From: Candidatus Poribacteria bacterium
Lineage (GTDB): Bacteria > Poribacteria > WGA-4E > PCPOR2b
Reading direction: 5' to 3'
NCBI GenBank assembly: GCA_965218095.1
Contig: OZ244587.1
Span: forward strand, 4,672,001 to 4,736,000
Length of the DNA stretch: 64,000 nt
The translations under genes were made by a program, and so were the position numbers. Every line of letters starts with the position of its first letter. Position 1 is the stretch's first letter. Below are positions 1 to 64,000 of the stretch, piece by piece. The notes under the pieces were generated by a model. That model worked only from the letters and a program-made list of their open reading frames with translations, was not told where the DNA came from and searched no databases.

Positions 1-1
1 G

Positions 2-829
2 TGGGAAAATCGTGAACCGGAACCCTCAAGTCTCCAACATGTGGCGGTTTTCGCGTTTCCCAATTCCTCCAGTCAGGTTACCATCGACTGCGGACGGAAA
101 CAGATCTTCGGGATGCGGAGCTGGTTTCAGAATGCGGGTATTTTGGTGGAACGTCCCAGGACTTCGAGTAACGGAGCGATTGGTATAGCTATCAAGGGAG
201 GGCATAATGCCGAACACCATAATCACAGTGACCTGGCGAGTTTCGTTGTTGCTCTCAACGGAAAACTCCTTTTGACCGATCCAGGCTCTGAGCGATACAC
301 TGTACGCACCTTCAGCGAGCGTCGGTACGAAAGCAACGTGTTGAACTCTTACGGCCATTCCGTCCCACTCGTTGCCGGACAGCTTCAAAAAGAAGGTGAT
401 AAGGCCCGGGCCCGTATTCTCAAGCAAGAGTTGAGCGAGGAGCGGGATCTGGTGGTGTTTGATCTCCGGTCGGCGTACGACGTAGTGAGTCTGGTAAAAC
501 TTCATCGCTCCTTCCTCTTCTCTCGTCAGGGCGCTGGGAGGTTAACGGTGATCGACGAGGTGAGTTTCACCGAACCGGAAGCTTTCGGCACGGCGCTGAT
601 AACCTTTAATCATTGGCGTGAAGTTGCGGAGGGAATACTGGAGATCTTTGAAGGAGAAGACGCGTTACGGGTGGAGATCCGCGTGGATGGCGGTAATTTT
701 GAAATCACTTCCGAAGAAATCAAAGAGAACGTACGAGTAAAGGGTTATCCCACGAGGATTGCGATTGATCTGACGAACCCTGTGCAAAGCGCGCGTATCG
801 AGACAACCATCGCGCCAAGGCCCATGTGA
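2..829 (+). CDS. Heparinase II/III-family protein, C-terminal part (open at left edge)
   Basis: KGGHNAEHHNHSD, LLTDPG and SYGHS motifs typical of the Hepar_II_III domain; frame is open to the window start. Confidence 0.8.
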   Translation, partial: WENREPEPSSLQHVAVFAFPNSSSQVTIDCGRKQIFGMRSWFQNAGILVERPRTSSNGAIGIAIKGGHNAEHHNHSDLASFVVALNGKLLLTDPGSERYTVRTFSERRYESNVLNSYGHSVPLVAGQLQKEGDKARARILKQELSEERDLVVFDLRSAYDVVSLVKLHRSFLFSRQGAGRLTVIDEVSFTEPEAFGTALITFNHWREVAEGILEIFEGEDALRVEIRVDGGNFEITSEEIKENVRVKGYPTRIAIDLTNPVQSARIETTIAPRPM

Positions 830-1026
830 GTCTCCCTCTGGTTTAGCCCCTGATAGTGGTACGATGGCGATCAGTAGCATACGGGAGACCACAGATTTTG
901 TTGACGGATTGTTGGGATTCTGCTACACTGTACTCCACAAGGGAACTTTTTCCTTAAACGTCGGGATGGGTTTGCGCGACTTTTCCGAATTCTCGAAGGT
1001 AATTCGTACTATAAGGAGTACAGACC

Positions 1027-2325
1027 ATGAAAGCTGGATTTGCTCAAGCTAACATCAACCCACCGATTGGAACGCGGATGACGGGATTCGGCCCTCGGGA
1101 TCGCGACCACGGCTGTGAGGCCATCCATGACGATCTCTATGTTCGCGCCCTCTACCTGACGCACGAGGGGAAAGACGTCCTTATCATGGGATTCGATCTC
1201 CTCTTCTTCAGCCGAGACGAAGCTGATCGCTACAAAGGCGCAATTGGTCGCCAAATCAACCTCGCTCCCAGCCAAATTCTGCTCAATACCTCCCATACCC
1301 ATACGGGGCCCAAAGTCGGCACATGGCTCTACGATCCGCCATCGGATGCGTTCTATTTACAGGTGTTGGAACATGCGATCATTAACGCCGCCTGTCAGGC
1401 CAGAGAAGCGGCTACCGACGTCACAATCTGGGCAGGCGCCACCCGGTCCGCCTTGCCGATGAGTCGGCGCCTCAAACGCGAAAATGGAAAAGGCCACACA
1501 GTCTTCTGGCGCCCAAATCCTGATGGTTCCGCGTGCGATGCCCTACCGATCTGCCTTTTGAAAGCGCTTGATGAAACTCCCGTCTGTCTTCTTTTCTCGG
1601 TCTCCTGTCATCCCTCAACTACCAACGGCTTTGAAATCTCCGCCGAATATCCCGGCGTCGCTATGGAACGACTTGACGCCCATCTCGGCAAATCGTGCAG
1701 CCTCTTTCTCCAGGGTACGGGTGGCGATGCCAAACCGAGCGTCATCGGCGGCGGAGAACGCTGGCGCGCTGGCGCCTGGGACGATGTCGCCGAAGCCGGG
1801 GTGATGGTCGCAAATGAGGTGATTGAAGCCGTTGACGCGGGGCTGGTGGAGATCGAACCTGACCTCCGCGCTTATGCGGTCGAAACCGAATGGGTAATGG
1901 AGCAAAACATCGGTCGCAGTGGCTACGAAGCGCTGTTATCAGATCCGACAACAGATCGAACCACCAAACTCTGGGCAAAGGAAAAGCTTGGCTACTTAGA
2001 TCGGGGATACCCGCTGCCCACAACAGTCTCGGTTACCATTCACGGCCTTCAGCTCGGTGAAGGACTTCGCATTGTCGGCATTGAGGGCGAAGCGGTGGGG
2101 GAACTTGGCTGCCTCGTTCTCGATTTCTATAGTGACGGAATTACCTTCCCACTCGGCTATACCAATGGCGCACAACTCTATCTGCCAACTGACACCATGC
2201 TGGATGAAGGTGGCTATGAGGTGGACAGCTATTACGAGTACAGGCAACCCGCCTGCTTGGCTAAGGGGATAGAAGCCACTCTAACGGCGGCGCTGTATCA
2301 ACTCCGCGAGCAAGGGATAAAATAG
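1027..2325 (+). CDS. Neutral/alkaline ceramidase N-terminal-like hydrolase
   Basis: HDDLYVRAL, SHTHTGP, CHP, ISAEYPG, LQGTGGD and GGYE motifs; AAGGAG RBS. Confidence 0.8.
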   Translation: MKAGFAQANINPPIGTRMTGFGPRDRDHGCEAIHDDLYVRALYLTHEGKDVLIMGFDLLFFSRDEADRYKGAIGRQINLAPSQILLNTSHTHTGPKVGTWLYDPPSDAFYLQVLEHAIINAACQAREAATDVTIWAGATRSALPMSRRLKRENGKGHTVFWRPNPDGSACDALPICLLKALDETPVCLLFSVSCHPSTTNGFEISAEYPGVAMERLDAHLGKSCSLFLQGTGGDAKPSVIGGGERWRAGAWDDVAEAGVMVANEVIEAVDAGLVEIEPDLRAYAVETEWVMEQNIGRSGYEALLSDPTTDRTTKLWAKEKLGYLDRGYPLPTTVSVTIHGLQLGEGLRIVGIEGEAVGELGCLVLDFYSDGITFPLGYTNGAQLYLPTDTMLDEGGYEVDSYYEYRQPACLAKGIEATLTAALYQLREQGIK

Positions 2326-2329
2326 GCAA

Positions 2330-2445
2330 AAAGAGGAGTATCGGGCCGTCGCGGAGAAGATACTCGAAATAGCGCAATCAATGCCGGGATTCATCTCCTT
2401 CAAAAACTTCATATCAGATGGCTCAGAGCGTGTTTCAATCATCAT
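2330..2445 (+). pseudogene. Fragment of an antibiotic-biosynthesis-monooxygenase (ABM)-like gene
   Basis: Hand translation KEEYRAVAEKILEIAQSMPGFISFKNFISDGSERVSII; no start codon, abuts the upstream stop. Confidence 0.55.
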
Positions 2446-2520
2446 ACGGCCACAGATTAGATGGCCGCCATCACCTTCAGCAGGAGACGTTTGGACGCGT
2501 CCCCGGACAGGAGACACATC

Positions 2521-3759
2521 ATGAACGCTACACAGCACACAAACCGAAACTCGAACGGCCAACGCACTGCGCTACGTGGCGGGCAACTCTTCGATGGCAC
2601 CGGCGCGGATCCGGTTTCTGACGCCGTGGTCGTCTGTAAAGACGAGCGCATCGTCGCGGTAGGGCCGGCGTCGCAGGTGGACATCAAGCCGACGGATAAG
2701 GTCATTGATCTGCGGCCGTGGACGCTAATGCCGGGCATGATTGACGCACATGTGCATCTGTGGGGGCTCGCCCGATCGCTTGATGCGCCCAACCCCGTCG
2801 AGGACCGCGCCCTGCGTAGCGCCGGTGAGAGCCTCGCCCTGCTTCATGCGGGTTTCACGACCGTGCGCGACTGCGGCTCGACCACGACGGTGATCCTCAA
2901 GCGTATGATCGATCAGGGAACGATTCCCGGACCGCGCATCATAACGGCGGGTATGGCCATCGCACGATCCGGGCACCACTGGCTCCGGGTCGATCCACGA
3001 TGGCTGTGGACGCGCCCAGCCAACACGGTCGATGAGTGTCGCGCTGCTACCCGTCTGGCCATCCACGAGCAATCCGGCTTCATCAAGATCGCCACCTCTT
3101 CCGGACTTGGCCGGGCGTGGGGTGAGATTCCGACGTTCACTGTTGATGAGGTCAAGGCGATCACGGATGAGGCGCATCAATGGGGCTTGCGTGTCGCTAG
3201 CCACTCCATGGGCACCGAAAGCGTACGCATCGCCGTGCTCGGCGGGGTCGATACGGTTGAACACGCCTATAACATTGACGACGAAACACTCGGCCTAATC
3301 ATCGAGCACGACAAGTTCATCGTACCCACGCTTCGCAACATGCACAAGGGACTCACGCCGTCGGGCGCGCAGACGTTCCGTGACCAGATCAAAGCACTGG
3401 AGAAGGCCTACGCTGCCGGGGCAAAGATCGCCATGGGCACCGATTCGACCGGCGCGCAGTATTTAGAGAACGGCCCCGGCAATGCGGTCGAATGCGCGCT
3501 GATGGCGAGGGTCATGCCGACGAAGGAGATTCTGATCTCCACCACGCGCACTGCCGCCGAAGCCCTCGGCATTGAGGCCGAGGGCGGCACAATCGAGCCC
3601 GGCAAATGCGCCGATATCATCGCCATGCGCGACGATCCGCTGACCTACATCGAAACCCTCCAGAACACCGCATTTGTCATGCACGACGGACAGGTCGTGC
3701 GTCAGGAAGAACCCGGCAGGAAGAACCCGGTTAGTGATGTTGCGACGTCTTTGAACTAG
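2521..3759 (+). CDS. Metal-dependent amidohydrolase (prolidase-like group A)
   Basis: MPGMIDAHVH, GFTTVRDCG, carbamylated-Lys region IKI, VASH, VEH, MGTDS, GKCADII; AGGAGA RBS supports ATG 2521. Confidence 0.9.
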   Translation: MNATQHTNRNSNGQRTALRGGQLFDGTGADPVSDAVVVCKDERIVAVGPASQVDIKPTDKVIDLRPWTLMPGMIDAHVHLWGLARSLDAPNPVEDRALRSAGESLALLHAGFTTVRDCGSTTTVILKRMIDQGTIPGPRIITAGMAIARSGHHWLRVDPRWLWTRPANTVDECRAATRLAIHEQSGFIKIATSSGLGRAWGEIPTFTVDEVKAITDEAHQWGLRVASHSMGTESVRIAVLGGVDTVEHAYNIDDETLGLIIEHDKFIVPTLRNMHKGLTPSGAQTFRDQIKALEKAYAAGAKIAMGTDSTGAQYLENGPGNAVECALMARVMPTKEILISTTRTAAEALGIEAEGGTIEPGKCADIIAMRDDPLTYIETLQNTAFVMHDGQVVRQEEPGRKNPVSDVATSLN

Positions 3760-3897
3760 CACTCTCGGAATGTAAACAAGGTTCGTGACCTTTCATCCTT
3801 CGGATGATAGACCTTGAAGACTTTGCAGATGCTCTGGTGGCGAGCGAGCTATAGATATTGTAGAGGTGCAAGGGGCTCTTCGCAGGTTACAATAATT

Positions 3898-3921
3898 CCA
3901 CCATGAAGATCTTCATGGTGG
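3898..3921. repeat. Perfect 24-bp palindrome CCACCATGAAGATCTTCATGGTGG
   Basis: Direct inspection. Confidence 0.9.
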
Positions 3922-4030
3922 TAAGGATTTCCCACCAGCGAGCATTCGTCCGTTTATGTCTGAAGGATGATGACATTTATTGGTTCTTTCTTGGCTCTCA
4001 CGCTGAGGCGGACAAATTTCTCAATTCGTG
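3903..4030 (+). pseudogene. C-terminal remnant of a RelE/ParE-like toxin gene
   Basis: Translation VVRISHQRAF...DDIYWFFLGSHAEADKFL resembles the WFWIGSHAEYD end of small ParE-like toxins. Confidence 0.55.
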
Positions 4031-4032
4031 GA

Positions 4033-4059
4033 TCCTAACAAGCTGTTGCAGGCAACGGC
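4033..4059 (+). other. attC-like left half (R''/L'') after the toxin remnant
   Basis: CCTAAC-AAGCT-GTTGCAG-GCAACGGC; no matching R' seen. Confidence 0.5.
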
Positions 4060-4085
4060 GGAATCTTCGGTTTTAATAATATCTG

Positions 4086-4152
4086 TAGGGTTGCGGTGGG
4101 TTTTGGTGTGTCGAACGTTTTCGGCGAACCCCCGCCCCGCCTGAACTTGGGT
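4086..4152. repeat. IS-end-like dispersed repeat, inverted homolog at 52880-52927
   Basis: TAGGGTTGCGGTGGGTTTTGGTGTGTC..TTTTCGGCGAACCCCC versus the reverse complement of 52880-52927; followed by AACTTGGGT, an IS982-type end. Confidence 0.55.
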
Positions 4153-4224
4153 TGTTACACTGCCTGCTTGAAGGCCAGTCCATGGAGCGTGGGCAAAGGT
4201 CATTAGTAGAAAGGAAATCAAAAT

Positions 4225-7200
4225 ATGGAAATAATCTTGTCAGCAGTAGTGATGTCAGCCCAGTTAATTGTAGTAGGAACAGACTTGGGCACACCTGCGG
4301 AAAAAAAGCTGACTGCAGAGGACGCCCGCCTTTGTGTCACGGGGTATGATTATAACCGCCCCGATCCGTTTCCCGGGCTGGGAGACTTCATCGGATGGGC
4401 CGAAGCGATCGAGCGAATGCCTAACGGTGATATTCTGCTGGTCCACTCGGCCGGTTACGGCCACGTGTCTTTCGCGTCGCCGAGGCAGTTGGCGGGCGGG
4501 GCGGTCGATTTTGAGGCGCCAACCGGCGGTCGGTCAATGGCCTGCCGATCCAACGACAACGGTAAGACGTGGTCCAAGCCGGTGACGGTGGTTGACCACC
4601 GGCTGGATGACCGGCCGGATGGCTTGTTTGTATGTCGCGACGGAACGGTATTATGTTTCGTCAATGTGAATGCTTCATGGTCAGGTTATCAGAAAGCCCC
4701 AGCGGGTTTTGAAAATGACATCGACGGTCTCAACTCCAAACAGTTTGTCGTTCGCTCGAAGGATAACGGCCGGACATGGTCTAGCCCGATCTGGATTGAC
4801 AGTCCCGGCGCCTTCTACGAGCGCGCCCACGGTCGACCGATTCAACTGGACGACGGTGCGATTCTGTGGGCTACGTATTGTGAGAATGTCGGTGGCGCCG
4901 AATCAGGCGGGAAAGAACCCCTGTTCGGTGCGATTCACCGCTCAACCGACTCAGGAAAGACGTGGAAAACCATTTCTACCATTCACCGGGATGGGCTGGA
5001 CGTCGATGAACCGGCAATTGCCGAACTAAAGGACGGCCGCTTAATCATGGTTACGCGCCCCGACGGTGGTGTGTTGTACTCGAAGGACCGGGGCGTCACG
5101 TGGATCGATTCCGGTAAGACGGTGAAAAAACACGGGCCGACATTCAGGGCCCCGCAGTTGTTTGTGCTCCAGGATGGCACGGTGGTGGCACTGGCTACTT
5201 GGCATGTCTTTGGCTTTGGCGGAGACTTGCCCTATCTATGCGCGTGGATCAGTAAAGACAGTGGCATGACCTGGAGCGAAGGTATTCCGCTCGACACTTC
5301 CTGCTATGGCTATCCGGGCGGATTCATGATGAAGGATGAATCGATCATGGTTTCTTACTGTGAGAGCGCTCAAGCTCCGAATAGAGTCTATGTCATTCGC
5401 ATCAGGGTAAATGCGGTGAGAGACGACATAGAGTTTTTGCCAATTAACGAACCTATCAAGACAAATATGACTAAAGCGACTATGGACATTGTCGTGAACG
5501 AAAAGGCTACCTGTACGATTGTTATACCCGATGAGCCTCTTGAGGTTGTCGAATACGCCGCTCGGGAACTCCAGTATCACATAAAGGAGTCAACGGGCGC
5601 CACGCTGCCCGTCCTGTCAGAGAGCACAGAGGCCGACAGCGGATCGTTCATCTACCTGGGTTCCTGCCGCAAGACAGCAAAGGCAGGTATTTCTATGGAT
5701 GAGATCGCCGCTAACGGCTTCCGTATCAAGCTGATCGGTTCCGACCTCTTCATGTGCGGTCGCGACAGCGGCGGCCACCCGGTGTCGACCGCGGGAATTT
5801 CCGTAGGCCCTCTCGTGCAGGCAGGAACACTGTTTGCTGTGTACGGGTTTCTCACGGAGCAGGTGGGCGTTAGGTGGCTCTGGCCAGGCAAGTTGGGCGA
5901 GGTTATTCCCAAGCGCCGCACCATCCGCGTGAGCCACTGGGACCAGACCTGGCAACCGCCCCTGGTGCATACCCGCATCCGTACCCATGTCAACTATAAT
6001 ACCGGGGAAGCGGGCTGGCCTTCCAGTGAAGCCCGCAACAGATTCCTCACCGAGCAGTCGGCCTGGCTGCGTCGCCATCGATTTGGGCGGGCAGTCGGTC
6101 TGGACTATCCTCATGCCTTTACCGGCTACTGGGAGCGCTACGGTGAAACTCACCCCGAATTCTTTAATCTGCTGCCCAACGGCGAACGCGTAGGTGACCC
6201 GCACTATTGGGGTGGGGCCGGGAACGTGATTTCCATGTGTGTCTCACAGCCGGGATTCTGGAAACAGATCGTCGCCAATTGGCAAGAATCGCGCTCGTCT
6301 TTGCATCCCTGGATAAACTTGTGCGAAAATGATGTGCCGGGCAAATGCACCTGTCCGAGTTGCCGGGCGTGGGACGTGCCAGCTCCTGACGACATCGTCT
6401 CCATGGCGAGGGTCGAGGAGGGCTTCGAAAAAGGCAGCGGCTGGTACAGGTGGCTGGGTTCACTTTCAGACCGCTATTGCAGGTTCTATCTGGCCGTGCA
6501 GAAGGAAGCCCAGAAAGTCGATCCGGAAGCAACTGTGATTGGCTTCTCTTATGAAAACTACGCCAAGCCGCCAGTGGAAACGAAGTTGAATGAGCGGGTC
6601 GTCATTTCCCTTGTGCCGGGCCTCATGTTCCCCTGGACCGAGGAGAAGCGCCAGCATTTTCGCGAGCAGTGGCAAGGGTGGGCGGTTACCGGCGCAAGGC
6701 TTTACCTGCGGCCGAATTACACCCTCGACGGACATAATCTGCCCATCTTCTATGCTCGTAAGTTCGGTGAAGATTTTTCCTTTGCCTTTGCCCACGGCAT
6801 GATTGCCACCGATTTTGATTCTCTGACGGGGCAATACGCCACTCAGGGGCCGAACCTTTATGTCCTGGCCCGCGTGCAGATCGACGGCGACAAACCAGTA
6901 GATGAACTCCTCGACGAATACTACCAGGCTTTCGGGCCTGCCGGGCACGCCGTTCGCGCGTACTTTCGGCACTGGGAAGAGGTGTCCGATGCTGTGACGG
7001 ATGAGTTGCTGCGAAAGAACGCCAGGAGTGCCCTGGGCACGGACTGGGTGAAATTTTGTGATTTTTATCAGGTTGCCGATGCAATCTTCACACCGGCCGT
7101 GATGCAGCAGGGGTTTGCCCTGCTGGAAGAGGCCGAGCGGGCCTCGCAGGGAGATGCCCTAGCGCAGCAGCGTGTTGAGTTTCTCAAGAAAGGGCTCAAA

Positions 7201-7407
7201 AATGCCGAGTTGACCCTTGCTGTTCAGGTTGGGTATCGCCATTACAAAAAAACTGGAGATACCGAAGCGTACCTCCAGGCCCTTGAGACGCTTGACCGCT
7301 ACCGCGAGGTAATCGAGAAGGACAACATCGCGAATATGGCCTATCTGGCTTGGGCAGAATCGCGTGCCTGGGATCGGACGCTCCTCCAGGTGCAGCCATT
7401 AGAGTGA
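4225..7407 (+). CDS. Fusion of an Asp-box sialidase-like propeller and a DUF4838 domain (GH20/GH67-like N-terminal domain)
   Basis: Five SxDxGxTW boxes in the first 400 aa; then AARELQYH, GVRWLWPG, HPEFF, CTCPSC and LYLRPN motifs. Confidence 0.85.
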   Translation: MEIILSAVVMSAQLIVVGTDLGTPAEKKLTAEDARLCVTGYDYNRPDPFPGLGDFIGWAEAIERMPNGDILLVHSAGYGHVSFASPRQLAGGAVDFEAPTGGRSMACRSNDNGKTWSKPVTVVDHRLDDRPDGLFVCRDGTVLCFVNVNASWSGYQKAPAGFENDIDGLNSKQFVVRSKDNGRTWSSPIWIDSPGAFYERAHGRPIQLDDGAILWATYCENVGGAESGGKEPLFGAIHRSTDSGKTWKTISTIHRDGLDVDEPAIAELKDGRLIMVTRPDGGVLYSKDRGVTWIDSGKTVKKHGPTFRAPQLFVLQDGTVVALATWHVFGFGGDLPYLCAWISKDSGMTWSEGIPLDTSCYGYPGGFMMKDESIMVSYCESAQAPNRVYVIRIRVNAVRDDIEFLPINEPIKTNMTKATMDIVVNEKATCTIVIPDEPLEVVEYAARELQYHIKESTGATLPVLSESTEADSGSFIYLGSCRKTAKAGISMDEIAANGFRIKLIGSDLFMCGRDSGGHPVSTAGISVGPLVQAGTLFAVYGFLTEQVGVRWLWPGKLGEVIPKRRTIRVSHWDQTWQPPLVHTRIRTHVNYNTGEAGWPSSEARNRFLTEQSAWLRRHRFGRAVGLDYPHAFTGYWERYGETHPEFFNLLPNGERVGDPHYWGGAGNVISMCVSQPGFWKQIVANWQESRSSLHPWINLCENDVPGKCTCPSCRAWDVPAPDDIVSMARVEEGFEKGSGWYRWLGSLSDRYCRFYLAVQKEAQKVDPEATVIGFSYENYAKPPVETKLNERVVISLVPGLMFPWTEEKRQHFREQWQGWAVTGARLYLRPNYTLDGHNLPIFYARKFGEDFSFAFAHGMIATDFDSLTGQYATQGPNLYVLARVQIDGDKPVDELLDEYYQAFGPAGHAVRAYFRHWEEVSDAVTDELLRKNARSALGTDWVKFCDFYQVADAIFTPAVMQQGFALLEEAERASQGDALAQQRVEFLKKGLKNAELTLAVQVGYRHYKKTGDTEAYLQALETLDRYREVIEKDNIANMAYLAWAESRAWDRTLLQVQPLE

Positions 7408-7477
7408 CGCCAAGTGGAAGAGTATTGCACCAAGGAAGGTGCTTAGCCGAGAGCAGGTGGTTTGTTGCACCACCGCA

Positions 7478-7538
7478 ATCTTGCCTAGCTGCTTCTGGGC
7501 GCGCCCGTATCCGGGCGCTGTGTCGATGTAGGTCACCC
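7478..7538 (-). pseudogene. Aldo/keto reductase fragment
   Basis: Translation VTYIDTAPGYGRAQKQLGK contains the AKR DTAxxYG motif; isolated. Confidence 0.6.
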
Positions 7539-7759
7539 TCAGATGATAGGCCGCTTGTAGAGGACGTTAGATAGAGGACAGCGTGATGGGCCGGGACCCG
7601 CTGTAGCCAATGCCGGACAAAAGCGCTCGTTGATTAGAGCAAATTTCGCACAACCCCTAATACTACAAAGAGAGATTGAATAAATGCGCGAGCCGTAGAG
7701 TAGGTCCGATTCTCGGACGAGCACGGTTCGCCCGTTCACGTATCTCACCGGATAGTTCA

Positions 7760-7782
7760 AACGGGCTGGCAGCCCACTCTAC
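7760..7782 (-). repeat. GTAG-type REP-like palindrome
   Basis: GTAGAGTGGGCTGCCAGCCCGTT; related pair at 55832-55879. Confidence 0.6.
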
Positions 7783-7938
7783 TTCTGGAAATCTCGTTGT
7801 AGTACTAAAATGGCGGAAGGAAATAGAGGCTGAGTCCTGATTTCGGCGTGCAGCGCGATAAGGTTATGGTACGGCACCCCCGCCATCGCATCAAGCGTTG
7901 ACGCCCTGCGGGAGCGCCGGCCCTATCCACAGGAAGCC

Positions 7939-8013
7939 CGTAGAAGCCATAATCCCATTCATCCCCATGCACCACTCCCAGACGTTCCCCGCCATTAGCA
8001 ACATAACCGTTTG
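7939..8013 (-). pseudogene. FGE-sulfatase domain fragment
   Basis: MAGNVWEWCM(frameshift)DEWDYGFY, closely similar to about 15000-15077. Confidence 0.75.
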
Positions 8014-8115
8014 TTATGCGTCAATACAGTGAACCATCCTCGGAAAGCGCCCGTGGTGGCAGTCGCCCAGTAATCCTTTCCTTGCGTTACCGCCGAAGCA
8101 TGACGCCGCCGGCTA

Positions 8116-9243
8116 TTAGAAATCGGTCTTCAAATCCCCCTGGTGATTCAGCAGGTGTTCGATGCCCTGGGTGTCCGCGTGCACGGTGATCGTCAGGTCG
8201 TAGCTTTTGGTCTGACCTGGGGCAAGCCACTGCGCGGCGAGTGGGTGTTTGTCCTGTGGCTTGCCCCATAGCGAACCACTGAACGGCTCCAGCGCACAAA
8301 CGTAGGAGCCGTTCGGCCCATAATGTTGCCAGTTAGCAAGCCGCGGCAGGCTCTCCGCCGGGTAAGACACCTCCACGCCCAATGGCAAATTGTGGTTGGC
8401 CAGGCCGCAGTGCGCGATACCCTGGCTGTCGCAGTTGATATCCACAATCAGACCACGCGAGCCGGCCGCAGTATGCTCGGTCAGTGGATCCGGTACCGTC
8501 AAGTAGCCGCCCAGATCCCGTTCCTCCTTCGGTGGATCGGACATTGACATATCCGCGTTCATGACCCAACCCCCGTTGACGGTTCCCGAGTAGACTACCT
8601 GGCTGTCTCGATTGAGCAGCGGATAGCCGAAGTTGATGTGGTACAGCCAGTTGTGGGCCACGGTCGCGTTGCCGAGGTTAACCACTTCATCATGTAGTTC
8701 GATCACCGGGCGACCGAGCTGACATACAATGCGCCGGCGCACCTCAACCGATGGGCCGTACATCTTCGTGTCCCGGATGATCATCTCCAAATGCATATCC
8801 AGGTCGCTACCGCGCGGATTCGGATTTTTTAGACCCACCAAGGCCGCCGGCGTATTGGAATGATGTCCGTGCAGGACCAACTTATTTCCGTCCTCTTCGC
8901 GACCTGGACCAATGTATTGCGGCCCACATGAAGTCACGAGGCCGCCGGGCCAAGCCGCCAGCCAATCGTCGTCCTGGTACAGAGGCTGCATGGGAGGCTT
9001 GTAACCGTTGGGCGTCAAGTACGCGAGGCTGGCGTTCTGGTAAAATGCCTCCACAATATCCCCGCCGCGGTCGAGTGCCACGGTGAAGCGCAACCCGGAA
9101 CCAGTATCCACCAGCGCCACACGGCAGCCACCGGCACCGCCCATGTCGGGCCAGTCGAATCTGGCGGTGCGGATGCCCCCGACTTGGTGAATCAGTTCAA
9201 ACTTGTTGGCGTCAAATCTCGCTGTCCGCTTGTGAACTTTCAC
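8116..9243 (-). CDS. DUF4432 / aldose 1-epimerase-like protein
   Basis: DRGGDI, TSCG, LHG, LYHINFGYPLL and LEP motifs; GTG 9243 after GGAGG. Confidence 0.85.
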   Translation of the reverse strand: MKVHKRTARFDANKFELIHQVGGIRTARFDWPDMGGAGGCRVALVDTGSGLRFTVALDRGGDIVEAFYQNASLAYLTPNGYKPPMQPLYQDDDWLAAWPGGLVTSCGPQYIGPGREEDGNKLVLHGHHSNTPAALVGLKNPNPRGSDLDMHLEMIIRDTKMYGPSVEVRRRIVCQLGRPVIELHDEVVNLGNATVAHNWLYHINFGYPLLNRDSQVVYSGTVNGGWVMNADMSMSDPPKEERDLGGYLTVPDPLTEHTAAGSRGLIVDINCDSQGIAHCGLANHNLPLGVEVSYPAESLPRLANWQHYGPNGSYVCALEPFSGSLWGKPQDKHPLAAQWLAPGQTKSYDLTITVHADTQGIEHLLNHQGDLKTDF

Positions 9244-9349
9244 CGTATTTCCCTCCACAAAAGATGCCTTCGTGCTTCTTCTCCAACGACCTTGCCGATT
9301 TCCTGAAAGCCGGTCGGATATTTTGCGATGTGAACTGTGATCCAGTTTT

Positions 9350-9367
9350 TGCAGTGACTTGTTAGGC
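9350..9367 (-). other. attC-like left half
   Basis: GCCTAAC-AAGTC-ACTGCA on the minus strand; no R' found. Confidence 0.45.
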
Positions 9368-9456
9368 GACGTTTGAGTCTGGTCAAGCGAGAACAAAGGT
9401 AATGACCGAGTGCCCTATATAAAGCTCGCTTTCGTAGAAACTCACAGTGTTAGGTG

Positions 9457-10252
9457 TTAGCGGCTATGCTGCCGCAGGAAGTTAAGGGTAACCCGATTGA
9501 ACTCCTCCGGATTCTCAACGTTGTGTAGGTGTCCCCCGCCCGCAAACACAATCAGTTCAGCGCCGGGGATTCTATCCGCCACTTCGCGAGCATATAGCGG
9601 TGGTGTCGCCAGATCAAAGCTGCCGACCGTCACAAGAGTCGGGATCTGAATCCGGTGGAGGCGATCGACTGCGTCATGCTCAAGGTCTGCCCGATACTGA
9701 CGTATGAGTGGCACCCTTGACGGGTTGTTCGTGACCGCCGTATTAATCTGGTCGGACACGAGATCGGGACGACGTTGCATGAGGAGTCACGAACCATAGC
9801 ACGTTGATCTCGTAGAACAAGCGCATGTCCAATGTTTGGAGCAGACGGATCTGGGCCTCGAACTTGCGCGCTGCATAGCCGTGTGCACGTCCCCAGGTGC
9901 CGTGAAGCTGAAGTGTTTGTACGAGGTCCGGGCGCATCAGCGCCAGCTCCTGAGCCACGCATGACCCCAGCGACAGACCCGAAACATGCGCGTGGGAAAT
10001 ACCGAGTTCGTCCATCAGTCCAGCCGTATCCATTGCCATCAGACGTGTCGTGATTGGCTCATCGGGCGCTTTGGTCTTGCCCGTCCCCCGATTGTCGAAA
10101 CAGATACAATCGAATTCGCTGCGGTACGCCTCGCCCTGCGCGCTCCAGCAGGAATGATCCAGACCGGTACCCATGATCAGTACCAGCGGAGGCCCGGCGC
10201 CGCAGCGTTCGTAATAGATCATTGCCTTCGTGTGGACTGTTACATAGGGCAT
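9457..10252 (-). pseudogene. Alpha/beta hydrolase (enol-lactonase-like), frameshifted near 9781
   Basis: N-half has FDNRGTG and GLSLG; C-half in another frame has catalytic D (GSFD) and H (GGGH). Confidence 0.8.
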
Positions 10253-10436
10253 AGGACATCAAACCAGCCGAGCGCCTCGAAACAAACAGTTCAGACGACT
10301 TGTTGGTCCGCTTGTGGCTTATAGGACCACATGAGCGGCGGTCGATTACTCTGTTGGTTATTGTACTTAGCCCTCCGCCCGAAAGTCAATGGCAAAATCC
10401 CCTTGCTATATGCCTTCAGCTCTACCAGTAAAGGAG

Positions 10437-11675
10437 TTAGAAGACCAGCGGGAGCGACTTCAGCCTCCGGAGCTGGTAGCTCGGCAGCCAGTCGGGCAAC
10501 GCCTCTGCCAGCTGCAGGCTCGGAAGCCGGCGCAGCAACCCCTCGAAAGCAATCTCCGCTTCGAGTTGGGCCAACGGCATGCCGATGCAGAAGTGGGGGC
10601 CCGCAGCGAAGGCCAGGTGGCGGTTGGGGGTGCGCCGGATGTCGAGGCGGTCTGCGTCGGGGAACTGGGCGGGGTCCCGGTTCGCCGACCCGAGCAGGAA
10701 CATGATCCGCTCGCCGCGCCGGATCTGTCGCCCTTGGATCTCGATATCCTCCTTCGCTAGGCGGTTGATCCGCTGGTTCGGGCTTTCGTAGCGCAAGAAC
10801 TCCTCGACCGCGCTCCCCATCGCCGATGGGTCGTCCCGGAGCGCCGTGAGCTGGTCGGGGTGGTGGAACAAGGCGAGTAGGCCGCTGCCGATGAGAGCCG
10901 TCGTTGTTTCGTGGCCCCCGACGAGGAAGGTGACGCAGGTCGAGAGAAGCTCTCCTTCGGTGAGTCCCTCTCCCTTAAGTTCGGCACTGATAAGACGACT
11001 GATGAGATCGTCGCGAGGCTGCTCACGGCGCTGCGCAGCGATGTCCAGCAGGTACGCCCGCACTGCGAGGAGGCTGCGCTGGGCGGCTTTGGCGACCTCG
11101 ACTGTGAGCCGGTTGCTGGCTGAGAAGGCGGCAATGTCGTCGGACCAGGCCTTGAACTGATAGCGGTCTTCCGGTGGCATGCCGATCACATCAGCGGTGA
11201 CGATCGCCGGCAGCGGGAAGGCGAAGTCGCGGATGATGTCCATCTGTCCGGCGCCTTCGACGGAGTCGAGGAGCTTATCGACTGTCGCTTCAATCCGCCG
11301 GCGCATCCCCTTGACGACCCGCGGCGTGAAGGCTTTGTTGATGAAGCTCCGCAGGCGGGTGTGATCGGGTGGATCGGAGTGGAGCAACCCGACCGAGTAG
11401 TGGTGCTTGATTGGCTGGAACCTGGCTTGGGCCGCATCAGGCAACGCATTGAGGGACCCTCCGAACTGGCCGACGACCGAGAACTGGCGACCGTCCTGAC
11501 GGAGGCAGGCGAGGACGTCAGCGTACCGCGAGACGATCCAGCAGTTCCAAGCCTCGCACCAATGGACGGGATCCTCAGCGCGGAGTTGATGGTAGACCGG
11601 ATAGGGATTTACGAAAAATTCAGGAGAGTGTAGTTGTTGATCGAGGCGCTCATTGTTTTTTCGGGTCATAGACAA
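10437..11675 (-). CDS. Cytochrome P450
   Basis: DPPDHTRLR, GGHETT, EEFLR and FAAGPHFCIG heme motif. Confidence 0.97.
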   Translation of the reverse strand: MSMTRKNNERLDQQLHSPEFFVNPYPVYHQLRAEDPVHWCEAWNCWIVSRYADVLACLRQDGRQFSVVGQFGGSLNALPDAAQARFQPIKHHYSVGLLHSDPPDHTRLRSFINKAFTPRVVKGMRRRIEATVDKLLDSVEGAGQMDIIRDFAFPLPAIVTADVIGMPPEDRYQFKAWSDDIAAFSASNRLTVEVAKAAQRSLLAVRAYLLDIAAQRREQPRDDLISRLISAELKGEGLTEGELLSTCVTFLVGGHETTTALIGSGLLALFHHPDQLTALRDDPSAMGSAVEEFLRYESPNQRINRLAKEDIEIQGRQIRRGERIMFLLGSANRDPAQFPDADRLDIRRTPNRHLAFAAGPHFCIGMPLAQLEAEIAFEGLLRRLPSLQLAEALPDWLPSYQLRRLKSLPLVF

Positions 11676-11921
11676 GTTTACTCCCTCTGAACAGCAAGTG
11701 GGCTCAACATAGATTAAGCTAATCGTTCCGCTCCATTTCCTGCGTTGGTCACGAAGCGATGTCTAAATCGTGACGCTTTGGAGTCAGGGCTTCATGTGGA
11801 TTTCCTTAATCCATCCTTACTTTCTGAGAGAGCTCTCAAGTTGAATTGCCCACGTGAGCCTTCTGCGGCAACCTCAACGAGATCGCGCGCGTCTACTTGC
11901 GTGCATTCGGGATGCTGGAGA

Positions 11922-12692
11922 TCAGTGGGTTGGTGTAAATCGGCAGAACCCATCGAATGAGATGCGCAGCCTCAGATTAGCTTCGTAGGGCCACGGATTA
12001 AAAGAATAGGGGATGTAGTGGCACGCGAAACTGTGGCGAAAAGCCCCCGGCTTCAAAATGGGACCGCCGCGATGAATGAGCCGGCCGTGGAAGAATACCA
12101 CGTCTCCCTTTGAAGCTTCGACTGTGATTTCCGGAAGCCCGTTGCGCTCGAAGAGGGCATCGAAGGCGTCTTCGTGATTCCAGTCGTACCAGGGACCCCG
12201 GTTGCCGTCTTCATCCGCTCTGAAATCCTTCTTATCGATGATCGGGCCGTTGTGGGAGCCGAGTTGGATATGGATGCTTCCGTTCCATTCGCCAACCTCC
12301 TGAAGGGCAATCCATGCCGACATACATCCCGGGAGATGGTACGCATCCTGATGCCGACGCTGTTCCGAGCCTTTATAGAAATACATACTCTGTACTGCAT
12401 CGGGCTCATCGCCGAGGAGGGTGCGCAGCGGCTGGCGTAGTCTGGCATCCAGCATCCAAGCCATGCCCACAGGCTCGTGAAGGGACCGGTTATGAGTCCG
12501 GCTCCAGTCGTCCGGATCGCGGGGGGCGTAGCCTTCGATTGTCTTGCGCCCTGCATGCAGATCCATCATGTAGTCGATAAACCGATCACACTCGTCAGAA
12601 TCGAACGCGCCTTTAACTATTGTATAACCATTGCGTTGATACTCTTCTTTTTGAATTGATGTTAGTTGTATATCCATAAGAACCTCGCTCAA
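11922..12692 (-). CDS. Phytanoyl-CoA dioxygenase (PhyH) family
   Basis: HQD...H triad, SAWIAL, GDVVFFHG. Confidence 0.9.
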   Translation of the reverse strand: MSEVLMDIQLTSIQKEEYQRNGYTIVKGAFDSDECDRFIDYMMDLHAGRKTIEGYAPRDPDDWSRTHNRSLHEPVGMAWMLDARLRQPLRTLLGDEPDAVQSMYFYKGSEQRRHQDAYHLPGCMSAWIALQEVGEWNGSIHIQLGSHNGPIIDKKDFRADEDGNRGPWYDWNHEDAFDALFERNGLPEITVEASKGDVVFFHGRLIHRGGPILKPGAFRHSFACHYIPYSFNPWPYEANLRLRISFDGFCRFTPTH

Positions 12693-12707
12693 CAGTTACA
12701 ATTTCCT

Positions 12708-12851
12708 GCTCGATCTGGATTGGCAAATCCAGATCGGCCATTGGATTTGCCAATCCAACGGGAGCGTGGGAGATTTCTACTCAACAGTCTCGTAGCCGAA
12801 TTCGTGAGAATTCGGTCCCGTCACGCCCCGAACTCTCACGAGTTCGTCTAC
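12708..12851. repeat. Two inverted REP-like doublets
   Basis: TGGATTGGCAAATCCA / TGGATTTGCCAATCCA, and GTAGCCGAATTCGTGAGAATTCGG / CCGAACTCTCACGAGTTCGTCTAC. Confidence 0.75.
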
Positions 12852-12934
12852 CGGCATTATGAACCACCCTCATCTATCTATTTAAGGGGTCAATTTCAAT
12901 GAATTCGCATGCGCTCGGGCCGCAGAGAGATTTT

Positions 12935-13795
12935 CTAGGCGCACTCCAAAACGGCCTTAAGCTCTGTGACACTGGCAACGGCCACCAGGGCGCTGCTCAC
13001 GCCCTGGTTCTCAAGTACCCACGACACGGCGCGACTGGTCCGCGAAATCCTTTCCCCCGGCCCAGCCAGTTCGTGCCAGGGGCCAGCAATAAAGGAATAG
13101 ACAAGCCTCAGTTCGCTTCGGATGCTCTCGCCAAGGGGCGAGAGCTGCACCAGAGTCTCCTCCGTCGCCTCAGTCCAGTCCGTCCAATTTTTCTGTTCCC
13201 AGCTTAAGTACTGTCCACCGAGCGCCTTCATTACCAGTACTCCCTTTCCGGCTTTGGCTGCGGACTCAATGCCCGGCGCCTGCCCGCGGCAGACATAGTT
13301 GTAGATGACCAGGTCCGCGTCGGCCTCCTTTTCTGGGCCTCGCATCGCATAGGCCTCCTGATCCGCTTGGAAGTGGCGTATCAGACAGAGCGATCGCACC
13401 TTACCTGCCTCCTTGAGAGCAGCGATACGGGCGCGCAGTCGGTCGTCCTTTATGTAGGCATAATAATGCACCCGGAGGATGTCAATCGCATCTCTGCGCA
13501 GGTTCACGAGATGTTTGTCGACTATCGCCTCTAGATCCACAGCTACGGGAGCACCCACTTTCAGGGAAAAGTAGCGGTCTTCCGTATGTCCCTTCAACTC
13601 TTCCGGGATATGGACCTCGTCCCCGTACCCTGTGTCAAACAGGTTTATCCCGGATTCGGCCGCCTGCAGGTAGATCTGCCGCTTCTCCTCAGGTGGTGGA
13701 TGTCCGGATTCTCCCTCCCAGTAGTGTGCCAGCAGTCCTCCCAACCCTACAGTGCTCAACCTCATGCCTGTCCTTCCGAATTCACGATGTTCCAT
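12935..13795 (-). CDS. Aldo/keto reductase
   Basis: FGRTGMRLSTVGLG, FDTGYG, IDILRVH, MKALGG; GGAGG RBS. Confidence 0.85.
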   Translation of the reverse strand: MEHREFGRTGMRLSTVGLGGLLAHYWEGESGHPPPEEKRQIYLQAAESGINLFDTGYGDEVHIPEELKGHTEDRYFSLKVGAPVAVDLEAIVDKHLVNLRRDAIDILRVHYYAYIKDDRLRARIAALKEAGKVRSLCLIRHFQADQEAYAMRGPEKEADADLVIYNYVCRGQAPGIESAAKAGKGVLVMKALGGQYLSWEQKNWTDWTEATEETLVQLSPLGESIRSELRLVYSFIAGPWHELAGPGERISRTSRAVSWVLENQGVSSALVAVASVTELKAVLECA

Positions 13796-14247
13796 AACAA
13801 ACCTCCCTGATAGCTTTGGTGTGATGTGGTGGGTTTTGTGTGTATCTGTGACTTGGGCTTCCATACTGTAGATTCTAGCAGCATAAGTTTTTAACCCCTC
13901 CCAGCTCCCCTTGGTAACTTACTATTACCCATAAGTTGGTAAACCCGCGTGGGAAGTGGATTTGTGAGTGCCGCTTGTGGGGGCGGGGGGGCAAGTCTGT
14001 GAGGCAACTTTTTTTGCGTATGTGAGTCCACCTTTGCTCGCTTCCCCGCTCCCTTGTTTACCCACTTTTCCTTGGTGCCAACCGGTCCCGAGATGTGGGT
14101 ATCGGAACAGAGGAGGGTAAATGACACCCCACTAAAGTAAGTATTAGAATTGAGATGCATTTCAAATTCTGCATTTTGAGTAGACTTCTCAGACACATAC
14201 GCATGATTTCGCACACTAACACTAATAACGATGAAGCAAAATATCGG

Positions 14248-14700
14248 TTAGATGGTGTAGATGGCGGACTTGATGTAGCGCATGGGATCGCTGTCGCCGT
14301 TGGTCCAGTAGTACACGGTGATGACCCGGCCATCCGGCAGTTGGGTCGAGCAGGTCTCGCCGCTGGCCTTGGAGTCCGCAGGAGCGAGCAGAAGATCCCC
14401 ACTAACCACGCTGACTGACATCTGCTCTACACCTTGTTCCTGTTCAGCCAGTACTCGCACCGTATCAAGGGGCCAGGTCTGGCCGCCATCGGTGCTGCGG
14501 ATGATGGCGCCACGCGCTCGCACGTCGCCGTGGGCGTGGCTCGTCTGCCCAGCAGTCTCTGTGGGAGGGTAGGGCGCCTGCCGGAACGCTGTCACCAGGT
14601 CGCCGGTGCTGAGGCAGACAATCTCAGGGAACGCGGTGTTCCACTTGCTCTCAGGGTCTCAATATACCGTGACGTGCTGAAGCTCATTCACTGTAGCCAT
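14248..14700 (-). pseudogene. Sialidase-like gene with premature stop and large internal deletion
   Basis: RBS and ATG 14700, TGA at codon 14, AFP and STDGGQTW, then direct jump to the C-terminal STQLPDGRVITVYY. Confidence 0.8.
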
Positions 14701-14788
14701 TGGTTTCTCCTTTTCAACGTTGGTGATGGCTCAACTCCCCCAGAAGCTGAACACCCGCCGCGGGCGATTCATGACAGGGGTAAAGGAA

Positions 14789-16276
14789 TTAACGTGTCAC
14801 TGCGCAGCGAAAACCAACGTCGTGCTTCGTCTCCGATGGGTTGCCGCTGTTGCGGGCCGCCACGCGCAGGAAGTTCGGAGCGTTTTTGGTCATGGCCCAA
14901 GAACCACCGCGAACGGCGCGACGCGTGGTAACATCTGTGAACTTATTATCCACAAAAGCAACCGGACCGCCGGCGATTGGGTTTTTCTTTGGGCTATTTG
15001 CGTAGAAGCCATGATCCCATTCATCCATGCACCACTCCCAGACATTCCCCGCTATGTCGTGCAAGCCGTAGCCGTTGGGTGGAAAGCTCCCAACAGGCGC
15101 CGTTCGTTCCCACTGATCGCCTCCACCTGTGCCGTCATAATTGGCGTCATCATGGGTGATGGCATTTCCCCACGGATACCGATTGCCCGCCAATCCCCCG
15201 CGAGCTGCCTTCTCCCACTCCGCTTCGGTCGGCAGCCGTTTGCCCGACCACTGCGCATACGCGGCGGCGCCGTACCAACTAACTTCAATCACCGGATGAT
15301 CCGCAAACCCCGCCTTCGGGCGGTACTGCCCGTCAACCAATTCTATCAACTCGTCTCCGGCGCCAATCTCCAACCATTGTATGCCATCATCCCCCACATG
15401 CTTGCCGACGGCATTGAGGAATTTGGCGTACATGGCGTTGATCACCTCCGTCTCGTCAATGTAGAAGGCATCCAGGAAAACGGGGTGAATGGGGAGTTCA
15501 TTACCGAAGCCTTCGTTGAGATGTTGGTCGCCCATCTCAAACTCACCGGCGGGGATTAGTTGCATCGTCGCCCCATCCGTTTCCCAAGTGATCTCCTCCT
15601 TCCCCGTGACAGTGATCGCTTTTTCCTGCCCCGCCGTGACGGAGGCAGGAGCATTGTTTCGGACCGTTAGCGTGATTGTATATGCTCCTGAACTTGTATA
15701 GGTATGCTCAGCGGTGAGTATTTTATTATATGCTGTCTGCTCGCCATCTCCCCAATCCCACTTGACATCTTTAATCTCATAGTGCGTATCGTGGGAAGCA
15801 CTGGCATCGACTTTGACATATCCGTTTTTCAAGTTTCCACTATCTGACGCCGTCAATTTGAATGTTGCGACAAGCTTATGACCGGGCGGATTCACTGTGA
15901 TGATAGGCACACCGTTTCCGCCATCGCTTGAAAGATTAACCACTCCGGAGCCTTCAAACACAACCGTCCCATCCTTTAATATTTCGACCTCAACGATCCG
16001 ATTATCACCGGCGGGAATGTCTCCAACCGTGATTTCATAAGTTGGATCACTCCCCGGTTGGATAGCGAGATTTTGGTTTGCCGTGATGGGTGCATCAATG
16101 TCTGGGGCGGTAACCGTAATCTTTACGACGTACTTCCCCTCCGCCGTGACGTTTGAAAAACTAATCGGGATTTTGACAGAAGTTGAGGTTGCTTCCTCCT
16201 CCTTTTCCCCGCAACTTGATAAAAAGAGGGTGAAGCCAATGAAGGTGAGTGTGATGAAACTTAAGGGCTTAGTCAT
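14789..16276 (-). CDS. Lipoprotein with PKD and FGE-sulfatase (SUMF1-like) domains
   Basis: Lipobox LSSC; WDWGDG...HTY; FEMG, RLPTEAEWEKAARGG, GNVWEW, RGGSW, GFRCA. Confidence 0.9.
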   Translation of the reverse strand: MTKPLSFITLTFIGFTLFLSSCGEKEEEATSTSVKIPISFSNVTAEGKYVVKITVTAPDIDAPITANQNLAIQPGSDPTYEITVGDIPAGDNRIVEVEILKDGTVVFEGSGVVNLSSDGGNGVPIITVNPPGHKLVATFKLTASDSGNLKNGYVKVDASASHDTHYEIKDVKWDWGDGEQTAYNKILTAEHTYTSSGAYTITLTVRNNAPASVTAGQEKAITVTGKEEITWETDGATMQLIPAGEFEMGDQHLNEGFGNELPIHPVFLDAFYIDETEVINAMYAKFLNAVGKHVGDDGIQWLEIGAGDELIELVDGQYRPKAGFADHPVIEVSWYGAAAYAQWSGKRLPTEAEWEKAARGGLAGNRYPWGNAITHDDANYDGTGGGDQWERTAPVGSFPPNGYGLHDIAGNVWEWCMDEWDHGFYANSPKKNPIAGGPVAFVDNKFTDVTTRRAVRGGSWAMTKNAPNFLRVAARNSGNPSETKHDVGFRCAVTR

Positions 16277-16416
16277 TGTTTTCTCCTTTCTATTATTCCA
16301 TTTTGCCCATTCTTCTTCGGTGATAGGCAGAAAATCCGGTCGGGACATCAAGAAAAAACTCCTCTGAAGTCTCGAGCTTCAGTCAGAAAATACCTGAAAA
16401 CAACTTCCTTGTCAAG

Positions 16417-17508
16417 TCAAAAATTGAATCCTTCAGGTTGCCCAGCATATTTTAGAATATGACTGTAAGGTGGCTTATACCCCTGTGCGACCACATTCAG
16501 GATTTCTTCCCGCCTCGTTAGACGTTCTGCGGGGGGTAGCTCGACGATAATGTCTTCGACATCATGAGGGCCAATTTGCCAATGACCGACAACTGCTCCT
16601 TGAAATGCACCGTCAACCAGCAGGTATTGAAGAACCTCTTTATCCTTGAACCGCTGCTTTAACTGGCTAGCGTGGGACCGGACCAGAGTATCTGATTTAT
16701 GGAGCATGAATACCGATGGCGGCACTTGATAGGATTTCAAAGGCAGGTCTTCAGCACAACAGAAACCTTCTCCGAGTCCCCTCACGGTTTGCGGAACGAT
16801 CGTCCCGTTTTTCTCCATTTCACAGACCAATTGTGCTAAAGCCTTGACGGGAAACCGGGACCAGTCTCTCAGTTGCTCCAAGGTCCCGAAGACGTGTCCC
16901 CGCAGGAAACGAAGCAAAACTTCAGCGGCAGCGGTCTCCCACGAAAGGTCTAAATCGACCGCTGGCCATTCTGAGGCAAAGTCGTACCAATCGCGTTCCC
17001 AATCGCTATTGACCTGGTCTTCATACACCAGAAAAGCCTCCTGAAGCCGGTGCAGAGCAGGCATGATCTGTTTGTTGAGTAACCCCGTTTCTGCTTTAAT
17101 CTGGCGTGGGGTGAGCGGTCCCAGGTATTTGACCCGGTCGAAGACGAGATGTTGTGTCTCGTTGAGTTTGAGCAGCGGCCGACGAAAAGCATTGGCATAG
17201 CGTTGGAGATCCTTAGCGAGAACATAACCAATACGTCCACCGAGGAAACGCCCCTTGACGATGATGTGCTGCGCTCTCCACCGGTCTGTCAATTCACCGT
17301 CATCAAAGGTAATTCGATGCACCAGACGGGGCGGTTCACCTGGACGTGTGTTGTGGACAGGCGACACCGGTTGCAATAACGAAAAAAGTTCCAGATACCC
17401 ATGCGGATCTTTGAGTGGTTGAGTAAGCTGCTGGCGTCGAAGGCGTTCAGCAAGTATTGTTTGTGGACTGATGCTTATTTTCACCGGACACTGCTCCAAA
17501 TTAACCAC
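16417..17508 (-). CDS. Winged-helix protein, AlkZ/YcaQ-like (HTH_42)
   Basis: LQPVSP...RL.HR, GPLT, FLRGH..T..QLRDWS, LLVDG...G.W. Confidence 0.6.
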   Translation of the reverse strand: MVNLEQCPVKISISPQTILAERLRRQQLTQPLKDPHGYLELFSLLQPVSPVHNTRPGEPPRLVHRITFDDGELTDRWRAQHIIVKGRFLGGRIGYVLAKDLQRYANAFRRPLLKLNETQHLVFDRVKYLGPLTPRQIKAETGLLNKQIMPALHRLQEAFLVYEDQVNSDWERDWYDFASEWPAVDLDLSWETAAAEVLLRFLRGHVFGTLEQLRDWSRFPVKALAQLVCEMEKNGTIVPQTVRGLGEGFCCAEDLPLKSYQVPPSVFMLHKSDTLVRSHASQLKQRFKDKEVLQYLLVDGAFQGAVVGHWQIGPHDVEDIIVELPPAERLTRREEILNVVAQGYKPPYSHILKYAGQPEGFNF

Positions 17509-17616
17509 TTGTATAAGGCTGTGCTATTGCCGAAACCGGGAGAAATTTGGTAAAATTTTGCTCCTTACCTGAACGGTTACACTTCAAGAAGCAGTTGCAT
17601 TCTTCCTCCGACCTGT

Positions 17617-18681
17617 TCACCACCCCTTATAGAAAGTTCCACCAATAAATCGGATGCCATCGTCCCTGTGGAAATAGTAGACGGTCAAGAGAGTGTCATC
17701 ATCCAACTCGACCGAACAGGGATAACCGATATCTCCATCTGAACCGTCGTCTCGCAGCACCTTTTCATCTCCCACGTCCCATGTTTTTCCCCCATCCAAG
17801 CTTCGCACTGCCCGCACGCCGTATGGGGGGCGCCTATATCCGTATGCGCAGAGGGTTGCCCCGCTCCGCAGTCGCAGAAGGTGTCCGGGAAAACCCCACA
17901 TCGGAACGCGCTCGAGGGTGCTCCACCGATGGCCCCCGTCTTCAGATATTGACTGGTACATGTGTCCTCCTCCAGCGGCAGAATCCACGCGAACCATCGC
18001 TAGGATGTCGCCATCCGGAAACTCAAGCAGCGATATCTCATGGTAGTTGAAGGTGGCTGAGGGGTCGGAGGCGATGATTGATGACGCTCCCCACGTCTCT
18101 CCGCCATCTCTCGATTTCACGACACACGCAGAGTGATTCTTCACCGCCATATCTGCCAACGTGAGGGAGCCGCATAGAGGCATCAGGAGCGTTCCATCCT
18201 TGATCTCCAGAATTGGGCAACGCAGGGCGACGCCGTAGTTAAGTGGGCTCACGTCGACCTTCTTATGCGCTGACCAGGTGTATCCGTTGTCATTCGACTT
18301 GCGCACGAACACGCCGTCTTCCTGGGTTGACTCACCTGCCTTCACGCGTTCCACAAAGTTCGGACCGATGACCGTGTAATGCGTAATGAGTGAGCGGTCA
18401 GAAAGAGCGGTGATGCCGATATTTCCCAAACCAAGAGGTATGTTTGAAATCGTCACTTTGGTGGAGGGATGCCAGGTCTTCCCTTCGTCCTTCGATCTAA
18501 TCAACACGCCCCACGAAGATTGGCCTCCATGCGTGTGACCTCCTCCCTCCAAAGCGAGAGATTCCCGGTAGACTGTGACGAGGTCGCCGTTCTGCAACTT
18601 TGCTATGCAGGGGAACGCGCTTTGTACGCTTCCATCAGGACTCTTGTGGATGATTACATGAGACTGACTAGTAGTTGACAT
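17617..18681 (-). CDS. Asp-box sialidase-like beta-propeller
   Basis: Five Asp-boxes, AFP, YGYRRPPYG, DIGYP. Confidence 0.9.
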   Translation of the reverse strand: MSTTSQSHVIIHKSPDGSVQSAFPCIAKLQNGDLVTVYRESLALEGGGHTHGGQSSWGVLIRSKDEGKTWHPSTKVTISNIPLGLGNIGITALSDRSLITHYTVIGPNFVERVKAGESTQEDGVFVRKSNDNGYTWSAHKKVDVSPLNYGVALRCPILEIKDGTLLMPLCGSLTLADMAVKNHSACVVKSRDGGETWGASSIIASDPSATFNYHEISLLEFPDGDILAMVRVDSAAGGGHMYQSISEDGGHRWSTLERVPMWGFPGHLLRLRSGATLCAYGYRRPPYGVRAVRSLDGGKTWDVGDEKVLRDDGSDGDIGYPCSVELDDDTLLTVYYFHRDDGIRFIGGTFYKGW

Positions 18682-18727
18682 ATCAAATTTCCTTTCATAT
18701 GGCTGGTGTGAAATTATCTAAGACGGT

Positions 18728-20134
18728 TCAGTCGCCTGTCGCTGAACGGAACGAGTAAATCTCTGCAGACCGAAGCAGAAAACGTAACGCAATCTGCTTA
18801 CCAATTAGCGCCTTTAGGTCTTGCGGCTGATCCAACCAAGTTGGTTCAGCGGACACGTCATCACGATAAAGTGGATTGCTCTCGCATCTCGAATAGCCGG
18901 GGATGACGGCGCCCCCCTCGTCCAGAATCTCGATCCGCAGCCACCCGTCGCTGCTATCGAGCCCGGTGTAAGTCCACAGGTTACCACCGGATACACGATA
19001 GTTGACACGAAGTCGCCCACCCGGCCACACGAATGGCTTGGTCGTCACCAATCCCTCACGTCTGCCGGCGCGAAGCGAGACGAACCCGTCCACTCGGAGC
19101 TTCGCCAATCCGATGCACCGATTGTGAGTCATGAAGCGGTCGCCATGAAAACTCGGACCCCCATAGTAGTAAATCCAGATCGCATCCTCGCATCGAATGG
19201 GAGGGCCGTTGGCGGGCGTGGATACCGCATAGTCGAACGCCCCGATATCCCGCCCAGTCGGGGGCGTCGCGAAGAACGGTGTCCGGGGTCGTAGGCGATG
19301 CCAAGAACGGGTGTCCCGGCTCACCGTCAGCTCCACATCGGCATAAGGCGGCTCGCACGTGTGATACCGTTCGATGAAGCCGAGGTACAGGCTTTCGTAT
19401 CGGAACGCACTCATTTGATAGAACTCGACATACGGCCCATCCTCCAGGTCCGGACGTAGTGCGAGTTGCGACGCAGATGAGACCGTCCGCCCATCCCGGC
19501 TGCCGACCCGATAGACGCACCGAATCCACTGTCGCTCACGCATATCTTTGCCGTCTCGGCTGAGGATAACGTACGGTTCTTCTGCCTGTGGATCGAAGAG
19601 CGCCGTGGTGCGATCCCCGAAACCGGGTAAGATGGCGTCCTCCTGCTTCGATGGAATCGTCCAGTGCAGTCCATCCGGTGAGTTGCCGACGAAAACGCCG
19701 GTTCCTTGATAAAGCATCAGCTTCCATGGGCGCTCTGTGTCCCGCGTGTCATGCAATATCGTCGGCCCGTCCATCCGCAACGGCGTGGCGAAGAGGACAT
19801 TGCTGGGTCCGCCAATGACGTCCCGGCAGATATCTAGTTCCGGTCGCGTCCAATGAATTCCGTCCTCGCTGGTGATTGTACATAGCATCGAACGGTACCC
19901 CTCGTAGTCGCGCGGGTGAGTCACATACCAGGCGCGAAAGCCACCGGCCACCTCATCGCGATAGACCCCCGCGATAAAGCTGATGCTGGGAATCTCCCAC
20001 GGCATTTCCGGTACAAAGAGCGGATTGAGTCTCGACCGCACGGGCTGGTGCACTACACGCTCCAGAAGCGTCTGGTGTTCGATAATCTCGTCATCCACAA
20101 AAAGTTGAGCTTGGCAAACATCAATCGGAATCAT
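18728..20134 (-). CDS. Five-bladed propeller glycosidase-like protein (GH32/43 clan), copy A
   Basis: QLFVDD, SEDGIHW, EFY, RVDGFVSL, IYSF. Confidence 0.8.
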   Translation of the reverse strand: MIPIDVCQAQLFVDDEIIEHQTLLERVVHQPVRSRLNPLFVPEMPWEIPSISFIAGVYRDEVAGGFRAWYVTHPRDYEGYRSMLCTITSEDGIHWTRPELDICRDVIGGPSNVLFATPLRMDGPTILHDTRDTERPWKLMLYQGTGVFVGNSPDGLHWTIPSKQEDAILPGFGDRTTALFDPQAEEPYVILSRDGKDMRERQWIRCVYRVGSRDGRTVSSASQLALRPDLEDGPYVEFYQMSAFRYESLYLGFIERYHTCEPPYADVELTVSRDTRSWHRLRPRTPFFATPPTGRDIGAFDYAVSTPANGPPIRCEDAIWIYYYGGPSFHGDRFMTHNRCIGLAKLRVDGFVSLRAGRREGLVTTKPFVWPGGRLRVNYRVSGGNLWTYTGLDSSDGWLRIEILDEGGAVIPGYSRCESNPLYRDDVSAEPTWLDQPQDLKALIGKQIALRFLLRSAEIYSFRSATGD

Positions 20135-20150
20135 ATATCCTCCTTTGAAT

Positions 20151-20286
20151 CTACCATCCCTATAGCGTCACACGCTTGGCTCTGGGAGAAACGTCGGCAA
20201 ACGCAGGATCATACCAGTCAGGGGTCAAGTCTTTCCACGGCTGCTTTGTCAGACGGTGAGACCTCCGCGTACCACATTTAATCATA
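20151..20286 (-). pseudogene. 3' remnant of the TolB-like gene (homolog of 26185-26301)
   Basis: HRLTKQPWKDLTPDWYDPAFADVSPRAKRVTL*GW*. Confidence 0.85.
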
Positions 20287-20506
20287 AGAACCTTCACTCA
20301 CTTCTGCCTTGCTGCGATGTAAATGGCGAATATATACTTTTTCCAAAGTACATCAACGGCATTAAAGCCCACGGTACAAGAAAATCCAAATGGTGTCGCA
20401 GCAAAATCGGGGGATTTTCCCTGTAAGTTTTCCTGATCGTTTATCCTGTCCTTACGACCCCGATTGCCTAGCATCCAAAAGGCAAACGGGAGGTGCTTTC
20501 AGGTAG

Positions 20507-21094
20507 TTAAAGAACCTTGGGCGGTTGTATCATGGTCTCCGCTAAGGCGAATACGCAGGAACTGTAGGCCTCTCCAAGGCTCTGACGCCAGATTTCCCTC
20601 AGATAGGGTCTGCCTACCACTGGCTCGCCATTCAGCAAAATGCCGCCTTCGTCGGCAAAGCAGAGCACCGTGAAAACAATAGACTCATTGAGTGTCGGTG
20701 GGCCGACCAATGGCGACTGAATCTGCTCCCACGTAGCTACGATGCAATCCTCTCCCACCCGAATCGTCCAGAATAGCGAGCTGCGAACGTCCCCACGGCG
20801 TGTGATTGCCGCATCCAGGACTGGTAGGTCGCGATCGAAGGGATTACCTCGTCCGCGAATCATCGTCTCGCTGATGAATTCGGCCAATTCTCGATTGTCG
20901 GTGCAAACTCCGGTGAAACCCGGATTCCCGGCGATGTCCACAAACGCCACAGTTCCCTCGCCGGCGGAACTATAGTGGGCATGGTAGAGACTGACCATGC
21001 CGCTGTCTGATTCAGCTCTTGGTGGACGTAAATAGTTAATCCAATGTTCACCAGACCAGATGAGGGTTCCTAAACTGTTTTGCAAACCATCCAT
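20507..21094 (-). CDS. Hypothetical protein
   Basis: 195-aa ORF, co-oriented, plausible composition. Confidence 0.7.
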   Translation of the reverse strand: MDGLQNSLGTLIWSGEHWINYLRPPRAESDSGMVSLYHAHYSSAGEGTVAFVDIAGNPGFTGVCTDNRELAEFISETMIRGRGNPFDRDLPVLDAAITRRGDVRSSLFWTIRVGEDCIVATWEQIQSPLVGPPTLNESIVFTVLCFADEGGILLNGEPVVGRPYLREIWRQSLGEAYSSCVFALAETMIQPPKVL

Positions 21095-21149
21095 GGCTTC
21101 TGCGTTGATTGAACTTCTCCTCCCTTAAGAAGGGAAATGGTGTGACTTC

Positions 21150-21240
21150 GGCTCATGTCAAAAGAAAGTGCAAAAGTGTTAGAGAAGCCGCGAAATCATT
21201 GGTGTGAATTTTGCCTTCGCGCGAAGTTTTAACGTGAGCC
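21150..21240. mobile_element. MITE with GGCTCAYGTYAA termini
   Basis: TIRs shared with 57097-57283. Confidence 0.6.
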
Positions 21241-21270
21241 AACTCTATAGAACGTACAAGAAATGAACAG

Positions 21271-22521
21271 CTAGGCGTGGGAAGGTGGTACAGTAAACTC
21301 CCCTTCCTTCTGTACTCTCTCGTAGGTCCGGGCAAATTCCTCAGAGCTGTCGTCAACCCACAACTCAAAATTGATTCCCCGGATAGTTCCCTCCTCACGG
21401 CCTGTCAACTGACTGACACTGGCCCAGTGTGGGGTATAAATCTTGTGACCGCCTGGCAGGTGCAGGATACCCACGTGTTTGGATGCCTCTATCGGTTTAT
21501 TCGCCGCAAACCGTTTGAGGGTATCTTCGTCTACCTCATAACCCAGTCCGGGGCCTTCTGGGACAGGGGAAAATCCTTCGATTACCGGAATTCGTTCCGT
21601 GGTGATGTCCTCTTCGTACTGGTCGTCCAAGTTGATTGAATGACCGGTCATGGAGGGCAGGACAGCGGCCATATGTAATGCCAACGCCTTCATCAGCGTT
21701 CCCCCTGTCAACTGCATTATCGTCTGGATGTTTGCCAACCCACAAACAGTCCCGCGGGCCAGGGTATCACCGATACTACATGTCGGCAGCCCGTCCCCGA
21801 TCATATAGATGTCAGCCGCACCGAAGATGATCTCCTGGAATCCGCCAAGAACCGGTCTATGCATCACAATCGGGATTTGGGTTTGTTCCCGTAGCATCCG
21901 CCAGCCATCGAGATCAGTCCTTACGAGCGGGTCTTCGATGAAGCCAACGATGGGGTGATTTTTCTCCAACTCACTGACCAGGGGCAGCAAAGCCGCCAGG
22001 GTACGGCTGCCGTTGAAATCGTAGTGTATCTTAAAACCTTCCGGTGCGACTTCTTCAGCGGCGCGTGTCTGCTCTAGGACATCGTACATTGCGCTCGTAT
22101 GCACCTTAAATACCATGTAACCTTGGGCAACCGCCCGACGAATTTCTTCACGGAATACTCTCGGCGAACACGGCCGGGTCCATGCTCCAACGGTGACTGC
22201 ATCTCGCACTTTTTGCCCTATTAGCTTGTAGGCTGGTACTTCAAGGTATTTCCCCATTACATCATAGAGCGCGCCGCCCAAGCCGGGGGTAAATGTATTG
22301 TTGATAAAGTCAAACGGGTTGCGGCCGATGAGAGGCTCGACACTCGATTGCAGAGGCAGAAGACCAGGCCAATCAGAATCGCAGTAGCCGATTAGCCCGT
22401 TGTCTGTGTGGATTTTGAAAACCGCGCGATGGTCTATGCCGCCTAAGCGGGCTTTGTGGTTCTCATAACGTTTTGCCAGCGGCGGGTGAATTCGGATAAT
22501 CTCAATATCGGTAATCTTCAT
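21271..22521 (-). CDS. Mandelate racemase/muconate lactonizing (enolase superfamily) protein
   Basis: MKITDIE, ALYDVMGK, YDFN, IEDP, PEGPGLG. Confidence 0.9.
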   Translation of the reverse strand: MKITDIEIIRIHPPLAKRYENHKARLGGIDHRAVFKIHTDNGLIGYCDSDWPGLLPLQSSVEPLIGRNPFDFINNTFTPGLGGALYDVMGKYLEVPAYKLIGQKVRDAVTVGAWTRPCSPRVFREEIRRAVAQGYMVFKVHTSAMYDVLEQTRAAEEVAPEGFKIHYDFNGSRTLAALLPLVSELEKNHPIVGFIEDPLVRTDLDGWRMLREQTQIPIVMHRPVLGGFQEIIFGAADIYMIGDGLPTCSIGDTLARGTVCGLANIQTIMQLTGGTLMKALALHMAAVLPSMTGHSINLDDQYEEDITTERIPVIEGFSPVPEGPGLGYEVDEDTLKRFAANKPIEASKHVGILHLPGGHKIYTPHWASVSQLTGREEGTIRGINFELWVDDSSEEFARTYERVQKEGEFTVPPSHA

Positions 22522-22581
22522 GGTAGACTCCTAACGTCAGGAAAAAGTGATAGCTGTAAGAGAGTATTGAGGTTCGCGCCC

Positions 22582-23808
22582 TTAATCGGCACAGAATATT
22601 CCCTCTGCTTGCACTCGTTCATAGATCTGGACGAACGCTTCAGAACCATCGTCTTCCCACACTTCAGATTTGATTCCCCGGATTGTCCCTTCTTCACGAC
22701 CCGTCACCCTACTCGGTGAAACATAGGAAGGGCCGTAGAACGTGTGACCGCCTGGCATACGCAAGATTCCCACATGTTTGGGTATCTCTATGGGGGTATT
22801 CGCAGCGATGCGCGTCAGGGCTTCTTCGTCCACCTCATAGCCCAGACCGGGGGCTTCCGGAACGGGTGATGAACCCTCGATGACCGGAACCCGCTCTGTG
22901 GTGATGTCCTCCTCGTACTGGTCGTCCAGATTGATCGTATGGGCAGTGTGAGTAGGCAGGACAGCGGCGATATGCAGCGCTAACGCCTTGGTGAGCGTAC
23001 CTCCTGTCAGTTGGACAAGTGTCTGGATGTTGGCCCTTCCAAGAGCGAAGCCCGTAGCCAAGGTATCCCCAACACCGCCTCCGAGCATATAGATATCAGC
23101 AACGCCGCAAATGACTTCCTGCATACCGCCGAGTGGCGTCACGTGCATGATGATTGGGATTCGCGTTTGCTCCCGCAGCCGTCGCCAACCGTCGATATCG
23201 GTCCTCACGAGTGGGTCTTCGATGTATCCGACGATGGGGTGATTCTTCTCCAGTTCACTAACGAGGGGCAAAACCGCTCCCAGGCTACGGTTGCCATTGA
23301 AGTCATAATGAATCTTAAAGCCTTCCGGGGCCACCTCTTCGGCGAGGCGCGTTTGCTCTATGACGTCGTGGTGAGCGCATGTGTGTATCTTAAAGATGGT
23401 GTAGCCTTCTGCCGCTGCTCGGCGGATTTCTTCGCGAAACTCTTCTGGCGAAGCCGGTCGAGTCCAGGCTGCAACCGAAACTGCATCCCGCACTTTTTGC
23501 CCCATTAGTTTGTAAGCGGGCACTTCGAGGTATTTCCCCATCACGTCGTAGAGGGCGCCGCTCAAGCCCATGTCTAAGTTGCTGTTGATGAAGTCAAACG
23601 GATCGCGGCCAATGAATGGCTCTACACTCGACTGAGGAGGTTGCCTTCCGGGGCGCCCTCGTATGTCGCCGTACCCGACCAGCCCATTGTCTGTATGCAC
23701 CTTGAAAACTGTGCGATGGTCTATGCCGTATAAACTGACTTTACGGTTTTTGTAGCGTTTTGCGAGACGTGGAAAAATTGGAATAATCTCAATGTCGGTA
23801 ATCTTCAT
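22582..23808 (-). CDS. Enolase superfamily protein, tandem paralog
   Basis: Same motifs, high similarity to its neighbour. Confidence 0.9.
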   Translation of the reverse strand: MKITDIEIIPIFPRLAKRYKNRKVSLYGIDHRTVFKVHTDNGLVGYGDIRGRPGRQPPQSSVEPFIGRDPFDFINSNLDMGLSGALYDVMGKYLEVPAYKLMGQKVRDAVSVAAWTRPASPEEFREEIRRAAAEGYTIFKIHTCAHHDVIEQTRLAEEVAPEGFKIHYDFNGNRSLGAVLPLVSELEKNHPIVGYIEDPLVRTDIDGWRRLREQTRIPIIMHVTPLGGMQEVICGVADIYMLGGGVGDTLATGFALGRANIQTLVQLTGGTLTKALALHIAAVLPTHTAHTINLDDQYEEDITTERVPVIEGSSPVPEAPGLGYEVDEEALTRIAANTPIEIPKHVGILRMPGGHTFYGPSYVSPSRVTGREEGTIRGIKSEVWEDDGSEAFVQIYERVQAEGIFCAD

Positions 23809-23837
23809 GTTATCCTCCTGTGTTATATACTTCTAAT

Positions 23838-23849
23838 GGCTTGTTAGGT
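23838..23849 (-). other. attC R''-like box directly after the GNAT stop
   Basis: TAG-TC-ACCTAAC-AAGCC. Confidence 0.45.
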
Positions 23850-23851
23850 GA

Positions 23852-24412
23852 CTATTGCAACCTTCGTTTCATAAAAACCGCTATTTCGCCATCAGGATAA
23901 TCATTGTTTGAGTAGTAGGAAATATCAATTCCTTCAACTCGAAAACCCAGTTTGCGATAGATCCTGATAGCGATCCCATTCGTATTCTGCGTCTCGCCAA
24001 CGATTGTTCTAAAACCTGCTCTTTTGGCTTTCTCTGAAACGCATTCCATCAATCGTTTACCAATGCTCATATTGCGATACACCTCTGCCACATGAAACTC
24101 CCATACCCATAAACTGCGATTCCATTTGTGTGGCTCAACAACAACAAGCCCCACAAGCAAATTGCCGTCATATGCCCCAAACGAATAACTGTCGTTGAGA
24201 ACCCTTTCATATCGCTGAAGTGTACCGTCGTCATGGTCCCAGTCCCACTTTTTGACATATGGTCTGTTGAGGGGGACAAGTTGAAGGTCAAATGAAACGC
24301 AACCTTCCGACTCTGTGTAGCTGACAGCATATTTGCTGTCAGAAGAATAGCTGCTTGCCACACGCTTAAGGTCAGTTAAATTCAATTGTGTCAAAGGGCG
24401 AATTTTAATCAT
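23852..24412 (-). CDS. GNAT acetyltransferase (streptothricin acetyltransferase-like)
   Basis: V...YRNMSIGKRL, ETQNTN..AI..Y.KLGF...GID; AT-richer than neighbours. Confidence 0.85.
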   Translation of the reverse strand: MIKIRPLTQLNLTDLKRVASSYSSDSKYAVSYTESEGCVSFDLQLVPLNRPYVKKWDWDHDDGTLQRYERVLNDSYSFGAYDGNLLVGLVVVEPHKWNRSLWVWEFHVAEVYRNMSIGKRLMECVSEKAKRAGFRTIVGETQNTNGIAIRIYRKLGFRVEGIDISYYSNNDYPDGEIAVFMKRRLQ

Positions 24413-24449
24413 TGCATTCACACGTGCTAGTCGAAGCTGCATAGCGAGA

Positions 24450-24551
24450 GAGGTTGCTGTTCTGCAACTTTGCTATGCAGGGGAAAGCGCTTTGAACGCT
24501 TCCATCAGGACTCTTGTGGATGATTACATGAGACTGACTGGTAGTTGACAT
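24450..24551 (-). pseudogene. 5' remnant of the sialidase-like gene (copy of the 17617-18681 start)
   Basis: Near identity to 18580-18681 including the RBS. Confidence 0.9.
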
Positions 24552-24598
24552 ATCAAATTTCCTTTCATACGGCTGGTGTGAAATTATCCAAGACGGGA

Positions 24599-26002
24599 TC
24601 AGTCGCCTGTCGCTGAACGGAACGAGTAAATCTCTGCCGAGCGTAGTAGAAAGCGCAACGCAATCTGCTTACCAATTAGCGCCTTTAGGTCTTGCGGCTG
24701 ATCCAACCAGGTCGGTTCAGCGGACATGTCATCACGATAGAGTGGATTGCTCTCGCATCTCGAATAGCCGGGGATGACGGCGCCCCCCTCGTCCAGAATC
24801 TCGATCCGCAGCCACCCGTCGCTGCTATCGAGCCCGGTGTAAGTCCATAGGTTACCACCGGATACGCGATAGTTGACACGAAGTCGCCCACCTGGCCACA
24901 CGAATGGCTTGGTCGTCACCAATCCCTCACGTCTGCCGGCGCGAAGCGAGACGAACCCGTCCACTCGGAGCTTCGCCAATCCGATGCACCGATCGCGATT
25001 CATGAAGCGGTCGCCATGAAAACTCGGCGCCCCTTTGTAGTAAATCCAGATTGCATCCTCGCATCGAATGAGAGGGCTGGTGGCGGGCGTAGACACCGCA
25101 TAGTCGAACGCCCCGATATCCCGCCCAGTCGGGGGCGTCGCGAAGAACGGTGTCCGGGGTCGTAGGCGATGCCAAGAACGGGTGTCCCGGCTCACCGTCA
25201 GCTCCACATCGGCATAAGGCGGCTCGCACGTGTGATACCGTTCGATGAAGCCGAGGTACAGGCTTTCGTATCGGAACGCACTCATTTGATAGAACTCGAC
25301 ATACGGCCCATCCTCCAGGTCCGGACGTAGCGCGAGTTGCGACGCAGATGAGACCGTCCGCCCATCCCGGCTGCCGACCCGATAGACGCACCGAACCCAC
25401 TGTCGCTCACGCATATCTTTGCCATCTCGGCTGAGGATAACGTACGGTTCTTCTGCCTGTGGATCAAAGAGCGCCGTGGTGCGATCCCCGAAACCGGGTA
25501 AGATGGCGTCCTCCCGCTTCGATGGAATCGTCCAGTGCAGTCCATCCGGTGAGCTGCCGACGAAAACACCACTTCCATGATAAAGGATGAACTTCCATGG
25601 GCACGCGGTGTCCCGTGTGTCATGCAATATCGTCGGCCCGTCCACCGTCAACGGCGTGGCGAAGAGGACATTGCTGGGGCCGCCGATGACATCCCGGCAG
25701 ATATCCAGTTCCGGTCGCGTCCAATGAATTCCGTCCTTGCTGGTGATTGTGCATAACATCGAACGGCACCCCTCGTAGCTGCGCGGGTGAGTCACATACC
25801 AGGCGCGAAAGCCACCGGCTGACTCATCGCGATAGACCCCCGCGATGATGACGCTGGGAATCTCCCACGGCATTTCCGGTGCAAAGAGCGGATTGAGCCT
25901 CGACCGCACGGGCTGATGCACCACACGCTCCAGAAGCGTCTGGTGTTCGATAATCTCGTCATCCACAAAAAGTTGAGCTTGGCAAACGTCAATCGGGATC
26001 AT
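24599..26002 (-). CDS. Five-bladed propeller glycosidase-like protein, copy B
   Basis: Near-identical to 18728-20134. Confidence 0.8.
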   Translation of the reverse strand: MIPIDVCQAQLFVDDEIIEHQTLLERVVHQPVRSRLNPLFAPEMPWEIPSVIIAGVYRDESAGGFRAWYVTHPRSYEGCRSMLCTITSKDGIHWTRPELDICRDVIGGPSNVLFATPLTVDGPTILHDTRDTACPWKFILYHGSGVFVGSSPDGLHWTIPSKREDAILPGFGDRTTALFDPQAEEPYVILSRDGKDMRERQWVRCVYRVGSRDGRTVSSASQLALRPDLEDGPYVEFYQMSAFRYESLYLGFIERYHTCEPPYADVELTVSRDTRSWHRLRPRTPFFATPPTGRDIGAFDYAVSTPATSPLIRCEDAIWIYYKGAPSFHGDRFMNRDRCIGLAKLRVDGFVSLRAGRREGLVTTKPFVWPGGRLRVNYRVSGGNLWTYTGLDSSDGWLRIEILDEGGAVIPGYSRCESNPLYRDDMSAEPTWLDQPQDLKALIGKQIALRFLLRSAEIYSFRSATGD

Positions 26003-26168
26003 ATATCCTCCTTTGAAATCTTCTTACTCCCATCTGGCTGACAATTCGCAGGGTTTGTCCAGGAGGTTGTCAGCACGATGTGGCCGCCCCTGGTCACCTA
26101 TCAAGCGGAACTCACCGGCAGAGTCTGTCAATAATTTTGTGTAAAATCTATTGCGCGGTAAACCTTTC

Positions 26169-27002
26169 TCACACCTTCAGCCACCCCCATAGCGTCACAC
26201 GCTTGGCTCTGGGAGAAACGTCGGCAGACGCAGTACCATACCAATCAGGGGCGAAGTCCTTCCCCGGTTCCTTTGTCAGACGGTGAGACATCCGCGTACC
26301 AATATCTAATACATAAATATCCAAAACGCGATCGGTATCATCTGCCAAGCGGACATAAGCAATGTGTTTTCCATCCGGTGACCACGTTGGCTCAAGGTCA
26401 ATCCACTTACGATTATTTGTCATATTGCGCAGAAACAATCCATCGGCATTCATCACGTAGATTTCCGCTCGTTGTCTTATTGGCCATCTGGTAAAGGCAA
26501 TTTCCCCGTCTGGTGACCACGCGGGCGAAGAATTCTGCAAGTCCGGACGGTTTGTCAGATTGCGGGGATTGTTTCCATCGGCGTCCATCACGTAGATGTC
26601 TCCGGTTATCTTTGCCCTTCTTTCCTCTCTGTGGAAGGCAATAAATCGACCATCCGGCGACCACGCGGGGTCATGGTCGTCGTCGGGATGGTCTGTCAGT
26701 CTCCGGACGTTGTTTCCATCGGCGTCCATCACGTAGATTTCAAAGTTCCCGTCTCGACCGCTAGTGAAGGCGATTTGGGCAAGTCGCGGCGGCTGCGCTT
26801 GCGCTTGATTATTTATCCATAGCGTCGTCCTGCTAGGTAGTAGATATCCAAAATTGATGGAGATTGCACCGATCCCAATCAACGCAATAAATGTCGCAAT
26901 CCCAATGCTTGGAATCAGTTGCTTGGGTAACAGTCTCCCAATGGTCTGGATAAGACTCCCTTTTGGCAAACTCCCAACCCGTTCCATCATCTGGTTTAGC
27001 AT
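26169..27002 (-). CDS. TolB-like PD40-repeat protein
   Basis: Repeated PAWSPDG and IYVMDADG; hydrophobic N-terminal segment; C-terminal VSPRAKRVTLWGWLK. Confidence 0.88.
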   Translation of the reverse strand: MLNQMMERVGSLPKGSLIQTIGRLLPKQLIPSIGIATFIALIGIGAISINFGYLLPSRTTLWINNQAQAQPPRLAQIAFTSGRDGNFEIYVMDADGNNVRRLTDHPDDDHDPAWSPDGRFIAFHREERRAKITGDIYVMDADGNNPRNLTNRPDLQNSSPAWSPDGEIAFTRWPIRQRAEIYVMNADGLFLRNMTNNRKWIDLEPTWSPDGKHIAYVRLADDTDRVLDIYVLDIGTRMSHRLTKEPGKDFAPDWYGTASADVSPRAKRVTLWGWLKV

Positions 27003-27241
27003 GCCGACCTCCTAAAAGCGGAAAGGGTTGCCGATTCGATAAGAACTGGCAATTTGAGTAAAAGATGACAACTTGGGTTATATGTAACCGTTTAGGTAGA
27101 TTGATCTTCGCATTTATAAATAATTGGCTTGCAGATTCTTTGAATATGTGATATTATTGGGGTGTTACAAGCCTGTGATTCTGAAGTTTATTAAATCGTT
27201 GGCTTGTTTTACCTTTCCTCGCCAAAGTAAAGGACACCCCA

Positions 27242-27682
27242 ATGAGTGATTTTCTTAGTGTAGTAGCGGATATACTCATTATCATTGCTGCTGGAAAGTT
27301 CATTTGGAAACACATTCCCAGTAGTGACGATTTGTATAGTATCAGAAAGTCCTTCATAGACTTCAGAGATGAAGCAAAACAACTGAAAGAAGAAGTCGTC
27401 AATTTAAGAAGGGTAGAGCTTACCAACATCGCAGAGAATCTGAAAACTAGAGATGCAACTGCGAAGAAAACCGTACCTGTTGAAGATATTGACAAGAAAC
27501 TTGATTCTTTTCAACAGTCAGTAACGAGAATGGACAGGTACATGACAACTACCCTTGCAACTCATGTAGCAGTCATCAAGTCAATAGATAGTATAGAGGG
27601 GCGTTATGCCCAAATGGAGGAACGATTTGGGCAAACCGAAACAACCCTCCGAAATGTTGCTAGAAGATTGCACATGAGATAG
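27242..27682 (+). CDS. Passenger hypothetical protein, N-terminal TM plus coiled coil
   Basis: AAGGA RBS, hydrophobic N-terminus, heptad-like composition. Confidence 0.75.
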   Translation: MSDFLSVVADILIIIAAGKFIWKHIPSSDDLYSIRKSFIDFRDEAKQLKEEVVNLRRVELTNIAENLKTRDATAKKTVPVEDIDKKLDSFQQSVTRMDRYMTTTLATHVAVIKSIDSIEGRYAQMEERFGQTETTLRNVARRLHMR

Positions 27683-27747
27683 ACATAAAACAGGCGAGGG
27701 GGTGTTATAGCACCCCCACCGCCACAACATGGCAAAGGAGACCCCCC

Positions 27748-27927
27748 ATGCCACGCATCAAATACATCAAGTCTTACAGGCGTAAAGACGGCACGCTTGT
27801 AAGTCCACATATACGGACAACTGCTGATAACACCCTCTGCATCACGACTTATTCCAATGAAAGGAGGGATTATCGTGTTTATAAAAATACGCAAAACCTT
27901 TACGTTTATCGTACTCAAAATCGCTAA
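27748..27927 (+). CDS. Small protein with YxRKDGTxVxxHxRT motif (59 aa, absent from the ORF track)
   Basis: AAGGAG RBS; MPRIKYIKSYRRKDGTLVSPHIRTTADN... Confidence 0.65.
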   Translation: MPRIKYIKSYRRKDGTLVSPHIRTTADNTLCITTYSNERRDYRVYKNTQNLYVYRTQNR

Positions 27928-28116
27928 ACGTAAGGGTAATCAAACGCCGTATAGCAGTCCTTATACGGCTACGCCTAAGCAATAACTCTTAGGCAATATC
28001 AGGGGGTGCTACACAAAGCACTCCCTGATATTTTGTTGCTAGAGTGTCCGGCTCCCACCGGACACTCCCTTATGGGAAAACCTCTGAAAATATGACTCAG
28101 AAAGGAGGCAGATGTT

Positions 28117-28311
28117 ATGTCATCACAAAGGAAGGTGGATATTCAACGTGTTAAAGAACATCTACAAAAACATGCTGATAAAACCCACCGAATTGAAGAG
28201 AGGTTATTTACCTCTACTGCAACCGTAGAAGATTTAAGAGTTGCAATTCAGTTACTTAAAAATGACTACACACTAATTACAACCATTTTCAAAAGGTTGG
28301 AAATAGTGTAA
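28117..28311 (+). CDS. Passenger small coiled-coil protein
   Basis: AAAGGAGG RBS, 64 aa. Confidence 0.7.
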   Translation: MSSQRKVDIQRVKEHLQKHADKTHRIEERLFTSTATVEDLRVAIQLLKNDYTLITTIFKRLEIV

Positions 28312-28349
28312 TCTAATCCTTCTATGGAGTCTCCAGAGGTTTTCCCACC

Positions 28350-29231
28350 CTACACAAAGCATTCCCTGATAAACTTCTTGAAGATGTTCCGGTTCTTCCG
28401 GTTGTTGTACTTGTAACACGCCTCAGCGATGTAGAGCGAAACATGCTTGTAGTGGTGATGTGTACCATGAAACGCACGTTTCACCAGCGACCAGAACCCT
28501 TCAATCGTGTTTGTGTGGGTATTACCGTCCACGTACTGCCAGTTCTTGTGTCTGATGACATGGTGAGGCATGAGCCCATCAACCGCCTCATACGATGAGA
28601 ACTCATCTGTCATTAGAACTGAATCCTTCGGCTTCTCAATAACGCCTTTGATGAACCCCAAAACGCCCTTACGACTCAAACTCGTAGCCACACGCGCCAC
28701 AACATTCCCAGCCCGTTCAACAGCACCGATAACGGGCGTTTTCTTCGTGCCTCTACCTCGCTTGCTCGGTGGAGGCAAGTTCCCGTCCTTGTCTTTTCGT
28801 CGTCGGGGCTTACCGCCCACGTAGGTTTCATCGCATTCAATAATTCCTCTCAGTAAAACCTTGCCCTTTCTACCCATCTCAGACCTGATTCGTTTCATCA
28901 TGAACCAAGCTGAGGGTTGCGTTAAGTCCAAATGACGAGCCATTTGACAACTTGATAGGCTTTTCTTCGCATCGTTCATTAACAGGATAGCCATAAACCA
29001 CTTCTGAAGTGGAATCTGTGTTCCTTGAAATATCGTTCCCTGTAACACATTGAAACTTGACTTACAAGTATGGCAATTCCAACGACCAATTATGCTAGCT
29101 TCATTCTTCGGTGCAACCTTTTTACTTTCGCAATATGGACACTCAGGTTTGCCACCCCAGCGGATAGTTTCTAAGTGTTTAATACAACTCTCTTGGTCAG
29201 AAAATCGTTCTACAGCATCAAACAAGTTCAT
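28350..29231 (-). CDS. IS1595-family transposase
   Basis: CPYC/CHTC zinc ribbon, DETYVGG, TDE, HTNTIEGFWSLVKR, YNNR. Confidence 0.97.
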   Translation of the reverse strand: MNLFDAVERFSDQESCIKHLETIRWGGKPECPYCESKKVAPKNEASIIGRWNCHTCKSSFNVLQGTIFQGTQIPLQKWFMAILLMNDAKKSLSSCQMARHLDLTQPSAWFMMKRIRSEMGRKGKVLLRGIIECDETYVGGKPRRRKDKDGNLPPPSKRGRGTKKTPVIGAVERAGNVVARVATSLSRKGVLGFIKGVIEKPKDSVLMTDEFSSYEAVDGLMPHHVIRHKNWQYVDGNTHTNTIEGFWSLVKRAFHGTHHHYKHVSLYIAEACYKYNNRKNRNIFKKFIRECFV

Positions 29232-29383
29232 TCATCTCAACTCCTTTATTCATAAGGGTTTGATGCCTATATTGTATCAAATTTACACAAAACTTGCAAG
29301 CCTAAACCTTATAAGCGCGTTGATCTTTTGCCCTCCTCTTCATTTTTACCCCCTGAACGGTTACGGTTATATGAGTCACATCA

Positions 29384-31270
29384 TTACCAATCGAGTGATT
29401 GCTCGTCGATGTACCGCGTTGTCTTCTTCCATAGTGTGACGTCGTCCCGGTAGTGGTCGCGTTGGTAAAGCGGGCAAAGCACCCCCGGCGGATCGATACA
29501 CACGACGTCGTGACCCTTGCGTACCAGGAAATACCGCTGATTGTCGATGTTTATGCAATCGGTCCGCTCCGCAATGGGAAAGGTAAATTGTACAACCTGA
29601 TCTGCATGAACCTGCCCCACCTGCGCGTATCGGCCATTGAAGCTAACCGCACGTGGGGTCTCGCTGACCATACATTGCACTTGACCCCGTTCGACCCAGG
29701 CCGGCATCCGCACGGACAGGGCACAATTCTGTTTGACAGTTATATCCACTTGGCCCATGTAGGGAATGTGACTGTTCACATCCACCGCCTCGTGGGCGCG
29801 ATTTAGCAGCAGATTGACCTTGACCCGGTCACCTTCGATATGGACCACATTTCGCCACACGTCATACAGGCCGAAAGTTGCATTGGCAGTGCAACAGTGC
29901 ATGATGCCCTGCACATGGCCCAGGCGTTCAGCCTTTGCGCCCTCCAGGATGTGCCGGCCAAACTCTACCCACTCATTGGGGCTCTGCCAGCCTGCAAACG
30001 CCCCAATATTGCGCTCACCGACCCGATCCGTCGTCATCGGCCATGTGCCATCGGGCTCGATCTGTGAAGGCGGATCGCCCACATGCAAGCGGTGGATCCA
30101 GTCATGGCGAAGGAATTGTCCCTCCGCCAATTGGTTCCGGGCCCAACGATCCGCATCGTCCCAATATTCATCGCCCAAGCCTGCTTCAGCCAGACGAACC
30201 GCGATCCGGATCATGTCGCCCACTTCACAGAGTTCACACGTTTGGTCCCTTGCAAGGCAGGTTTGGGGCCTTGCAAGACCAACCGACTCTGGAAAAAAGC
30301 CTGTTAAACACTCACCAAACGTCTTGGCGACTGGAAACGCATCACAGGCAAAATCAAGCAACTGCTGATCGCCAGATGCCAGGGCGTACTCCAGGCAGGT
30401 CAGGATGGTCATGGCGTGATGGTGAAAATGATTGACATGATGGCGGGGGCCCTGCGGGTCAGGGTTGTCGGGTAGGAATTCAAAGTTAGGCCCAAAATAC
30501 TGGCTCGCTTTGGGCATGTAACGGCACAGTCGCCCCGCAAGTTCCAGTGCCGGCTCATAGCCGCTGACTCGATAGAAATAAACGAGCCGCCGTGCAGGCC
30601 ACATACCATAGGCGGCAAATGTTCCCAGGGGTCGGGGCAGCGCCGGATTGCCCTGCTCTCCCGGCGCGTAGTGCCATTGTTGCAGGTAGGCCATATCACC
30701 CGTGGAGACTACCAGGCGCCGCAATCCATCCACAATGCCTCGACCAATTGGCTCCCAGAAATCCCTGTCGTCCAGAACCGCAAAGGTTGCTGCTGCGCCC
30801 AACGCCAGACCGTTGACCTGCTGATCGATAACTTGTTCGCCCTCAAAGACACCTGTCCCTCCGAACCGCAGATAGGGAAGGCCCTCCATCGGTGTCGCTA
30901 CCAGTCCATCAGGCGCGATCATGTGGAGCAACACTTCCTTCCAGCACTGCTCCACATGGAGTCCTTGCTCGGAACCACTCATCAGCCGCATGCGGGGCAC
31001 CACGTCCATGAACTTGATCATGATGCCGGTATCCGAGATATCATGATACATCACCGGCGGGTTGAAACGGAAAGAGACTTTCCAATAGACCCGGTAATCC
31101 GCCTCCGGATCGGTCGGCTCCGTCATACCATTGACCGCTAACCTGGCCCGTTCAGCCAGATCGAGCGTGGCGGGGGTCATCAATTCGTAGTGCCTTCCCC
31201 GGCACTTGCCCTCGGGTGGGATCGGCGCATCAGGTTGAATATAGCGAATACCACTTCCAATAGTTGCCAT
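29384..31270 (-). CDS. GH127/146-like (beta-L-arabinofuranosidase-like) protein
   Basis: FFPE...CELC, HCC, VRMPAW; GAGGAG RBS. Confidence 0.65.
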   Translation of the reverse strand: MATIGSGIRYIQPDAPIPPEGKCRGRHYELMTPATLDLAERARLAVNGMTEPTDPEADYRVYWKVSFRFNPPVMYHDISDTGIMIKFMDVVPRMRLMSGSEQGLHVEQCWKEVLLHMIAPDGLVATPMEGLPYLRFGGTGVFEGEQVIDQQVNGLALGAAATFAVLDDRDFWEPIGRGIVDGLRRLVVSTGDMAYLQQWHYAPGEQGNPALPRPLGTFAAYGMWPARRLVYFYRVSGYEPALELAGRLCRYMPKASQYFGPNFEFLPDNPDPQGPRHHVNHFHHHAMTILTCLEYALASGDQQLLDFACDAFPVAKTFGECLTGFFPESVGLARPQTCLARDQTCELCEVGDMIRIAVRLAEAGLGDEYWDDADRWARNQLAEGQFLRHDWIHRLHVGDPPSQIEPDGTWPMTTDRVGERNIGAFAGWQSPNEWVEFGRHILEGAKAERLGHVQGIMHCCTANATFGLYDVWRNVVHIEGDRVKVNLLLNRAHEAVDVNSHIPYMGQVDITVKQNCALSVRMPAWVERGQVQCMVSETPRAVSFNGRYAQVGQVHADQVVQFTFPIAERTDCINIDNQRYFLVRKGHDVVCIDPPGVLCPLYQRDHYRDDVTLWKKTTRYIDEQSLDW

Positions 31271-31360
31271 AGTCAATCTCCTCTATTATATGAGTTTTTC
31301 GTTGTAGTGGTGACTGGGATACACACCTGTGCAAAGCTGGCACGCGGGCTCCCAGATAAC

Positions 31361-32109
31361 GTTTTGGATAGGTAGATTCCTTGCGGAATTTTCCCCCCAT
31401 CAGAACTGTACGTGCGATTTTCACCGCATACAGCTCGCACTGTCAATTACTGATTATCTTTAATAAACGGATAGAGAATCTTTAGGCTGACTGGATTCCA
31501 AGTCTATCCTAAAAGATAATCTCAGCCCTACTTACTTTACCTCATGCAGAACATGGGGATAAGTCGCCAAGTTTGCAAGCAGTGACTCGATATGCGCTCA
31601 TCTTCCCTTAATCTATTCATGATGTATTTCAGTACGTTGACACTAGGCAGGCTCGGTATCTCTACCTATCTGCCCTCCTCTCCCATATTTCTCAGAGAGA
31701 AACTTAGGGACTTTCCTGTTCTCACATAATGCACATTTCAGATGATTTAGGCTCTGACTATACCCCGAAGTTGTTAGCTTACTCGACGGTGTAAATGTTA
31801 GACACCACCCTTTAGCTCGTACCTTTTGGTTATAGGCTGGTAACAGGGAGTTGGTTAGTCTCCCCCATTGTAGATTCACCTATTCTATCCTCACGAGGCT
31901 TCTATCATCAGTTCAGTTTTCGCGTTAGCCATGTCATCTTTAGCCTGACGTCCCAATCTCTAGGGTCTACATTCCCATTCAGGGATTCGCCTTTTCCCTT
32001 TGCTTCCTACCCTGCCGTTTCCGACAACGCGGTTAAGATAAGGCTTGCAATTGTAAGCTATTGCTGATGGATTTCCACCATCAGTACATTATGCCACCCA
32101 GAAACGCAC
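31361..32109 (-). ncRNA. ORF-less group II intron, IIB/CL1-like, about 750 nt
   Basis: 5' GTGCG at 32109; 34-nt domain V GAGCTGTATGCGGTGAAAATCGCACGTACAGTTC (31436-31403); domain VI ending ACCTATCCAAAAC; EBS1 and EBS2 candidates pair with the 5' flank; exact 3' base uncertain. Confidence 0.93.
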
Positions 32110-32227
32110 AACGTTTTGGATAGTGTGTCCGTGGATGCTTGGCCTCTTATGTGTTAATCCGGTGGCATCATGCTGTCGGTATGGGGGATTGACACCAGTT
32201 GCTGCGAGCAAGATTAACCCTCAAGAT

Positions 32228-33985
32228 TCATCGACGCGCCGACGCAACCGTGTCGAGCTTCTCGATCAATTCGGCGATCCTGTTGCGAGCGGCCATGAGT
32301 TGGTCATTCGTCGGCATAGGACGAGGCCCCTCTTGGTAAATGGTACCGCCGCTGATGTGCTTAGGGACAGCAAGCCATCTTTGGGCCTCCACAATCGCTC
32401 GGCCGGTTTTCGGGTCAACACGGGGGAGTCTACTCGCTTGGACGACCGCAGACTCAAGCAGCTTGAGATATTCGTAGTCCTCCATTCCTTCCCGGAAGGC
32501 CTCAAAAGCAACGGCCTTCAATATCTCCACGGGATTGTCGGGACCAGCATGAGGATTATTCGGGGCCGCATGGGGATAGCATGGCGCCCAGTCGTAGCCC
32601 GCCGGTTTATCATCGACCGGAAACGGCCTCTTGGCCCACGCTGCTTGTTGGGTCAGGGACCAGTGCAGTACGCCGTCCAGTTTGGCCCTGTAAATCCCCC
32701 AAAATATCGCTCGAGCATAGATGCTGGCCCTGCTGAGGTTGTAACCCATCACCTTGCAACCCCATGAATGGAACAGATCGACTGTCTCAGGATGCAGCAG
32801 ATCGAATTTACAGGCAATCCAATCAACGTTTCTTATCTGTCCATGCTCTTTCCAGAGTGGATGGTGCATGGCCATCATGGTGGTTATGCCGCCGTATCGC
32901 CGCTTGAGATCCGCGTGGATCTTTTCCTGGGCAGGCAACCACTCAGTTATCGGTTCGTCAAAACCATAGAGAAAACAGTGATCAATCAATCCCGCCTCTT
33001 TTAGCTTTGCGATCGGTTCGTCCAACTTGTTATAAAGCCTCTGTCGCTCGGCATCTGTTACATCGACAACCTTGCCCTGCTCGTTGTACTTAAAGGGTCT
33101 ATGCTGTCTGCTGACACGCATAAGGCTCACTAAATTCGCTCCAGATTCAACCCGCCTGCAGACTCTTCTAACTGATGGCGCGTTTTCGTGATTGTAAATT
33201 CGCCCGGGGGAAAACCTGTGGGCCGCCGCCATATCATCAATCATGTTCATAAATTCTTCACTGGTAGCACCACCATCGGTATAAGACGTAACGACAGGAA
33301 GTGAAGGTGGTTTAGGAAGAGTAAAATCGCGTACCGTCAGGTCAACTGTAACGCCCATGGAACCGAAGTGGTCAACCTCGATCATGATTTTGCCGCGATA
33401 ACTTCCAGGCGGCGTTTCGGGTGGAACGTACACAGTAACCCAGACAACATGTTGAAAACCAGGATATACATCAAATTTCTTGATGTCCGGACGCAGATAG
33501 AATGGTACGGTAAGAAACCGGTCTTCATCGCCCTCCATGGCGGCTTCGTTGGTGATCCGCCGGTAACCCATCGGGGCAATCTCGACGTGCCTAGAGTCAA
33601 TCTGGCCTGGACCATTCTTCTGCACAAGCGGCCCCGCCTTGATGCGTGCCGTAGTTAAGGGATCGTCCTTGGGCAGCAGGATAAACGCAAATGGCTCATA
33701 CTCGTTGCGGGCAGCGGTGATGTCTACTTTCTGTCCAAGAACGCCGGCGTAACTTCGAGACTGATAAAGAAAATCGTAGGCGTGAGGGTGAAGATGATGC
33801 TTCTTGTAATATGGCTGGATCAACGCCGCAGAGGGATGAGTAATAATACCTATTCCAAATGGCGCGCCCGGAAATTCCTGATCGAGTCGTTTACGCAGTG
33901 GAGTCTGGGCTTGTAAGACGTCAGCAACAAGCGAGATACTCATCAGCCCAAAAGCAAAACCGATTGCCAATGATTTCTTCTTCAT
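32228..33985 (-). CDS. Secreted DUF4091 / GH123-like glycoside hydrolase
   Basis: Signal peptide; ARNEYEPF, VWVTVYVP...PGSYRG, YGFDEP, REGMEDYEYL. Confidence 0.8.
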   Translation of the reverse strand: MKKKSLAIGFAFGLMSISLVADVLQAQTPLRKRLDQEFPGAPFGIGIITHPSAALIQPYYKKHHLHPHAYDFLYQSRSYAGVLGQKVDITAARNEYEPFAFILLPKDDPLTTARIKAGPLVQKNGPGQIDSRHVEIAPMGYRRITNEAAMEGDEDRFLTVPFYLRPDIKKFDVYPGFQHVVWVTVYVPPETPPGSYRGKIMIEVDHFGSMGVTVDLTVRDFTLPKPPSLPVVTSYTDGGATSEEFMNMIDDMAAAHRFSPGRIYNHENAPSVRRVCRRVESGANLVSLMRVSRQHRPFKYNEQGKVVDVTDAERQRLYNKLDEPIAKLKEAGLIDHCFLYGFDEPITEWLPAQEKIHADLKRRYGGITTMMAMHHPLWKEHGQIRNVDWIACKFDLLHPETVDLFHSWGCKVMGYNLSRASIYARAIFWGIYRAKLDGVLHWSLTQQAAWAKRPFPVDDKPAGYDWAPCYPHAAPNNPHAGPDNPVEILKAVAFEAFREGMEDYEYLKLLESAVVQASRLPRVDPKTGRAIVEAQRWLAVPKHISGGTIYQEGPRPMPTNDQLMAARNRIAELIEKLDTVASARR

Positions 33986-34070
33986 TTCTACAAAATTCCT
34001 TTCTGTTTGAAATTTACTTAGCACCTGCCAACAAACCGCCATCAACGCCGACATCCGTCCAAAGCTGCCC

Positions 34071-35357
34071 TTACACTTCCGGCACGTTCATGTCAGCCAG
34101 CCACTCATCGGTAATCCGCTTCCCCAGCAGAAAGTGCTTCCGGTCCGGGTACCAGAGGATGCGCTTTCCGTTGTGCTCCGTGAGGCTATCATAGGTCCCC
34201 ATTTCCGTGCGGTTCTGTACGCCTGCGGATACACCGTCGCTGTCGGCAAGCAGCTTCGGTGGGCTGAACCAGATGGGCTGGCGAGCCTTCGGCCGGTACG
34301 CCCCAACCGAAAGGAAGAGCGACCGTCGGCTAAAGCTATAGGGACGCGCCCACATCGGCTGTGGACCGCTACTCGCGCTGCCGTCGTTATTGTGATATTG
34401 CTGTAAGAAGCGACCATCTTCCAAAGCAAAGAGCGGGGGTGGACTACCCGGGTTTAGAACCCGCTCTCCACCATCCTGGTAGCGCAATGGCTCAGGCTGG
34501 CGCCACGTGGCTCCATCATCTTCGGAGATGGTGTGCCACACACTGCCTACTCCTGTGCGGAACACCGTGAACAGCCGCCCGTCGGGCAATAGAACGGGGC
34601 ACGGCTCCATCCCGCCTTTGGGCAAGCCGGTGATTGGCGACTCCGGCAGCCAGGTAATCTGGAGCTCTTTGGGGTTAGGACCTTCATCAATGTTGTCAAA
34701 ACGCATGAACTCCAGAAAGGCGCGATCCTTCGGATACCGGTCGTTATAGTGGTTCCAGCGTCCGTAGGCCCAGAGCTGGCGGCCCTTCGCGTCGCGAATC
34801 GCATTGGCCCAACCGACCCATAATGACGGAATCTTCGGATCCGGATGGTCCCACGGTCGCCGCTTCATCGGAATCTCTACAGGCAGCGTCCATGTCTTCC
34901 CCTCGTCATCGGAATACCGGCACCGCATCACGCCGTGCGTGTTACTATTGAAGTCACAGTGCTCCTGCCGCTTGATATAGAAGACGTAGATGCGCCCTGA
35001 GTTGCTGACAATGGGAAAGCCGTAGAAGGCACAGTGGTATCGCGCCTCGTTGGGGCCATCGATCTCGTATGGCTGGCTCCAGGTCTCTCCTTCATCTTCA
35101 CTACGCGCCATCATGACGCAGGAGTTGTCGGCCGCCTCGTAAGTCCCCTGGCACCAGGTCCCAATCAAATTCCCCTTGGTTGTCACCACCACCAGGAAAT
35201 GCACGTTGTCCGTGTCGTGACGGATGAACCGCTGAGGCAGGTAGACAACGTAATCCGGGTTGCTTCGCTTCCACTCGTCGGTGTAAGAGCGCGGTTCTCC
35301 CTCGTCATACGTGACAGCTTGCCCAATAGATCCAAACTTCAGCGTGTATCTTCCCAT
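34071..35357 (-). CDS. Asp-box sialidase-like protein
   Basis: SEDEGETW, SDDEGKTW, SEDDGATW, EP...LPDGRL...RT. Confidence 0.88.
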   Translation of the reverse strand: MGRYTLKFGSIGQAVTYDEGEPRSYTDEWKRSNPDYVVYLPQRFIRHDTDNVHFLVVVTTKGNLIGTWCQGTYEAADNSCVMMARSEDEGETWSQPYEIDGPNEARYHCAFYGFPIVSNSGRIYVFYIKRQEHCDFNSNTHGVMRCRYSDDEGKTWTLPVEIPMKRRPWDHPDPKIPSLWVGWANAIRDAKGRQLWAYGRWNHYNDRYPKDRAFLEFMRFDNIDEGPNPKELQITWLPESPITGLPKGGMEPCPVLLPDGRLFTVFRTGVGSVWHTISEDDGATWRQPEPLRYQDGGERVLNPGSPPPLFALEDGRFLQQYHNNDGSASSGPQPMWARPYSFSRRSLFLSVGAYRPKARQPIWFSPPKLLADSDGVSAGVQNRTEMGTYDSLTEHNGKRILWYPDRKHFLLGKRITDEWLADMNVPEV

Positions 35358-35385
35358 CGAAATCCCCCTTACCCATATCAGAAGT

Positions 35386-35432
35386 GAATGCCACTGACTT
35401 AAGCGGATTTGTCCCTTAAGTCAGCGCCACTC
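35386..35432. mobile_element. Minimal IS4-like end pair (47 bp)
   Basis: GAATGCCACTGACTTAAG-11 bp-CTTAAGTCAGCGCCACTC; no TSD seen. Confidence 0.5.
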
Positions 35433-35749
35433 AGGTTTACACGGTACTGCGGAATGGTAACGTGAAATGCACTTGCCCCGATCATGAAGCGGAAATCTGC
35501 AAGCACGGATTGAGCGTCCTAATCCAGGATGAACGGGAATGCGAAACAGCATGGATAGCAGCATACGAGGCAGATCGGCTTGCTTACTATCCCGAACAGT
35601 ATGAACGAGTTTCGATACGCCCTTCGGGCTACTCAACCCTGATAGATCGAGGCAGACTTGGCGTAAGTTGTTGCCTCCTATCTGCCGACGTGTACTCGTC
35701 TCATTATCAGATTTTTGCCTTGACGGTGTTGAGAGGTGAATATCTGTAG
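35433..35749 (+). pseudogene. SWIM zinc-finger protein fragment
   Basis: VYTVLRNGNVKCTCPDHEAEICKH; 5' end cut at the IS-end pair. Confidence 0.6.
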
Positions 35750-36636
35750 GCTAAATCATGGCCTTCTCGCAAAACCGTAATCTGCCTTTCCACATAACCA
35801 AGATTCTGTGGATCTAGCTTGAATTCCTCCAGGGTCGGGTTGTACTCAAAGGGCACCTCATCGGCAGTTTCAGGTAGCCTAGCGCGGCTCTCAATTGCCT
35901 TAAGCATCACGCTGATCCATAAGCGCACGTAGTCCGCATCCCACTGCCCGCTGCGACTGAGCATCTCTTCAATTGTGAAGAAGGCGAAGTAAATCACCCG
36001 CCGCATCGCTTTGCCCCGAGTCGCTCGTGAGCCGTGGAGCAGGTTGGGACTGTGTAACAGGACATCTCCGGGCTCAGTGACCACTGGAATCGCCCCGGGT
36101 AGCATAAATCCATGCTCATCGAACATATCCTGCAGGTCAAAGCCCTGCCACAGATGGCTTCCCGGCACGACGTATAGACACCCATTCTCCGGTGTAGCAG
36201 CATCGAGGTAGACATCAACATCGAAAGGAGGCTGGACACGGACGTTTCCTGGATCGCGATGCCATGGAACTGGTACGCCATACTTGGGCAATTTGACGAC
36301 CATCGCGTCCTGCCAGGTGACGATGTTGGGACCGTGGATAGATTCGGCAATGCCCAGGAGGTGAGGGTGGCCGTATAAGGCGAAAAAGGCGTCGTCTTTG
36401 GTGTACATTCCGTTGATACGCCGCAAGACCCGATTGCCCGTTACAGGATCCATGCTATATAAGTAATCGCCATTTGGCGGGGTGACTTGCTTGCAGTAGT
36501 CGATCATTTTCAACGTCTCCACGTCCAGGCGATCTAGTTCCCAAGGATCTATCATGTGCTTCAGGTGGAGATATCCGTTCTCCGCAAAGAAGCAGACCTG
36601 TTCTTGTGTAAGCATGCCATGGTGCTGCTTCGACAT
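35707..36636 (-). CDS. PhyH-family dioxygenase
   Basis: WHRD, LDAATPENGCL.VVPGSH, LHGS. Confidence 0.93.
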   Translation of the reverse strand: MSKQHHGMLTQEQVCFFAENGYLHLKHMIDPWELDRLDVETLKMIDYCKQVTPPNGDYLYSMDPVTGNRVLRRINGMYTKDDAFFALYGHPHLLGIAESIHGPNIVTWQDAMVVKLPKYGVPVPWHRDPGNVRVQPPFDVDVYLDAATPENGCLYVVPGSHLWQGFDLQDMFDEHGFMLPGAIPVVTEPGDVLLHSPNLLHGSRATRGKAMRRVIYFAFFTIEEMLSRSGQWDADYVRLWISVMLKAIESRARLPETADEVPFEYNPTLEEFKLDPQNLGYVERQITVLREGHDLAYRYSPLNTVKAKI

Positions 36637-36799
36637 GTGAGACCTCCTCATGTTTTATTAAGGTTCAGGATGAGTTGATAAGAATGGACGAGATCGCCAT
36701 GACACTCCTGTTCCTTGCGGACCTCCACAGCAACCTCCTCTGGCCACAGACAGTAGATCTTGCCCGGTCTTGTAAACTTCTTGTCCAGGATGATATTGC

Positions 36800-37627
36800 C
36801 TACTTCCCTTGAGATATGGGCTCATAAAGGTCAGTCCGCCGAACTCTATATACATTATCGACGTTAGATATCCCTCCAGCTTTGAACTTCGCCTGTTCCT
36901 CCAGGTCTACCTTTGCGAAAACGAATGACTCGGCACTCCCAGCAACATCAAAAGGTTCTCCATGGGCGTCAACAAAGATACTGCCCCCGCCCCGCCGCTC
37001 TCCGTTTTCCACGATCCGGACACGGTTGCAAGTGAAGAAAGGAACAAGGTTCCAGCGAGCATTCAGTTTAGCCACTGTGCTGCGGTCGCCGCAGTTCATC
37101 AGCCAGAAAATAGCCCTGGCACCTTGCAGTACCAGAGATCTCGGTACTTCGGGGAATTCACCGTCGAAGCAAATCATAACCCCGATCCTTCCGAATCGGG
37201 TATCGAAAAGACCGAGTTTACGACCCGGTGAGTAGATCTCTTGTTCATTGTCGGTTGCCCTTCGCTCAGGGCTGCACTCCATGACCAAGTGAGTTTTATC
37301 ATACGTGCCAAGTATTTGCCCTTGATCTATCAGAACAACACTGTTATAGAGACCTCTACCTGCTGGATCGCGCCTTGCCAAACCGAAAAGTATCATGAGC
37401 CCATGCGCTCGGGAGTAGTGGCAGAATCTGTCCGTTGCCGGACCGGGGACATCCTCAGCTAACGGGTTCATGTCTGCTGATGCACCGTAAACCGCAAATC
37501 CTTCTGGAAACAGAACTACATCCGGCTGGTAGAGTTTGATGCCCAATTCGAGTAGATTGTATGCACGCTCATAGTTTTCGTGCACTTTACCCTTTTCCAC
37601 ATGCAGTTGAATTGCCAAAACCCTCAT
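36800..37627 (-). CDS. Carbon-nitrogen hydrolase (nitrilase family)
   Basis: FPE, YDKTHL and ICFD catalytic triad. Confidence 0.93.
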   Translation of the reverse strand: MRVLAIQLHVEKGKVHENYERAYNLLELGIKLYQPDVVLFPEGFAVYGASADMNPLAEDVPGPATDRFCHYSRAHGLMILFGLARRDPAGRGLYNSVVLIDQGQILGTYDKTHLVMECSPERRATDNEQEIYSPGRKLGLFDTRFGRIGVMICFDGEFPEVPRSLVLQGARAIFWLMNCGDRSTVAKLNARWNLVPFFTCNRVRIVENGERRGGGSIFVDAHGEPFDVAGSAESFVFAKVDLEEQAKFKAGGISNVDNVYRVRRTDLYEPISQGK

Positions 37628-37723
37628 CTCTTGTGCACTCCTTTCAAAAGCTCAATCTATCATCAAGGCAAGCCCCATATCATGCCTGTTTGCGCCTTTC
37701 TGGGAGATTGGTATTCCTGTCTG

Positions 37724-38368
37724 CTACCACATGGACATTACCTCTTCTGAATCGAACGCATAGTAGACGCGCGCCATCCACGCCAGCGCACCAAATTGGC
37801 CTTCGCTATCTTGGGGACTTACACAATCCCTGACAATGACTGGATAGTATCCACGATGCGCTGTATCCATGGCTGTGTAGAGGACACACCCGCCGGTGGA
37901 AGTTCCAGTTATGACCAGGCTTCTCATTCCATGTGTGTGGAGAATGTCATCCAGAGGTGTATGGTACATAGCACTGCCGCGACTCTTCCGGATGACGACA
38001 TCGCCGCCCTGTGGCGCCAGCGCATCGACTGTCTGTGCTTCCCAAGTTCCTTCAATGACGTCGGACACGAAGGTTTTGCCACGGTGGCAGCAGACATTGG
38101 GGCCATTCATCAGTGTTACCCCCTGCTTGTTACGATGAATGAACTCTGCATAGATGACGAGAACGCCAGCTTGCCTTGCCGAGGTCAGCAAACGCTGAAT
38201 TCCGGGAACGATGGAGGCTCGATGAGAGACGCCGCTCCCATGTTTCGCATAGCCTCCCCCTTTGGCAGCGATCTCGTTTTGCATATCAACAACGATAACC
38301 GCGGTTCGGGTTGGATCGACCAGTTCTTCTATCGTGGTCAGTACCTCAACGCCATTGACGATCTCCAT
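37724..38368 (-). CDS. Isochorismatase / cysteine hydrolase
   Basis: VVDMQN, K, ITGTSTGGCV. Confidence 0.92.
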   Translation of the reverse strand: MEIVNGVEVLTTIEELVDPTRTAVIVVDMQNEIAAKGGGYAKHGSGVSHRASIVPGIQRLLTSARQAGVLVIYAEFIHRNKQGVTLMNGPNVCCHRGKTFVSDVIEGTWEAQTVDALAPQGGDVVIRKSRGSAMYHTPLDDILHTHGMRSLVITGTSTGGCVLYTAMDTAHRGYYPVIVRDCVSPQDSEGQFGALAWMARVYYAFDSEEVMSMW

Positions 38369-38735
38369 TGATGATTCTCCTTCCTTGAGCCTATGGTTTA
38401 GATTATCAAGGAAAATCCCTGAACGATTCTGAGAAAACTTAGGAATTCTCTATACTTCCCGTTAATGCCTTTTGTGACCAGTTTAGGTCTAACTTATGCC
38501 CTGATTAAGCTATGCTACTACAGTGTACTACATAGCTTCTTGGTGTTCATTGACTTGCAACCTTTATAAAATCCGTTTCCAGCAACGCAGTTAAAGTAAG
38601 ACATGCGGAGGCAAGTTCGCCCAACGTCAACATTGACTGGATATTGACGCTGCCTATTGGGAGCCAGAATTTCACCGACATAGCATCAACGCTCGTTAAA
38701 GCGTACCACAGACGCGACAGTAGTTGCAGTCTACA

Positions 38736-40574
38736 TTACCAGTAAAATGTTTCATCAGACACAAAGCGACTTGCTTTCTTCCAATGCGTCACAGCGTCAC
38801 GATACTCCGACCGCTGATACAACGGGTCTATCTGCCCTGGTGGCTCAATGGCTACCACTTCGTTTCCTTTGCGCACGATGTTGTAGGCATGTTTCTGAAT
38901 GTGTATCTTTTCCGCCCGCTCCGCGATGGGGAAGGTGAGCGTCACCAGGTCGCCAGATTCAGTTCGGCCAACCTGCGCGTAGCGGCCCTCCCAACCTAAC
39001 ACTTGCTCTTTGCCATTGACTGCACACGCTGTTTCCTCTGGGGAGACCCACTCTGGAATACGTATCTCCAAGCTCACACCCTGTTTCACCTTCACATCAA
39101 CCCGTCCTTCATAGGGTATATGACTGTCCACGTCAGCCCAGGGTGAAGGGCGGTTCATCAGCAGGTTCACCGATAACTTGCCATCCTTGTGCGTAAGCAT
39201 ATGTTCCCAAATATAGTAGAGCGCCCGAGTACCTTGAAATGTACAGCACACCATAACCACGCTATGCCGTCCCCCAAACCCGTCGTTAGGATTAGGCCAA
39301 CCCCGGAACATCCCAACCACACGCTCGGTGACGTGGTCGGCGTTCTCAATGACCACATCCATCGGACGGTGTGCCTGGCGCTGCCACCCGGCATCTGGAC
39401 CCAGCCATGCCTGCCTGTTGGCCCAATCAAGAGGCCGGATAATCTGATTCTCAGCAAACTGATTCCTGATCCAACGATCCACGTCATCCCAATGGTCACC
39501 TTCTCCAATCGCCGTGAGCCGCAGCCCCATGCTGATGAGATCAGCCAATCCGCAGGTCTCACACGTCTGAAAGTTCTCTCGCCACAACAACTCTGGGAAG
39601 AAACCCAGAATTGTGTTCCCGGAGTTGCGTGCAAAGTCGAATCCATCTTTGACAAAATCAATCATATCCCGATTGTCCCCGCTAGCGGCCAGTGCGTAAT
39701 CGAGTATTTCAAACAAGCAGTGGACATGGGCGTAGAAATGGGCTTCCGGGAGTGGCTGGCGCTGACAATCTAGAAACTCCCCGTGGGGGCCGAAAAAGTT
39801 TGCGTGATCCTTGATCCCTCTCGCCAGTTTGCCCGCTAACTTGAGAGCAGGCTCATAACCGGTCTCTCGGAAAAAGTGCGTCAACCCATAGACTACCCAA
39901 CCACCATGAGAGACTCGATGAGGGATCGGCATGGTTGGATCCTTCGAGGGAATAAAACTCTGGGAAAAATACGCGTAGTCACCCTTGTCTACGACGTTAG
40001 CGGCCAAACCGTGGACAATCTTTTCTCCGGTCTTCTTCCAAAGGGCGTCGCCGGTGAGATGATAGTAAACCGCTAACGCTGCGAGGGCCCATCCATTCAG
40101 AATCACATCTGCATAGTCGCTGGTGGCTTCTCCGTGGGTAAGCCCTCCTTTAAAGGCCAGCCATGGCCGGCCGTCAATCTTGGTCCACAACAATCCGTCC
40201 GGCCCTTGCATGTGCAGGAGCACCTTCGCCCAATGTTCTTCGATGTGTTCATTCAGACCACTTCCACTGATTAGGCGTGCCAACGGCAGGGCAGCATGAA
40301 ACCCGACCTGGTTATGGATATCATTCGGGCGGTGCGTCATGAACGGCGGGTTGGAACCTATGGTGACCCACCAATAGAGATCATAATCCTTTTCTGGATC
40401 GGTAATGCCCGTCAAGCCATGCACCGCCAGATCTGCCCGCTCCTGTATGTCAAAGGTCGCTGGAACCAGTGTTTGATAGCACTGTCCGGGGTACGATGGT
40501 AGATCAAAAGATGGAATGCTGTCACGCATATATGTGAAATGCATTTTGCTGTGCTCCTTTCTCTGGTGGCTCAT
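38736..40574 (-). CDS. GH127/146-like protein, paralog of 29384-31270
   Basis: FFPE...CETC, VCC, IRIPEW. Confidence 0.7.
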   Translation of the reverse strand: MSHQRKEHSKMHFTYMRDSIPSFDLPSYPGQCYQTLVPATFDIQERADLAVHGLTGITDPEKDYDLYWWVTIGSNPPFMTHRPNDIHNQVGFHAALPLARLISGSGLNEHIEEHWAKVLLHMQGPDGLLWTKIDGRPWLAFKGGLTHGEATSDYADVILNGWALAALAVYYHLTGDALWKKTGEKIVHGLAANVVDKGDYAYFSQSFIPSKDPTMPIPHRVSHGGWVVYGLTHFFRETGYEPALKLAGKLARGIKDHANFFGPHGEFLDCQRQPLPEAHFYAHVHCLFEILDYALAASGDNRDMIDFVKDGFDFARNSGNTILGFFPELLWRENFQTCETCGLADLISMGLRLTAIGEGDHWDDVDRWIRNQFAENQIIRPLDWANRQAWLGPDAGWQRQAHRPMDVVIENADHVTERVVGMFRGWPNPNDGFGGRHSVVMVCCTFQGTRALYYIWEHMLTHKDGKLSVNLLMNRPSPWADVDSHIPYEGRVDVKVKQGVSLEIRIPEWVSPEETACAVNGKEQVLGWEGRYAQVGRTESGDLVTLTFPIAERAEKIHIQKHAYNIVRKGNEVVAIEPPGQIDPLYQRSEYRDAVTHWKKASRFVSDETFYW

Positions 40575-40605
40575 AATGTTGGTGATTCACATACTTAACT
40601 TCTTA

Positions 40606-41793
40606 TCACAGGCGGAAGAAACTCCCGGCGATGTGGCGTGTCCCACCGAAATTGTTGCCGTCGTCTTGCATGAAGTAGTAGGCGGTGAAGATCCGCCCAT
40701 CGTCCAGTTGCGTGGCGACCGGATAACCCAAATCCCCACCGCTGCCATCATCGCGGAGGGTGACCTCCGCTGACCAGGTTGCCCCATCGTCTTCACTGAC
40801 GAGCACCCCGATCCCGGACGGTGGCTTGCGGCGTGCGAATACTACCACGATCCGGCCATCACGCAGTCGAATCGGCCAGGGTGAGCGGTAATGCACCCCG
40901 CCACGCACTGCGTCTGGTTTACGGCGGGCGGCCCAGGGCGATTGTCCCCAGGCCACAATTGGCTTTGGCTCGCTCCAATTATAGCCACCATCGTCGGAGT
41001 ACGCCATTTGAATCGCGTTACGGATGCCACCGATGTTGAGCATGTAGCACTGCAACCGCCCACTAGGCAGCAGAAGCAAGCCAGCGTAAGTCGGCCGCCC
41101 CAGACCTGTGGGGTCGTGTGCTACTTCGGCCAGATACTCCCAAGTGAGGCCGTTGTCATCGGTGCCGTACACCGCCGTGGCATTTCTGCCCCCGGCCTCA
41201 CTGCTACCAATGTGTGCCACTGCCATCTGCGTGCCGTCAAGGAACTTCGCCAGCGAGCATCCATCCACATGCACATATTTAAGCGCTGGTGGTGGGGATA
41301 CCCGCGTCGGGACGGTCTCCCACGTCTGGCCGCGGTCGGCGGAGCGGAAGGCGAAGCATTCCAGAGTTGGTTGCCCGTTGGTGTCCTCCCGGCCCGTCAG
41401 CGGGCGGGCGAAGTAGATCGCCGCGTCCGGGCTGGCGAGGTCGATCTGTTCGCGGGTCACACCCGGCTCGTCAGCCCGCCACAAGATGGCGCGCTTCTCT
41501 TCCAAAGGGCGCGAGTCATCCCAGATCGCCACGTCATTTCCGCGGGGCCAGGTCTCGCCGTGGTCGCGCGATCGCTGGAGCAGGATCTGGGCCCGGCCTT
41601 TGTAGCCGGTTTGACCATGCTGGATGCTCTCCCGGGTCTGATAGGTGGCAGGTGCATGGTGGTGAATCACGACAATTTCGCCGTTGCCGTAGTTGTAGAT
41701 TGGGCACTGTCGGGGATGCCCGCAGTAGGTGTCCTTGCTGTAGCAGAGCTTGATATGATGCACATCTGTAAGCTCTGGCGTGATACGGTTCAT
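40606..41793 (-). CDS. Sialidase-like propeller, MNRITPELTD family copy 1
   Basis: Asp-boxes, CGHPRQ, YRSPWP, DLGYP. Confidence 0.88.
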   Translation of the reverse strand: MNRITPELTDVHHIKLCYSKDTYCGHPRQCPIYNYGNGEIVVIHHHAPATYQTRESIQHGQTGYKGRAQILLQRSRDHGETWPRGNDVAIWDDSRPLEEKRAILWRADEPGVTREQIDLASPDAAIYFARPLTGREDTNGQPTLECFAFRSADRGQTWETVPTRVSPPPALKYVHVDGCSLAKFLDGTQMAVAHIGSSEAGGRNATAVYGTDDNGLTWEYLAEVAHDPTGLGRPTYAGLLLLPSGRLQCYMLNIGGIRNAIQMAYSDDGGYNWSEPKPIVAWGQSPWAARRKPDAVRGGVHYRSPWPIRLRDGRIVVVFARRKPPSGIGVLVSEDDGATWSAEVTLRDDGSGGDLGYPVATQLDDGRIFTAYYFMQDDGNNFGGTRHIAGSFFRL

Positions 41794-41881
41794 CGTGGCT
41801 CCTCTCATCCTCTAGTCTCTACCTGGCGGTGGAGTCTGGTGAAATTGGCATAATTGGTGCACGTTGCTTCTTCATTCAATC

Positions 41882-41919
41882 GAAGTCAGGCTATTGGCAT
41901 CGATAGCCCCCTGAACTTC
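41882..41919 (-). terminator. Stem-loop downstream of the TPR gene
   Basis: GAAGTCAGGGCTAT / ATAGCCCCCTGAACTTC; weak U tract. Confidence 0.35.
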
Positions 41920-41930
41920 AGGATTGGCTT

Positions 41931-43871
41931 TCAGCGCTTCATGTGAGACTTAACTGCTTTGAGACGATGCTCAATGTGATGACTCCGGTTGGTCTTGAGA
42001 AATTCCTCCCATAACGCCACCGCCTCATCTTCAAACCCTTGCGAGAGATAGTATTCACCTAGCGCAAGAGGCGCAGCATAAGAGTGCGGATCTTTTTCCA
42101 TTGACGCTTTGAAGGCGATAACCGCGGCATCCGCGTCTCCTTTGAGGGTAGCAAGTTGCCCACGCCCGTACGGTATCAGCGGATGATCAGGATATTCGGC
42201 GGCGAGTGTCTCGACAATCTCTTGCGCTTGATCCTCCATTCCGTCTCTGTAGGCCGCCATCGCCGCATGCACGGTCGCGTAGACGATCTGGTTATTGAGA
42301 ATACGTTTTTTAAATCGGCTCGTGGTATCCCTTTTTCCCCATTGGGCGATGCGTGCGGCTGTCTCGTATTTTGATTTTGCCCGGGGGTAGTTGCCATACT
42401 TATAACAGATATCTCCCAACGCTTTTTCGCTGGCGTAATTTTTTTCAACGACGAAGGTATCGCCTTGCGCATCGACAAGATTTTGGAAGATTTCGCCTCT
42501 CGCTCCATCGTCTAGTCGATAGTAAAGTACTTCAGCAAGACTTTGGAGGGCATCGGTGTAGTCGGTTTTAACGGCAATGGCACGTTCAAAATATTCACGC
42601 TCTTTTTCCACATCCTTCATCTTCTTGTAAACCAATCCGATTTTCCAGTAGAGCTCTGCGTCTTTGCTTGGATTCAATCCCAGTACAGAGTTGTACGTCG
42701 CAATTGCTTTTTTGTAATCACCATCGCTATATTGAGTTGTAGCTGTTGTAATGACAGACTCAAGTATCTGTCTGTCTTTGCTGATGGCTTTTTTTAACTC
42801 CTCACGCGCACGCTGATGCAGCCCGAGCTTGCGATAGCAAATCGATAGCCGCAGATAGTGATACGGGTCTATCTGTGCTTTATCCTGTTTTGCGAGCTCA
42901 AACCCCCGGTAGTACAACGCCCCTGCATTACGGTAGTTCTCGCTCTGGAAGTTAAAGTTGGCGATCATTAGCACGGCATCGTAGTAAGTTCCCTGGTGAT
43001 CTATCTGAATGCGCCCAAAAGCTTTCATTACCTCTTCAGCGCTTATGCCGAAACCGGAGTCCGCGGCTGAATAGTCAACCATGACGGGATTAAGCTCAAC
43101 TCCACCCCGCGGGCGATCACGTTCGCGGCGCTTTCTCCGCTGCTCCATTAGGCGATCATATTGTGTTGCCAACGGATCATCCGGTTTAGGGATACTTGCC
43201 CCCATCAGTCGGAGTTCCTGTTTTGCGTCTTCAATCGCCTCTTCAGTCCCTTCGACTTTGCCATACCGCTTGACGAGAGATTGGTAGATTCGCTTCGCTT
43301 CTTTTTCATCTTTTAGATATGTTCTCTGAATTCTGGCTTTATTGGTGAGGGCTTGCACAGCGCGCTTGCCGTCTGGATGACGGTTTGCGACATTGTCGTA
43401 GATTTCTGTCGCTTTCTCATAGTGTCTGTCGCTCTCGTAGCTCTTTGCCAGCATCAGTTGCGCGTTATGACTGAGCTCAAGCTGCGAAAATTGATTAACA
43501 ATGGTGTCAAAGGATCGTTGCGCCGACTCATAATCCTCTGTTTTGAAATAATAGATTCCCAAACGCCAGTGGGCTTCTGCGGCTTCCTCACTGTCAGATG
43601 CAGCAGCGATAAGGTCTTGATAAACTTTCATCCCTGCTTCCGGTTGATTCATTTTATCAATATATAGCTTACCGACGGCTAATTGCGCTTTGCGAGCGTC
43701 CGGCGTTCCTGGCTTTGAATCGATTAACGCCTGGCACACATCAACTGCGCTTTGATAGTCCTTCTCTTGGATAAGTTTTTCCGCCTGTTTTTGTGGACTC
43801 ATTGGAAGACAGGCGTATTGTGTAATCATCACAGTGACAAAAAAGAAAATGCCAAACCTGATGGGTTTCAT
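41931..43871 (-). CDS. Tetratricopeptide-repeat protein, probable lipoprotein
   Basis: Many TPR-like repeats; signal peptide ending in Cys. Confidence 0.88.
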   Translation of the reverse strand: MKPIRFGIFFFVTVMITQYACLPMSPQKQAEKLIQEKDYQSAVDVCQALIDSKPGTPDARKAQLAVGKLYIDKMNQPEAGMKVYQDLIAAASDSEEAAEAHWRLGIYYFKTEDYESAQRSFDTIVNQFSQLELSHNAQLMLAKSYESDRHYEKATEIYDNVANRHPDGKRAVQALTNKARIQRTYLKDEKEAKRIYQSLVKRYGKVEGTEEAIEDAKQELRLMGASIPKPDDPLATQYDRLMEQRRKRRERDRPRGGVELNPVMVDYSAADSGFGISAEEVMKAFGRIQIDHQGTYYDAVLMIANFNFQSENYRNAGALYYRGFELAKQDKAQIDPYHYLRLSICYRKLGLHQRAREELKKAISKDRQILESVITTATTQYSDGDYKKAIATYNSVLGLNPSKDAELYWKIGLVYKKMKDVEKEREYFERAIAVKTDYTDALQSLAEVLYYRLDDGARGEIFQNLVDAQGDTFVVEKNYASEKALGDICYKYGNYPRAKSKYETAARIAQWGKRDTTSRFKKRILNNQIVYATVHAAMAAYRDGMEDQAQEIVETLAAEYPDHPLIPYGRGQLATLKGDADAAVIAFKASMEKDPHSYAAPLALGEYYLSQGFEDEAVALWEEFLKTNRSHHIEHRLKAVKSHMKR

Positions 43872-43974
43872 GATTTGTCCCCCTTCATGTATGAAAGGTA
43901 AAACGCGAAACGTGATGCGTGAAACGTAATATGGCCTTATGCTAGTTTTTTAGGATGTAGATGTCACATGGCTT

Positions 43975-44079
43975 GTAGTAGCGCACTTGCCCCGCTATGC
44001 GGGATTCAAAGCAACTTGCATCCCGATCCATCGGGGTCATTGGGCGTTTCCCGTGATGTGCGATGAATCGCACCACTAC
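43975..44079. repeat. GTAG REP-like inverted pair
   Basis: GTAGTAGCGCAC... and GTGCGATGAATCGCACCACTAC. Confidence 0.55.
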
Positions 44080-44181
44080 GAACGAAACTAATTAATGAAT
44101 ATGAACCAAAAGCAATCTGTATTTGGGCCAGTACCTGTAACCCGTTAGCAACACATAGCAACCGTGAATGATGACCAACCG

Positions 44182-45135
44182 TCAATGAGTTGGCTCGCCA
44201 ATGCCGAGCATCTGGCGTGCTTCCTCGGGGGTGGCAATCCGACGCCCCAGATCATTAGCGATGCGGACGATTCGCTCGACAAACTGAACGTTACTCTGCG
44301 CAGGCACGTCACGCTGGTAGAGCAAGCTATCTTCCATGCCGGTGCGGACGTGGCCGCCCAGAAGGAGAGACAGCACATTAACGTGAATCTCCTCCAGGCC
44401 CAGGGCGCACGTCTGAAAGATGCAATCTTCGGGTAGGTTCCTGATCATGAAGAGGACACTATCGGGGCTGGTGGGGATGCCGCTCTGTTGCCCGAAAACA
44501 AGCTGCACAAAATAGGGTTTGTCCAGCGCATCGCGCGCAATGAGGTGTTCCAGAATATCGAGGTGGCCTGGATGGTAAATAAACACCTGTGGCTTGATGC
44601 CGCGCTCTCGCACCAAGTTCGCAGCATGCTCGGTGTCATCGAATGTGGTCGCGTAGACCATACTCGGTGTTCCGGGTCCACCGGTGTAGGCAGCGCCACC
44701 GCGAAAGGTCATCGGCCCAGGATTGAGGGCCATGATATCCGGTGCGGCTTCGATAGGCGCCGATTTATAATAGTGGACGGATCCGATCAATGCCCCAGGC
44801 TGAGTGGAAAGTTCCGCGACCGTCTGCGAATTGTCTATCAGAATCTCAGGTGCCTTCATCCGCATCATGGCATTGATCTCGCGGTAGCGCGCTGGATCAT
44901 TGGAGGCTTTAGTTGGATCTTCGGCCTGACGGGCGTGGATGTGAATAACTCGCGCCCCAGCCGCGTAGATGGTAGCTGCCTCCTCGGCCTGCTCTTCGGC
45001 AGTCACCGGCACGTTCGGGTTTTCACGTTTTTGGTGTCCGCCCGTCACGGCAACGCTAATGAGCACGGGGGGCATGCCCTCATGGATGCGTTTGACGTAT
45101 TGCCGTGCGTTGGTGTAGTCCCATGTAATGTCCAT
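44182..45135 (-). CDS. Beta-keto acid cleavage enzyme (BKACE/DUF849)
   Basis: AVTG, PVTAEE, IHIHAR, GGHVRTGMED. Confidence 0.95.
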   Translation of the reverse strand: MDITWDYTNARQYVKRIHEGMPPVLISVAVTGGHQKRENPNVPVTAEEQAEEAATIYAAGARVIHIHARQAEDPTKASNDPARYREINAMMRMKAPEILIDNSQTVAELSTQPGALIGSVHYYKSAPIEAAPDIMALNPGPMTFRGGAAYTGGPGTPSMVYATTFDDTEHAANLVRERGIKPQVFIYHPGHLDILEHLIARDALDKPYFVQLVFGQQSGIPTSPDSVLFMIRNLPEDCIFQTCALGLEEIHVNVLSLLLGGHVRTGMEDSLLYQRDVPAQSNVQFVERIVRIANDLGRRIATPEEARQMLGIGEPTH

Positions 45136-45222
45136 TGTCTGTCATCTCCTTGCTCGCTCGAATATCAGTTAAAGCGTAAAACGTGAGGAGATCGGTCACG
45201 TTTTACGTTTCACAACTTGTAG

Positions 45223-45329
45223 TAGTCCACTGTGAAATAAGTCTTGGCAAATGGGTTTCAAACCCTTGTAGAATCGGCGTTTTATGCCCGATGGCTTCTT
45301 GTTGTCAGAATTTATTTCACGCAGCAGTA
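45223..45329. mobile_element. Putative MITE with TA-bounded TIRs and an internal REP
   Basis: TAGTCCACTGTGAAATAAGTCTTGGCAA / TTGTCAGAATTTATTTCACGCAGCAGTA. Confidence 0.5.
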
Positions 45330-45350
45330 ATTTAGATCCTTATGCAGGAA

Positions 45351-46442
45351 TTAGGGGTTGGGGACGATCACGCCCTTTATGAACCCGTCCAGTTGGATCT
45401 CACCCCCAGCCGCTCGCACTGCCTTGTCTGCTTCTTCCAATGAGAAGTAATGCGTGACCATCTTCTCGATGGGATAGCAGCGGGACTCGACGAGCTTGAT
45501 CGCGGCCCGCACTGCTGGGGTATCGTGGGTGTTTACACCTTGGTAGCGAATCTCTTTAACGGTGAGCTTGCTCGTAACTAACGAGACTGACGCCGCACCG
45601 GTGTTGGACCCGATCACCACCGTACCCATAGGGCGTACCAATTCCAGCGATAGGGGAGCGGATGCGGTGGCGCCAGTAAGGTCCACGACCACGTCCGCTA
45701 GCACTCCATCGGTCAGTTCGTGGACTTTCTGGACTGGATCCTCCTCCTGTAGGTCAATGGTATGAGTCGCACCAAACAGTCTTGCCACCTGGAAGCGGTG
45801 CTCGTCCTGGGTAAGCCCAATGGCAATGACCTGGGCCGCTCCCGCCTCCCGGGCAGCCAAGACAGCAGCAAGGCCCTGGCCTCCCGGCCCCATGATGACC
45901 ACGCTGTCCCCCACGGTCACCCCACCCTTCGTGCGCACCCAACGGATACCATTTCCGATGTTGGCGCAGGTCATGGTCGCCGCTTCAGCCGGAACGTCCT
46001 CGGCGATGCGATGCACGCGGGAGTTGGGAGCGAGGTACATGTGCTGGCTATACGCGCCCCAGATGTAAGGTGGCACGCTAGCTTGGATGGGGCCGCCGTA
46101 ACCGAGGTGTTCGTGGCAGAAACGATACTCGCCGATCAAGCACATGCGGCAGTGGCCACATCCAAAGAGATGCTCGACGATTACCCGATCCCCTTTTTTG
46201 ACGCCCCACCTCGCTGTCGCCCGGCTCCCGATCTCATCAATGTGGCCCAGTATTTCGTGCCCCATGATGAGCGGGAATTTGTCAGGCTCAGTCCATTGGT
46301 AGATACGGGGATCACTCCCACATACCCCGCACATCTCCACCTTGAGCAGGCCATCATCCTCGCCGACGACCGGCAGGTCAAAGGCGTGAATCTTCATCTT
46401 CTGTGTGGCTATGGCCACCGCCGAATAGGTCTTACCAGACAT
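45351..46442 (-). CDS. Zn-dependent alcohol dehydrogenase (MDR)
   Basis: CGSD, GHE, CGHCRMC...C, GPGGQG. Confidence 0.95.
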   Translation of the reverse strand: MSGKTYSAVAIATQKMKIHAFDLPVVGEDDGLLKVEMCGVCGSDPRIYQWTEPDKFPLIMGHEILGHIDEIGSRATARWGVKKGDRVIVEHLFGCGHCRMCLIGEYRFCHEHLGYGGPIQASVPPYIWGAYSQHMYLAPNSRVHRIAEDVPAEAATMTCANIGNGIRWVRTKGGVTVGDSVVIMGPGGQGLAAVLAAREAGAAQVIAIGLTQDEHRFQVARLFGATHTIDLQEEDPVQKVHELTDGVLADVVVDLTGATASAPLSLELVRPMGTVVIGSNTGAASVSLVTSKLTVKEIRYQGVNTHDTPAVRAAIKLVESRCYPIEKMVTHYFSLEEADKAVRAAGGEIQLDGFIKGVIVPNP

Positions 46443-46607
46443 AGAGCACCTTTCATAGCTCTGGAAGCCATCCCAAGACATATCAGTCGACATATTATGC
46501 CCCAAAATCCTACTTCCTACAACTCCCCCCAAATTTGGGGGGAGTGAGGGGGCGGGAGCCGGAGGGGCGCACCAGCAGCGGATCTGCCGATGAGATCTTT
46601 TAATCTA

Positions 46608-47518
46608 ACCCAAGTTGCTAGTAATTGAAAATCCATGGGTTTTCCGTTAAAGTAGAGGTAATCCAAACCATAATACCTCAAAGGAGAAACCCATGGACAT
46701 CCAAATTGCAACCATTTTCTATCTCTGTGACAAGCTCTTAGAAGCACTCAACTCAAAACCACACCCACAAACGCAGATGTCTGATGCCGAAGTGATGACC
46801 ACCGGCATCGTCGCTGCGTTGTTCTTCGGGGCAAACTTGCAAACCACTTGTGACTTTCTAAAGACTCATGGCTATATACCCAAGATGCTTTCAAAAAGTC
46901 GATTAAACCGATGTTCACCACATTGTTCAAAATCTTGGGACGAAGCTATGTGCAACTTAATCAACAGAAAATCTATGCACTGGATACCATACCAATTGCT
47001 GTTTGTTCCGCATTCGTCGGTCAAAAATCTATACCGATAAGGCATATCGAGGCTATCAAGCGTCCAAACGTCGGTATTTCTATGGCTTGAAAGTTCATCT
47101 GCTAGTGACTGCGAGTCGACACCCTGTTGAATTTTTTGTGACCCCAGCCAGTACAGGGGACGTTGAAGGGTTACAGTGGTTTGACTTCGACTTGCCACCG
47201 GGCTATGGTGACAAAGCATACAATAATTATGAGATAGAAGATATTGTTACATCAGTCGTTAAAGCCAGTACGCAAGAAGAATTCCAAGCGGCTGTATCCA
47301 CCATGGGAGACCTACTTGGCTAATTACCATCGTAAGTCTGTTGAGACGGCTGGCAGTTTGATTAACAAACTGCTTCCACGTTCAATCCATGCAGTAACGC
47401 AACACGGATTTGAATTGAAAGTGGTCTTGTTTGTATTGGCTAGCAGTATCAATCAGCTCTGAGTTCACTCACATATTCAGTTCACTCACATATTCGATGA
47501 ATAGGTCGCAACTTGGGT
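46608..47518 (+). mobile_element. IS982-family element with frameshifted transposase (46693-47462)
   Basis: TIR ACCCAAGTTGC; TSD TTAATCTA; SDAEV, GYQASKRRYFYGLKVH, GDKAY and RKSVET split over three ORFs. Confidence 0.93.
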
Positions 47519-47566
47519 TTAATCTAACAAAGTTAAATTACTCGTTGCCCGTTATACCCAACGCCG

Positions 47567-48397
47567 CTAGGTGACGACCGGAAACCCACTGCCAACGAGG
47601 GGTTCGCCATCATTGACCTCAACGATCGGGACAAGGCAATGTTCTGGTGCTTGGGCCTTATAGAAACGAACTCCCTGGGCCATGTAGATTATCACAAAAG
47701 CTCGACGTTGTCGATCCGTTGTGTTCTGTGGGGTTGCATGGAAGTCCAGACAATGGTGAAACATGCATTCACCAGTCTTCAGTTCAACGGGCACTCCAAA
47801 GCTTGCGTGACGTTCCTCCATTTTAACCCGCTCGGTCTTGAGGGTCGGATCTTTCGCTGACGCCTCTAACTCTTTCCTTTTCGCCTCGGGAGAGAAGCGA
47901 GGGTCTCGGTGGCTGCCTGGAATCACGTGCATACAGCCGTTCTCCACAGTGGCGTCATCCAGAGCGATCCAGCAACTGAGGATGCTCGGTTCGGAGAGTG
48001 GCCAGCCGTAGAAATCTTGGTGATACCTGAAATGGGCGTTATCCCCTGGTGGTTTGGAAATGATATGATCATGCCACAGACGAACTTCCGGCGTCTTCAA
48101 AAGCGTCTTTGCGATTCCAGTGATCAGCGGGTGACGCACCATTTTTTCGTAGTCCTTATCTCGCTTCCACACGTTGACATACTGAGTAAGGGTCCGGGGT
48201 TCATCTCGGGCTTCTTTGACTTTACGGCGGTGCCCTATGCTGAACTCAACGGATAAATCATCACCCCCTTCCAATTCAACACGAACGATCCGATCCAACG
48301 CTTCAATAAGCGCTTCGACTTCGCTTGGCTCTAAAACCTTTCCATATTTGAGACAACCATTCTCATCGAAAAATCGAATCTGTTCTTCGGTAACCAT
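47567..48397 (-). CDS. PhyH-family dioxygenase
   Basis: YHQD, WIALDDATVENGCM, FHAT. Confidence 0.93.
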   Translation of the reverse strand: MVTEEQIRFFDENGCLKYGKVLEPSEVEALIEALDRIVRVELEGGDDLSVEFSIGHRRKVKEARDEPRTLTQYVNVWKRDKDYEKMVRHPLITGIAKTLLKTPEVRLWHDHIISKPPGDNAHFRYHQDFYGWPLSEPSILSCWIALDDATVENGCMHVIPGSHRDPRFSPEAKRKELEASAKDPTLKTERVKMEERHASFGVPVELKTGECMFHHCLDFHATPQNTTDRQRRAFVIIYMAQGVRFYKAQAPEHCLVPIVEVNDGEPLVGSGFPVVT

Positions 48398-48479
48398 TTT
48401 TATCCTCCTTCACATCTCAATTAAAACAGTCAGGATGGGAGACCCTCCCGACAGAAGGTCAGGCATCCGAGAAAATAAT

Positions 48480-48655
48480 TAAGTGCCAGGACAAAATTAA
48501 ATCGCTAATCGAAATCATACCCGCCTGTGAGCGTTCAACCGTGCAACCTGAGAAGTGATGAGTGACAAGCGATAACTGTTCGTCACTCATCACTCGTCAT
48601 CAAGATGCCGACGCCATTGGTATGAAATGTTGAAATAATTCTGTCCAACTACTTA
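48480..48655. mobile_element. Putative MITE with ISAzo13-like ends and an internal heptamer hairpin
   Basis: TAAGTGCCAGGACAAAATTA / TAATTCTGTCCAACTACTTA (15 of 20); family assignment from memory. Confidence 0.5.
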
Positions 48656-48681
48656 GCACAAACCATCAATTTGGTAACTTC

Positions 48682-49887
48682 TTATGATAGGTGGAAGAAA
48701 CTGCCTGCGATGTGGCGCGTCCCCCCGAAATTGTTGCCGTCGTCCTCCATGAAGTAGTAGGCGGTGAAGATACGCCCGTCGTCCAGTTGCGTGGCGACCG
48801 GATAACTCAAATCCCCGCTACTCCCATCATCGCGGACAATCGCCTCCGCCGACCAGGTCGCCCCGTCGTCCTCACTGACGAGCAGCCCGATTCCCAAGGG
48901 GGGCTTGCGCCGCCCGAATATCACCACAATCCGCCCATCACGCAGTTGCATTGGCCAGGGTGAGCGATAATGCACCGACTGGCGCGCCGCATCTAGCTTA
49001 CGGCGGGCGGCCCAGGGCGATTGCCCCCACGCCAAAATTGGCTTCGCCGTGCTCCAACTATAGCCGCCATCGTCGGAGTACGCCATCTGAATTGCGTTGC
49101 GGATACCACTATGTAGATTGAGCATGTAGCACTGCAACCGCCCGCTGGGCAGCAGAAGCAAGCCCGCGTAGGTGGGCCGTCCCAGGCCCGTTGGGTCTCG
49201 ATTCACTTCCGCGACGTATTCCCAGGTGAGGCCGTTGTCGTCGGAGCCGAAGACCGCCACGCCGCCGGGGGCGTCCGCCCTGGCAATAGTTATCACATCA
49301 TAGACACTCATCACAACCATGAGTGTGCCATCCGGGAATTGTACCAGCGGATGGGCGTCCCGATGGAAAGCCTGTCCAGTTGGATTCGTGACGTGGGTGG
49401 GGACTGTCTCCCATGTACGGCCCCGATCCCCCGACCGGAAGGCAAAGCATTCTAAGGTGGGGTGCCCACTCGGGCCCGCTGGCCCGGTTGGGGTGCGGGT
49501 GAAGTATACCGCTGCATCCGGGCTGGTGAGGTCGATCTGTTTGCGGACCACACCCGGCTCGTCAGCCCGGTATAAGATTGCACGTTTCTCCTCCAGGGGA
49601 CGCGACTCATCCCACACCACCACGTCGTTTTCGCGGGGCCAGGTCTCGCCGTGGTCTAGCGATCGCTGGAGTAGAATCTTTGCCCGGCTGGCGTAACCAG
49701 TGATGAAGGAATGGTCGATGTCGTCCACAACTTGGTACCGGGACGGTGCGTGGGAGTGCAACACTGTAATCTCGCCGTTCCCATAGTTGAAGATACCACT
49801 TTGGCGCGGATGCCCACAGTAGGTATCCTTGCTATAGCAGAGCTTGATATGGTGCATATCGGTGAGTTCTGGTATAATGCGGTTCAT
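48682..49887 (-). CDS. Sialidase-like propeller, family copy 2
   Basis: Paralog of 40606, 55901 and 57290. Confidence 0.88.
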   Translation of the reverse strand: MNRIIPELTDMHHIKLCYSKDTYCGHPRQSGIFNYGNGEITVLHSHAPSRYQVVDDIDHSFITGYASRAKILLQRSLDHGETWPRENDVVVWDESRPLEEKRAILYRADEPGVVRKQIDLTSPDAAVYFTRTPTGPAGPSGHPTLECFAFRSGDRGRTWETVPTHVTNPTGQAFHRDAHPLVQFPDGTLMVVMSVYDVITIARADAPGGVAVFGSDDNGLTWEYVAEVNRDPTGLGRPTYAGLLLLPSGRLQCYMLNLHSGIRNAIQMAYSDDGGYSWSTAKPILAWGQSPWAARRKLDAARQSVHYRSPWPMQLRDGRIVVIFGRRKPPLGIGLLVSEDDGATWSAEAIVRDDGSSGDLSYPVATQLDDGRIFTAYYFMEDDGNNFGGTRHIAGSFFHLS

Positions 49888-50031
49888 TGTGTTCCCTCCT
49901 CCTAATCCGTGAGACTATCGATTTGTTCCACAATTATCATTCTGTTCTCACGGCTAATTCCATCATTGCGTATAAGGGCACCACGTTCTCTAACTCGTCA
50001 ATCTTCACGCGCGTCTGATTTCTTGTAAAGA

Positions 50032-50460
50032 GAGCGTCTTCAAGTTTTCCAAAGTGACACACTTCGGCATCCGTGACAATAAGCCGGTTGAAACTTTTAA
50101 CAGATGCAAAAGCAATATAATTGACGCAAAAACAGTTCGAATCTCACGTATTGCCCCATCTGCCGACTGCCAAACGCGGCTTCATTCCTCTAATTCCACT
50201 GTACAAAATCTTTAACTATATCCTCCACTTGCTATACACCGGCTGTCAAGCGAAGCAATTGCCCATTGACACATGCGCAGATAACCCAGAAAAAAAGGAA
50301 ATTAGCTATCATGCCGTTTATCATCATTTCCGCCAGTGGAGTCTTGATCGCAGCCTAAAACAGATCTGGCAAAATAGTATATCAACCCTCACAGAGATGT
50401 TGGATTTGTCTCAGCTTTCACTTGATGGGACTCATACTCTCGCCAAAAAGTTTCAACCGG
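50032..50460 (+). mobile_element. Truncated IS5-family element (OrfA only)
   Basis: IL.LL.TGCQ..LP, VYHHFRQW, LDGT.TLAKK, then abrupt end. Confidence 0.8.
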
Positions 50461-50484
50461 TTCTTGGAGAAAGGTACTGCCAAG

Positions 50485-52005
50485 CTATCGAAACTTGAAG
50501 GAGTAGAGCTTGGCGTTCTTGAAGTAGAAACGCAGTTTTATCGACTTGCCCGCCAGTGTGCTCACGTCGGAACTCCCGTTCCACGAGACGGCATGCGCTA
50601 GGCTGGACTTCGTCATCGGGGCGGCGTCATCGAAGGTAAATCCGGGCAACTTCTTATGGTTCGCCCTCAAAATTTCTACCCGTACCTCGCCGGGCCCCGG
50701 CCCGGCGGCAATCGGCGCCATGCTCGCGTTCAGATGCAGGCGCGACCCGGAGAAACCGAACGGCCGGGTCGTCATCTGACTGAAGGACGCGGGCCCCGAA
50801 AACATTTGCCGCTCGCCAGTCATGTGTTGCAACTCATCCTCAGACCTATCGGTAACAACCCAGCCCTTCCCACCGTCGAGGGAGACGAACCCGTCAAGAC
50901 GGGAGACCGCCAGCCCGATGCCCTCTGTGGACTTATCGCCCAGCTTCAGGGCGATTTCCGGCGATCGACTGTTCGTGCCAATATAGTAGGTGAATATGCG
51001 ATCCCCGTGGGGGATGATATCTTGCGCATAGACGCTGCTGGAGTCGAAGTCTGTCCTGGCGCCGCCCCGGGGAATGAACGGCTCCCGGTAGTTTCGCTGA
51101 AAGTGAAACCCATCCCGGCTGAAGACCACCTCCGGATGATGGGTCACGTTGGTGGTGCGAAAGATCCACAGCAGCCCAACGTAGACCCCCTCGTAGGCAA
51201 TGACCGGCATGCTGTAGAACTCGGTGTCGGGGAAGTCGTTCTCGTCGGGGACCAGGATAATCTCGGGATCGCTCCAGTGGAGCATGTCTGGGCTCTCTGC
51301 CCTGCCGACAAGTCGTTTGCCATAGGGCCCCCGCCAGTGATGACTAGCCTCCATGGTGACGTAGTACGTCTCGCGTATCGGATCCCATCCCTGGAAACGG
51401 CCCGCCCAACGTCCCAACTCCTGTCCGGTATCAATGACGGGGTTGCCCTCGTAGGGGGTCCAGTCGAGCCCATCGGGGGAATAGAAGAGATCGTATTGCA
51501 TGCCTCGTGTCTGCGTGCTGCCAATCATGCGTAGCGCCTTGTATCGCTTGGCGGGGTCTTTCTCATGCAGGTCCTGAAAGTCCGGCGCCGTGGGCAGATT
51601 CTCCCTTGCGGGGAGGATGTTATTGTCCGTCGAGCCGTTGAACTTGACGAGCCCCAGCGACGGCCTCTCCCAGTGAACGCCGTCCTCAGAAATAGCTAGG
51701 CACATCACACTCCCTCGGCTCTCCGTGACGAGGCCCGCGGGGCCACCGGGAACCGGCACCCCGTTCTCAAGACGTACTGTGCTGGTAGATGCGCTATACC
51801 ACATCTTGAAGCCTTGGTCCTTCTGGTCAAAAATCACCTTGACGGGCCGCATGTGGTTTCCTTCCCAAGTACGCTCCGGCCGGAGGATGGGGTTATCGTC
51901 CGCTTTTACTGCCGGGTTCAACCCCTGCTTTGCGTTGGTCAAGCTTTCAATCAGATAGTCATCGAAGAAGAGTTGTTTTCTCGATCCAATGTCGATCATT
52001 GCCAT
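50485..52005 (-). CDS. Five-bladed propeller glycosidase-like protein
   Basis: QLFFDD, SEDGVHWERP, EFYSM, RLDGFVSL, LYSF. Confidence 0.8.
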   Translation of the reverse strand: MAMIDIGSRKQLFFDDYLIESLTNAKQGLNPAVKADDNPILRPERTWEGNHMRPVKVIFDQKDQGFKMWYSASTSTVRLENGVPVPGGPAGLVTESRGSVMCLAISEDGVHWERPSLGLVKFNGSTDNNILPARENLPTAPDFQDLHEKDPAKRYKALRMIGSTQTRGMQYDLFYSPDGLDWTPYEGNPVIDTGQELGRWAGRFQGWDPIRETYYVTMEASHHWRGPYGKRLVGRAESPDMLHWSDPEIILVPDENDFPDTEFYSMPVIAYEGVYVGLLWIFRTTNVTHHPEVVFSRDGFHFQRNYREPFIPRGGARTDFDSSSVYAQDIIPHGDRIFTYYIGTNSRSPEIALKLGDKSTEGIGLAVSRLDGFVSLDGGKGWVVTDRSEDELQHMTGERQMFSGPASFSQMTTRPFGFSGSRLHLNASMAPIAAGPGPGEVRVEILRANHKKLPGFTFDDAAPMTKSSLAHAVSWNGSSDVSTLAGKSIKLRFYFKNAKLYSFKFR

Positions 52006-52020
52006 CGTTATTCTCCTTTA

Positions 52021-52862
52021 CTAGGTTCTGTTGACATTTCAAGGGAGCCATATGAGAGTGGCGACAAAGCTGAGAAATCCAAAATAACGGACAGCTAGCT
52101 TCTCAAACCGAGAGAAGATACGACGATACCATTTTATCTTGTTGATGAAACATTCAACCCGATGTCTCTCTTTGTATAAGTGTTTGTCATACGTTCTTTG
52201 GTCGAGACGATGACTTTTTGGCGGTATCACCGCAATCGCTCCATTCGCCTCAATAACGGCGATAAAAGCGTCCGAATCGTACCCCTTGTCTCCAATCATA
52301 TATTCACTGTTATATCCGATTATCAACCCTTCCGCCTCAGTTATGTCATGTCTCTGACCGGGGGTCAGATGAATTCTTAGGGGATTGCCTAGTCCGTCAA
52401 CTGTGATGTGAATTTTTGTGCTGAAACCGCCCCGAGAGCGACCTAATGCTTGGTTTTCAGTGCCACCCTTTTTTTTAAGGCGCCAGCTTTTTAAGGCGCC
52501 CGCCGCAGACGGGTGAGCGCGGCAGATTGTACTGTCCACAATAAGCGACTCGATATCGGGGTCAGAGGCAAAGTGGGGGTGCATCTGTGTGAAGATACCT
52601 TTGTCACACCATCGAGCAAACCGCTTGTAGCGGGTGTTCGATTTGCCATAGGTGTCTGGTAGAATCCGCCATTGAGCCCCGCTACGAGTCACCCACAGGA
52701 CGGCTTCGACGAAGCGGCGTGTAGCAGCTTCGTCGCCAACATAGATGGTGGGACAGCTAAGAAGAAACCGGTATATCTTATTCCATTGTTCATCAGGTAA
52801 GGTTATTGGCGTCATTCTTCTATTATGCCACAACCTTATACTCAAATGTCAACAGAACCTAG
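52021..52862 (-). mobile_element. IS5-family (IS427-like) element
   Basis: Perfect 19-bp inverted ends CTAGGTTCTGTTGACATTT including the CTAG/TA target. Confidence 0.95.
52039..52815 (-). CDS. IS5-family transposase, single open frame
   Basis: RSGAQWR.LP, VDST, GRSRGGFSTKIH, GDKGYD, YKERHRVE. Confidence 0.93.
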   Translation of the reverse strand: MTPITLPDEQWNKIYRFLLSCPTIYVGDEAATRRFVEAVLWVTRSGAQWRILPDTYGKSNTRYKRFARWCDKGIFTQMHPHFASDPDIESLIVDSTICRAHPSAAGALKSWRLKKKGGTENQALGRSRGGFSTKIHITVDGLGNPLRIHLTPGQRHDITEAEGLIIGYNSEYMIGDKGYDSDAFIAVIEANGAIAVIPPKSHRLDQRTYDKHLYKERHRVECFINKIKWYRRIFSRFEKLAVRYFGFLSFVATLIWLP

Positions 52863-53542
52863 ACTTTGCGCAACATGACGGGGGGTGCCGAAAAGTGTCA
52901 GACAAACCAAAACCCACTGCAACCCTAGAGCACGCCATCAATAAAACCGAAAGATCTCGTGCTCGTCCGATCTATCGGACCGTCAGCTATCGAGAAAACG
53001 CTGACCAGCTCCGCTTACGTGTTGATATACAGGTTAACTGACACCCTACTCCCGGAAGCCCCAATATGTGTTTGTTCTTCATTGGTCTTCGCCTACCTCA
53101 AACTTGGGTCCAGAGGGCCCCCTCTGGCCATTCGCTCAGAAATTCGGGAATTCGATACCCCTGCAAGCGGTAACGAATTCCAAGCAGCGTCTCCGGGTTT
53201 TGCCGTAAGCATAATACGCCCAGTGACTCACTGTTACTCCGCCACTGCCTTCATTGGACATCTAGTTTACCATTGCCCACTGCTCAAATTTCTTTTCCAT
53301 ATATCCCCTTTATTCTCACCGAGCCTGAATCATCGGGGTCAAAGAAGGTCAGATATACATGACCTTCAGGCGTTACCATGCCTACAAAATGGCAGAACAC
53401 CACTCTCATCCACCGCTGGCTCAACGATTTATCAACTAAAGCAATCACTCCTTGATGATTATCTTCGTCGCCAACTTCTATCGCCATCTATTTCTATGAC
53501 GCTTGCGTAATACCATTTTGACTTAGAAATGCGCCTTTTCGT

Positions 53543-53625
53543 TCCCCCTCACCCGGCCTCTCCCACCAGGGGAGGGGAGAGTTGGTGTGCCTTCTCCCTT
53601 AATGGGGGAAGGTTGGGATGGGGAT
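53543..53625. repeat. CCCTCACCC..CCTCTCCC-type palindromic doublet
   Basis: Inverted GC-rich hairpin pair. Confidence 0.6.
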
Positions 53626-53669
53626 GGTAAAAGTCTCATTTCAAACTGCAATTGGTATAAGTCCGAACT

Positions 53670-54464
53670 TTATCCAAGTATTCGGCACCTGGCGAGCATC
53701 TGCTTGCCTCGCTCCGAGAGTTTGTCGAATTCCGCCCGGGTCATCTCAATGTGCCGTCGTTGCGAGTACCAGGGCCGAGAATAACAGATTACCAGTTCCG
53801 GCCGGGGATGATCCGAACGATTCGGTGTCCCCCGATGCAGTGGCCGTGGATCCTGAATCCAGAGTGTCCCCTTCTTCATATTGAGCCGGTGCTTGCTTGG
53901 GAAATTGCCTGCCTCCAGTATTTCGTTATACCGCGCCTCCAACTCAGGGTCAGCCAGGAGTTGAGTGCAGGGCAATACTTCGAAGCTGCCATTTTCCTCA
54001 TAGGTATCCACCAACGGGAACTTGATGCCGAAGTGCGGGAAGACTTCCAGACCGACATTTGAGACTAACAGTGGTGTGTCTCGATGCCAGCGCTGATACT
54101 CGCTGCCTAGATATGGGTTATTCGAGGCGTAACAGGTGATGTGGTAGTCGCTGGTGCCCCAATACCGGTCGAGGAACGCCAGCAGTACCGGATTCTCGTA
54201 GATCTCCGGGTCTGAGAAGGGTGGCGCCCAGGGCACTTCCACCGTGTAGCGGTTGACGTTCTGTAGGCGACCCTCACCTGTGTAGCGATCGCCGGACTCT
54301 ACGGAATCGCTGCGCTCCTTCACCGCTTCAAGCCGCGGCAGAAACGCCTCACGCATCCGATCGATCTTCTCGACCGGTATAAAGTCTTCAAAGATAGCGT
54401 AACCGTTAATCTTCAACTCGGCAAGTTTCAGATCGAGGTCATAGTTGGATAAAGCAGATAGCAT
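53670..54464 (-). CDS. PhyH-family dioxygenase
   Basis: QRWHRD, PLVD..EENG, LHRGTPN. Confidence 0.9.
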   Translation of the reverse strand: MLSALSNYDLDLKLAELKINGYAIFEDFIPVEKIDRMREAFLPRLEAVKERSDSVESGDRYTGEGRLQNVNRYTVEVPWAPPFSDPEIYENPVLLAFLDRYWGTSDYHITCYASNNPYLGSEYQRWHRDTPLLVSNVGLEVFPHFGIKFPLVDTYEENGSFEVLPCTQLLADPELEARYNEILEAGNFPSKHRLNMKKGTLWIQDPRPLHRGTPNRSDHPRPELVICYSRPWYSQRRHIEMTRAEFDKLSERGKQMLARCRILG

Positions 54465-54592
54465 TGGTCCCTCTCGGGTAACAAGTATTTGATATGGGGG
54501 TTATAATTCACGAGTTTTCCACTTATACCTGTTTGGGTTTGAAATGATGGATTGAGACGCCCTAACTGAAAAAGTCGTATTACGCACTTCAT

Positions 54593-55609
54593 TTAGTTCG
54601 GCACGGTCTGGAGCTTGCCCGTGCGGGCCGCTTCATCCAGGGCGTTGCAGATGGATACGGTGCGCACACCATCGTGGACGTTACACAATGTGTCCCCATC
54701 CGTCCGAATTGCTTCCAACAAGTTCAGCATCATGGACGCCTTGTGCTGCTCCTCCTCCGGCAACTCTTTGGTCTCCATGTAGTCAATCTCGCAGCCGCCA
54801 AAGTCCACGCGACCGGTGTGCGCCGAGAACACGGCGCTGCGAGCTCCATCCCAAATCTCGTGGAACCACTTGGACACGAAGGAGTTCGTGCCCTGATCGG
54901 TGCTGATCACCGTGGAGAGTCCCCCATTCTTCCACAGGATTGTCCCGACCAACCCATCGGGATAGCCGTCAGTCCCCTTGTTCTTCCGGTCAAACAGCCG
55001 CCCCTCGGCATACACCCGGTCGGCAGCGCTGTCCATCAGGTAGGCAAGGAGGTCAACGGTATGGACCGCTGTGCTAATTAGCAGTCCGCCGCCATCGTCT
55101 TTATCCCAGAGCCAGCTACTCCCACCAGGAGGCCGCAGTGCATAGTTGTCCATCGCAAGCTGTCCGTGACTGAGGCGAGGGTGGGGTATGAGCTCCCGCG
55201 CCTTTTGCACCGTGGGTGCAATGCGGAACTTGCAGTTGACGACGAGTTTCACACCGGTCTTGTCCACCACCTCGGCCAACTCGACTGCCTGGGCACGGGT
55301 GGCACACATCGGCTTCTCTACGACTAGGTGCTTACCCGCTCGGGCGCCGGCCAGGGCCAACGGATGGTGTGCGTCATGGTGGGTGGCGATCGCTAGCAGG
55401 TCAATGGAGTCATCATGCATAATGTGGTTAGCGTCGGTGGTGGCATAGCTGCCGCCGAATTCCGCCAGCGCCTGCTCGGCTTTTTCCTCGATCTCATCGC
55501 AGAAACCCACCAGTTCGATTCCCAGATTTTTTGCTCTTGCGGCATGTCCTCGCCCAGCGCCGCCGCAACCGATCAGCGCTGCTTTCAATCCAGATCCAAT
55601 CAAGGTCAT
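54593..55609 (-). CDS. Gfo/Idh/MocA oxidoreductase
   Basis: IGCGGAG, GKHLVVEKP, GGGLL...VH..D; AAGGAG RBS. Confidence 0.93.
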   Translation of the reverse strand: MTLIGSGLKAALIGCGGAGRGHAARAKNLGIELVGFCDEIEEKAEQALAEFGGSYATTDANHIMHDDSIDLLAIATHHDAHHPLALAGARAGKHLVVEKPMCATRAQAVELAEVVDKTGVKLVVNCKFRIAPTVQKARELIPHPRLSHGQLAMDNYALRPPGGSSWLWDKDDGGGLLISTAVHTVDLLAYLMDSAADRVYAEGRLFDRKNKGTDGYPDGLVGTILWKNGGLSTVISTDQGTNSFVSKWFHEIWDGARSAVFSAHTGRVDFGGCEIDYMETKELPEEEQHKASMMLNLLEAIRTDGDTLCNVHDGVRTVSICNALDEAARTGKLQTVPN

Positions 55610-55709
55610 CTTAGATCTCCTTTCGATTTCAATACGGTAACACCCGAGACAAACGCGAGTGTAATCATACGACTTTTTCACTTATCGGGTAAGCGAGAAA
55701 GTCTAACTA

Positions 55710-55879
55710 TAGGTCGAGATTCCGATCTCGACAGATTAAGCGATTGTCGATTTTAGAAATTCGACCGACAGCGATTCCACCCGTCAATTTAGGTGTGACA
55801 GCGTATTACACTGTGAAATTGGTTTTGATCAATAGAGCGAGCATCTTGTTCGCTTGAGCAGGCTAAAAGCCCGCTCTAC
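55710..55879. repeat. Two REP-like doublets
   Basis: ATAGGTCGAGATTCCGATCTCGAC pair; ATAGAGCGAGC...GCCCGCTCTAC pair. Confidence 0.55.
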
Positions 55880-55900
55880 CTTAGCCCTTCATGATTTATG

Positions 55901-57058
55901 TCACGGAGCATTAGACTGTGTTAGGCGGAAGAAACTGCCAAGGATGTGGCTCGTCCCGTAGGCGGTGAAGATTCGCCCGTCATCCAGTTGCGTGGCGACC
56001 GGATAGCTCAAATCCCCACCATAATCGCCGAGAATCGCCTCCGCCGACCAGGTTGCCCCATCGTCCTCACTGACGAGCAGCCCGATTCCCAAGGGTGGCT
56101 TCCGCCGCCCGAATAGCGCCACAATCCGCCCATCACGCAGTCGCATCGGCCACGGCGAGCGATAATGCACATTCTGGCGCGCCGCGTCTGGCTTACGCCG
56201 GGCAGCCCAAGACGACTCTCCCCACGCCACAATCGGCTTCGGATCACTCCAACTATAGCCGCCATCGTCGGAGTACGCCATCTGAATCGCGTTGCGGATG
56301 CCGCTGATGTTGAGCATATAGCACTGCAACCGCCCGCTGGGCAGCAGGAGCAAGCCCGCGTAGGTGGGCCGTCCCAGGCCCGTTGGGTCTCGATTCACTT
56401 CCGCGACGTATTCCCAGGTGAGACCGTTGTCGTCGGAACCGAAGACCGCCACGCCGCCGCCGGCGTCGGTCGTGGCGACAGTCATCACATCATAGATACT
56501 CATCACACCCATGAGCGTGCCGTCGGGGAACTGTACCAGCGGATGGCCGTCCCGATGGAGACCCTCTCCAGTTGGATTCGTGACGTGGGTGGGGACTGTC
56601 TCCCATGTATGCCCCCGATCCCCCGACCGGAAGGCGAAACACTCTGAGCTGGGGTGCCCATCCGAGCCCACTGGCCCGGTTTGGGCGCGGGCGAAGTACA
56701 CCGCTGCATCCGGGCTGGTCAGGTTGATCTGTTCGCGGGCCACACCCGGTTCGTCAGCCCGGTATAAGATTGCACGTTTCTCCTCCAGAGGACGCGACTC
56801 GTCCCATACCACCACGTCGTTTTCGCGGGGCCAGGTCTCGCCGTGGTCCAGCGATCGCTGGAGTAGAATCTGTGCCCGTCTGTCATAACCCGTGTGGTGG
56901 TCGTCGTCCACACCTTGGTAATGGGAGTGCAGCACCACAATCTCGCCGGCGCCAAAGTTGAAGATGCCACTTTGGCGTGGATGCCCGCAGTGCGTGTCCT
57001 TGCTAAAGCAAAGTTTGATATGGTGCACATCTGTGAGTTCTAGTACGATGCGGTTCAT
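55901..57058 (-). CDS. Sialidase-like propeller, family copy 3, with in-frame deletions
   Basis: Lacks the YFMEDDGNNFG segment and has a shortened N-terminal loop. Confidence 0.82.
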   Translation of the reverse strand: MNRIVLELTDVHHIKLCFSKDTHCGHPRQSGIFNFGAGEIVVLHSHYQGVDDDHHTGYDRRAQILLQRSLDHGETWPRENDVVVWDESRPLEEKRAILYRADEPGVAREQINLTSPDAAVYFARAQTGPVGSDGHPSSECFAFRSGDRGHTWETVPTHVTNPTGEGLHRDGHPLVQFPDGTLMGVMSIYDVMTVATTDAGGGVAVFGSDDNGLTWEYVAEVNRDPTGLGRPTYAGLLLLPSGRLQCYMLNISGIRNAIQMAYSDDGGYSWSDPKPIVAWGESSWAARRKPDAARQNVHYRSPWPMRLRDGRIVALFGRRKPPLGIGLLVSEDDGATWSAEAILGDYGGDLSYPVATQLDDGRIFTAYGTSHILGSFFRLTQSNAP

Positions 57059-57096
57059 CGTGGAGGTCCTTTCCCATTTCAATTTGGTAACTCCTT

Positions 57097-57283
57097 GGCT
57101 CATGTCAAAAATGAGTGCAAACAGAAGTGCGGCGTGATTTGGGAGGGGGAGGCTCTCCGATGCTCGGAGCAGGTCTTTAGCGCAGCGAGATCCCGTGCAG
57201 CGGGGCTCTGCCGGACCTCCAGAAATTGGCTTGGCAGGGACCTCCTCCTCCCACGGAATTAGCACTTTACCTTAACATGAGCC
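57097..57283. mobile_element. MITE (GGCTCATGTYAA TIR) containing a REP doublet
   Basis: Degenerate 8-bp TSD AACTCCTT / AATTTCTT; empty site AACTTCTT at 48676-48683 in the paralogous locus. Confidence 0.8.
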
Positions 57284-57289
57284 AATTTC

Positions 57290-58474
57290 TTATGATAGAT
57301 GGAAGAGACTGCCAGCGATGTGACGCGTCCCCCCGAAATTGTTGCCGTCGTCCTCCATGAAGTAGTAGGCGGTGAAGATGCGCCCGTCGTCTAGCTGCGT
57401 GGCAACCGGATAACTCAAATCCCCGCCACTCCCATCATCGCGGACAATCGCCTCCGCTGACCAGGTCACCCCGTCATCCTCACTGACGAGCAGCCCAATT
57501 CCGGTGGGTGGCTTGCGCCGCCCGAATATCACCACAATCCGCCCATCACGCAGCCGCATTGGCCAGGGCGAGCGGTAATGCACTCCATGGCGTGCCACGT
57601 CTGGTTTACGACGAGCCGCCCAGGGGGATTGCCCCCACGCCACAATCGGCTTCGGATCGCTCCAACTGTAACCGCCATCGTCGGAGTACGCCATTTGAAT
57701 TGCGTTGCGGATGCCGCCGATGTTGAGCATGTAGCACTGCAATCGACCACTGGGCAGCAGGAGCAAGCCCGCATAAGTGGGCCGCCCCAGACCCGTTGGG
57801 TCGCGCGCCACTTCCGCCGCGTATTCCCAGGTGAGGCCACTGTCGTCGGAGCCGAAGACCGCCACGCCGCCGGGGGTGTCGCCCATCGCGACGCTCATCA
57901 CGCCCATGAGTGTGCCGTCAGGAAATTGCACCAGCGGATGGGCGTCTCGATGAAGCCCCTGTCCAGTTGGATTCGTGACGCGCGTGGGTGCCGCCTCCCA
58001 CGTACGACCCCGATCCCCCGACCGGAACGCGAAGCATTCTAAGCTAGGACCTCCGTCCGCATCTGCCGAACCGGTTGCCGGGCGGACGAAGAGCACTGCC
58101 GCATCCGGGCTAGTGAGATCAATCTGTTCGCGGGTTACGCCCGGTTCGTCAGCCCGGTATAAGATTGCGCGTTTCTCCTCCAGGGGACGTGACTCATCCC
58201 ATACCACTACGTCGTTTTCGCGGGGCCAAGTCTCGCCGTGGTCTAGCGATCGCTGGAGTAGAATCTTTGCCCGGCTAGCGTAACCAGTTGTGAAAGAATG
58301 GCTGATGTCGTCCTGAACCTGGTACTGGGACGGCGCGTGGGCGTGCAGCACCGCGATTTCGCCGTTCCCATAGTTGAAGATACCGCTTTGGCGCGGATGC
58401 CCGCAGTAGGTATCCTTGCTATAGCAGAGCTTGATATGGTGCATATCTGTAAGTTCTGGTGTGATACGGTTCAT
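57290..58474 (-). CDS. Sialidase-like propeller, family copy 4
   Basis: Asp-boxes; GAGGAGG RBS. Confidence 0.88.
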   Translation of the reverse strand: MNRITPELTDMHHIKLCYSKDTYCGHPRQSGIFNYGNGEIAVLHAHAPSQYQVQDDISHSFTTGYASRAKILLQRSLDHGETWPRENDVVVWDESRPLEEKRAILYRADEPGVTREQIDLTSPDAAVLFVRPATGSADADGGPSLECFAFRSGDRGRTWEAAPTRVTNPTGQGLHRDAHPLVQFPDGTLMGVMSVAMGDTPGGVAVFGSDDSGLTWEYAAEVARDPTGLGRPTYAGLLLLPSGRLQCYMLNIGGIRNAIQMAYSDDGGYSWSDPKPIVAWGQSPWAARRKPDVARHGVHYRSPWPMRLRDGRIVVIFGRRKPPTGIGLLVSEDDGVTWSAEAIVRDDGSGGDLSYPVATQLDDGRIFTAYYFMEDDGNNFGGTRHIAGSLFHLS

Positions 58475-58498
58475 TGTGTTTCCTCCTCTTAAATGATC

Positions 58499-58559
58499 GC
58501 CTAACGACCAAGTTCAGTTGTCCGATTCTCGGGCCGTCAACTACAACGCTTGGTTAGGC
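58499..58559 (-). other. Integron attC site, 61 bp
   Basis: GCCTAAC-CAAGC-GTTGTAGTTG...CAACTGAAC-TTGGTC-GTTAGGC: complementary R boxes and L boxes with an extrahelical base. Confidence 0.88.
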
Positions 58560-58605
58560 AAGATTCTATTGTTGGATTTCGTACCTCAACCCAACCTCCC
58601 AACTT

Positions 58606-58884
58606 TCAATCCGCTGGCACAGACTCGGGAACAACGGGTATAGGCTTATTGAAGTCAAGGCTGCTCCAGGACAGGATTTGCTGCTTGAACCAGACATCAT
58701 ATAGATCTTTCGATGCGACAAACTCGCGGTTTGCCTGAACCGAATCGCTCGCCTCGAAAGTCACAACGAGCACATCTCCCATTGGTATCTGTTGGATCCA
58801 AGCCCGTTCATTTGTGAGGCCGAGCCGTCGCCGAGATTAAGCGTGTTCATTCCTACTGGGTATTGAAAAACCAATAGCTGGCAT
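58606..58884 (-). pseudogene. Degraded small cassette-like gene (DUF6176-like, tentative)
   Basis: AAGGAG RBS, ATG, internal TAA; SRRRLGLTNERAWIQQIPMGD...YDVWFKQQ. Confidence 0.6.
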
Positions 58885-59201
58885 GTTAATCATCTCCTTT
58901 CTTGTTGTAGCTTCCATTATGACGAAAAAACTTCATTGGAATCACCACCATTATACCACGACCGCAAAAAAAGATGAACAAAAATCTGAAGCTGGATTCA
59001 CAAGTGCGATACACATTTGGACGGTTACAAATGACGCTTCCGCTGTCTGAATCTTGAATCTGGTATCTGGCATTGATACAGATGCTTGCATCCCGCGAAT
59101 CGGGGATTCAAGATACAAGATGCAAAATGGTCGTGGTGTAAGTTATGACCTATCGTGGTATATATGACCAAGCCTCCATTAAATAGTCGGCATCCAGCTT
59201 A

Positions 59202-59510
59202 TTAGATGGTTGGCTGTACGCCATTAATGGGAATTGACCTCCAGTCCAATTCATGTGACGTATTACCTCCTCCTTTGAACTCCTTTGAAAGTTGGTGGTC
59301 GTAGATAAAAAGTTCGTCTACTACACCGTGTATTGGATTAACCAATGATCTGCCCGCTCCCACCGGAAACTGTGGTGCTACCGTCCGTGGGAACCAACGC
59401 ATCTCCTTGTACACCACCTCAATGCCATCGCAATAAAGGCTGATGCCTTGTTCGCAGTGCCATGTCATCGCCACGTGATACCACTCATCAGACTTCCAGG
59501 GCCTTGATTC
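59202..59510 (-). pseudogene. LamG-like domain C-terminal fragment
   Basis: EWYHVAMTW, LYCDG, GVVDELFIYD. Confidence 0.7.
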
Positions 59511-59512
59511 TG

Positions 59513-61447
59513 TCAAAAACCGACGTAGATCCGTTCCTGCAGGAGGATGCCGAGGAGGCTCCAGCCACAGCCGACGATGTATTGACCCAAAATCAAACCA
59601 ATGAAGAACGGCACCGCCCGCCGATACATCCGTATCCCCCCATATTTCAGGATTCCCCACTTCAACAAGAAGCTGAGGAAAAGCGGAAACCAGAGGGTAG
59701 GCATCGGCACGGACGAGCCCAAGATGTAACCGATGGGATGAAGAGGCCACCAGAGAAAGTATCTATGCATCATCAGTAGACTGCCGGTAAAGAGAAATGA
59801 TGCACACAGTACAACAACCTGGGAAAGATTCATGGTATTCGGATAGGTTAGCCAATTGGCGAGTCGCTGGTAGGTTTCAACAGCGAATCGGGGAGGAGGG
59901 CCAACAACTCGGACTTCCGCGCCCAACTGATAGGAAAGGTGCAGGGTAATCCAGAAGGTGGTCAGCATCCCCAACATGCCAGCAAAAAATAACACCACAA
60001 CCAGAGCAGCCTTATCCGAAATACCTCCCCGATTTGCGAGTTTGAAACCCTCAAGGATATGGGGCATCGGATGGCTGCGACTCGATTCCTCCCCAGCAAA
60101 CCATCGAAATAGCGCGATCTTTGTCAGGTTTTCCCCGCTTAATCGCCGTGTGCCGAAGAGATAGACCAATATATAGTCCGGCCCTGCTCCGTACATGTTA
60201 TGAACCGGCGGTCCCAGTTGTGCCCGGATGCGTGTCACAGTAGTGGCAAGAGCGAAATAGATACAGAAAAAGAGGACGATAATCCACGCTGAGATACCTG
60301 CCCAATGGCAGAACAAAAAGATCAAAACGAAAGCGCCTAGCATCAGCAGGATGAGTGTCTGATAAGATAGCAACTCATTGGATGACGTTTTCCTGCGACC
60401 GCTTCCGAGGATATTTCGGACGACTTCGATGAAATACCGCCGACTCATCCAGAGCGTGAACGTTAAAAATCCTATCCACGCTCCCGACACCTGCTCGCCC
60501 CGGCCGAAAAATCCTCCCTGTTGCTGCCCCAAAAGGCTCGACAGGATGTTTTGTCCCTGCCAGAACAGGACGAAAAACCAGCATGAAAACAGCAAAGAAA
60601 GGGGCATGAGAAACCCCAGACCGATTGCGAACGGTTGGAAAGAAACGCCTATCCAGGCGATGGCGTTCCAAGGCTTCTCGGTGAATAGATGTTTCAGACT
60701 GTGGTACCAGATGGGAATCCGGGGAAGAGCGGGATAGAAATAACTCAGCCCGTTGAGCAGAGTCAGCCCCCCTGCAATGCCAAAACCGAGCCACATTTGT
60801 CTATTCGCAAAGAAACGCCCATTACCATTTCTTGTGAGTTCGTAAGGAATCTGCGCAATCGGATAACTTAATCTTTCCCTTTCGGACCAGGGGTGTCTGA
60901 TAAGCACACTGATGCATATCAAAGAAAGCAGGACTGCTCCGAAGAAAGCCGCCCAGGCCCCAAGTCGGAAGAGCCAGGCGTTCAGGTTCTTGGATAGATA
61001 GAGCGTCTCTGTTCCACGATAGAGGCCCTCAAGAATACTTTTGTCAGATAGGGTCAGCCAACTTGGCAAATAACGGTGGAACAGTTGCGCCCATTCGTTT
61101 TCAGGGGTTGCCACCCACGATGCCGCGCTGATTTGGAAAATGAGCGTTTGTACATAATCAATACCTCCCAACGAGGAACTGAGGGCGACCATCATGTAAA
61201 TAATCAACAACTCACCTTGCGAGAGGCTGAGACGCGGAGAGAGTTTTCCGACCAGGAGGTTCAGCCCAGTTACCCAAAAAAGGCTGAAGACAACGTTGGG
61301 CGCCAGTGCAAAGTAGGTGGGGTTGAATTCCCACAAAACGAACTCCGCTTGAACAAGCCAATAGGCGTTCAGCAGAATCAAAACAATTCCAATGAGGAAT
61401 GCGCGAAGCGTCACGCCTCGGATCGCGACGCCAGTCTCTTTTTGCAC
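59513..61447 (-). CDS. Polytopic membrane protein, DUF6785/DUF6784-like
   Basis: Many TM segments; W..RERLSYPIAQIP, RIRAQLG, WWPLHPIGY, PFFIGLILG. Confidence 0.8.
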   Translation of the reverse strand: MQKETGVAIRGVTLRAFLIGIVLILLNAYWLVQAEFVLWEFNPTYFALAPNVVFSLFWVTGLNLLVGKLSPRLSLSQGELLIIYMMVALSSSLGGIDYVQTLIFQISAASWVATPENEWAQLFHRYLPSWLTLSDKSILEGLYRGTETLYLSKNLNAWLFRLGAWAAFFGAVLLSLICISVLIRHPWSERERLSYPIAQIPYELTRNGNGRFFANRQMWLGFGIAGGLTLLNGLSYFYPALPRIPIWYHSLKHLFTEKPWNAIAWIGVSFQPFAIGLGFLMPLSLLFSCWFFVLFWQGQNILSSLLGQQQGGFFGRGEQVSGAWIGFLTFTLWMSRRYFIEVVRNILGSGRRKTSSNELLSYQTLILLMLGAFVLIFLFCHWAGISAWIIVLFFCIYFALATTVTRIRAQLGPPVHNMYGAGPDYILVYLFGTRRLSGENLTKIALFRWFAGEESSRSHPMPHILEGFKLANRGGISDKAALVVVLFFAGMLGMLTTFWITLHLSYQLGAEVRVVGPPPRFAVETYQRLANWLTYPNTMNLSQVVVLCASFLFTGSLLMMHRYFLWWPLHPIGYILGSSVPMPTLWFPLFLSFLLKWGILKYGGIRMYRRAVPFFIGLILGQYIVGCGWSLLGILLQERIYVGF

Positions 61448-61563
61448 TGTATTACTTCGTCCGGCTTGTTCACGGCTCGTTATAGTAAACGCCCTTTTTT
61501 AAGTTCACTGAGAACGTTGGTTTGAGTCGTCTTTGAGATGATATTTCCGCTGTTGTGCCCTGG

Positions 61564-61827
61564 TCATTTGTCCATTTCTTTCTGTAGGTCAAGATACGCT
61601 CTCAGCAGATAACCAATTGGCGCGATTTCGACCCTATGGGAGTTATGGATGTATTTGCCCACCCGATGATCAAGTGCGTTGGCACCAATGCTGGTCTGAT
61701 ACACGCTCGGCGCGGAGATGTGAATCGCATTCTGAACGGCGCCCTCAAAGACATTGTTGAAGATGGCGACGGCCAAAACGTTGGACCCCAGTTCGACGTA
61801 CGCCTCGGCGTAGCTAACTACAAACAT
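61564..61827 (-). CDS. Hypothetical, possibly a beta-helix fragment
   Basis: TAATG overlap with the upstream stop; IFNNVFEG-like repeats. Confidence 0.35.
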   Translation of the reverse strand: MFVVSYAEAYVELGSNVLAVAIFNNVFEGAVQNAIHISAPSVYQTSIGANALDHRVGKYIHNSHRVEIAPIGYLLRAYLDLQKEMDK

Positions 61828-62840
61828 TACCGCTGTGGAATCATCTCAGGTCTAATGAAGAAGTAATCCGTCTTCATGGTCGCCAGGCCAACCTGTGAGA
61901 ATCCACCTATCCCTCTTCCAGTTGGACGCATGTCTGCAACAGCTTGTGGCTCACCTGAGCTTCGCCCTTCATAGTACAGGTAGTAGGTATCTCCCACATG
62001 GGCAACACCACCTGGCCAGATGGCACAATCGTCCCACTCTCCCGCTTCCCCACGCGACATCACGGGATTGCCAGGGTAGCGATACCAGTGAATCAAATCT
62101 TCCGAAGCAGCAACGCCGAAGTGATGGGGATTGTCATCGAAGCGATCGCTGCCTCCATAGACCATATACCATAATTCCTGGTCGTGGAAGACACGGGGAT
62201 TTTGCACTCGATGGCTATCCCACGCTCCTGACTCGCCACGGGAAAGTGTAACCTGAGTCTCGTCAATATCGAAGTGGTATGCATCCCGAGAGCGTATCAT
62301 ACACAGTTCACCGCTGCCATCAGCGATTCGCTTATTGAAGAAAAGATAGAAATAGTCGTTGTAACTCACTACTACCGAGGCGCCTGTGTATGCTCGCAGT
62401 AATGGTTCATCGCCATATCGATGGAAAGACAGACCATCTTCTGAAGTTGCCAAAGCAACGCATTTCACACGGCCCACGTCGCGTCCATCTGGGTCCGCTA
62501 CGCGCTGCACGGCGGTATAGTAGTGCAGGTACAGATCATCGACTCTGATGATCTCTCCGGCGAATGGTCCGACATCATCGATCGTTCCGAGTTCACCCGG
62601 CCCTTGCACAGGATTCCCGTTATACTCATGCCATGTGACACCGTCGAATGTGGCAGTGGGTGTAGCGAAGAGGCCAATATAGCATCGCGCTTCACCCGCT
62701 TCGTTCGGCTTCTGGCCCCTGATGTACATCCAATACTCATCCGCTTGAGGTGCCAGCACCGGATCTGCGGTCAACATGCGGCGCCATGTGGCGTCTACTG
62801 CCGGAAGCACTGGATTGGAAGGACTTTTAACCAGTTTCAT
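61827..62840 (-). CDS. Five-bladed propeller glycosidase (GH32/43/130-like)
   Basis: NPVL, ADP, ATSEDG, repeated GNPV..G..G.WD. Confidence 0.85.
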   Translation of the reverse strand: MKLVKSPSNPVLPAVDATWRRMLTADPVLAPQADEYWMYIRGQKPNEAGEARCYIGLFATPTATFDGVTWHEYNGNPVQGPGELGTIDDVGPFAGEIIRVDDLYLHYYTAVQRVADPDGRDVGRVKCVALATSEDGLSFHRYGDEPLLRAYTGASVVVSYNDYFYLFFNKRIADGSGELCMIRSRDAYHFDIDETQVTLSRGESGAWDSHRVQNPRVFHDQELWYMVYGGSDRFDDNPHHFGVAASEDLIHWYRYPGNPVMSRGEAGEWDDCAIWPGGVAHVGDTYYLYYEGRSSGEPQAVADMRPTGRGIGGFSQVGLATMKTDYFFIRPEMIPQR

Positions 62841-63104
62841 ATCGCAACACTCCTTTCCTTCTATAATGGCAAGTGTATCTCAATGGGACATTTCGATTTA
62901 GCGTGTTCCCTTTATCGCTCCCCAAACCGTGGCGAGTTTCCCAGAAGCATCCACCACGAAAAACCCCTCCATTGTCTTGAAGTGAAGCCCTGAAAACGGA
63001 CAGGCAAATAAGCGAGTGTGGTCGTATTGCCCACCTATGCATAGATTAAGGGTTGTGGTTCTCATGTTGGTGGTTTCCTTCTCCGCAATCGTGTGAAAAT
63101 GCGC

Positions 63105-64000
63105 CTACCGCTCGGATCCGGTGGCGGAAATGGTTGCGGCTTGCGGTGCTCGTTTGGGAAATGGTATATTTTTCTCCTGCCAACGGTTGGGCGGCACATA
63201 GCGTTTGTAGTTGCTAATCTTTCCGTGGGTCGCTGCGTAGAAGATGAAATTCGCGCCCATCCGCAGTGACGACGGCACATAGATGGGATCTGAACCAGGA
63301 GAGCGTGAACCGGGGAGTTTCCAGCCGTTATCATAATCATTGTAGCTGATGACGACGGCAAGACGGCCATTGATCTCAAATCCAACCATCGGAAAGGTGA
63401 TTGGAGAATGGCCGCCGCCAATCACAACGCCGGGTTGTCCACCGAGAGGGAACGGTTGATGCCAGATGGGGTGGTCCGGTGGAATTGGCTGTACCTCCCG
63501 CACCTGAGCGTCGATGTCGTGGAGGATTGCCCGAAAATGCCAGCGCATCGAATGCGCAAAGGTTCTCTGAGAAAACGGCCCTTGATTGTGGTTATGTTGC
63601 ACAAAGATGAAACCGCCTCGCTCAGCCAGATAACGCCTGAGATTCCGCCGCTCCCCTTGTATCAGCCGAGCGAGGCCCTCTGCATTGAGATAGAGCATGG
63701 GCGAATCCATAACCCCTGGGTCATCCAGGTAAACCGTCCTGCCTGCAAGGCGTCCTTCAATTCTTGTGTTGGCGGACATCCATGTTACCAAGTGGAGCAA
63801 AGTGGTCGGATCCTCGCGAGCGTGTGAATGGGTCACTATCCGTTGGCGAAAACGGACATAGCAAAGATGGAAATAGCCGGTCGGCAGTCCCGATTGCGGG
63901 TCGGTATAAATACGGGCGCCCAATTCGCTGGGCCCGATCGGCGTCATCAGTTGATTCCCCAAACGCATTTCTCCGACCAGCGCGTCAAGCGCCATCGGAA
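63105..64000 (-). CDS. DUF4159-domain protein, partial (open at right edge)
   Basis: LRRYL..GGFIF, IPPDHPI, GRLAVV.S.ND, RMGAN..FYA. Confidence 0.8.
   Translation of the reverse strand, partial: PMALDALVGEMRLGNQLMTPIGPSELGARIYTDPQSGLPTGYFHLCYVRFRQRIVTHSHAREDPTTLLHLVTWMSANTRIEGRLAGRTVYLDDPGVMDSPMLYLNAEGLARLIQGERRNLRRYLAERGGFIFVQHNHNQGPFSQRTFAHSMRWHFRAILHDIDAQVREVQPIPPDHPIWHQPFPLGGQPGVVIGGGHSPITFPMVGFEINGRLAVVISYNDYDNGWKLPGSRSPGSDPIYVPSSLRMGANFIFYAATHGKISNYKRYVPPNRWQEKNIPFPKRAPQAATISATGSER

Follow-up and report, generated by a model that had tools for sequence, protein, structure and literature searches.

A 14-bp target duplication at one ORF-less group II intron of Candidatus Poribacteria, probably the scar of a single faulty insertion

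We describe an ORF-less, IIB-like group II intron in a genome of Candidatus Poribacteria that is otherwise ordinary but whose 3' border is abnormal. The 14 bp of target directly before the intron recur exactly across its 3' end, and an allele of the same locus without the intron holds this 14-mer once. Based on these observations and on a comparison with the intron family, the repeat is probably a one-off 14-bp target-site duplication, in which the 3' junction was made wrongly in a single insertion, with the cDNA primed at a CTATCCA microhomology. Retrohoming of group II introns is taught as leaving no target duplication. Among the records listed in a literature search, none was found to describe such a duplication for a group II intron.

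Results

The intron and its family

Within the window, by which we mean the whole stretch of 64,000 nucleotides that was analysed, the intron lies on the minus strand between two genes, bordered on one side by the stop of a gene with weak similarity to GH123 and on the other by the start of a gene for a 630-aa protein (Table 1). Its first bases, GTGCG, are found at 32109-32105 and fit the conserved 5' end GUGYG of group II introns, and its first 150 nt can be aligned with 15 other copies in the genome. The longest open stretch between stops inside the intron is 78 aa, which does not qualify as an intron-encoded protein. The Rfam model RF00029 recognized domains V and VI at 31438-31363, scoring 63.3 bits (E 4.2e-10) where the gathering score is 40.

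The intron region gave 28 matches in the genome, and identity to the family copies was 69-76%. The best match other than itself extended over almost the whole intron at 74% identity, and a fragment reached 76%. There are 12 further paired copies in the genome, five of them ORF-less (715-803 nt) and seven longer (1407-2452 nt), and 20 more copies were obtained from six genomes of a neighbouring genus. One relative (c598) encodes RVT_N, RVT_1, GIIM and HNH domains but is frameshifted. This gene holds the genome's only match to the maturase domain GIIM, which counts against a duplication made at insertion. A protein fragment of the family was closest to PDB 6me0_C, 'Maturase reverse transcriptase' (E 2.5e-57). 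We take this entry to be the TeI4h particle of T. elongatus, a IIB maturase RT. Another candidate for an ORF-bearing relative (L047 of G022) was rejected, as it carries an IS3-type transposase and not an intron protein.

Table 1. Features of the intron locus, in positions of the window.
Feature	Position	Strand	Remarks
Gene with weak GH123 similarity	32228-34054		E 2.5e-4 and 8.2e-4, neither reaching Pfam's cut-offs
5' copy of the 14-mer, authentic target	32110..32123	-	IBS2 CTATCC 32123-32118; spacer A 32117; IBS1 AAACGTT 32116-32110
752-nt insert	31358..32109	-	GTGCG...CTAC, then second 14-mer; absent from the empty allele
EBS2 GGATAG	31885..31890	-	Aligned loop that covaries with the 5' exons in the family
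EBS1 AACATTT	31793..31799	-	Loop of the GGTGT/ACACC stem
EBS3 candidate U	31760	-	Within GGGGTA-U-AGTCAG
Domain V	31403..31436	-	Rfam alignment
Domain VI	31365..31401	-	Basal 5' strand GATGG 31401-31397; bulged branch-point A 31369; basal 3' strand CCA(T) shortened to CCA
3' copy of the 14-mer	31358..31371	-	CTATCCA 31371-31365, then AAACGTT 31364-31358
A, first base of the native 3' exon (IBS3)	31357	-	Matches EBS3 = U; directly after the single 14-mer in the empty allele
Gene for 630-aa protein	ATG at 31269		No Pfam match

The direct repeat and the exon-binding sites

An earlier note on this DNA had reported an exact 14-bp direct repeat, directly before GTGCG and across the intron's 3' end, and its coordinates proved right. 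On the minus strand the 14-mer CTATCCAAAACGTT reads from 32123 to 32110, adjoining the GTGCG that begins at 32109, and again from 31371 to 31358. The whole genome of 6,350,489 bp has no further copy on either strand, and these two stand exactly at the intron's borders. When up to two mismatches were allowed within the window, 2 matches were found with 0.34 expected, a count that was reached in 6 of 100 shuffles.

As the preferred null we used the intron family itself, comparing the last 20 nt of each 5' exon with the last 15 nt of the intron plus the first 25 nt of the exon that follows. In this comparison one copy (L056) had its 5' border placed 1 nt off, another (L054) was entered with the longer of its two 5' candidates (985 nt), and the paired set omits two weak 3' matches of the own genome (near 3231213 and 5249703) as well as unpaired ends. 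The longest word common to the 5' exon and the 3' border was 14 nt in the present copy, against 3-8 nt across the other 32 paired copies and no more than 8 nt in 1056 mismatched pairs.

It is hardly credible that the repeat is a product of chance or of the assembly. Seven of its 14 letters are conserved domain VI sequence, so that only seven extra letters have to be explained, but a 14-mer present only twice in 6.35 Mb, at both borders, exceeds the null maximum of 8, both junctions came out with 0 differences in the assemblies of other runs, and the empty allele holds the 14-mer just once.

The register of the 5' copy agrees with the family alignment, and this copy abuts the first base of the intron. 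EBS2 pairs with IBS2 at six of six positions, and EBS1 with IBS1 at six of seven, with one C.A mismatch. In the other copies the EBS2 loop reads CCTTT, CCTTA, CCTCC, CTCCT or CTTCC and, judged by eye, complements the 5' exon in 10 of 12. The EBS1 loops of the 12 other copies were likewise compared by eye with the last 6-7 exon nt, giving six clear matches, two near ones (one indel) and four without a match. This covariation of the loops with the 5' exons across the family confirmed the EBS2 and EBS1 that the earlier note had proposed.

For EBS3, 22 Watson-Crick pairs and one wobble with the first 3' exon base were counted among the 28 copies scored, four further copies being without the GGGGTA-N-AGTCAG motif. 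All three other copies with U as EBS3 have A as the first 3' exon base. The U of the present copy therefore predicts A at 31357, and the base after the second 14-mer is indeed A, that of the native GTT|A junction. Together, the downstream 14-mer and this A are a second complete homing site, as a by-product only, with six of six positions of IBS2, six of seven of IBS1 and an A that fits EBS3.

Domains V and VI and the abnormal 3' end

In the family, the 3' ends read CTACCTAT-NNN-TAC in 16 of 18 other cases in the genome and in 20 of 20 in the six related genomes (36 of 38 in total); the remaining two are weak partial matches that were left unassigned to either form. The NNN and the following T covary with the 5' strand of domain VI, in the pairs GATGG/CCAT, GAAGC/GCTT, GAAGG/CCTT, GAGTC/GACT, GAAGT/ACTT and GAGTG/CACT, each followed by AC. 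Because the basal helix of domain VI covaries in this manner, the branch point was assigned to the A of CCTAT (31369). A single-sequence fold of domains V and VI gave a register of domain VI without a bulged A, and the family covariation was used instead.

With this assignment the splice site of the family lies 7 nt after the branch A and 6 nt past CCTAT. The present copy has kept GATGG, which predicts an end in CCATAC, but its actual 3' end is CCA followed by AAACGTT, and the TAC is lost. No AY end stands at the family position, 7 nt after the branch A, and a candidate substitute 3' splice site, AAAAC|G, would lie 8 nt after it. Of the 3' copy of the 14-mer, CTATCCA is conserved domain VI sequence, which is also the microhomology, and AAACGTT is identical to the IBS1 of the locus and stands in place of the terminal TAC of the family. 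This corrects the earlier placement of the 3' end, as half of the repeat belongs to domain VI and only AAACGTT is extra.

The repeat is not a property of the family, and taking it for one of the intron is not supported, as all 32 other paired copies are without it. Homologues that lack the repeat and have ordinary TAC ends followed by unrelated 3' exons were named in the earlier note as evidence against its own reading, and such homologues are what the family consists of, with the two unassigned ends set aside.

Empty alleles in public runs

The earlier note had called for a search for empty sites in reads, and such sites, with one 14-mer, were found in two public runs (X8 and X10). Eleven public runs from four studies contain part of the stretch, and the contigs of four of them (X3, X6, X8 and X10) were compared. 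In X8, a contig of 6333 nt (depth 19.6) covers 31150-31357 and then directly 32110-32350, so that 752 nt are skipped. At the joint, 14 letters fit either side with nothing between them, i.e. there is a single 14-mer. The flanks of this contig differ from the window at 31221, 31232 and 32221.

In X10, the only RNA library among the four, a contig of 326 nt has the same joint from 31357 to 32110, with C at 32221 and the letters of the window at 31221 and 31232. Near-identical contigs leave parts of the intron uncovered in this run, and no contig is listed with 0 differences inside the intron. Because of this, and because the C at 32221 is unlike the intron-bearing haplotype, the joined contig probably comes from an intron-less strain. 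The joined form in the RNA library lies on a haplotype that differs from the intron-bearing one, and X8 has this form too.

The filled form was recovered from the two other runs. A contig of X6 over 31191-31394, which includes the 3' junction, and a contig of X3 over 31705-32139, which includes the 5' junction, showed 0 differences. Since both junctions were assembled independently in these runs, the possibility of an assembly join, which had been raised earlier, can be dismissed. In X3 the intron contigs with 0 differences have a depth of 2.2-2.9 and the flanks a depth of 18-24.5. At the 14-mer the flank contigs break off or branch, one of them running 16 letters past 31371 and another ending at 32110. 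An empty path in X3, as suggested by these contig ends, fits a mixed population that is polymorphic for the insert and mostly empty. From the joints in X8 and X10, the junctions in X6 and X3 and the depths in X3 it follows that the filled allele is the empty allele plus GTGCG...CTAC plus a second 14-mer.

The apparent co-occurrence of both alleles in X3 would mean that a template for repair was available, and this bears on an explanation that needs no unusual step of reverse transcription. The intron would have entered by normal retrohoming, and a break near its 3' end would later have been repaired from an intron-less copy, either the sister chromosome or incoming DNA, with one end at the CTATCCA homology and the other in the downstream flank, so that TAC was replaced by AAACGTT. 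The product would be identical to what is observed, and the depths of 2.2-2.9 and 18-24.5 agree with a mixture of alleles, but recombination would have to occur at only 7 nt on one side and be placed exactly so as to keep a whole copy of the target. Nor would it matter, under this explanation, that the homology coincides with the IBS2 region, and neither an intermediate nor a reciprocal product was present in the runs compared. We consider such a repair improbable.

The empty-site data fit both a duplication made at the insertion and an intron that already carried the tail. In the latter case, which we regard as unlikely, the intron RNA would be 752 nt long and end in ...CUAUCCAAAACGUU, would splice at GUU|A and would retrohome normally, each insertion carrying its own target and regenerating a homing site where it lands, which is the idea of the earlier note less its integron part. 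The empty allele lacks precisely GTGCG...GTT, 752 nt, whose removal would restore the uninterrupted sequence, and U as EBS3 pairs best with the A after GTT; yet a GUU end would sit 11 nt after the branch A and is not AY, against TAC at 7 nt in 36 of the 38 other 3' ends. Tandem insertion is known for a IIB1 intron when EBS3 is U (PMC12584367), but neither a sibling nor a tandem copy nor a further occupied site turned up in the genome, the contig collections or the runs compared. The joined form in the RNA library would agree with splicing, but that contig has the probable source given above. In addition, the 5' strand of domain VI is still GATGG, without a compensating change, and the tail equals the locus even at letters that are free of EBS pairing. 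The same intron at other loci would separate the two cases: an end in ..CCATAC would mean a scar made at this locus, and ..CCAAAACGTT a tail that is carried along.

It is also conceivable, though we rate it slightly lower still, that a faulty insertion created a variant which now splices at GUU|A, has its own IBS2-IBS1 copied at its 3' end and, wherever it inserts, rebuilds a full homing site downstream, in which A serves as IBS3. If this were true, head-to-tail arrays, precise removal at the DNA level via the flanking repeats, and empty alleles that include true revertants would follow.

The flanking repeats could mediate a precise deletion of the intron, and the empty allele could be a revertant from a deletion between them. 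Precise excision, which the earlier note had suggested, is therefore backed in one respect, as the empty allele is what excision between the repeats would leave, but the same allele may be ancestral.

Search for further copies

A 20-mer of EBS2 gave 0 matches in the genome contig and metagenome contig collections, a 23-mer of the aberrant 3' end 0 matches in metagenome contigs, and a 26-mer of the 3' copy and its flank 0 matches in genome contigs, the window's own genome possibly being excluded in each case. Among 176 sampled genomes of the phylum there was nothing closer than 76%, which was a fragment of the own genome, and nothing above 69% in the remaining 175 genomes. A further seven target-like sites of the genome were all empty, and no tandem copy was seen in the genome matches or in the four runs compared. 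A query of 2201 nt, comprising the intron with its flanks, was run against 40 relatives and returned only parts of the intron plus a weak match of 126 nt to the downstream gene. There is no synteny with the relatives in which an empty site could be compared.

Tandem arrays, as imagined in the earlier note, and spread of the intron thus found no counterpart in the genome, the contig collections and the runs compared. Its suggestion that each insertion leaves a fresh homing site downstream applies to the present insertion, where the site is complete, but not beyond it, as no sibling was found and the other 32 copies have no repeat.

Relation to integrons

A link to integrons had been proposed on the ground that the repeat resembles an integron R' core. 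The consensus of this core is GTTRRRY, and GTTATCT at the repeat does not fit it, since T and C are not purines. The integron integrase model (IntI, TIGR02249) gave nine matches in the whole genome, none of them reaching the cut-off and none in the window; the best one, at 1.537 Mb, scored 216.3 bits against a cut-off of 265 and contains 7 stops, i.e. it is a pseudogene. Two attC-like core pairs were found in the window with 4.8 +/- 2.3 expected from 200 shuffles, the nearest at 19 kb from the intron. Introns of the IIC-attC type have no EBS2 and insert at attC or after a hairpin. This type was ruled out for the present intron by its EBS2 and EBS3 and by a family protein that is closest to a maturase RT, presumably of class IIB. 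On all these counts the proposed link to integrons and attC cassettes was abandoned.

Discussion

In normal retrohoming, priming of the cDNA takes place on the bottom strand at a point downstream of the site, and the HNH endonuclease should cut this strand about 9-10 nt downstream, not upstream. For the duplication that we consider probable, a different primer would be needed. The original site would have read ...CACA CTATCCAAAACGTT|ATCTGGG. The intron RNA would have found it via EBS2 (GGAUAG), EBS1 (AACAUUU) and EBS3 (U) and reverse-spliced after GTT. We place reverse splicing at this point because IBS2, IBS1 and the A of IBS3 stand in the right register and the 5' junction is exact to the base.

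The primer would have been a 3' end of the bottom strand 8-14 nt upstream of the insertion point, within the stretch displaced by the EBS/IBS pairing. This strand would read ...CCCAGAT-AACGTTT-TGGATAG-3', and its last seven bases could anneal to CUAUCCA in domain VI, 3 nt from the intron's 3' end. Such an end would be complementary to domain VI because the displaced strand has the sense of EBS2, and EBS2 is here, by coincidence, a complement of domain VI of the same intron. Extension would then copy the intron without its last three bases (UAC), and the target segment would be retained on both sides. The predicted product, intron...CTAC-CTATCCA-AAACGTT-ATCTGGG, is exactly the observed junction, on the 3' side of which the native target begins somewhere within CTATCCA. 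As expected from local templating, the 3' copy reproduces the letters that EBS pairing leaves free, namely the spacer A and the C that mismatches EBS1.

The upstream 3' end may have come from the nascent strand at a replication fork, from a nick or from a misplaced cut by the endonuclease. Endonuclease-independent mobility, with priming by the nascent strand at the replication fork, is known for group II introns. Either this or a misplaced primer has to be assumed, because the HNH domain of the family protein should cut downstream. The cumulative GC skew gave too faint and noisy a signal for locating the origin, the terminus or the lagging-strand template. The complementarity of EBS2 to domain VI is a coincidence of about 1 in 4096 per register, by our own arithmetic, and it counts against the duplication. 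As no second event of its kind was seen, the mechanism rests on one junction. Regarding the priming itself, group II intron RTs were described to anneal and extend DNA 3' ends at microhomologies, long ones included (bioRxiv 10.1101/2022.03.14.484287). The present case resembles that work in that the end of a DNA strand would be annealed to a short complement and extended, but the work concerns the repair of double-strand breaks in vitro and in E. coli, not the integration of an intron.

Several known systems share features with this locus. Introns of the IIC-attC type and integron cassettes have in common with it only the idea of an intron tied to recombination sites, whereas here there are EBS2 and EBS3, an endonuclease domain in the family and no intI in the window, and attC-like sites are not enriched. 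Non-LTR retrotransposons integrate by target-primed reverse transcription, and their staggered nicks leave target-site duplications. Like them, the present insert is reverse-transcribed, has a short target segment on both sides and has its 3' junction at a microhomology of primer and RNA. In contrast to them it is a ribozyme intron, its 5' junction is set by base pairing and reverse splicing, and the duplication is exceptional (1 of 33 paired copies).

The closest parallel for the family as a whole is in Thermosynechococcus, where, according to the sections of PMC2882425 considered here, ORF-less IIB introns of T. elongatus proliferate and TeI3 is mobilised in trans by the proteins of TeI4. 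In both cases there are many copies per genome, with ORF-less (about 0.7-0.8 kb) and ORF-bearing forms, the EBS have diverged into sub-lineages with different targets, and EBS/IBS pairing is good at most sites. Those sections report no target duplication or truncated 3' end, and in contrast to that genome the only maturase-bearing gene found in the present one is frameshifted. The IIB1 intron EcKTE56.groEL of E. coli (PMC12584367) has U as EBS3, so that a site can be used again when its next base is G, the first of the intron, and head-to-tail arrays arise. With U as EBS3, the upstream site of the present intron, followed by G, would be re-usable as well. In E. coli, however, it is the original site, upstream of the first copy, that receives the second one, and no duplication results, whereas the present intron has its second complete site downstream, and no tandem copy of it was seen.

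Taken together, the case is a single event within a single lineage and has the look of a scar left by one faulty insertion, not of a new system for capturing genes; there is no support for an intron system that builds cassettes and is tied to integrons. The locus is naturally polymorphic, and its filled and empty alleles can be compared base by base, with a 14-bp duplication and a microhomology at the 3' junction. It shows how an intron can gain a 3' tail in a single step. If the proposed priming is true, the locus preserves the in vivo footprint of a DNA end that annealed inside the intron and primed the cDNA, and such priming would link group II introns mechanistically to non-LTR retrotransposons.

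Flanking repeats and exon pairing in the intron family

An 8-nt word of the 5' exon reappeared in the 3' exon of two family copies, c707 from the window's own genome (CTCAATTG) and L050 from a related genome (CAAGTTGC), and in both it began at the ninth 3' exon base. Shared words of 8 nt were found in 12 of the 1056 mismatched pairs of 5' exon and 3' border that served as the null. GAAAT abutted both borders of another own-genome copy, c469, and the EBS1 loop of this intron did not match its own 5' exon. As 5-nt words are frequent in the null, the GAAAT repeat may be due to chance.

Two further own-genome copies, c3601 and c4514, were near-identical and had the EBS1 loop TATTCTGCTATTA in common, which pairs with their differing 5' exons in two registers (TATTCT and CTGCTA). 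The copies at 1927835 and 2598356 did not differ from each other over 40 nt of 5' flank or over their first 50 nt, and one of them matched intron positions 20-507 only (query positions 51-538). This pair looks like a duplicated locus with one truncated copy.

We also retrieved 14 ORF-less copies of one sub-lineage from the neighbouring genus (L042-L044 and L050-L060, from genomes G014, G017, G022 and G023). The 5' exon was AACC(C/T)AAGTTGCTA(G/T)-like in 13 of them, two of these with 2-3 changes, and was followed by varying 3' exons; the exception, L056, had a different 5' exon. When the 5' exon was compared with the 3' border, these copies showed no flanking repeat, and their insertion is a case of ordinary retrohoming or retrotransposition.

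Intron-encoded proteins and other mobile elements

A single group II maturase-domain match was present in the window's genome, in c598. The c598 protein carries RVT_N, RVT_1, GIIM and HNH domains, but a frameshift breaks it into two stretches, one of 246 aa and one of 374 aa. All the other long copies of this genome contained short open frames only. In the related-genome copy L047, a family intron of 2024 nt, an IS3-type transposase replaced the intron protein, and its 313-aa open frame resembled integrase-core transposases as judged by eye.

An integron-integrase-like pseudogene, 3.1 Mb away from the window, scored 216 bits, below the cut-off of 265, and had seven stops within the best match. 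Within the window, the 630-aa gene was followed closely on its downstream side by an AT-richer stretch that contained a transposase of the IS1595 family (DDE_Tnp_IS1595, E 1.6e-34, with a zinc ribbon).

Coordinates of the features discussed (G000:C1, the window's own genome)
Feature	Position	Strand
c3601	G000:C1:3601485-3602927	
c4514	G000:C1:4514987-4516393	
c707, 8-nt 5' exon word repeated in 3' exon	G000:C1:707444-709174	
L050, 8-nt 5' exon word repeated in 3' exon	G014:C1:2677000-2678200	minus
c469	G000:C1:468785-469559	minus
Putative duplicate pair	G000:C1 1927835	minus
Putative duplicate pair	G000:C1 2598356	plus
c598	G000:C1:598220-600671	
L047	G022:C5:2204850-2207400	
Integron-integrase-like pseudogene	G000:C1:1536854-1537808	
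IS1595-family transposase	window 28353-29231	minus
Copies after SD-like motif	G000:C1 1598536, 469559, 2598356, 1927835, 5863431, 598220, 267583, 5526113	
Further copies after SD-like motif	L047 (G022), L048 (G021)	

Ribosome-binding sites as apparent intron targets

Many family introns were located directly 3' of a Shine-Dalgarno (SD)-like motif and a 6-8 nt spacer, at or beside a start codon, as in AAAGGAGAAGATT/intron/ATGAAG and ...ACTATA/intron/TGAGAG. A limited literature search returned no description of a ribosome-binding site acting as IBS2 in group II introns. Since the SD-like motif is paired by the EBS2 loops CCTTT, CCTTA, CCTCC, CTCCT and CTTCC of these copies, the role of IBS2 seems to be filled by the ribosome-binding site in many members of the family.
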